Virus record (IMG/VR): IMGVR_UViG_3300030372_002673 | Coordinates: 1-29,030 of that record | DNA: 29,030 bases | Direction: 5' to 3' (one strand) | Origin: a virus | Taxonomy: Duplodnaviria > Caudoviricetes | Shown here: positions 1 through 29,030 of the stretch, piece after piece | Numbering within the stretch: position 1 is the stretch's first letter | Layout of the letters: the number at the start of each line of letters is the position of its first letter | Translations under genes and position numbers: made by a program | The notes under the pieces: model-generated | Database searches by the model: none | Told to the model about the DNA's origin: nothing | The model's input: only the letters and a program-made list of their open reading frames with translations

Positions 1-99
1 CAGCAAGAATATCAAATAGCAGAAAGCCAAGATACTGATTTAAGAAATATGGCTGTACATTATGAAGTAACCTATGAAGAAGATGGGAATGATATTGAT
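1..99. repeat. Terminal direct repeat, left copy (circular-assembly overlap)
   Basis: Bases 1-99 (cagcaagaat...gatattgat) are identical to 28932-29030. The repeat lies inside a continuous ORF, and 99 nt matches a common assembler k-mer. Confidence 0.95.
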
Positions 100-1620
100 A
101 TGAAGCCAGGCAAAACAAATCCTAAATTATTTTGGTATAGTGGAGAGACCACAGACCTAGAAAGCACAAGTGGTGGTAGCGAAACTATATATATGCACGG
201 ATTTTCACCTTTGGGTGGCGGTGGGTGGACTGCCTATTCTTTTACTTATTATCCTTTATGTACCCCCTATGAATTAACTACTGATTCTACTACTAATGAA
301 GCTGAATTAACTGCTACAACTAGGTCATTATATTGGAGCGATTGGGCTACCCCGCTAGTTCCTGATTTAAGAGTTTTTAATTGGACTGAAAGCACACCTA
401 GTAATTGGGCATATTGCTTATATGGCTATTATTGGTATAATTATTTGCTTAGCCTACATCACCCCGATTCTAGGTTAATGGATTGCTATTTAAATTTAAG
501 TGCAGTTGATATATTTAATTTTGATTTTAATGACGAAATATTTATTAAAGATTCTTATTGGAGAATTTTGAAAATACATAATTATCAAGTAGGCGTTAAA
601 ACATCAACAAAAGTTACTTTGATAAAAGTTGTAGATACTTTGATTGGTTCAGATTGTGATTATTCAGTTTCTAGTAGTGGTTTATATGCTGATACTTTTT
701 TGACTTGGTGTCCTAATACTGACACAGATTGCAATCCTGAATTAAGTGGAAATTTTGGTGGTATATTTGTTCCTCAGGATTGTTGTTATAGTAGGGGTGG
801 TACACCTGCTTTATCGAGTGCCCTTTCAGCTGCAGATTATGGATATACCGAAGGAGAATTGGCGTGTTTCGCTTATCAAGGTAGTTTACCAATATCTAAA
901 AGAATCTTAACCGAAAAAACAAGCATCCGACACTTAAAAGGAATAAGAAGTATAGGCAGTAAAGTATTGTCATCACCTTTTAAAAACTTTAGTATTGGTA
1001 CAGGAAAAACAAGGGGGAATGCACCTATAATGTTGCCTGTAAAAGATGATTTGTCTATTTCATATCAAACATACCCTGACGATAACATTATACCATTTCG
1101 AGGGGAAAGTCATAGAATAGTATTAACAGGTCAAACAACAAGTGCAGAAACAGCTTATGCATATCCTCAAGGCTCATCTGGTAATCCTAGTATAGGTTTA
1201 CCAAACAATAGTAATGTAATGATTAGGATTAATAGTATTTCTACTATTACAGGTGGTACTAACACAAGCTATCCTGTTGGTTATACAGAATCAATGTCCT
1301 ATTATACTGCATTTAAGATGTTAAATAACACAGGAACACAAATAGGAACAGCGGGGGGTGTACAAGAATTTGCAATAGCAGACGCAACAGTCAGGGGTTC
1401 ATTAGCTATTACTTTAAGTACTACAGCAGGACAAAAAAATAGGATTTTATTTGGGTTAGTAGAAAGCCTAAATGATGTTCAAAGAGTGTGGGCACTGACA
1501 GTGGATTTTCATATACAAGTAATACCTAGTTTAAATGCACCTTTAGATACAGATTGGGCTTTATATCAAAATTCAGATACAATACAATTACAAAATTATC
1601 AAGATTTATTATGGAATTAA
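1..1620 (+). CDS. C-terminal 539 aa of the large tail tip/hub-like structural protein (starts at 26733)
   Basis: Frame 1 is open from base 1 (QQEYQIAESQDTDLRNMAVH...) and is in frame with the ORF from 26733 across the terminal repeat, so ATG 49 is internal. The gene lies upstream of the tape measure gene. Confidence 0.8.
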   Translation, partial: QQEYQIAESQDTDLRNMAVHYEVTYEEDGNDIDMKPGKTNPKLFWYSGETTDLESTSGGSETIYMHGFSPLGGGGWTAYSFTYYPLCTPYELTTDSTTNEAELTATTRSLYWSDWATPLVPDLRVFNWTESTPSNWAYCLYGYYWYNYLLSLHHPDSRLMDCYLNLSAVDIFNFDFNDEIFIKDSYWRILKIHNYQVGVKTSTKVTLIKVVDTLIGSDCDYSVSSSGLYADTFLTWCPNTDTDCNPELSGNFGGIFVPQDCCYSRGGTPALSSALSAADYGYTEGELACFAYQGSLPISKRILTEKTSIRHLKGIRSIGSKVLSSPFKNFSIGTGKTRGNAPIMLPVKDDLSISYQTYPDDNIIPFRGESHRIVLTGQTTSAETAYAYPQGSSGNPSIGLPNNSNVMIRINSISTITGGTNTSYPVGYTESMSYYTAFKMLNNTGTQIGTAGGVQEFAIADATVRGSLAITLSTTAGQKNRILFGLVESLNDVQRVWALTVDFHIQVIPSLNAPLDTDWALYQNSDTIQLQNYQDLLWN

Positions 1621-1784
1621 AAAAATATATAGATTCAACATCAAAGATTATAAAACTTACTATTGACCATTTACAATTAGTAGAATATAAAAATAAAGAA
1701 TTAGACTTTGCTTATGGAATAGAAGAATATCATACAAGTTTTAAAAGAATGTTTAAGCAAATAATGAGAATAATATGGCGGTAG
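1611..1784 (+). CDS. Small hypothetical protein (57 aa, MELKKYID...)
   Basis: ATG 1611 overlaps the end of the upstream gene and the stop overlaps the tape measure start, so it fills the gap. This start is preferred to the track start at 1554. Confidence 0.6.
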   Translation: MELKKYIDSTSKIIKLTIDHLQLVEYKNKELDFAYGIEEYHTSFKRMFKQIMRIIWR

Positions 1785-3688
1785 AAAAAACAATAAATAT
1801 AAGATTAGATGCAGCGGACGCAATAACTGACTTGAAAAAAGTTAGGGGGGAAATTGATATTACCTACGCTGAATTAAGAAGAACCACACCTATTGAATTA
1901 GACGGCTCTCAGGCAAAAACTGTATTAAAAGATGTAAGTCAAGAAATAAAATCTACCGCTAAAGATGTTAAAACCATAGGGCAAGGCGCAAAAGAATCCA
2001 CTAAAGGGTTTGAAGCTTTACAAGAAGGTGCAAAAAAGACAGGTGACAGCGTTTTAGATGCTATACCTGGATTTAAAGCAATAACAACAGCAACAAAATC
2101 TTGGTCGGCAGCATTAAAAGCAACAGGGATTGGCTTGATAATAGGCTCTATTGTAGCGTTACAATCAGCATTAAGTAAAAACCAAGTTGTAATGGACGCT
2201 TTTAATGTCATTACAGAAACTATTAGTATTACGGTTCAAGAATTTGTTAATAAAGTAGTAAAAGCAACACAAACTGCAGTTAATTTTTTTAGTAAAGTAG
2301 GTAAATTTATTAAAAAGTTTACGACACAGGATATAGATGGATTAACCACATCTTATGAAGCAAATGCGGGTGCTGTAGAAACAACTATACAAAAAAATAA
2401 AAGACTAGCAAAAGAATTAGTTTCTTTAAGGAAAGAGGTAAAATTAGCAGAAGCTGAACAAAGGTTATTACAACTTACATATCAAAAAGAAGCTGAAATA
2501 CAAAGGCAAATAAGAGATGATGTGAGCTTAACTATGGAAGAACGTATTGCTGCTAATACAAAACTAGGTGAAATCCTAAATAAACAATTTGAAGAAGAAA
2601 GAGCAATATCAGAAAAGAAATTAGAACTAGCAGAAATAGAATTATCTAAAAATAAAGATAATGTAGATTTACAGGTTGCAGTAATAAATGCTAAAACAGA
2701 ACTTGCAGATTTAGATGAAAGGATAACAGGGCAAAGGTCTGAACAATTAATTAACCTTACAGGGTTACAAAATGAACAAACTGAAGCCATAAAAGCAACA
2801 GTAGAAGCAGAAAGACAAGCAGCAGCAGAAGTAGCAAAATATCAACAAGACAGAGACAATAAAAAGCAAAGTTCAGCAGATGCCTTTCAGGAACTTTTAG
2901 ATAGGAACTTAACAAACGCCCAAGTAGCAGAGAAAAAAATACGAGAGGAATTTAAGAAAATGAATGATGTGATTGTGCAGGGAATTGTAACAGGTTCTAT
3001 AACTGCAGAACAAGCCGTTACTCAAACATCTTTGCTAGGACAGGAAAAAAGACAAGCCCTTTCTGATAGTGCTCAGGCACACACCCAAGCAGATATAGAT
3101 TTCTTAATGTTCACAATGGGTAAAAGTAAAGCTTTTATAGAACAACATACAGCAGAAGAATTGGAGCTGATTGCTCACAAAAATAGAGTGGATTTAGATG
3201 AAGCACAAAAAACAGCCCAAATGAAAGACGCAAAGCTTCAGGCAGGCTTAAGTGCTGCTAAGGGTGTGACAGACGCTTTGGGTGGTTTAGCAAAAGAAGG
3301 GTCAAAGGGTGCGAAGGCAATGGCTTTGACAGGTATATTAATAGATACTGCAAAAGGTATTTCAGGTGCTATCGCCGCAGGTGCAGGTGTTCCATTTCCA
3401 GGAAACTTACTTGCTATAGCCACAGGCGTTACTAGTGTGTTATCAGGAATAGCAAATGCAAAAGCTGTTTTTGCAAAAGCAGGTGGTGATAGTGGTAGTA
3501 TTGACGGCGCTTCAGCAGGGACGAGTGTAAGGGGTAGTAGGGATAATATACCTAATATAGAAAATATAGCTGATTCACAATTAGGTCAAGAAACACCTGC
3601 TGCGCCTTTACAAGCTTATGTAGTTGAAAATGATATTAGTGATTCACAAGCATTACAAGAAGAACTAGAAACACAAGCTACCTTGTAA
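1775..3688 (+). CDS. Tail tape measure protein
   Basis: 637 aa, Ala/Glu/Lys-rich and predicted helical/coiled-coil, with hydrophobic Gly/Ala segments (ALKATGIGLIIGSIVAL; AIAAGAGVPFPGNLLAIATGV) typical of TMPs. Confidence 0.75.
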   Translation: MAVEKTINIRLDAADAITDLKKVRGEIDITYAELRRTTPIELDGSQAKTVLKDVSQEIKSTAKDVKTIGQGAKESTKGFEALQEGAKKTGDSVLDAIPGFKAITTATKSWSAALKATGIGLIIGSIVALQSALSKNQVVMDAFNVITETISITVQEFVNKVVKATQTAVNFFSKVGKFIKKFTTQDIDGLTTSYEANAGAVETTIQKNKRLAKELVSLRKEVKLAEAEQRLLQLTYQKEAEIQRQIRDDVSLTMEERIAANTKLGEILNKQFEEERAISEKKLELAEIELSKNKDNVDLQVAVINAKTELADLDERITGQRSEQLINLTGLQNEQTEAIKATVEAERQAAAEVAKYQQDRDNKKQSSADAFQELLDRNLTNAQVAEKKIREEFKKMNDVIVQGIVTGSITAEQAVTQTSLLGQEKRQALSDSAQAHTQADIDFLMFTMGKSKAFIEQHTAEELELIAHKNRVDLDEAQKTAQMKDAKLQAGLSAAKGVTDALGGLAKEGSKGAKAMALTGILIDTAKGISGAIAAGAGVPFPGNLLAIATGVTSVLSGIANAKAVFAKAGGDSGSIDGASAGTSVRGSRDNIPNIENIADSQLGQETPAAPLQAYVVENDISDSQALQEELETQATL

Positions 3689-3715
3689 ACAAAATTAAGA
3701 ATTTTATATTTATAA
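3687..3715 (+). promoter_or_regulatory. Putative phage late promoter, copy 1
   Basis: AAACAA-N9-TTTTATATTTATAA, ending 5 nt before the ATG at 3721. The same motif and spacing occur at three other intergenic sites. Confidence 0.7.
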
Positions 3716-3720
3716 ATGTT

Positions 3721-4716
3721 ATGGCTAAAAAGAAAAAACTTATAGAACTTATTATAGACGAAACAGCAGATATGTTTGGCGTGGACGCTATCAGTATTGT
3801 TAAATTTCCTGCGATAGAAGAAAACTTTGTCTTTTTTAATAATGACTTTTTATCACTTGCAAAAGTAGATGAAGAAAAAAAGCAATTAATTGGTGCAATT
3901 TTAATTCCTGATAAAAAAATACCCCGCTTGGATAAGGAAACAAACGAGGAATATGAAGTATTCTTTACTAAAGAAACTATTAAACAAGCACAGAAGCTAT
4001 TTATGAATAGTTTAAACAACAATAACCACACCTTTGAGCATAAAGTACCAGTTGAAGGATTAACTGTTGTAGAATCGTGGATTAAAGAGGATAAGAAATT
4101 TGATAAGTCTAATATGTACGGTTTTAAGAACCTACCAATCGGAACTTGGTTTGTTCAAGTAAGTGCAGAAAATAATCCTGAAATTTGGGAAGCTATTAAA
4201 AATAAAGAAGTTAGAGGATTTAGCATAGAAGGGTATTTTACAGATAAGCTAATTGAAGCATCTAAGCAGGTAGATATATTAGATGAAGTATGTGAAGAAT
4301 GTCCTGATGAAGTAATGATGGGTAAAATCAAAAACCTAATCTTAGATAATGAGTTAAATCCTGTAGGTGCTTTAGATGGTGAGCCATTGTTTAAAACTAA
4401 AGAAGAAGCTGAAATTTATGCAGAAATGTTTAAGGGTTGCTCAGGTTCTCACCCTCATACTGTTGATGGTGTTAAGTTATTTATGCCTTGTGCTGACCAT
4501 TCTACTGCTACAGCTAGAGAAGAATATGCTGATACAGGTAAAAAGAAAAGAAAGAAAAAATACAAAATGTTAGAATATGTTGCTTATGCTAAAAGAAAAG
4601 CTATGTTAAAGTATTCTTGGGACGACTGTATGAGAGACCAAATGAAAGAATATGGTAATAAAGAAACTGCTGCTAAAGTCTGTGCAGCTATCAAAAACAA
4701 GACAGTAAAACGATAA
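3721..4716 (+). CDS. Prohead protease (XkdF-like serine peptidase) with Cys/His-rich C-terminal extension
   Basis: Motifs AISIVKFPAIEENF, LIGAILIPDK, HTFEH, VVESW, GTWFV and VRGFSIEG resemble XkdF-type phage proteases. The gene sits directly upstream of the scaffold and capsid genes. Confidence 0.8.
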   Translation: MAKKKKLIELIIDETADMFGVDAISIVKFPAIEENFVFFNNDFLSLAKVDEEKKQLIGAILIPDKKIPRLDKETNEEYEVFFTKETIKQAQKLFMNSLNNNNHTFEHKVPVEGLTVVESWIKEDKKFDKSNMYGFKNLPIGTWFVQVSAENNPEIWEAIKNKEVRGFSIEGYFTDKLIEASKQVDILDEVCEECPDEVMMGKIKNLILDNELNPVGALDGEPLFKTKEEAEIYAEMFKGCSGSHPHTVDGVKLFMPCADHSTATAREEYADTGKKKRKKKYKMLEYVAYAKRKAMLKYSWDDCMRDQMKEYGNKETAAKVCAAIKNKTVKR

Positions 4717-4722
4717 AGAAGT

Positions 4723-4751
4723 AAACAATTTTAACCCTTTTATATTTATAA
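4723..4751 (+). promoter_or_regulatory. Putative phage late promoter, copy 2
   Basis: AAACAA-ttttaaccc-TTTTATATTTATAA followed by ATGTTATG, the same downstream context as copy 1. Confidence 0.7.
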
Positions 4752-4756
4752 ATGTT

Positions 4757-5455
4757 ATGGGAACTATAGAAAAAATCTTAAATATCTTAAAAATGAAAAA
4801 TGAACCTAAATCTTATAGCGTAAAATTCTACGCTGAAAAAAAATTAGATGACGGCAGAGTAATTGCTACAGAAGATGAGCAATTTGTTGTCGGGTCTAAA
4901 GTCTTCGCCATATCTGATGATGGAGATGCAGAAGCTTTATCTAAAGGAACTTATACTTTAGAAGATAATGATAAATTAGTAGTTGGTGATTCTTCTGAAA
5001 TCATTGAAATCGGTGAAACAGAAGTTACTGAAGACGAAGAAGTAGAAGTAGAAGCTAATAAAGAAGAAGAATTAGCTGAAGAATCAGAAGCAGAAGAAAC
5101 TGATTGGGCTAAAACTTTTGAAGAAATGAAAGATAGAGTTGCTGAATTAGAAAAAGCAGTCTTCGGTGATAAAGCTGAAGAAGAAACAGAAGATTTATCT
5201 GAAGAAGTTTCCGAAGAAAAAACAGAAGATTCTGAAGAAGATAAAACTGAAATGTCATCTGAAGTTATAAGTGAACTTATGACGGAAGTTGAGGATTTAA
5301 AAAGCAAAATAGCTGAACTAAGTAGTGAACCTGCTACGGAAAGTATTAATTACAATCCTGAAGGCGACCAATTTAGCTCTACTATTGACCTTCGGTCAAA
5401 TGTGAGATTGTCTGCACAAGATAAGGCAAGAGAATTAATTAACAATTTTAAATAA
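4757..5455 (+). CDS. Capsid scaffolding protein (putative)
   Basis: 232 aa, extremely Glu-rich with coiled-coil segments, located between the protease and the major capsid gene. Confidence 0.6.
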   Translation: MGTIEKILNILKMKNEPKSYSVKFYAEKKLDDGRVIATEDEQFVVGSKVFAISDDGDAEALSKGTYTLEDNDKLVVGDSSEIIEIGETEVTEDEEVEVEANKEEELAEESEAEETDWAKTFEEMKDRVAELEKAVFGDKAEEETEDLSEEVSEEKTEDSEEDKTEMSSEVISELMTEVEDLKSKIAELSSEPATESINYNPEGDQFSSTIDLRSNVRLSAQDKARELINNFK

Positions 5456-5471
5456 TAAATATAATACTAAC

Positions 5472-6434
5472 ATGAAAAACAATTTAAAAAAATATGAGTT
5501 TGCTAACCCTACTATAGGAGCAAACACTTATGCTGGACAGCTTTCTCTACCATACGTTTCGGCTGCCGTAAAAGCAAATTTGACTGTTACTGGTGGTGGT
5601 GTTAGAACTATCGATGGTTTTAATAGTAAAGCAGTAATTTCTAATTTGACAGTTGCTGACCCATTAGGTGCAGCATCTTGTACATTTAACCCAACAGATA
5701 CTACTATTGGTGAAAGCGTAATAACTTTAACTGATTTCAACGTAAATATACAATACTGTAGAGGTACGGTTTATGATACTTGGATTGGTCAAGGAATGGA
5801 CAGAAATGGTAACCTTCCACAAGAGTTTGAAGCTTTTGTATTAGAAACATTAGTTGCTAATGTAGGTCAAGCTATAGAAACTGAAATGTGGCAAGGTGGT
5901 GGTAACTGGGGTACAGGCTTCTTGTCTAATGATGGTTCATTTGGTACAGTAAGTTTTGGAAATGGAGCAATGGCTTCTTTTGCTACTCAAGAATTATCTG
6001 AAAACCCAAGTCAAGCTAACATTCTTAAAAACTTAAATGAAGTTTACTCTAAGGTAGTATCTGATAAATCTGCTATATTATCTAAGCCTGGATTTGGATT
6101 CTATATGTCACAGCAAATGTATTCGTACTATGCTATGAAATTAGGTACTGAAACTACTTACCAAGCTTCAGGTGCTGCAGGTACTTTTACAGGATTAACA
6201 TTTATGGGCTATCCAATTTACATTTGCCCTGGAATGTTCAATGATGCAATCGTAGCTACTTATCCTGAAAACTTAGTACTAGCTTCAAATGCTCGTTCAG
6301 ATATGAATGAAGTTCGTATCATACCTGCATATCAGTATGATGGCTCAGACAACATTAATGTAGTAATGAAGTTTGCTGCAGGTGTTGGTTGCGGTGTAGC
6401 TGCTGATGGGGTTGTTGGATATAACTTTGCATAA
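5472..6434 (+). CDS. Major capsid protein
   Basis: 320 aa, follows protease and scaffold and is followed by a strong terminator. It carries YAGQ, IETEMWQG and a C-terminal VVMKFAAGV-type beta segment seen in capsid proteins of Bacteroidota phages. Confidence 0.8.
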   Translation: MKNNLKKYEFANPTIGANTYAGQLSLPYVSAAVKANLTVTGGGVRTIDGFNSKAVISNLTVADPLGAASCTFNPTDTTIGESVITLTDFNVNIQYCRGTVYDTWIGQGMDRNGNLPQEFEAFVLETLVANVGQAIETEMWQGGGNWGTGFLSNDGSFGTVSFGNGAMASFATQELSENPSQANILKNLNEVYSKVVSDKSAILSKPGFGFYMSQQMYSYYAMKLGTETTYQASGAAGTFTGLTFMGYPIYICPGMFNDAIVATYPENLVLASNARSDMNEVRIIPAYQYDGSDNINVVMKFAAGVGCGVAADGVVGYNFA

Positions 6435-6448
6435 TTAACACTTTAAAT

Positions 6449-6476
6449 GGGGGGTTGAAATATACCCCCTTTTATT
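6449..6476 (+). terminator. Rho-independent terminator after the capsid gene
   Basis: GGGGGGT-TGAAATAT-ACCCCCT hairpin followed by a T-rich tail. Confidence 0.8.
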
Positions 6477-6497
6477 AACCTTTTAAAAAAAAATAAT

Positions 6498-7115
6498 ATG
6501 GCTTGTTTATTAACAGCGGGAAGAACGGTAGATTGTAAAGATTCTATATCAGGTATTAAAACTATCTTTATTGCTAAAGCTTGGGCTAATAATGCTACAA
6601 CAAATGCTACTTTTGCAGTAAATGGTACAGATGAGTTGCAGATAGATACAATGGGTTTTGCTAATTGGTCTTCAGCAGATACAAATGTTATGTCATTATA
6701 TCGTTATGAGCTTAGACCAAATTTAAGTTCTATGACAGTTAATGTAAACTCAGACCCTGCAACAGGAACAACATTTTTTAGTCAAACATTATCAGTAACA
6801 TTTCAAAAACTAGATGCTGCTATGAATAATGAACTAAAACTTATTGCTTATGGTAGACCTCAAATTTTTGTATTTGATAATATGGATAATTTGTGGATGC
6901 TGGGTGCAGTAAATGGTTGTGATGTTACTGGCGGCACGATTGTTACAGGTGCGGCTAAAGGTGATTTATCAGGATATACATTAGAATTTACAGCAGAAGA
7001 AAAACAACCTTTATATATGATAAAGAAAACAGGGCTTGATTCATCAGTTGCTGACTATCCATTTGATAGTTTAGGTGATGCTGATGCTGCGATTGTAATA
7101 TCTCCATCATATTAA
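6498..7115 (+). CDS. Major tail tube protein (putative)
   Basis: 205 aa, beta-rich (MACLLTAGR..DCKDSISGIK, GTTFFSQTL, TGAAKGDLSGYTLEFTAEE). It lies between two terminators, as expected for a highly expressed structural gene. Confidence 0.65.
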   Translation: MACLLTAGRTVDCKDSISGIKTIFIAKAWANNATTNATFAVNGTDELQIDTMGFANWSSADTNVMSLYRYELRPNLSSMTVNVNSDPATGTTFFSQTLSVTFQKLDAAMNNELKLIAYGRPQIFVFDNMDNLWMLGAVNGCDVTGGTIVTGAAKGDLSGYTLEFTAEEKQPLYMIKKTGLDSSVADYPFDSLGDADAAIVISPSY

Positions 7116-7133
7116 TCGTTACTCTCACTATAT

Positions 7134-7163
7134 AAAAGAAGGGGTTTAATCACCCCTTTTTTT
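7134..7163 (+). terminator. Rho-independent terminator (possibly bidirectional)
   Basis: AAAAGAAGGGGT-TTAATC-ACCCCTTTTTTT. Confidence 0.85.
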
Positions 7164-7173
7164 GTACACTAAA

Positions 7174-7202
7174 AAACAATAATAGATTTTTTATATTTAT
7201 AA
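7174..7202 (+). promoter_or_regulatory. Putative phage late promoter, copy 3
   Basis: AAACAA-taatagatt-TTTTATATTTATAA, immediately after the terminator and ahead of the portal-lysis run of genes. Confidence 0.7.
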
Positions 7203-7215
7203 TAAAACATTAACT

Positions 7216-7386
7216 ATGACTTGGAAAGTAAAATCAGAACATTATAATGTTAAGTTTCCTAATAGAACTTATTGTTTAGGGGAATTAAATCAAAAACAAA
7301 TAAAAGTATTGCCTAGTGAGATTCGAAATAAGTATTTTATAGAAGACAAGCCTAAGAAGAAAAAGAAATATGACTTGGAAGATTAA
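7216..7386 (+). CDS. Small protein A (56 aa), paralog of the next ORF; not in the ORF track
   Basis: Translated by hand: MTWKVKSEHYNVKFPNRTYCLGELNQKQIKVLPSEIRNKYFIEDKPKKKKKYDLED. It is the first ORF after the promoter motif. Confidence 0.65.
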   Translation: MTWKVKSEHYNVKFPNRTYCLGELNQKQIKVLPSEIRNKYFIEDKPKKKKKYDLED

Positions 7387-7504
7387 AAAAGAATGGATTG
7401 GTGCTATTGTTTATTGCATAGGAAAAGATTTAGAAACATTAACACAAGATGAAATTTTAAGTTTAGATGAAGGGTGTAGAACTACAATCTTTAAAGAAGA
7501 ATAA
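7370..7504 (+). CDS. Small protein B (44 aa), paralog of the previous ORF; not in the ORF track
   Basis: Translated by hand: MTWKIKKEWIGAIVYCIGKDLETLTQDEILSLDEGCRTTIFKEE. The stop is 2 nt before the next ATG. Confidence 0.65.
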   Translation: MTWKIKKEWIGAIVYCIGKDLETLTQDEILSLDEGCRTTIFKEE

Positions 7505-7506
7505 CA

Positions 7507-7974
7507 ATGGTTCAGTATTATCAGAATGATTTTGTTGGTGCTGGTCAATGGATAAGAGCAGACCTCTATAATTTTATGACAGATAGTGGAAAAACTAACT
7601 TATATAAACCTCTAATTGTTTTTAAAAGTCACTTTACAAAAGGCGAAAAAGTTTGTTTACCTTGGGCTGTATATAATAATGCTAAAGAACGATATATTGC
7701 GCTGAGTTTATTTATACAAATACTAGGAAGCACTGAAGATTTAAGCGCAGGTGAGGTGTTATTTGGAACAAGGAATTTTCCATACGGATTTTATGATGTG
7801 ACTGTATATGAAAACAAAGATAACACAAATTTAGTAGTTGCTGATGCTGTAAAAAAACTATTTACAGGATTAATGCATATACAACAAAGAAATTTAGTCG
7901 GAGATAATAATTTAGAATATACAGAATATACTACAAATGACAGTGATACGGAAAGTGTTTATTTAACCAATTAA
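7507..7974 (+). CDS. Hypothetical virion protein (155 aa)
   Basis: Beta-rich ORF tightly packed directly upstream of the portal gene. Confidence 0.55.
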   Translation: MVQYYQNDFVGAGQWIRADLYNFMTDSGKTNLYKPLIVFKSHFTKGEKVCLPWAVYNNAKERYIALSLFIQILGSTEDLSAGEVLFGTRNFPYGFYDVTVYENKDNTNLVVADAVKKLFTGLMHIQQRNLVGDNNLEYTEYTTNDSDTESVYLTN

Positions 7975-7976
7975 TT

Positions 7977-9869
7977 ATGAATTTAGATTTAATAAAATTA
8001 TCACATTATAACATACCTCATTTAGTAGAAGATACTAGGAATGATTGGATTTCTTTTGGTGAGGATAACCTTTATCCAAATTATTTGCTAGAGCTATTCT
8101 TGGGAAGTGCTATTAATGGCGCTTTAGTTAAGTCAATAGGAGCAATGATTTATGGTGAAGGTCTAGCAGCAACAAATGCTGATGAAACAATAGATACTAA
8201 AGAATCATATTTAAGACTAACAGAACTTTTACATAATTCTGATGATGATGTATTAAAAGACCTTGCAATGGATTTAAAGCTGTTTGGTGGTTGTTATGTA
8301 AACGTAATATGGTCAAGAGATAGAAGTACAATAGCTAAAATATCTCATATTGGTGCTCAATATATTCGTTCAGGAAAAATGATAGACGGAGAAATAAGAA
8401 ATTATTATTATTCTGCTGATTGGTCTAAAGCTAAAAAAGGTGAATTTAAGCCAAGACCTTATGCTGCTTTTAGTACAGAAGATAGAACACAAGCAAGTCA
8501 AATTTTAATGATTAGAGATAAAAACCCTGCATTATTTTACGGTTTTGCCCCAGATTATGTCGGTTCTACGGATTATATACAGCTAGACCTCGAAATTGCA
8601 CAGTTTCATTTATCTAATATATCAAACGGAATGTTTCCGAGTATGGCTATAAATTTTGCTAACGGTGTTCCAACAATAGAGGAAAGACGCACTATAGAAC
8701 GGCAAATTACTCAAAAATTCAGTTCTAGTCAGGCAGCAGGCAAGATATTGCTTACGTTTAATGACGGAAAGGATACTGCTCCTGAGATTGTTCCAATAGA
8801 TTCTAACAATGCTTCAGAAAGCTATCAGTTTTTAAGTAAAGAGGTAGTTAATAAAATTTTAAGCGGACACAGAGTAACAAGCCCATTATTATTTGGAATA
8901 CGAGCAGAAGGTGGTGGATTGGGTTCAAATGCTGATGAATTACGAGATGCTTTTAGTTTATTTTCGAATACAGTCATAGTTCCTTTCCAAAACGTACTTT
9001 TAAAGGGTTTAGACAAGATATTTAGAGTTAATGATATAAACCTTGATTTGTACTTTAAATCGCTTAAACCTGCTGATTTTATTGATTTAGAAGTTACAAA
9101 GACACAAAGTGAAGAAGACCAAGAAAAAGAAGGTGTATCAAAAGAGGACATAGATACTGAGGAATTGGTGGAAATGAAAGCAATAGATGTAGAAGATGAT
9201 GATGTATGTTTGGACTATTTTGATGATATAGGAATTACACTAGATGATGATGAGTGGTTTGAAGCACACCAAGAAGAATTAGATGAGTTTGAAATAGATA
9301 GCCGATACCATGAGTTTGCTTATGCTCCTGCAGGGACACCAAATGTTGCTGATAGTTCTAGTGATATAGGTATGTTTAGGGTTTTATATAGATACTCACA
9401 AACATTATCTATTGATAATAAAACAGGTAAAGTAACAAGCAGAAAATTTTGTGAAAAAATGGTTGCAAAATCTAAGCAAGGCACATTGTATAGAATAGAA
9501 GACTTGAAAAAAGCATCACAAAAAGCAGTCAATAAAGGATTTGGACCTAATGGCTCAAACACGTATAATATCGCTTTGTACAAGGGCGGTGCTAATTGCC
9601 GCCATAAGTGGGTTCGAGTATTCTATTTTAGAAGACAAGTTCCTAAAGGACAGACTTTTGTTGATGTTGATGGTAAAGAATACAAAGAGTTTGAATACCT
9701 ACCTAATGGAACATTAAATAATTTTAAACTTGTTTCACAGCAATTTGCGAATGGTAAAATGCCAATGCCTGATGATGCAGAAATGAGAAAAACAACTTGG
9801 AAACTACCAAATCATGGATTTTTAAAACCAAGAGTAGAAAAAGAACGTAGCAGGTCAACACCTGTATAA
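7977..9869 (+). CDS. Portal protein with fused C-terminal Cys/His domain
   Basis: The N-terminal ~365 aa are portal-like (WISFGEDNLYPNYL, SNISNGMFPS, ILSGHRVTSPLLFGI, FSNTVIVPFQ). An acidic linker follows, then a domain with SRKFC...YKGGANCRHKW. Confidence 0.8.
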   Translation: MNLDLIKLSHYNIPHLVEDTRNDWISFGEDNLYPNYLLELFLGSAINGALVKSIGAMIYGEGLAATNADETIDTKESYLRLTELLHNSDDDVLKDLAMDLKLFGGCYVNVIWSRDRSTIAKISHIGAQYIRSGKMIDGEIRNYYYSADWSKAKKGEFKPRPYAAFSTEDRTQASQILMIRDKNPALFYGFAPDYVGSTDYIQLDLEIAQFHLSNISNGMFPSMAINFANGVPTIEERRTIERQITQKFSSSQAAGKILLTFNDGKDTAPEIVPIDSNNASESYQFLSKEVVNKILSGHRVTSPLLFGIRAEGGGLGSNADELRDAFSLFSNTVIVPFQNVLLKGLDKIFRVNDINLDLYFKSLKPADFIDLEVTKTQSEEDQEKEGVSKEDIDTEELVEMKAIDVEDDDVCLDYFDDIGITLDDDEWFEAHQEELDEFEIDSRYHEFAYAPAGTPNVADSSSDIGMFRVLYRYSQTLSIDNKTGKVTSRKFCEKMVAKSKQGTLYRIEDLKKASQKAVNKGFGPNGSNTYNIALYKGGANCRHKWVRVFYFRRQVPKGQTFVDVDGKEYKEFEYLPNGTLNNFKLVSQQFANGKMPMPDDAEMRKTTWKLPNHGFLKPRVEKERSRSTPV

Positions 9870-9883
9870 AATAAAATAAAAAT

Positions 9884-10465
9884 ATGGCGATACAACACAC
9901 TTTATATATTTCGGCAACAAGACTAAAAAAAGATTCAGCGATTGGTGGTTCAGTTGATGATAATTTAATAATGCCTTATATCTTACTAGCACAAGATATG
10001 CACATACTACCAATACTTGGAACTGATTTAGATGCTAAATTAAAATCAGAAATTCAAGCAGGAACTTTAACAGGGGTTTATAAAACACTAGTTGAAACTT
10101 ATATACAGCCTGCATTGGTTCAATATAGTTTTGTATCACTTGTGCCGTATTTGCGACTTAGATTCGTTAATAATGCAGTTGTGGTTATGGGAGCAACAGA
10201 CCAATCATCTAGTGCTAGTTATGAAGATTTACAACCCGTAATGGATACGGCCACTGATGCAGCAGAATTTTATAGACAGCGCTGTATAGATTACTTGCAG
10301 AATAATACATCTTCATTTAGTGAATACTCAAGTAATACGGGAGCTGATTTAGACCCTACTACTTCAAATTATTTTTCAGGCATACAGCTAGACCCTAGTA
10401 TACCAAGAGGTAATCAATTACAAGCATTTTTACAAGGAGCTGGAATTACTATTTATGGCTGTTAA
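9884..10465 (+). CDS. Head-tail adaptor/connector (putative)
   Basis: 193-aa helical protein directly after the portal gene (AQDMHILPILGTDL, AEFYRQRCIDYL). The call rests mainly on position. Confidence 0.55.
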   Translation: MAIQHTLYISATRLKKDSAIGGSVDDNLIMPYILLAQDMHILPILGTDLDAKLKSEIQAGTLTGVYKTLVETYIQPALVQYSFVSLVPYLRLRFVNNAVVVMGATDQSSSASYEDLQPVMDTATDAAEFYRQRCIDYLQNNTSSFSEYSSNTGADLDPTTSNYFSGIQLDPSIPRGNQLQAFLQGAGITIYGC

Positions 10466-10574
10466 GAAACATAAAAATTACCCAAGTAGTTTGGAGAATT
10501 TTAAAAAGCTAAAGAATTATATTAAAAAATTAACTAAAACTAACAAAAATGGCGGGACAAAGATTAACCGATAA
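10455..10574 (+). CDS. Small basic protein (39 aa); not in the ORF track
   Basis: MAVKKHKNYPSSLENFKKLKNYIKKLTKTNKNGGTKINR. It bridges the 83-nt gap, overlapping both neighbouring genes. Confidence 0.4.
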   Translation: MAVKKHKNYPSSLENFKKLKNYIKKLTKTNKNGGTKINR

Positions 10575-11094
10575 AACAGCACTTGATGAGCAATTGGGTT
10601 CAGGAGATTTATTTATGGTGGTTGATGTAAACGACACCACAGGTTCAACGGCAGGAACTAGCAAAAAGTTTGACACAAAATACTTAATACAAACAGATAA
10701 AATATCTGTATCAAACGCAGAGTTACACGCTATGAAAGCTACAGGCGGAGCGGGTACGTTTAAAACATTAGTAGGGGCTTTGAGTGGTTATATGATAACA
10801 GTATACAATGTAACGATACTAACTACTTATGCAGCTTCAACGGAAGCCTCTAGTGAAAATTTATTTTTAGGCTATAAATCTGATGACACAACTGCTTATT
10901 GGGGTACTGCTAGGGATTTTATGAATGGAAGCACAAAAAGTATTTCTGCTTGTTTTACAGGTGCATTTGTACCAAATGGAACTTGTACAGAATCACTTTT
11001 AAATAAACCTTTTTTAATGTATTCAAGTGACAATTTTGATGGTGGTTGGACTTGTGATGTTTATGTGACTTATGCTTATACTAAAGTATTATGA
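10549..11094 (+). CDS. Short tail fibre/virion appendage-like protein
   Basis: The N-terminus (RLTDKTAL...GDLFMVVDVNDTTGSTAGTSKK) resembles fibre-anchor motifs, and the C-terminal domain is beta-rich. Confidence 0.45.
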   Translation: MAGQRLTDKTALDEQLGSGDLFMVVDVNDTTGSTAGTSKKFDTKYLIQTDKISVSNAELHAMKATGGAGTFKTLVGALSGYMITVYNVTILTTYAASTEASSENLFLGYKSDDTTAYWGTARDFMNGSTKSISACFTGAFVPNGTCTESLLNKPFLMYSSDNFDGGWTCDVYVTYAYTKVL

Positions 11095-12110
11095 TGAAGT
11101 ATTTATTTTTATTAATTCCGCTTTTGTCTTTTGGGCAAATAGATTTTTTCAAGTATTCTACTATTTATACATCTATGAATATAAATACAAGTATGGTAGA
11201 AAGACAGGACTATATTTCTATTGATAAAGGATATGAAGATATTACACAAATAAATCCATACGATTTTAATTTAAGTATTGGAATCCGTAAAATTGCTAGA
11301 TATGCGTATGAACAAAAAAAACGAACTTGGTTTACAGGAACAGAATACAATGTTTCAGAAAATGTTACTATTTCCAATGCTATGGGTTTTGAGTATCTTG
11401 CTAATTATGCAGTGGTTCGTAGTCGTGGTGACACACTTATTGAGCAGAATTATTGGTTACGATACTTGGGAAAAAGATTTGTAGTAAAAGCACAATATAC
11501 TGATAGACAACGTGTTAATTTAAGATATAATTCATTAGATGCTAGATTAAGACTAACAAAAGGGAGGTTCGATATTACATTAGGGGGTGTATTTAGACAA
11601 CACAATCCTTATGGAATTACACCAATAGATGACCTTTGGATTCCAGGAGAACAATCATTCCGACAATTAGCAGAAGAATTTGGCTATTCAAATGAGTTTG
11701 TAAATGGCAGATGGCATTGGTTTAAAAATGATGAATTACTTGCAACATCTAATGATGAGTTCTACAAACACTATTTTGGTCAAGCTATAGCGGATTATAA
11801 TGAACAAGAATTAGAAAAATTAGGTATGCAAAATGAACTTAGTTTAGTTATTGGTCTAGCATACTATAAATACAATCCAAATTACTGGATACACATTTGG
11901 GCTAATTTAATGCCTTTTCACTATGGTTTGGACGAATACTCTTTCGACTATGAAGAAAGTGGCTTAAAACAGCTAGAAATGGATGCAGGAAGTGTTTTAG
12001 GCGTTAGAATTACAAAGCACTTAGGATTATTTGCAGAAGGAACGTATTTGAAGTATTGGAATAAGCCTGTATATGAATGTAAATTTGGGTTTAATTATTT
12101 AATCTTTTAG
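11091..12110 (+). CDS. Putative outer-membrane beta-barrel protein
   Basis: Sec signal MKYLFLLIPLLSFG|Q, many amphipathic Tyr/Trp/Gly-rich strands, and a C-terminal strand YECKFGFNYLIF ending in Phe (BAM beta-signal-like). Confidence 0.7.
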   Translation: MMKYLFLLIPLLSFGQIDFFKYSTIYTSMNINTSMVERQDYISIDKGYEDITQINPYDFNLSIGIRKIARYAYEQKKRTWFTGTEYNVSENVTISNAMGFEYLANYAVVRSRGDTLIEQNYWLRYLGKRFVVKAQYTDRQRVNLRYNSLDARLRLTKGRFDITLGGVFRQHNPYGITPIDDLWIPGEQSFRQLAEEFGYSNEFVNGRWHWFKNDELLATSNDEFYKHYFGQAIADYNEQELEKLGMQNELSLVIGLAYYKYNPNYWIHIWANLMPFHYGLDEYSFDYEESGLKQLEMDAGSVLGVRITKHLGLFAEGTYLKYWNKPVYECKFGFNYLIF

Positions 12111-12112
12111 TT

Positions 12113-12676
12113 ATGAAAAAATTATTGTTTTTATTTTTAATATGTGGATATGCTTTTAGTCAAACGAATTGTGAATTATGTGTGGAAACAGGTGGCTTCT
12201 ATTGTGGAGATGATGAATCTAATTGGACTCAGTATAGCCCTCTTGGTTGCGTTCCTAATGGTCTTGGCGGCTTACAGTATCTTAATGATGGTTGGGAAGA
12301 TTGTGTTGATGGTTCAGATGAAGCAAATGCCGTTCCAACAACACTAGCTGATTGTGGATTATATGTTGAAAGTTGTGATACAGTATTTGTAGAAATACCT
12401 GTTATTGAAATAATAACACAAACAGATACTATTGTTGAAACAATAATAGAAACAGAATACATCACAGAATATCTAACAGACACTATTGTGGAATTTCAAG
12501 AAATCATTATTACTGAATATGTTGATTGTGCAACAGGACTACCTTGTAATAGTGGTATGCAAGAAGTGTTAGATAAGTCAAAAAATACAGGATTATTATA
12601 TGACCTTAATGGTAGAGTTATAATAAAACCTGAAGGAATTTACATAGAAAATGGTTTAATAAAATATAAATTATAA
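12113..12676 (+). CDS. Secreted protein: LDL-receptor class A-like module, Thr/Ile/Glu stalk and T9SS-type C-terminal sorting domain
   Basis: Signal MKKLLFLFLICGYAFS|Q; FYC...CVP...LNDGWEDCVDGSDE; TDTIVE repeats; C-terminus LLYDLNGRVIIKPEGIYIENGLIKYKL. Confidence 0.7.
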   Translation: MKKLLFLFLICGYAFSQTNCELCVETGGFYCGDDESNWTQYSPLGCVPNGLGGLQYLNDGWEDCVDGSDEANAVPTTLADCGLYVESCDTVFVEIPVIEIITQTDTIVETIIETEYITEYLTDTIVEFQEIIITEYVDCATGLPCNSGMQEVLDKSKNTGLLYDLNGRVIIKPEGIYIENGLIKYKL

Positions 12677-12912
12677 TGGATATATTTAAAGATAACAATG
12701 CTTGGAATGAAAAAGCTATAATAGGATTTGTAGCGTTTTTAATAATGTGTTTAATAATGATTGCTGATTTACTTACAGGGTGGATTGGAAAAGACCTAGT
12801 TATAAATGAATTTGTTTACGACAGTTTTGTTTATGTAGTTTTGGGCTGTTTTGGAATTAGTGGAATAGAAAAGTTTTCAGGTAAAAAATGTGATAACTCT
12901 TGTAACAAATGA
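12676..12912 (+). CDS. Two-TM membrane protein, holin-like
   Basis: 78 aa with two hydrophobic helices (AIIGFVAFLIMCLIMIADLL; FVYVVLGCFGISGI) and a charged C-terminus. Confidence 0.55.
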   Translation: MDIFKDNNAWNEKAIIGFVAFLIMCLIMIADLLTGWIGKDLVINEFVYDSFVYVVLGCFGISGIEKFSGKKCDNSCNK

Positions 12913-13178
12913 AAATAAACGAATCCTCAGAATTTACACTTGATTTAAAAACTATTATAATGATAATTGGCTTTGTAATATCATTGTCTGCTACCTATTT
13001 TACGCTGATGGCAGAAGTAGAAATTGCAAAGACATTACCTGAAATGCCAATTAGTGAGAAAGAATTTGAGCTGAAGGACAAGCTGATTCGTGCTTCTATT
13101 CTTTCAACGCAAGAAGATGTACAAGAAATTAAAGAAGACATGAAGTATTTGAGAGGAAAAATAGATGAAATAAACTAA
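12909..13178 (+). CDS. Single-TM protein with C-terminal coiled coil (holin/antiholin or i-spanin-like)
   Basis: TM segment TIIMIIGFVISLSATYFTL followed by heptads (VQEIKEDMKYLRGKIDEI). Confidence 0.5.
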   Translation: MKINESSEFTLDLKTIIMIIGFVISLSATYFTLMAEVEIAKTLPEMPISEKEFELKDKLIRASILSTQEDVQEIKEDMKYLRGKIDEIN

Positions 13179-13513
13179 TGAATAATTTACCGTATATAAT
13201 AATAGGGCTTTTATTTTTTTGTATTGGTTCTTGTTATGCTCAAGTAAAGGTAGTACATTATAATAGTGAATGGAACTCAGAGAACAATTATAGTATTTCT
13301 GATTTAAAAGATTGCGAAAAAGCTGATGTTGTAATATGTCATAATCCTGAAGAACAAGAAAAGCACAATATATTAGCTGTACCTACTTTAATTGTATTTG
13401 ATAACAATATAGAAATAGCAAGGTATGAAGCAAATATAATGATGGAATTAGATATATCTATTAGTGATTTACAAGATACAATAGACAAGGTTTATTTAGA
13501 AAAATTTGAATGA
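13178..13513 (+). CDS. Secreted thioredoxin-fold protein lacking CxxC
   Basis: Signal ending SCYA|Q. VVHYNSEWNSEN occupies the WCxxC position, and HNILAVPTLIVFDNNIEIARY is the thioredoxin cis-Pro/beta-strand signature. Confidence 0.6.
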   Translation: MNNLPYIIIGLLFFCIGSCYAQVKVVHYNSEWNSENNYSISDLKDCEKADVVICHNPEEQEKHNILAVPTLIVFDNNIEIARYEANIMMELDISISDLQDTIDKVYLEKFE

Positions 13514-14007
13514 GATTAAGCAAAAATTTCACATTACAAGAATTAATTAAAAGTAATACGGCATTAAGACGTGGATTAGATAATGTACCCGACAAGGAAC
13601 AGATTATCAAATTAAGACTTCTAGCCACTCACCTTTTACAGCCACTCAGGAATGCAGTAGGTTCTATTAGGATAACGAGTGGTTATAGAAGTCCTGAACT
13701 CTGTGTAGTCTTGGGTAGCAAAATTACAAGTCAACATACAAAGGCAGAAGCAGTTGACTGTCAGTATGTTAAGCGTGGCAAAATGGATAATCTTAAAATA
13801 TATAAAGCACTTATAGATTTAGATTTAGAATTTGACCAGTGCATATTAGAGTTCGGTGATAGTACCGAATACAATGACCCAATGCACCCTGCATGGATAC
13901 ACATTAGTTGGAAGGTTAGCGAAAATAGACAACAGGTTTTAGTTGCTTACAAAGACGAAAACAACAAAACTAAATATAGACCTATAATTAACTATAAATC
14001 TTTATAA
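13510..14007 (+). CDS. Endolysin, peptidase M15A family (Zn D-Ala-D-Ala peptidase-like)
   Basis: MRLSKNFTLQEL, ITSGYRS, SQHTKAEAVD and WIHIS supply the H/D/H zinc ligands. Confidence 0.9.
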   Translation: MRLSKNFTLQELIKSNTALRRGLDNVPDKEQIIKLRLLATHLLQPLRNAVGSIRITSGYRSPELCVVLGSKITSQHTKAEAVDCQYVKRGKMDNLKIYKALIDLDLEFDQCILEFGDSTEYNDPMHPAWIHISWKVSENRQQVLVAYKDENNKTKYRPIINYKSL

Positions 14008-14381
14008 TGTTAAAAGGAATTTTTAAATCAATTTTAGGAAATGCAGCTGACATCATAGATGAATGTGTTACTACTGAAGAAGAAAAAATGGCTTTAAAAA
14101 TAAAAATGAAGCAATTAATCGCTGATTCAGAGGCTAATGCACAAGAACAAATAACAAGACGTTGGGAAGCAGATGCAAAAGCAGGTTGGTTACCTGCAAA
14201 TATCAGACCACTTACATTAGCATTTCTAATAGTATCAACAGTATTATTAGTGTTTATTGATAGTGGTGCAATTAATTTTAATGTAGAAGAACGGTGGGTT
14301 GCCCTGTTAGAAATATGTTTAATTACTACGATTGGAGCATATTTTGGAAGCAGAGGTTTAGAAAAAATAAAAAAGAAATAG
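14007..14381 (+). CDS. Holin (GTA-type 3TM holin family)
   Basis: EQITRRWEAD...WLPANIRPL followed by two TM segments and IGAYFGSRGLEK; adjacent to the endolysin. Confidence 0.8.
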   Translation: MLKGIFKSILGNAADIIDECVTTEEEKMALKIKMKQLIADSEANAQEQITRRWEADAKAGWLPANIRPLTLAFLIVSTVLLVFIDSGAINFNVEERWVALLEICLITTIGAYFGSRGLEKIKKK

Positions 14382-15115
14382 ATAATTTAAGACCATACCG
14401 ACCTAGACTTACTGAGTCAGAATATGACTTAATAAAAGCTAATCGAAAAAATAATGGAGAAGGATATAATAATGTTCTAGTTATTGGCGACCTTCATGAA
14501 CCTTTTTGCCTAGAAAAATACAGAAGTTTTTGTTTAGATAAATTCCATGAATTTGACTGTACTGAGGTCATTTTTATTGGGGATATTATTGATAACCATT
14601 TTTCCAGTTACCATGAGACTTCGGCAGATGGAATGGGTGGGGCAGACGAGTTAGAATTATCAATAAACAAAATAAATAAATGGTATAGAGCATTTCCAAA
14701 AGCAACAGTAATTTTGGGAAACCATGACCGAATGGTAATGAGGAAGGCACAAACATCAGCTATACCAAGTAAATGGATTAAAAGCTACAAAGAAGTTTTA
14801 GAAGTTCCTAATTGGAATTTTGTAGAACGCTATGTTAAAGATGGCGTTCAATACATACATGGGGAAGGCGGAACGGCAAGAACTAAGTGTCGTGCAGATA
14901 TGATGAATACCGTTCAAGGGCATTTACATACACAAGCTTATTGTGAGCATTATGTTGGACAAAATTTTAGAGTTTACGGAATGCAAGTCGGTTGCGGAAT
15001 CGACTTTAAGCAATACTCTTTTGCCTATGCTAAGGCAGGAAAGAAACCTGCTATTGGGGTTGGTCTTGTTTTGAATAATGGGAAATTACCCATAAATTTG
15101 TTAATGGAATTATAA
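14315..15115 (+). CDS. Calcineurin-like metallophosphoesterase (start uncertain)
   Basis: All five metal-binding motifs are present: IGDLH, GDIID, GNHD, HG and GHLH. Confidence 0.85.
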   Translation: MFNYYDWSIFWKQRFRKNKKEIDNLRPYRPRLTESEYDLIKANRKNNGEGYNNVLVIGDLHEPFCLEKYRSFCLDKFHEFDCTEVIFIGDIIDNHFSSYHETSADGMGGADELELSINKINKWYRAFPKATVILGNHDRMVMRKAQTSAIPSKWIKSYKEVLEVPNWNFVERYVKDGVQYIHGEGGTARTKCRADMMNTVQGHLHTQAYCEHYVGQNFRVYGMQVGCGIDFKQYSFAYAKAGKKPAIGVGLVLNNGKLPINLLMEL

Positions 15116-15119
15116 TAAT

Positions 15120-15257
15120 ATGAGCAAAGATAAAAACTTATATAGTGAAGAAATCAAACTCAATGCCTATTATACTTATGACAAAAACTTTAATAAAGTT
15201 TATGATACTAAAGGTATTAAAAGGCGATTTAAAGAGTTGGTTAATAAACTAAAATAG
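15120..15257 (+). CDS. Small hypothetical protein (45 aa); not in the ORF track
   Basis: MSKDKNLYSEEIKLNAYYTYDKNFNKVYDTKGIKRRFKELVNKLK. It fills the gap up to the convergent junction. Confidence 0.5.
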   Translation: MSKDKNLYSEEIKLNAYYTYDKNFNKVYDTKGIKRRFKELVNKLK

Positions 15258-15279
15258 ATATAATATAAATATATCTATT
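15253..15279. terminator. AT-rich inverted repeat at the convergent junction (possible bidirectional terminator)
   Basis: AATAGATATA-ATATAAA-TATATCTATT, with perfect 10-bp arms. Confidence 0.4.
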
Positions 15280-15281
15280 GA

Positions 15282-15515
15282 CTATGCAATTAGTCGGTAA
15301 CGAACTACTTGCGTAAATTTCCTGTCCCCATTATCTTTTATCCATCTTGTTGGAACTTCTACATAATCATTAACTATATTATATCCATCTTTTCTCAAAT
15401 CAAATATAGTTGCTGATAATCTAGTATTCCCTAAATCCCTAATTGCTTCTAGACTTGTTATACTACCATAAGTTGATAAATAACCTGCTAATCTTGTGTA
15501 ATGTGTTTCTCTCAT
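15282..15515 (-). CDS. Winged helix-turn-helix protein (HTH_39-like)
   Basis: GSITSLEAIRDLGNTRLSATIFDLRKDGYNI...VVRYRL. Confidence 0.75.
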   Translation of the reverse strand: MRETHYTRLAGYLSTYGSITSLEAIRDLGNTRLSATIFDLRKDGYNIVNDYVEVPTRWIKDNGDRKFTQVVRYRLIA

Positions 15516-15694
15516 AATTCTTTAATGTATTTAATGGTTTGCTTTTTAATGTATTTAACATCTATCCATTCCAATAGTTCAAAAGCATTTAAAACTATTG
15601 TAAATTCATTTCCATTTTCATCTGTTCCTGACAAATAAACTTCATTGTCTTTACAATGAAAAGTGTTTATGTCGTGTAAATTTTTATATTTCAT
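15512..15694 (-). CDS. Hypothetical early protein (60 aa)
   Basis: Start and stop overlap those of both neighbours in the leftward operon. Confidence 0.65.
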   Translation of the reverse strand: MKYKNLHDINTFHCKDNEVYLSGTDENGNEFTIVLNAFELLEWIDVKYIKKQTIKYIKEL

Positions 15695-15972
15695 TAGTTT
15701 AAATCTTTTAATATATATTCTTTTCTTTTAATTTTTTCTCTTGTTTCAGCTATACCTTCACATAATATCTGATTTCTATATTTGCCTGTAGTATTAGAAT
15801 AATCCCACTTATATTTATCAAGATATTCTTTTCCTGTTTTACTACATTTATAATATATTATACTATTATAAGATTGAAAATAGTAACCTTTATTTGTATA
15901 TATTTCAAATTGGTTTGCAATAGGATTACCACTTTGAATACTTATTAATTGATTAACTTTTATTTTTTTCAT
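15694..15972 (-). CDS. Hypothetical early protein (92 aa)
   Basis: FQSYNSII...WDYSNTTGKYRN motif, recurrent in small phage early proteins; translationally coupled. Confidence 0.7.
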   Translation of the reverse strand: MKKIKVNQLISIQSGNPIANQFEIYTNKGYYFQSYNSIIYYKCSKTGKEYLDKYKWDYSNTTGKYRNQILCEGIAETREKIKRKEYILKDLN

Positions 15973-15978
15973 AATTAT

Positions 15979-16110
15979 TTATTTAAATTCATTCCAATAA
16001 GCTTTATTGCAGTCATCTGAGCAAAAATCATAGTCTGAATCTTCTCCGCAGAATTTGCATCTAACTTTATTTATTTCTTCTTGATAAGGTTCTTTATCGT
16101 AATTATTCAT
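15979..16110 (-). CDS. Small zinc-finger protein (43 aa); not in the ORF track
   Basis: MNNYDKEPYQEEINKVRCKFCGEDSDYDFCSDDCNKAYWNEFK has CxxC...FCSxxC, and its start overlaps the upstream stop (TAATG). Confidence 0.7.
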   Translation of the reverse strand: MNNYDKEPYQEEINKVRCKFCGEDSDYDFCSDDCNKAYWNEFK

Positions 16111-16364
16111 TATAATGTGTGTTTAGTGATTAATTCCTTAGCTGACATTTGTTCCTTTAAATCATTCATAGATTTTATCTTAATTTTTATTTCTTTAAGA
16201 TATTCCTGACAAAAATTTACATCATCTGTACTATAAGCTGCATTTAATTTGTTGGTATATATTTCTGTCATTTCATTTTGTTCTTCAATATAATTATCTA
16301 TTAAAGTCATTATAGTTGCTAACTGTGTAACATTACATTCTATATTTTTAAATACTGTTGTCAT
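16110..16364 (-). CDS. Hypothetical helical early protein (84 aa)
   Basis: ORF in the leftward operon with an A-rich leader. Confidence 0.6.
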   Translation of the reverse strand: MTTVFKNIECNVTQLATIMTLIDNYIEEQNEMTEIYTNKLNAAYSTDDVNFCQEYLKEIKIKIKSMNDLKEQMSAKELITKHTL

Positions 16365-16399
16365 AATTTCTAAATTTTTAATTTAATACTTGTTTTATT

Positions 16400-16588
16400 T
16401 TATTTTTTTATTTTATAATCAATTCCTTTTTTTTCTAATGTTGCAATAAGTTGCATTTCATAAAATTTTAGTTGAATTGAATTGTGTTGATACTCATACA
16501 TTAATTTACCGTTTTGCATTAATCTTTGAAAACCATATTTAAAAGTTTCTTCATTTAAACCTTTGTTTGTTTTATATATATAAGTCAT
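16400..16588 (-). CDS. Hypothetical early protein (62 aa)
   Basis: First ORF downstream of the leftward TAnnTTTG boxes. Confidence 0.55.
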   Translation of the reverse strand: MTYIYKTNKGLNEETFKYGFQRLMQNGKLMYEYQHNSIQLKFYEMQLIATLEKKGIDYKIKK

Positions 16589-16632
16589 TTTATTTAAATT
16601 TTAATAATACTTGTTTTAATTGTTTGTTAGAA

Positions 16633-16640
16633 CAAATATA
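16633..16640 (-). promoter_or_regulatory. Bacteroidota sigma-A -7 box, leftward early promoter 1
   Basis: The minus strand reads TATATTTG (TAnnTTTG consensus), about 45 nt upstream of the ATG at 16588. Confidence 0.55.
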
Positions 16641-16687
16641 TAAAGAAAAGTTTATATCGTAAAGGAATATATAAAAAAAAGTTTATA
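16635..16687. repeat. Two 22-bp direct repeats (putative operators)
   Basis: AATATATAAAGAAAAGTTTATA (16635-16656) and AATATATAAAAAAAAGTTTATA (16666-16687), each containing TATAAA-N6-TTTATA. Confidence 0.55.
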
Positions 16688-16716
16688 AGTTATTAACATT
16701 TGAATTGTTGATAACT
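16688..16716. promoter_or_regulatory. Inverted pair of DnaA-box-like motifs
   Basis: AGTTATTAACA-N7-TGTTGATAACT. The arms read TTATTAACA and TTATCAACA, against the canonical TTATCCACA. Confidence 0.5.
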
Positions 16717-16717
16717 A

Positions 16718-16726
16718 GCAAATATA
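16718..16726 (-). promoter_or_regulatory. Bacteroidota sigma-A -7 box, leftward early promoter 2
   Basis: The minus strand reads TATATTTGC. Confidence 0.5.
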
Positions 16727-16784
16727 TTTTATTTATTATAAAGAATTATTATTATATTTATGACTTAATTATAAAAAATTATGT

Positions 16785-16994
16785 ATGAACTCAAGACAGA
16801 TGAGAAGACAGGTTATTAGAATAGCTATGTCTGTAAAAGAGATGAATAAGATGGATATTGCAAGAGCATTATCTTGGTCTTATCCAACTACTTTAAAAAA
16901 AATCGCTAACCCAAGTAAATTAACTGTTGATGATGCTGAAAAGCTTTGTGACTTAATAGACTTGGATATTATTAAATTTATAAAACCCTTTTAA
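16785..16994 (+). CDS. Cro/XRE-like HTH regulator
   Basis: MNKMDIARALSWSYPTTLKK...PSKLTVDDAEKLCDLID. It is the first gene of the rightward divergent operon. Confidence 0.7.
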   Translation: MNSRQMRRQVIRIAMSVKEMNKMDIARALSWSYPTTLKKIANPSKLTVDDAEKLCDLIDLDIIKFIKPF

Positions 16995-16996
16995 TT

Positions 16997-17398
16997 ATGC
17001 AAAAAAATAGTACAGTAACTCGAGTAACAGGAAATGGAACTTGGGAAGGCAAGTTTGGACTTATGTACAAATTTGAAATAGAAATGGAAAATGGAGATAT
17101 TGGTGAAAATTTATCTAAAACTTCTGAATGTCGTTTTAAAGAAGGACAACAAACAGACTATGAATTTATAGATGGTCAGTTTCCTAAGATAAAACCAATT
17201 AATACTTTTCAACCAAAAGCAAATAATTCAGATGTACAAGACAATATAAGATTTGCACAAGGTTTAAATATAGCAAACCTTCAATTTTGTCATGGAAAAA
17301 TATCCGAAGAACAAATAGATGATGTTGCTTATACAATGTATGAAAAGTTGAAAAAAGGACCACAAGTAAAATTACCTTTTGAAAAGACACCATTTTAA
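16997..17398 (+). CDS. Hypothetical protein, possible OB-fold ssDNA-binding protein
   Basis: Beta-rich N-terminus (VTRVTGNGTWEGKFGLMYKFEIEMENG), a C-terminus ending in PF, and a position upstream of the initiator. Confidence 0.45.
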   Translation: MQKNSTVTRVTGNGTWEGKFGLMYKFEIEMENGDIGENLSKTSECRFKEGQQTDYEFIDGQFPKIKPINTFQPKANNSDVQDNIRFAQGLNIANLQFCHGKISEEQIDDVAYTMYEKLKKGPQVKLPFEKTPF

Positions 17399-17406
17399 TT
17401 AATTCT

Positions 17407-17471
17407 GATAGTGCCTGTATTTTTTACTTGTTTTATTCTTTTTCTATTCTGAAATACAGGCATTATCTTTT
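17407..17471 (+). terminator. 16-bp stem with a 29-nt loop followed by TTTT (terminator/attenuator-like)
   Basis: GATAGTGCCTGTATTT (17407-17422) pairs with AAATACAGGCATTATC (17452-17467), with one G-U pair. Confidence 0.5.
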
Positions 17472-17484
17472 ATATTTATATATT

Positions 17485-18246
17485 ATGAAAAAAACTTACT
17501 TTAACCACGACTCTACTGCAAGAAATGATATTAGGATTATTAAATTACGTTCTCAATTAGGCTATGAAGGCTATGGAATCTTTTGGGCAGTATTAGAATT
17601 ATTATTTACAGAAGAAAATAAAATATGTACAAGTCAATATGATATTATAGCTTATGGACTACAATGTAATCCTAGTATTTTAAAACAAGTAATAGAAGAT
17701 TTTGATTTATTTGTAACAGAAGATGGCTGTTTTTATTCTAGAAGATTAAATAATCATATTGAAGAAATAAATAATAAGAGTAGTATAGCTAAACAAAATG
17801 CAAAAAAAAGATGGAATAATGCAACTGTTATGCAACAGCATAGCAACAGCAATGCTAGTAAAGTAAAGTATACTAAAGAAGATAATACTAAATTAAATAA
17901 TATACTTATAAGGCTTGAAGCCTTCCAAAAAACAGTTTTTGATATAAAAGATATTGATATAAATGATAAAAAAGCATTTGTAGATTATTGGACTGAAGCA
18001 AATAAGTCTGGAACTAAGATGCGATTTGAAATGGAAAAGACTTGGGATTTGAAAAGGAGATTATCTCGTTGGGTAAATTCTTCTTTTAATAAAAAAGAAA
18101 AATCAAGATTTCCTGATTATTATGATAGTTTGCTTATGAAAAGATTAGATGAATCAGCAAAAAAAGAATATGAACAACACTTGAAGAATCTTGGATATAT
18201 TTCAGAATATAATCCAAATGCAGGAGCAAAATGGATAAAAAAATAA
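17485..18246 (+). CDS. Replication initiator-like protein (DUF4373/Lin1244-like N-terminal domain)
   Basis: YFNHDSTARNDIRIIKLR...GYEGYGIFWAVLE, FYSRRL, NAKKRW, and C-terminal FVDYW...KMRFEMEKTWDLKRRLSRW. ATG 17485 is preferred over the track's TTG start, which lies inside the hairpin. Confidence 0.75.
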   Translation: MKKTYFNHDSTARNDIRIIKLRSQLGYEGYGIFWAVLELLFTEENKICTSQYDIIAYGLQCNPSILKQVIEDFDLFVTEDGCFYSRRLNNHIEEINNKSSIAKQNAKKRWNNATVMQQHSNSNASKVKYTKEDNTKLNNILIRLEAFQKTVFDIKDIDINDKKAFVDYWTEANKSGTKMRFEMEKTWDLKRRLSRWVNSSFNKKEKSRFPDYYDSLLMKRLDESAKKEYEQHLKNLGYISEYNPNAGAKWIKK

Positions 18247-18266
18247 TAGATATAATTTATCATAGT

Positions 18267-18335
18267 TTTACATGGTTTTACATATGTTTACACAAATTTA
18301 CAAAGATTTACAAATATCTAATAGGGGTACCCCTA
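18267..18335. repeat. Putative replication origin: five TTTACA at a 10-bp period plus a 14-bp palindrome
   Basis: TTTACA at 18267, 18277, 18287, 18297 and 18307; TAGGGGTACCCCTA at 18322-18335. Confidence 0.65.
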
Positions 18336-18354
18336 CTGGACTAATATCGAACCA

Positions 18355-18687
18355 ATGAAAGAATACCAATTACAAAAATCAATATGTAGCTATTTAGATT
18401 TAAAAAATGTTCTATACTGTGGAAGTATGGGGGGACAATACCAAAAATTTTATAGTCAAAGAAATAAAGCCAAAGCTAGTGGATATAAACGTGGCTTTCC
18501 TGATTTATTTATCTATGAACCTAGAAATAATTATCATGGATTAGCTATTGAATTAAAAGTAGGATATAATAAACCAACAAATGAACAATTAGCTTGGATT
18601 GAAGAATTAAATGAACGAGGATATAAGGCACATGTTTGTACAGGAATAGAAGAAACATTAAAAGTTATAAATAATTATTTAAAATAA
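18355..18687 (+). CDS. VRR-NUC domain nuclease (Holliday-junction resolvase-like)
   Basis: E..LQ, GFPDLFI, AIELK, PTNEQ..W...L...GY form the PD-(D/E)xK signature. Confidence 0.85.
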   Translation: MKEYQLQKSICSYLDLKNVLYCGSMGGQYQKFYSQRNKAKASGYKRGFPDLFIYEPRNNYHGLAIELKVGYNKPTNEQLAWIEELNERGYKAHVCTGIEETLKVINNYLK

Positions 18688-18694
18688 TAATATA

Positions 18695-18988
18695 ATGCTT
18701 ATAGACCCAAAAATAAAACCAACATTTTTTAATACTAGAAAAGATAGATTACATTGGAATTATGTAGATACTAACAATCGCTTGTTTACAATTTTATTTG
18801 ATAGTGGAGCAGAACTATCATTTATTTTACGAGTTTTATCAAAAAACAATAATATAGAAAATTATATTTATAAGAAACTACATAATCGTTTTAGTAATAT
18901 AATAGAAATACATTCATCTAAAATAAGCAGTGTAGAATATAATTTAATGAAACAGGTAAATATACCGTCAGTTTTAAAAATATGTTAA
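18695..18988 (+). CDS. Hypothetical protein (97 aa)
   Basis: Tightly packed ORF with no recognised motif. Confidence 0.55.
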   Translation: MLIDPKIKPTFFNTRKDRLHWNYVDTNNRLFTILFDSGAELSFILRVLSKNNNIENYIYKKLHNRFSNIIEIHSSKISSVEYNLMKQVNIPSVLKIC

Positions 18989-19494
18989 ATAAATACCTTA
19001 TCGATAATTATGACAAGTTGAAAGACATGGCTCATAATATCGCAGGGGATTATAAAAAAGATGATTTATTAAGTTTTGTAATTGAAGAACTATATAAATG
19101 TGATGAAGAAAGAATTAATGAAATAATAAAAAATAAACAATTAACATTTTATATAGTTAGGGTAATGTTAAATCAATTTCATTCTAAGACAAGCAGATAT
19201 TATTATAAATATGATAAATACTACGAATATCATACTACTACTACTATAGATAATATAACTCAAGACAAAACAGAATATACCATAAAAGAAAAATTAGAAG
19301 TAGAAAAAAAGTTAGAATGGATAGAAGATAAATTAAAAGATTTATATTGGTTTGATGCAAAAGTCTTTAGTATTTATTTTAGTGAAGAACATTCACTCAA
19401 CACAATGGCTAAGGCTACCAAAATTTCAAGGGCTACTTTATGGAAGTCAATTAATAATGTAAAAAATTATTTAAAAAATGAAAAAAACAAGTAA
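18982..19494 (+). CDS. ECF/sigma-70-like transcription factor
   Basis: Region-2-like N-terminal half (YDKLKDMA...DDLLSFVIEEL...FYIVRVMLNQ) and a region-4 HTH (LYWFDAKVF...SLNTMAKATKISRATLWKSINNVK). Confidence 0.7.
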   Translation: MLNKYLIDNYDKLKDMAHNIAGDYKKDDLLSFVIEELYKCDEERINEIIKNKQLTFYIVRVMLNQFHSKTSRYYYKYDKYYEYHTTTTIDNITQDKTEYTIKEKLEVEKKLEWIEDKLKDLYWFDAKVFSIYFSEEHSLNTMAKATKISRATLWKSINNVKNYLKNEKNK

Positions 19495-19834
19495 AGGTTT
19501 AGGTGATTCCGTAGAAAAGGTATTGAAGGCTACTGGTATAGATAAGATTGCTAAGAAAATTTTAGGAGATGATTGTGGTTGTGAAGAAAGAAAGCAAAAG
19601 CTAAATAAAATGTTTCCTTATGGAAGACAATTTACACAAGATGAAATAAAGATATATGAGGAAGTTTTACCTAGAACTAAAGGCAGTAGAATATCAGCAC
19701 AAGACCAATCAATAATGGTTAAGCTATATAATAAAGTTTTTAATAAAAATAAGAAACCTAGTAATTGTGGTAGCTGTGTAAAAAATACACTAACTGAATT
19801 AGAAAAGGTTTATGATAATAGTTGTAAGGTGTGA
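19478..19834 (+). CDS. Phage protein with CGC and CxxC motifs
   Basis: SKGLGDSVEK..KATGI...DCGCEERKQKLN...CGSC; probably metal-binding. Confidence 0.7.
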   Translation: MKKTSKGLGDSVEKVLKATGIDKIAKKILGDDCGCEERKQKLNKMFPYGRQFTQDEIKIYEEVLPRTKGSRISAQDQSIMVKLYNKVFNKNKKPSNCGSCVKNTLTELEKVYDNSCKV

Positions 19835-20145
19835 AGAAGCATACTAAATTATATATGGATTTTTTTGATTATGGAGAGCAAGATTTTGTTATGTGTGAAA
19901 TGTGTCAGCAAGATAGGGCTGTTGATATTCACCATTTAGATAGTCGTGGTATGGGTGGTTCAAAAACTAAAGATTATATTGAAAATCTGATGGGGTTGTG
20001 TAGAGATTGTCACAATAAAGCCGAAAATGATTCATCTTTCAACATGTTTTGTCGCATAAAACACTTGGAAAATGTATGTCACCAAATATATGCACTAATA
20101 GAATATAAAAAGAAATATGAAAATAGAATTAATAGAAATATCTAA
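19831..20145 (+). CDS. HNH endonuclease
   Basis: CEMC...VDIHH...ENLMGLCRDCH; GTG start overlapping the upstream stop. Confidence 0.85.
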   Translation: MKKHTKLYMDFFDYGEQDFVMCEMCQQDRAVDIHHLDSRGMGGSKTKDYIENLMGLCRDCHNKAENDSSFNMFCRIKHLENVCHQIYALIEYKKKYENRINRNI

Positions 20146-20623
20146 ATTAAAACCTGCATCATATAATCCTAGACAGATTACAAAAAAGCAGTTTGAAGAC
20201 TTAAAAGAGTCTATAAGGAAATTTGATTTGGTAGACCCAATCGTAATTAACAAGGATATGACAGTAATCGGGGGTCATCAACGGTTGAAATGTTGTAAAG
20301 AGTTAAAATATAAAGATGTAGATTGTGTTATATTAGACCTTAATAAAGAACAAGAAAGAGAATTAAATATCAGGCTTAACAAATCAGGTGGGGAATTTGA
20401 TATGGATATTTTAGCAAATGAGTTTAACATAGATGAATTAGTAGATTGGGGGTTTAAGCATGTAGAATTAGGTTTAAATTTAGACAAAATACAGAAAGAC
20501 TTATCAGACCAAATAGAATTGCAATATAAAATTGAAGTAGAGGTAACATCAGAAAAGGAACAAGAAACATTATATAATGAATTAAGTAAAAAAGGATATA
20601 TATGCCGAATTTTAACATTATAA
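20117..20623 (+). CDS. ParB/sulfiredoxin-like N-terminal domain protein
   Basis: LKPASYNPR, LKESIRKF..VDPIVIN, VIGGHQRL, LNIRLN..GEFD. Confidence 0.85.
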   Translation: MKIELIEISKLKPASYNPRQITKKQFEDLKESIRKFDLVDPIVINKDMTVIGGHQRLKCCKELKYKDVDCVILDLNKEQERELNIRLNKSGGEFDMDILANEFNIDELVDWGFKHVELGLNLDKIQKDLSDQIELQYKIEVEVTSEKEQETLYNELSKKGYICRILTL

Positions 20624-21654
20624 AAGAGGTAAAACCTAAAAAAAGTTTTAGAGTAAGTTCTATTATTGGTAAATTTGATTTACAAACTGAACACATAAAA
20701 GAACAATTTGAAGGGGAAATAGATTTAGATGATAATTGGAAAATAGGAATAATTGTTGGTAGTAGTGGTAGTGGTAAAACGACAATAGCTAAAGAGTTAT
20801 TTCCTGATAGTTATGTAACTGATTTTAAATATAATGCTGAAACAATTTTAGACGACATGCCTAAAGATAAAAGTGTAGATGAAATAACAAGAGCATTTAA
20901 TAGTGTTGGCTTTTCTTCACCACCAAGTTGGTTAAAACCATACTCAGTATTATCAAATGGTCAAAAGATGAGGGTAGATTTAGCTAATGGATTATTGCAA
21001 GATAAAGAGTTGATGGTGTTTGATGAATTTACAAGTGTTGTAGACAGAAATGTAGCGCAAATAGGAAGTTATGCAGTACAAAAAGCTATAAGGAAAACTA
21101 AAAGGAAGTTTATTGCTGTTAGCTGTCATTATGATATAGTAGATTGGCTATTGCCTGATTGGATATTTAATACTGATTCTATGACCTTTCAAAGACTTGA
21201 AGGGCAAAAAAAAAATAGACCAAAAATTAAATTTAAAATATACAATACAAGAGATAAGTCAGTGTGGAGAATGTTTGCTAAACACCACTATTTGAGTCAT
21301 AGTCATAATAATGCTGCTTATGTATATGTTGCATTTGTAAATGAACAGTTAGCAGGATTTATAAGTATATTACATCAACCACACCCATCAGTAGATAATA
21401 TAAAAAGAGTACATAGGGTAGTAGTTATGCCTGACTTTCAAGGTATAGGGGTAGGGTTAAGGCTACTTGAGTTTATTGGTAAAAAATATATAAACACAAA
21501 ACATAGATATACTATAGTAACATCTGCTCCAAGCTTAATAAGTTACTTTAAAAGAAGTAAAGATTGGATATGTAGGTCTTATGGTAGAAATATGAAACAT
21601 GCTATGGGAAATAGTCAAACAAGAATAACAACAAGTTGGGAATATAAAATTTAA
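20602..21654 (+). CDS. ABC-type ATPase fused to a GNAT acetyltransferase
   Basis: Walker A GSSGSGKT, signature LSNGQ, Walker B VFDEF and H-loop SCH, followed by HHYL and GNAT motif A RVVVMPDFQGIGVG. Confidence 0.85.
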   Translation: MPNFNIIKEVKPKKSFRVSSIIGKFDLQTEHIKEQFEGEIDLDDNWKIGIIVGSSGSGKTTIAKELFPDSYVTDFKYNAETILDDMPKDKSVDEITRAFNSVGFSSPPSWLKPYSVLSNGQKMRVDLANGLLQDKELMVFDEFTSVVDRNVAQIGSYAVQKAIRKTKRKFIAVSCHYDIVDWLLPDWIFNTDSMTFQRLEGQKKNRPKIKFKIYNTRDKSVWRMFAKHHYLSHSHNNAAYVYVAFVNEQLAGFISILHQPHPSVDNIKRVHRVVVMPDFQGIGVGLRLLEFIGKKYINTKHRYTIVTSAPSLISYFKRSKDWICRSYGRNMKHAMGNSQTRITTSWEYKI

Positions 21655-21658
21655 TAAT

Positions 21659-21910
21659 ATGATAGAAAAAGGACAAATAGTAAATGCTGATATAAAAATA
21701 AAATATAAGTATAAATTAAAATATAAAGAAGAATGGGTTAATGATGCTATTTTTAGTAGACCTTATGAAAGTGATTATCCTAAAATAGATAAAGATTCAT
21801 TGTTCTTTAAAAGGCATATACCTAATCCAAGTAAAAGGTATGATGTTTGCGATATAACATTATTGGATATGAAAAATGTAATTAAAGTAGGATTTAAAAA
21901 TAACAGATAA
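21659..21910 (+). CDS. Hypothetical protein (83 aa)
   Basis: Fills the gap between the GNAT fusion gene and terS. Confidence 0.55.
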   Translation: MIEKGQIVNADIKIKYKYKLKYKEEWVNDAIFSRPYESDYPKIDKDSLFFKRHIPNPSKRYDVCDITLLDMKNVIKVGFKNNR

Positions 21911-21920
21911 AATAATACAA

Positions 21921-22274
21921 ATGGGACACAATAAAAAAGAAAGACTATTACAAGCATTAAGAGAAACACAAGGTTTAATATATCATGCCTGTAAAAAAGC
22001 AGGTAATATAAGTAGGTCAACATATTATAGGTATATGAAAGAAGACCCTGAATTTGCTAAGGCAGTTGAAGATATTAAAGAAGCACAAATAGATTATGTT
22101 GAAGGTGAATTAATAAAAAACATAGCACAGGGGAAAGAAACAAGCATTATATTTTATTTAAAATCTAAAGCTAAAAAAAGAGGATATACAGACAAATCAG
22201 AAGTTGATATAACAAGTGGCGGTAAATCTATAAGCGATATAAAAATACAAGTTATAGATACAGGAAAAGATTAA
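21921..22274 (+). CDS. terS: Terminase small subunit
   Basis: N-terminal HTH (ACKKAGNISRSTYYRY...DPEF), IIFYLK, DITSGG; abuts terL. Confidence 0.8.
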   Translation: MGHNKKERLLQALRETQGLIYHACKKAGNISRSTYYRYMKEDPEFAKAVEDIKEAQIDYVEGELIKNIAQGKETSIIFYLKSKAKKRGYTDKSEVDITSGGKSISDIKIQVIDTGKD

Positions 22275-23432
22275 ATGCCACAATTAGAATTAAACACTAC
22301 AAATGTATTTCACAAGGCGTATGGGTCTAAAAGCAGAGTAACTTGTCTTCAGGGGGGGACGAGAAGCTCTAAGACCTATTCGCTTTGTCAAATGTTTATT
22401 GTTAGATGTTTAGAAAGTACAGGCAAAGTATATAGTATAATTCGTAAAACATTACCTGCTTGTAAAGGAAGTGTATATAGAGATTTTTTAAATATATTAA
22501 AAGAATTAGATTTATATACTCAAGACAATCACAACAAATCAGATTTATCTTATAATTTAAATGGAAACTTAATCGAGTTTTTGTCTGTTGATAATCCAGA
22601 AAAACTAAAAGGAAGAAAGCGACATTATGCTTGGCTTAATGAAGCAACAGAATTTACTTATGAAGATTATCAGCAAATTATATTTAGATGTACTGAACAA
22701 ATTTATTTAGATTATAATCCTTCAGACCCATATAGTTGGATATATGACAAAGTGTTAACAAGAGATGATTGTACATTTATTAAATCAACATATTTGGCTA
22801 ATCCTTTTTTAGACAAAGATACAATAGCAGAAATAGAAAGACTAAAAGAGGTAGACCCTGAGTATTGGGAAGTTTATGGTCTTGGAAATGTTGGTTCAGT
22901 ACAAACAATGATATTTAGAAATTTTAATTTAGTTGATGAGGTACAGGGAAGATTAATTGGTTATGGTTTAGATTTTGGATTTACTAATTCACCAAGTGCT
23001 TTAGTAGCTGTATATCAGTCTGATGACAATTTATATATTAAGGAAATGCTTTACGAAAAAAGATTAACTAATACTGATTTAGCTAATAAATTAATAGAAT
23101 TTAAAATAGATAGACAATCAGAAATAATTGGAGATAGTGCCGAGCCGAAAACCATAGAGGAAATATATAGGAAGGGCTTTAACATAAAACCTGCTAAGAA
23201 AGGGGCAGGAATACATTTAGGAATAGATATAATGCGAAGGTATAAGTTGCATATAACTAAAGATAGTTTAAATGCTATCAAAGAATTTAGGGGTTATAAA
23301 TGGGCTACTGATAAGAATGGTGATGTGTTAAATGTACCTGTAAAAGTCAATGACCATTTAATTGATGCAACACGTTATCTGTGCTTAAATAAGCTTAGTA
23401 TTAACCATAGTGGGAAGTATTATATACTTTAA
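22275..23432 (+). CDS. terL: Terminase large subunit, PBSX-like
   Basis: Walker A GGTRSSKT, Walker B AWLNEA, DYNP, and nuclease motifs GLDFG, DSAEP and DHLIDATRY. Confidence 0.95.
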   Translation: MPQLELNTTNVFHKAYGSKSRVTCLQGGTRSSKTYSLCQMFIVRCLESTGKVYSIIRKTLPACKGSVYRDFLNILKELDLYTQDNHNKSDLSYNLNGNLIEFLSVDNPEKLKGRKRHYAWLNEATEFTYEDYQQIIFRCTEQIYLDYNPSDPYSWIYDKVLTRDDCTFIKSTYLANPFLDKDTIAEIERLKEVDPEYWEVYGLGNVGSVQTMIFRNFNLVDEVQGRLIGYGLDFGFTNSPSALVAVYQSDDNLYIKEMLYEKRLTNTDLANKLIEFKIDRQSEIIGDSAEPKTIEEIYRKGFNIKPAKKGAGIHLGIDIMRRYKLHITKDSLNAIKEFRGYKWATDKNGDVLNVPVKVNDHLIDATRYLCLNKLSINHSGKYYIL

Positions 23433-23434
23433 AA

Positions 23435-23463
23435 AAACAAATTATTAATTTTTATATTTATAA
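23435..23463 (+). promoter_or_regulatory. Putative phage late promoter, copy 4
   Basis: AAACAA-attattaat-TTTTATATTTATAA, ending 3 nt before the ATG at 23467. Confidence 0.7.
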
Positions 23464-23466
23464 GTA

Positions 23467-24048
23467 ATGAAGGAAGTTAAATTAACAATACCTGATAATT
23501 GGTCTGATATAACAATAGACACTTATCAAAAGTATGTAAAAATACAAGAAGGCAAGGGAAGTGAGAAAAACAAGATTGTAAAGAGTTTATCTTTATTATG
23601 TAATATAAGTCCATTTGTAGTAAAGAAAATGGCTTACAAGGACTTATTAGACATAATGAGCATAATTAAAAATATGATTGACACTGAGCCTGACAAGATT
23701 AATTTTAGGAAGGTGTTTGATTTTAAAGGTGAAGAATATGGTTTTTGCCCTAATCTTAGTAACATTAGTACAGGGGAATATATTGACCTAGAAACATATT
23801 GTAAAGAGCCAATAGAAAATTTGCATACTATTATGTCAATACTATATAGGAAAATTATTTTTAAAAGAAATGAAAGGTATGCTATTGAAGACTATAACCC
23901 TGATGAATTTAAAGAGGAATTATTTAAAGACTGTCCAATGGATATAGCACTTAGTTGCTTAGGTTTTTTTTTGACTTTAGGGGAAGACTTAGCAAAGATT
24001 TCGCACAGCTATTTACAAGCACAGGAAGCGAAACCACAAAAGGGGTAA
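23467..24048 (+). CDS. Tail assembly chaperone (gpG-like, unshifted product)
   Basis: 193 aa, with a T9 slippery run at 23964-23972 and an open overlapping -1 frame. Confidence 0.6.
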   Translation: MKEVKLTIPDNWSDITIDTYQKYVKIQEGKGSEKNKIVKSLSLLCNISPFVVKKMAYKDLLDIMSIIKNMIDTEPDKINFRKVFDFKGEEYGFCPNLSNISTGEYIDLETYCKEPIENLHTIMSILYRKIIFKRNERYAIEDYNPDEFKEELFKDCPMDIALSCLGFFLTLGEDLAKISHSYLQAQEAKPQKG

Positions 24049-24215
24049 GTATGCAATCTAAATGGGGGTGGTACAACACATTGTATATGCTTTCAAATGA
24101 TAATATACTTAATATAAATAAAATAACAAAACTACCAATCTTAGAAGTATTGACCTATTTGTCTTATTCTCAAGATTATAATAACAAACAACGAAACAAC
24201 TATGATAACTTTTAA
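23970..24215 (+). CDS. -1 frameshift extension of the tail assembly chaperone (gpGT-like)
   Basis: The -1 frame is open from the T TTT TTT heptamer (FDFRGRLSKDFAQLF...SKWGWYNTLY...) to the stop at 24215. Confidence 0.6.
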   Translation, partial: FDFRGRLSKDFAQLFTSTGSETTKGVSMQSKWGWYNTLYMLSNDNILNINKITKLPILEVLTYLSYSQDYNNKQRNNYDNF

Positions 24216-24714
24216 AAATGCAACAGAACTATTAGAGACAATAGCAAAAAAGCATCATCAGATTCATAGTTTTCACAGTGGATTTATGGACGAGGTAGAT
24301 ATAAATCGCCTTGGAGCTACAGATTATATCATACTATATGCAGAGCCAGGAACGGCTACAATTAATAAGGGAACAATGACTTACACTTTTACGCTTTATG
24401 TTTTGGATATGGTTAATAAAGCAATTAAAGAAACATCAAGCAACGAGCCTTTTTTTGAAACCAATGAAAAAATAGGAAGGATAAATACCTTAAGTGAGAA
24501 TTTACAAATAATGAATGATGTTATAAATGAGTTTCACCAAAACTTATATTCTACAAGTTGGGTAGATGATGAAGTTGTTTTGGGTTTACCTATATCTTGT
24601 GAACCTTTTACAGCAAAATTTGATAATGTTTTGACAGGTTGGTCAGCTATAATAAGTATGGAAGTAAATAATACTAATAATCTTTGTATTGTACCAATTG
24701 AAGGAAACTCATAA
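24202..24714 (+). CDS. Tail terminator-like protein (putative)
   Basis: 170-aa acidic alpha/beta protein (YTFTLYVLD, CEPFTAKFDNVLTGW) in the tail operon. Confidence 0.5.
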   Translation: MITFKNATELLETIAKKHHQIHSFHSGFMDEVDINRLGATDYIILYAEPGTATINKGTMTYTFTLYVLDMVNKAIKETSSNEPFFETNEKIGRINTLSENLQIMNDVINEFHQNLYSTSWVDDEVVLGLPISCEPFTAKFDNVLTGWSAIISMEVNNTNNLCIVPIEGNS

Positions 24715-25268
24715 TGGAATTAAAAAATACCATACAAGCTATGCAGAAACTTGGTAATAATGTTATCAAAGACGGTAGAGCTATACTTAAAAAGAAAAAA
24801 AAACAAACTAGGTCAAATACATTATATAAAGATTTTGATTATTTAGTTACATCAAACAAAAATAATGTTTCATTAACATTTGAATTTGGTAGAGCTGAAG
24901 ATTATTGGGATTTTGTAGATGAAGGGGTGAGAGGTTCAGGTGGCTATAAAGGTAGTGGTAAAATGAGGGGGCAAGGTAGCCCTTTTAGTTTTAAGAAAAA
25001 AAACATAAAAAAAGGTGTAGTTGAAGGTTGGATAGCTAATAAGCCCTTAAAATTGAGAAATGCAAAGGGACAGTTTATTGAAAAAAATAAAAGAAATATA
25101 AAGAGTGCTGCATTTCTTATAGGTAGAGCAATAGCACAAAGGGGTTTGACAAGAACACAGTTTTTTAGTAAACCATTTACACAGCAATTAAATAAACAAT
25201 CAGATGCTATATTAGATGCATTTAGTAATGATTTAGACAAACAATTAGAAATTATAATAGGAGAATAA
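24714..25268 (+). CDS. Tail completion/neck protein (HK97 gp10-like, putative)
   Basis: Basic protein with DYWDFVDEG and AFLIGRAIAQRG...FFSKP. Confidence 0.55.
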   Translation: MELKNTIQAMQKLGNNVIKDGRAILKKKKKQTRSNTLYKDFDYLVTSNKNNVSLTFEFGRAEDYWDFVDEGVRGSGGYKGSGKMRGQGSPFSFKKKNIKKGVVEGWIANKPLKLRNAKGQFIEKNKRNIKSAAFLIGRAIAQRGLTRTQFFSKPFTQQLNKQSDAILDAFSNDLDKQLEIIIGE

Positions 25269-25269
25269 T

Positions 25270-26733
25270 ATGGCTTTAGGAAATATATCATTTGTACAAG
25301 AACCTGTAGCAACATCAGACCAAGTACCTGTAATAACAAATTGGAATCCAATAGTACCTTACACTGTATATCAAGATGATATATCAGGCTTATTTTATTT
25401 TAAATTAATCTTAGAAGTAAGGCTAGATGGTTCAACAGGTACACTATTAGGTAAATTAAAACAAAGAAGAAATGGATATGCACCCGATATTTCAAGCGAT
25501 AAAGCAAGGGCTGTATTTGATATTAGAGATATTGTTAATTCTCAATTACAAGACACAAATGCAAATCAAAACTCTACAACAAATACTATACATAGATTAG
25601 GTGTTGATGAACCAGGCAAACCTTTTAGTATAAATGATAATCAAGTAAAAGGTATATATGTCAAAGCATATCAAGAGTATTCTTCATCTGCTGCAGATGG
25701 CCCTACAGAGGATACATCACCTAATACTGATGATTTTAGAAGATACATTGCAGCTTCACTACCTTTAGAAACAACAAGGGGAACAGATAATTTTCAAGCT
25801 AATAGATTTAATTCATTTAAATTAGATGACAACCAAGCAAGGTTTTTAAGTGACGTAAAACAAAGAACAGGTGATATTGCACCTAAAGAGAATGTTTACA
25901 GAAATTATGTTCAAGAAGATGACTACCATACAATAGGATTTTTAAATGGATATATAACAGACCCCCCAGGCGTATTAGTAGATGAATTTAGTAGTAAAAT
26001 GAGATACGTGTGGATTAGATATTATGATTCTAGTGGAAGCCAAATAGGAACTGAACAAGACCTATCTAATAAAGTTGATGCAGGTGGTTGCAAACCTGCA
26101 GAATCAGACGGAGAATTAACTAAAGATGAACGCAGACTTTTGTATTTTGGTTGTGGTCCTGCTAATTTACAAGCACAAAGTGAAAACACAAATGCAAGAC
26201 CATCTAATTTTAGTGGTTGGGCATATTACAAAATATATGGTCAAGATGCAGCTACAAATGTAATTTCAAATTCTTATTATTTTATTAAGCAAGATGGTAG
26301 CTGTAAAAGTTACAAGGTTAGAAGATTAGCATGGCGTAATAGTTTGGGGTGTTGGGATTATTTTAATTTTCAAATGAAGTCTACACAAACGCTAGAAGTA
26401 ACTAGAGATGAATATCAAACAATGCTTGGTAATTTTAATGATACAATGTATTCTTATGATAATTTTCAAAGAGGAAAACAAGTTAGAAGAACATCTGCAG
26501 TATTAAAAGAAACTATTAATACAGATTGGATTTACGAAGAAGATGCTCAATTATTAGAAAGTTTAATAATGTCAACAAATATTCAAATAGTAGAAAACTC
26601 AGATACTACTTATACTGTGCCCGTATTAATCACAGAAAAAAATATAGTTAGAAAAACACAGGCAAATGATGGGGTTAAAATTCAATATACTTTTAAAATT
26701 GAATATGCTAATCCTTACAACACAAACAGTTAA
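25270..26733 (+). CDS. Tail/baseplate structural protein (487 aa)
   Basis: Beta-rich, with C-terminal LAWRNSLGCWDYFNF...NTDWI...LESLIMS...IQYTF. It is coupled (TAATG) to the large tail protein gene. Confidence 0.6.
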   Translation: MALGNISFVQEPVATSDQVPVITNWNPIVPYTVYQDDISGLFYFKLILEVRLDGSTGTLLGKLKQRRNGYAPDISSDKARAVFDIRDIVNSQLQDTNANQNSTTNTIHRLGVDEPGKPFSINDNQVKGIYVKAYQEYSSSAADGPTEDTSPNTDDFRRYIAASLPLETTRGTDNFQANRFNSFKLDDNQARFLSDVKQRTGDIAPKENVYRNYVQEDDYHTIGFLNGYITDPPGVLVDEFSSKMRYVWIRYYDSSGSQIGTEQDLSNKVDAGGCKPAESDGELTKDERRLLYFGCGPANLQAQSENTNARPSNFSGWAYYKIYGQDAATNVISNSYYFIKQDGSCKSYKVRRLAWRNSLGCWDYFNFQMKSTQTLEVTRDEYQTMLGNFNDTMYSYDNFQRGKQVRRTSAVLKETINTDWIYEEDAQLLESLIMSTNIQIVENSDTTYTVPVLITEKNIVRKTQANDGVKIQYTFKIEYANPYNTNS

Positions 26734-29030
26734 TGAAAGTAAGATTAAAAGCATATAGGGAATCCTTAATAGCTACAGGCGTATTTGCAGCTAGTAGCCA
26801 CTCTACGACATTTAGTCAAGTAACTGTTACAGTAAGTGGTGAAGACGCTACCACTGCACTTGCAGTGGGCAGAGTTTTATATCGTGCAGATGGTAGAAAA
26901 TATGGAAAAATTAGTGCTATAAATAGTTCAACAGAAATTAAATTTTTAATGTTGTATTTTATTCCAATAGTGTCAGGAGAACAATTTTATGTTTTAGACG
27001 AAGGAACATACGAACTAGATTTACAAAAAGAACCTAACATAAGTATTAACTATCAATTTGATGATGTCAAAGACCCTAGCAAAAGCAAGAGTAGTTTTAG
27101 TCAAACATTTAATCTGCCTTTTACTGATAATAACAATAAATTCTTTCAGGATTGGTATAATGTAAATTTAGACAAAATAATTTTTAGTACTAAAGAAGAA
27201 TATGATGCTACTATTTTTGTGGGAACAGTACCTCAATTTGATGGTACTTTACAATTAAGGTCAGTTTATAAAAAAGCACAGTACTATGTTGTAACTGTTT
27301 TTGCTAAAACATCTAGCTTGTTTTCTCTTATTGGTGATGATTCATTAAGAAATGCCTTTTTAAGTAGTGATGGTACAAGTTGGAATACATCATTAAATCA
27401 CACTTTCACCGCTGCACAAATGAGGGCTAGTTGGAGAGGCTCTGACAGTGATTTTGAAAATGCAGATGGTGTATCACTAAAAGACCCTGACCACGATATT
27501 CAAAAAGTAATGTACCCTATTTCGGTCACGAAAGCTACATCACAAGACAGTTTTTATTTCAACAATGATTATTTAAATTTTGATTTTTTAAATAAAGACC
27601 AAGCCTCATTAGATAATAATTTAGCTAAAAAAGTGTCAATAACACAATTCAGACCTGCAATTCAGATTAAGGAAATGATTAAAATCATACTCGGTAGAGT
27701 GGGTTTATCTTATACATCAGAGTTTTTTGATAGTGAGTATTTTAGCAAGATATTTATGACAACAGGCGGTCACTTAGAAAACTCACCTGTGCCTATTATA
27801 GAAGAATCAGCAGTTATATCAGATGGTGGTACTTGTATTGTGGGTTATGCTGTAGATGAATACTGGGGGGATATGGGTAACTCGGATAGCCCATTATCTC
27901 AAACAACAGCAGAAAATTATGATGACCCTGCAGATAATAATTCAATTGGATTTGCTTTAAACCCAACTACAGTTGTTTCTGATACGGGGGAATGTTTTAA
28001 TAACGCTGGTAATTTCTGGACAAAAAAACATCCGACACAAACCACACTAGAAATAACTCATCGCTACGAATTTAGAAACACTAGAATACCTGAAGATGGG
28101 GGTGGTAGCAGTAATTGTGGGTTCACTCTAACAATTCGTTTATATAGAGTAAATGATGACGGTTCATATTATATTACTAACACAGGCCTTGTAATCTTAG
28201 CAACTAAAACTGTGCAGATAGAAGCAGACAATTGTTATAGCACGTGGGAAGATGACGAAATTACACATAATATAGATATATCAGATGTGTATGTAGGCTA
28301 TAGTTTTATTGTTACAGCTAGAATAACCGATTTTTATTTTAATTATCCTACTCAGCCCACAGGAATAACTTTAGGTATGAAGTGTGGTAGTACCTGCTTG
28401 TCTACGAATGATTGTGCTTATTTTTCTTATAATTTTTCAGGTGGTGAGTGTTTGAGCACAGTTGTAAAAATGAATTGGAATGGTTATGACACAAATAATT
28501 ATAATGCGGTTATAGATGTACCTTCTTGCATTGACCCTGAATTAAAACAAAAAGACTTTTTAAAAGACCTCATTCAAAGATTTAATTTAATTATAACTGC
28601 AAATCCTAATAATCCTTCTAATATAATCATAGAACCTTATGACACTTATTTAGCTAGTGGTACAATAAGGCATTGGACTGACAGATTAGATTTATCAAAA
28701 GAAATAATTGTGCAAGACACAAGCTCACTACAAAAAGAACGGATATTTTTTACAGATAAAGAAGATGAAGATTTATTTAATAAAGAAATAAAAGACCATT
28801 ATCCTGATTTAAATGTGTACGGTAATATAGAAGTTACTGAAACTAATAATAGATTTGCTAAAGGAGAATTAAAAAACGAGCCATTTTTCTCACCTTATAT
28901 TAATGGTCAAGTACACAGATTATTCCAAGACCAGCAAGAATATCAAATAGCAGAAAGCCAAGATACTGATTTAAGAAATATGGCTGTACATTATGAAGTA
29001 ACCTATGAAGAAGATGGGAATGATATTGAT
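26733..29030 (+). CDS. N-terminal part of the large tail tip/hub-like protein (1272 aa in total; continues to 1620); not in the ORF track
   Basis: Translated by hand with no stop: MKVRLKAYRE...ELDLQKEPNISINYQFDDVKDPSKSKSSFSQTFNLP...FRPAIQIK...KQKDFLKDLIQRFNL...IIIEPY...WTDRLD. Confidence 0.85.
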   Translation, partial: MKVRLKAYRESLIATGVFAASSHSTTFSQVTVTVSGEDATTALAVGRVLYRADGRKYGKISAINSSTEIKFLMLYFIPIVSGEQFYVLDEGTYELDLQKEPNISINYQFDDVKDPSKSKSSFSQTFNLPFTDNNNKFFQDWYNVNLDKIIFSTKEEYDATIFVGTVPQFDGTLQLRSVYKKAQYYVVTVFAKTSSLFSLIGDDSLRNAFLSSDGTSWNTSLNHTFTAAQMRASWRGSDSDFENADGVSLKDPDHDIQKVMYPISVTKATSQDSFYFNNDYLNFDFLNKDQASLDNNLAKKVSITQFRPAIQIKEMIKIILGRVGLSYTSEFFDSEYFSKIFMTTGGHLENSPVPIIEESAVISDGGTCIVGYAVDEYWGDMGNSDSPLSQTTAENYDDPADNNSIGFALNPTTVVSDTGECFNNAGNFWTKKHPTQTTLEITHRYEFRNTRIPEDGGGSSNCGFTLTIRLYRVNDDGSYYITNTGLVILATKTVQIEADNCYSTWEDDEITHNIDISDVYVGYSFIVTARITDFYFNYPTQPTGITLGMKCGSTCLSTNDCAYFSYNFSGGECLSTVVKMNWNGYDTNNYNAVIDVPSCIDPELKQKDFLKDLIQRFNLIITANPNNPSNIIIEPYDTYLASGTIRHWTDRLDLSKEIIVQDTSSLQKERIFFTDKEDEDLFNKEIKDHYPDLNVYGNIEVTETNNRFAKGELKNEPFFSPYINGQVHRLFQDQQEYQIAESQDTDLRNMAVHYEVTYEEDGNDID
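28932..29030. repeat. Terminal direct repeat, right copy
   Basis: Identical to bases 1-99. Confidence 0.95.

Follow-up and report, generated by a model that had tools for sequence, protein, structure and literature searches.

Two tiers of predicted envelope genes beside the lysis genes of a marine Bacteroidota-type phage

Beside the lysis genes of a complete 29-kb marine siphovirus of Bacteroidota type lies a block of seven genes that are real but do not form one fixed unit; they fall into two tiers. The first consists of CC and TRX, directly before endolysin and holin, and the second, which is optional, of a predicted barrel (BB) and its cargo. CC-TRX is common in many unrelated marine phages and likely helps to open the host outer membrane. 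In the window, i.e. the whole stretch of 29,030 nucleotides that was analysed, the seven genes with overlapping or nearly abutting ends named in a preliminary description were confirmed as plus-strand ORFs (11091-14381):

11091-12110, plus strand: BB, 339 aa, predicted outer-membrane beta-barrel (12 strands), family unnamed
12113-12676, plus strand: cargo (LDL), 187 aa, Sec-type leader, Cys-rich acidic head, stalk and T9SS-type tail
12676-12912, plus strand: TM78, 78 aa, small membrane protein with two helices
12909-13178, plus strand: CC, 89 aa, one transmembrane helix plus a predicted coiled-coil part
13178-13513, plus strand: TRX, 111 aa, exported thioredoxin fold without CxxC
13510-14007, plus strand: Peptidase M15 endolysin, 165 aa (PF08291, 1.1e-10, above cut-off)
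14007-14381, plus strand: holin, 124 aa (phrog_3427, 6.2e-20)

Neighbouring genes overlap by 1-4 bases, the sole exception being BB and cargo with a 2-base gap. The Gln reported after the leader of all three exported proteins recurred among distinct relatives (82/84 barrel, 79/79 cargo and 77/77 TRX, counted with a simple heuristic for a hydrophobic leader); the two barrel relatives without Gln are truncated ORF calls. Leaders plus Gln make the products look exported and their predicted compartments differ, in agreement with the earlier view that they serve different envelope compartments. Also as stated before, no integrase was seen: the families were absent from the 44 ORFs of a profile scan that left out a 766-aa ORF at the genome end. 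Promoter-like sites occurred at chance level (47 observed versus 47.4 expected).

Distribution of the two tiers

Co-occurrence of the genes was borne out in related and unrelated phages. CC adjoins TRX in 79/79 and 62/69 loci (the loci are related to each other, and neither these counts nor those below are independent), and in one lineage both were jointly relocated to the opposite strand. Of 80 loci anchored on CC of a distant subfamily, all had TRX, 62 an M15 endolysin and 67 the holin; none had barrel or cargo. CC-TRX holds a lysis-cassette position in most CC-anchored loci and a looser one in large phages. A search that detected both positive controls revealed no barrel in CC-TRX records of this kind (0/23 whole records, 0/14 of those at least 90% complete), and TRX was present in all 35 barrel-bearing viral records tested. 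The second tier is likewise a pair: the cargo is no more than 3 kb away from the barrel in 75/75 loci and abuts it in 60/75. In one lineage, 6-8 kb separate BB-cargo from CC-TRX, and the two pairs are on opposite strands. The endolysin belongs to one of four interchangeable families, and only 50/75 loci have it no more than 5 kb from the barrel (15/37 for a second barrel branch, with all four families sought). TM78 is optional (within 5 kb in 36/75, and in most other loci replaced or missing). Gene neighbourhood is conserved for the CC-TRX and barrel-cargo pairings and not for the whole set. The proposed single seven-gene system does not hold, given the optional TM78, the swappable endolysin, the frequent CC-TRX without barrel and cargo, and the sister phages without the block.

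In these sister phages, whose portal is 64-85% identical, one 57-residue membrane protein replaces the whole block, which is therefore exchangeable; the holin is common to both. The 57-58-aa protein is hydrophobic with a basic C-terminus (net charge +3 for the 57-aa protein) and occupies the same slot before the endolysin. It was detected in 16/345 sequences and shared no locus with BB, CC, TRX or cargo. Such mutual exclusion is expected if both solve one lysis step in alternative ways, but an equally possible reading of the protein is a second holin replacing TM78 only. The slot thus has three natural states: the 57-aa gene only, CC-TRX, and CC-TRX plus barrel and cargo. Literature searches retrieved no published description of the module.

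Since the block follows the head and neck genes in this genome, it might consist of ordinary virion components. We regard this as highly improbable: export leaders, a transmembrane barrel and a T9SS-type tail speak against it, these components recur in phages of 28-171 kb that have no detectable relative of the window's terminase (2/35), and the sisters lack the block despite their similar portal.

The predicted barrel and its cargo

BB has a Sec-type leader followed by Gln16. Its AlphaFold2 model (pLDDT 77) comprises 12 long strands, each with one more hydrophobic face (the asymmetry is weak in strands 4, 9 and 11), and the last strand is C-terminal and ends in Phe. An even count of amphipathic strands, an export leader and an aromatic C-terminal strand are features of outer-membrane beta-barrels, and on this model BB is predicted to be such a barrel of an unnamed family. 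The lumen is basic and conserved. Loop 68-98, long and best conserved, lies on the presumed periplasmic side, and the large, variable loop 172-246 on the presumed outer side. Among 35 diverse family members, Pfam gave no PorV/PorP match at E<=0.05; with 12 predicted strands, BB also departs from the 14 strands plus profile match that characterize PorV and PorP-SprF. One chromosomal barrel is solitary, without CC, TRX or cargo.

BB might instead belong to an uptake or enzyme device, with the barrel as anion-selective channel or lipid-modifying enzyme and the cargo as surface binder, which would serve phage replication or chemically weaken the outer membrane. This is quite improbable: structures matching the fold tie with one another and are generic (7-13% identity), there is no evident catalytic triad, and 50/75 loci sit beside lysis genes.

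The cargo consists of a Cys-rich, acidic head with an LDLa-like calcium-cage motif, an Asp-Thr-Ile/Val stalk of variable length and a short C-terminal T9SS-type tail of ~40 residues. The cage motif D-x3-D-C-x-D-x2-D-E is present, with D59, D63, C64, D69 and E70 invariant and D66 near-invariant, and is of a calcium type that suggests putative calcium binding. The former label 'LDLa-like' stands for this half only, as the window's cargo scored 15.4 bits against a Pfam cut-off of 24.1, over profile positions 23-36, and lacks the full six-cysteine module (best family member, 4.3e-4). Por_Secre_tail (TIGR04183 / PF18962) was found in 0/57 members of the window's cargo family, versus 62/62 tails of cargos beside the second barrel branch (E<=0.001). 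Short-CTD motifs B, D and E, in a pattern that we wrote from the text of PMC11969387 in a relaxed and a strict version, occurred at the C-terminus of 73/79 (relaxed) and 56/79 (strict) cargos and in 0/1485 control ORFs. Head and tail both recur in secreted proteins encoded on chromosomes of a single Flavobacteriales family, and genomes sharing the tail encode T9SS genes (SprA 4/4, PorU 3/4 and PorV 3/4 above cut-off). The T9SS reading of the cargo put forward earlier is therefore well backed, and we predict from its sequence a T9SS-type substrate that is secreted and loses its tail by cleavage. Homology also suggests this small-genome marine family as the likely host of these uncultured phages.

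Barrel and cargo could form a module of their own for surface display, sharing only late transcription with a CC-TRX lysis module; the barrel would be the cargo's private anchor, and the cargo would attach cells to particles or neighbours, mask receptors or serve superinfection exclusion. The tight pairing is consistent with this, as it persists despite two unrelated cargo types. So are the 4-21 Cys/Asp repeats of large cargos, which resemble host surface proteins, the stalk sequons (410 D-S/T-hydrophobic versus 47 +/- 6 in shuffles), the BB-cargo pair apart from CC-TRX and the solitary barrel. However, no viral barrel record lacks TRX (35/35), the barrel never accompanies the 57-aa alternative (0/16), and BB, with 12 predicted strands and no PorV/PorP match, has its best-conserved loop on the presumed periplasmic side. 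We consider separate modules rather unlikely.

CC, TRX and a possible role in lysis

CC has a single hydrophobic segment (16-34) behind a short conserved N-terminal tail with the invariant Lys14 at its end. Its C-terminal part is helical/coiled-coil with a proline hinge; orientation (N-in, C-periplasm) and coiled coil are predicted from sequence. The periplasmic part comprises only ~55 residues and, in the window's CC, no Cys. TM78 has hydrophobic segments at 15-33 and 46-64 and is holin-like by size and position only. Thioredoxin homology of TRX is evident from PF00085 (41/55 members) and PDB thioredoxins (to 3.9e-10). None of 132 relatives has a CxxC active site; Trp-Asn takes its position, the cis-Pro position is invariant, and the protein ends in Lys-Phe. 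TRXs of barrel-bearing phages commonly have Phe within the last two residues, a motif found in 0/10 listed barrel-less TRXs. Gln after the leader is invariant across the alignment. A lipobox-like motif occurs in 18/132, and 61/132 have no Cys in the leader region. Since the window's TRX is among the 18 (IGSC), it may be lipidated; the window's genome holds no other lipoprotein candidate.

CC matches a holin/anti-holin family weakly (phrog_10340, 6.4e-05), which fits a relay that times lysis: CC-TRX would restrain or trigger the holin as T4 T-RI does, and barrel and cargo would pass on an outside signal, e.g. a superinfecting phage or calcium. The accessory status and nested distribution, the chain of parts from surface to cytoplasm and the conserved cytoplasmic tail of CC agree with this. 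Yet no sequence link to known antiholins was found, and holin and endolysin partners vary; we judge such a relay unlikely.

Of the three roles offered in the preliminary description, outer-membrane disruption appears to fit CC-TRX best. We tentatively favour, at somewhat less than an even chance, CC-TRX as a spanin-like pair without lipoprotein, with a barrel/cargo arm docking on TRX at the outer membrane. This model builds on gene order, homologies and nested distribution, from which we infer its steps. The block would be co-translated late with endolysin and holin. CC would insert into the inner membrane and expose its helical part to the periplasm, signal peptidase I would release TRX into the periplasm, host BAM would fold BB, and the cargo would exit via the host T9SS, be cut and then anchored or held on the surface. 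The redox-dead TRX would act as adaptor from CC to the outer membrane, via BB if present and otherwise via its basic tail. After removal of the wall by the endolysin, this bridge would join or break the two membranes, and the acidic calcium-type cargo may modulate rupture from outside or deal with the host surface coat.

Several observations count against a spanin-like pair: no lipobox is conserved, periplasmic Cys is absent from the window's CC, and its periplasmic part is short. A spanin needs no T9SS cargo, yet cargo is the barrel's tightest partner, while an endolysin is that near (5 kb) in only 15/37 loci of the second barrel branch. The solitary chromosomal barrel and the 57-aa protein as a possible second holin also count against the model.

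A wider reading joins CC, dead TRX adaptor, new barrel family and T9SS-exported protein into a trans-envelope machine, a chain from surface to cytoplasm that would execute or time outer-membrane rupture; such a new class, which would be common to hundreds of marine Bacteroidota phages, is doubtful at present. If the outer-membrane role is true, the module would add a new type of lysis apparatus to those of phages. Excerpts of a survey report spanins as absent from 91/677 genomes (PMC6139136); the question of how spanin-less phages breach the outer membrane is still open, and CC-TRX is a small two-gene candidate for it. Independent of lysis, T9SS tails on phage genes, whether canonical or short, would mean that phages use the host type IX system, and would widen the range of short CTDs beyond Prevotella intermedia.

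Comparison with known systems

Phage proteins in the host envelope include Lom, Lc, T5 Llp and T4 T-RI, which change the surface, block receptors or time lysis. They are encoded singly or in pairs and have no T9SS cargo, and we found no sequence or fold link of the module to them. PorP/SprF are cargo-binding barrels. BB shares with PorV and PorP/SprF a size of ~340 aa and a gene next to T9SS cargo; unlike them, it has 12 predicted strands and a large outer loop domain and travels with CC and TRX. PorV has 14 strands in the excerpted account (PMC11969387).

In the excerpts of PMC6139136, two-component spanins (lambda Rz/Rz1, T4 PseT.3/PseT.2) are, like CC-TRX, an adjacent pair in the lysis cassette, and i-spanins comprise an N-terminal anchor and two coiled-coil parts with a linker (117 aa in T4). 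CC shares the N-terminal anchor and has a helical periplasmic part with a hinge, with orientation and coiled coil predicted from sequence, and TRX is likewise small and exported. In contrast to most spanins as described there, TRX is a thioredoxin fold that lacks the conserved lipobox of an outer-membrane lipoprotein (18/132), and no cysteine link is conserved. Two-component spanins have nothing that corresponds to the optional barrel and T9SS cargo.

With the type A short CTD, described in excerpts from P. intermedia only (PMC11969387), the cargo shares a Sec leader, a predicted cut site with a small residue plus Ile/Met, and motifs B (YxxxG), D (GxY-I) and E (K/R) within the last 40 residues. 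Its tail measures ~40-42 residues past the predicted cut versus 43-55 in that account, and it is phage-encoded. Finally, a precedent for spanin-free outer-membrane disruption is the disruptin gp28 of phiKT, as partial text of bioRxiv 10.1101/515445 describes it. The sisters' 57-aa gene resembles gp28 in size and position; unlike gp28, the 57-aa protein is mostly hydrophobic at its net charge of +3, and the module is multi-gene.

The window genome and its seven-gene run

At 29,030 bases, the window is an entire virus record; it carries a 99-base terminal repeat and is rated 100% complete. It encodes a terminase, a portal, a prohead protease and head proteins. That the module analysed here is itself a virion protein seems scarcely credible. 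The preliminary description had reported no integrase, and our scan of 44 ORFs of the window likewise returned no integrase family. The seven ORFs it had listed were all found, and each overlaps or almost touches the next:

11091..12110, + strand, barrel (predicted 12-strand outer-membrane barrel)
12113..12676, + strand, cargo (T9SS-type protein with LDLa-like head)
12676..12912, + strand, TM78 (two-helix membrane protein)
12909..13178, + strand, CC (one-helix coiled-coil protein)
13178..13513, + strand, TRX (thioredoxin-fold protein)
13510..14007, + strand, M15 endolysin
14007..14381, + strand, holin

Profiles name only the endolysin (PF08291) and the holin (phrog_3427); the profile search gave no family over the cut-off for the five genes upstream. 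We regard a channel or enzyme role of the barrel as highly unlikely.

The gene immediately before the barrel (10549-11094) is conserved over its 45 N-terminal residues and varies beyond them (37-89% identity), a pattern like that of a fibre or receptor-binding module. In addition, the window holds a metallophosphoesterase gene directly after the holin, an ABC-ATPase/GNAT fusion (20602-21654) and a single large tail-region ORF spanning the terminal repeat (26733-29030 plus 49-1620).

Distribution of the module

Among 167 barrel loci, we counted the 75 with at least 5 kb on each side (38 of a first and 37 of a second, distant barrel branch) and excluded the other 92. The cargo lay within 3 kb of the barrel in 38/38 and 37/37 loci, CC within 5 kb in 35/38 and 35/37, TRX within 5 kb in 35/38 and 36/37, a holin nearby in 27/38 and 14/37, and an endolysin of four families within 5 kb in 35/38 versus 15/37, counts that overstate independence because the loci are related and were picked by barrel similarity. 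TM78 is optional (36/75 loci). All 35 barrel-bearing records (28-171 kb) carry TRX, and a relative of the window terminase was detectable in only two of them.

Several further genes occur at these loci. A leaderless protein of 49-61 residues ending in an aromatic beta-type motif (L051:13196-13369, L147:4365-4514) lies no more than 5 kb from the barrel at 29/75 loci, travels with CC-TRX in one lineage and is absent from the window. A Staphylococcal-nuclease homologue (L051:11760-12134) is found within the same distance in 11/75 loci, a GH16 glycoside hydrolase separates barrel and cargo in L092, and in L018, L019 and L021 several unrelated small proteins sharing a MAFKMK-type leader are interleaved with module genes.

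We then anchored the analysis on other genes. Fifty loci of the neighbouring head-neck gene had sufficient downstream DNA, and 11 of these lacked the barrel (one duplicating a holin-anchored contig). In such sister phages, whose portals are 64-85% identical, the slot before the endolysin holds one hydrophobic gene of 57-58 codons with a basic end; inspection by eye revealed no lipoprotein in the sister slots. Some sisters retain the window-type M15 (62-66%) and holin (57-59%), and others have a shorter endolysin and two additional small membrane genes. The small gene was present in 16/345 sequences, never together with barrel, CC, TRX, cargo or TM78, and barrel and TRX were absent from 15/15 records carrying it, among which 6 have a completeness of 90% or more. 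Its product (L221:4828-5004, L285:8199-8372 and 14 other loci) has a basic C-terminal helix, belongs to no PHROG family and is a candidate holin or disruptin.

With distant CC as second anchor, the best 80 of 577 matching stretches had TRX next in 80/80, M15 in 62/80 and a holin in 67/80; barrel or cargo occurred in 0/80, although 32 of these loci extend 5 kb or more upstream. Whole records of distant-CC phages contained no barrel (0/23), while both positive controls were detected. Both anchors and the whole records therefore give the slot three nested states, and in viruses the barrel-cargo pair was seen only in addition to CC-TRX.

A lone barrel-family member is chromosomal (L112:9379-10593, G063:C35, a Flavobacteriales genome), and contig G063:C25 holds a broken barrel remnant amid T9SS cargo genes. 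Phage-like contigs within Flavobacteriales assemblies (L113, G193:C32; L348, G157:C58; L349, G073:C76) are possible host links or binning errors.

The cargo and its tail

The cargo head corresponds to one half of an LDLa module, the acidic one with the calcium cage, and the stalk spans 26 to 186 residues across relatives. Stalks contain 410 D-S/T-hydrophobic triplets versus 47 +/- 6 in shuffles, an excess that a simple repeat would equally produce; D(S/T)X is outlined as a Bacteroidota O-glycosylation motif in PMC11969387.

Por_Secre_tail matched 0/57 window-family tails, and motif B is the only region aligning with canonical T9SS tails. The short C-terminal signal, as outlined in PMC11969387, fits the tail in 73/79 relatives versus 0/1485 other ORFs. 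Chromosomal proteins that differ in their passengers (634, 378 and 503 residues) also end in the window-type tail; they occur in four Flavobacteriales genomes, all from a single 16-genome family, and these four carry SprA (4/4), PorU (3/4) and PorV (3/4). In the second branch, the barrel's neighbour is a different protein, mostly of 700-1400 residues (72 ORFs in 80 loci), and 62/62 distinct tails match TIGR04183. Together, these three lines favour a T9SS signal. The head recurs in three genomes of the 16-genome family, and in one of them the protein that bears it ends in a canonical-type tail; the shared head and tail modules make this family the likely host group. That barrel and cargo serve a separate surface display is possible, though unlikely. 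Some large phages encode, alongside a canonical-tail cargo, a second small protein with the short tail and no LDLa head (L169:6798-7298, L174:10401-10952).

A possible lysis role and known systems

The nesting suggests that CC-TRX takes part in a lysis step, as does the exchange of the block for a single small membrane protein. In CC, an invariant Lys precedes the single membrane helix, and the C-terminal part is helical and contains a proline hinge; the protein could act as an i-spanin-like inner part. TRX, a thioredoxin homologue with CxxC in 0/132 distinct sequences, would stand in for the spanin lipoprotein. A lipobox-like leader occurs in 18/132, including the window's TRX, the sole full-length lipoprotein candidate of that genome; the Gln directly after the leader is invariant, which favours processing by signal peptidase I. 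Barrel-adjacent TRXs mostly end in Lys-Phe-x or x-x-Phe, whereas ten inspected barrel-less ones have basic or polar extensions, suggesting that the terminal Phe may engage the barrel.

We hold this spanin-like reading, with its barrel contact, only tentatively. Against it stand the lack of a conserved lipobox and of a cysteine link, the short periplasmic reach, the loose endolysin linkage in large phages, a surface cargo whose necessity the model does not explain, and the lone chromosomal barrel. That the module instead controls lysis timing appears quite unlikely.

An open literature search returned no description of the module. Membership tests placed its proteins outside PorV/PorP barrels, active thioredoxins, full LDLa modules and two-component spanins, though a working similar to the last may be possible. 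Lom, Lc, Llp and T4 lysis inhibition are further systems for comparison. Disruptin gp28, as summarised in bioRxiv 10.1101/515445, is a precedent for lysis without a spanin, and CC resembles in layout the i-spanin outlined for two-component spanins in PMC6139136.
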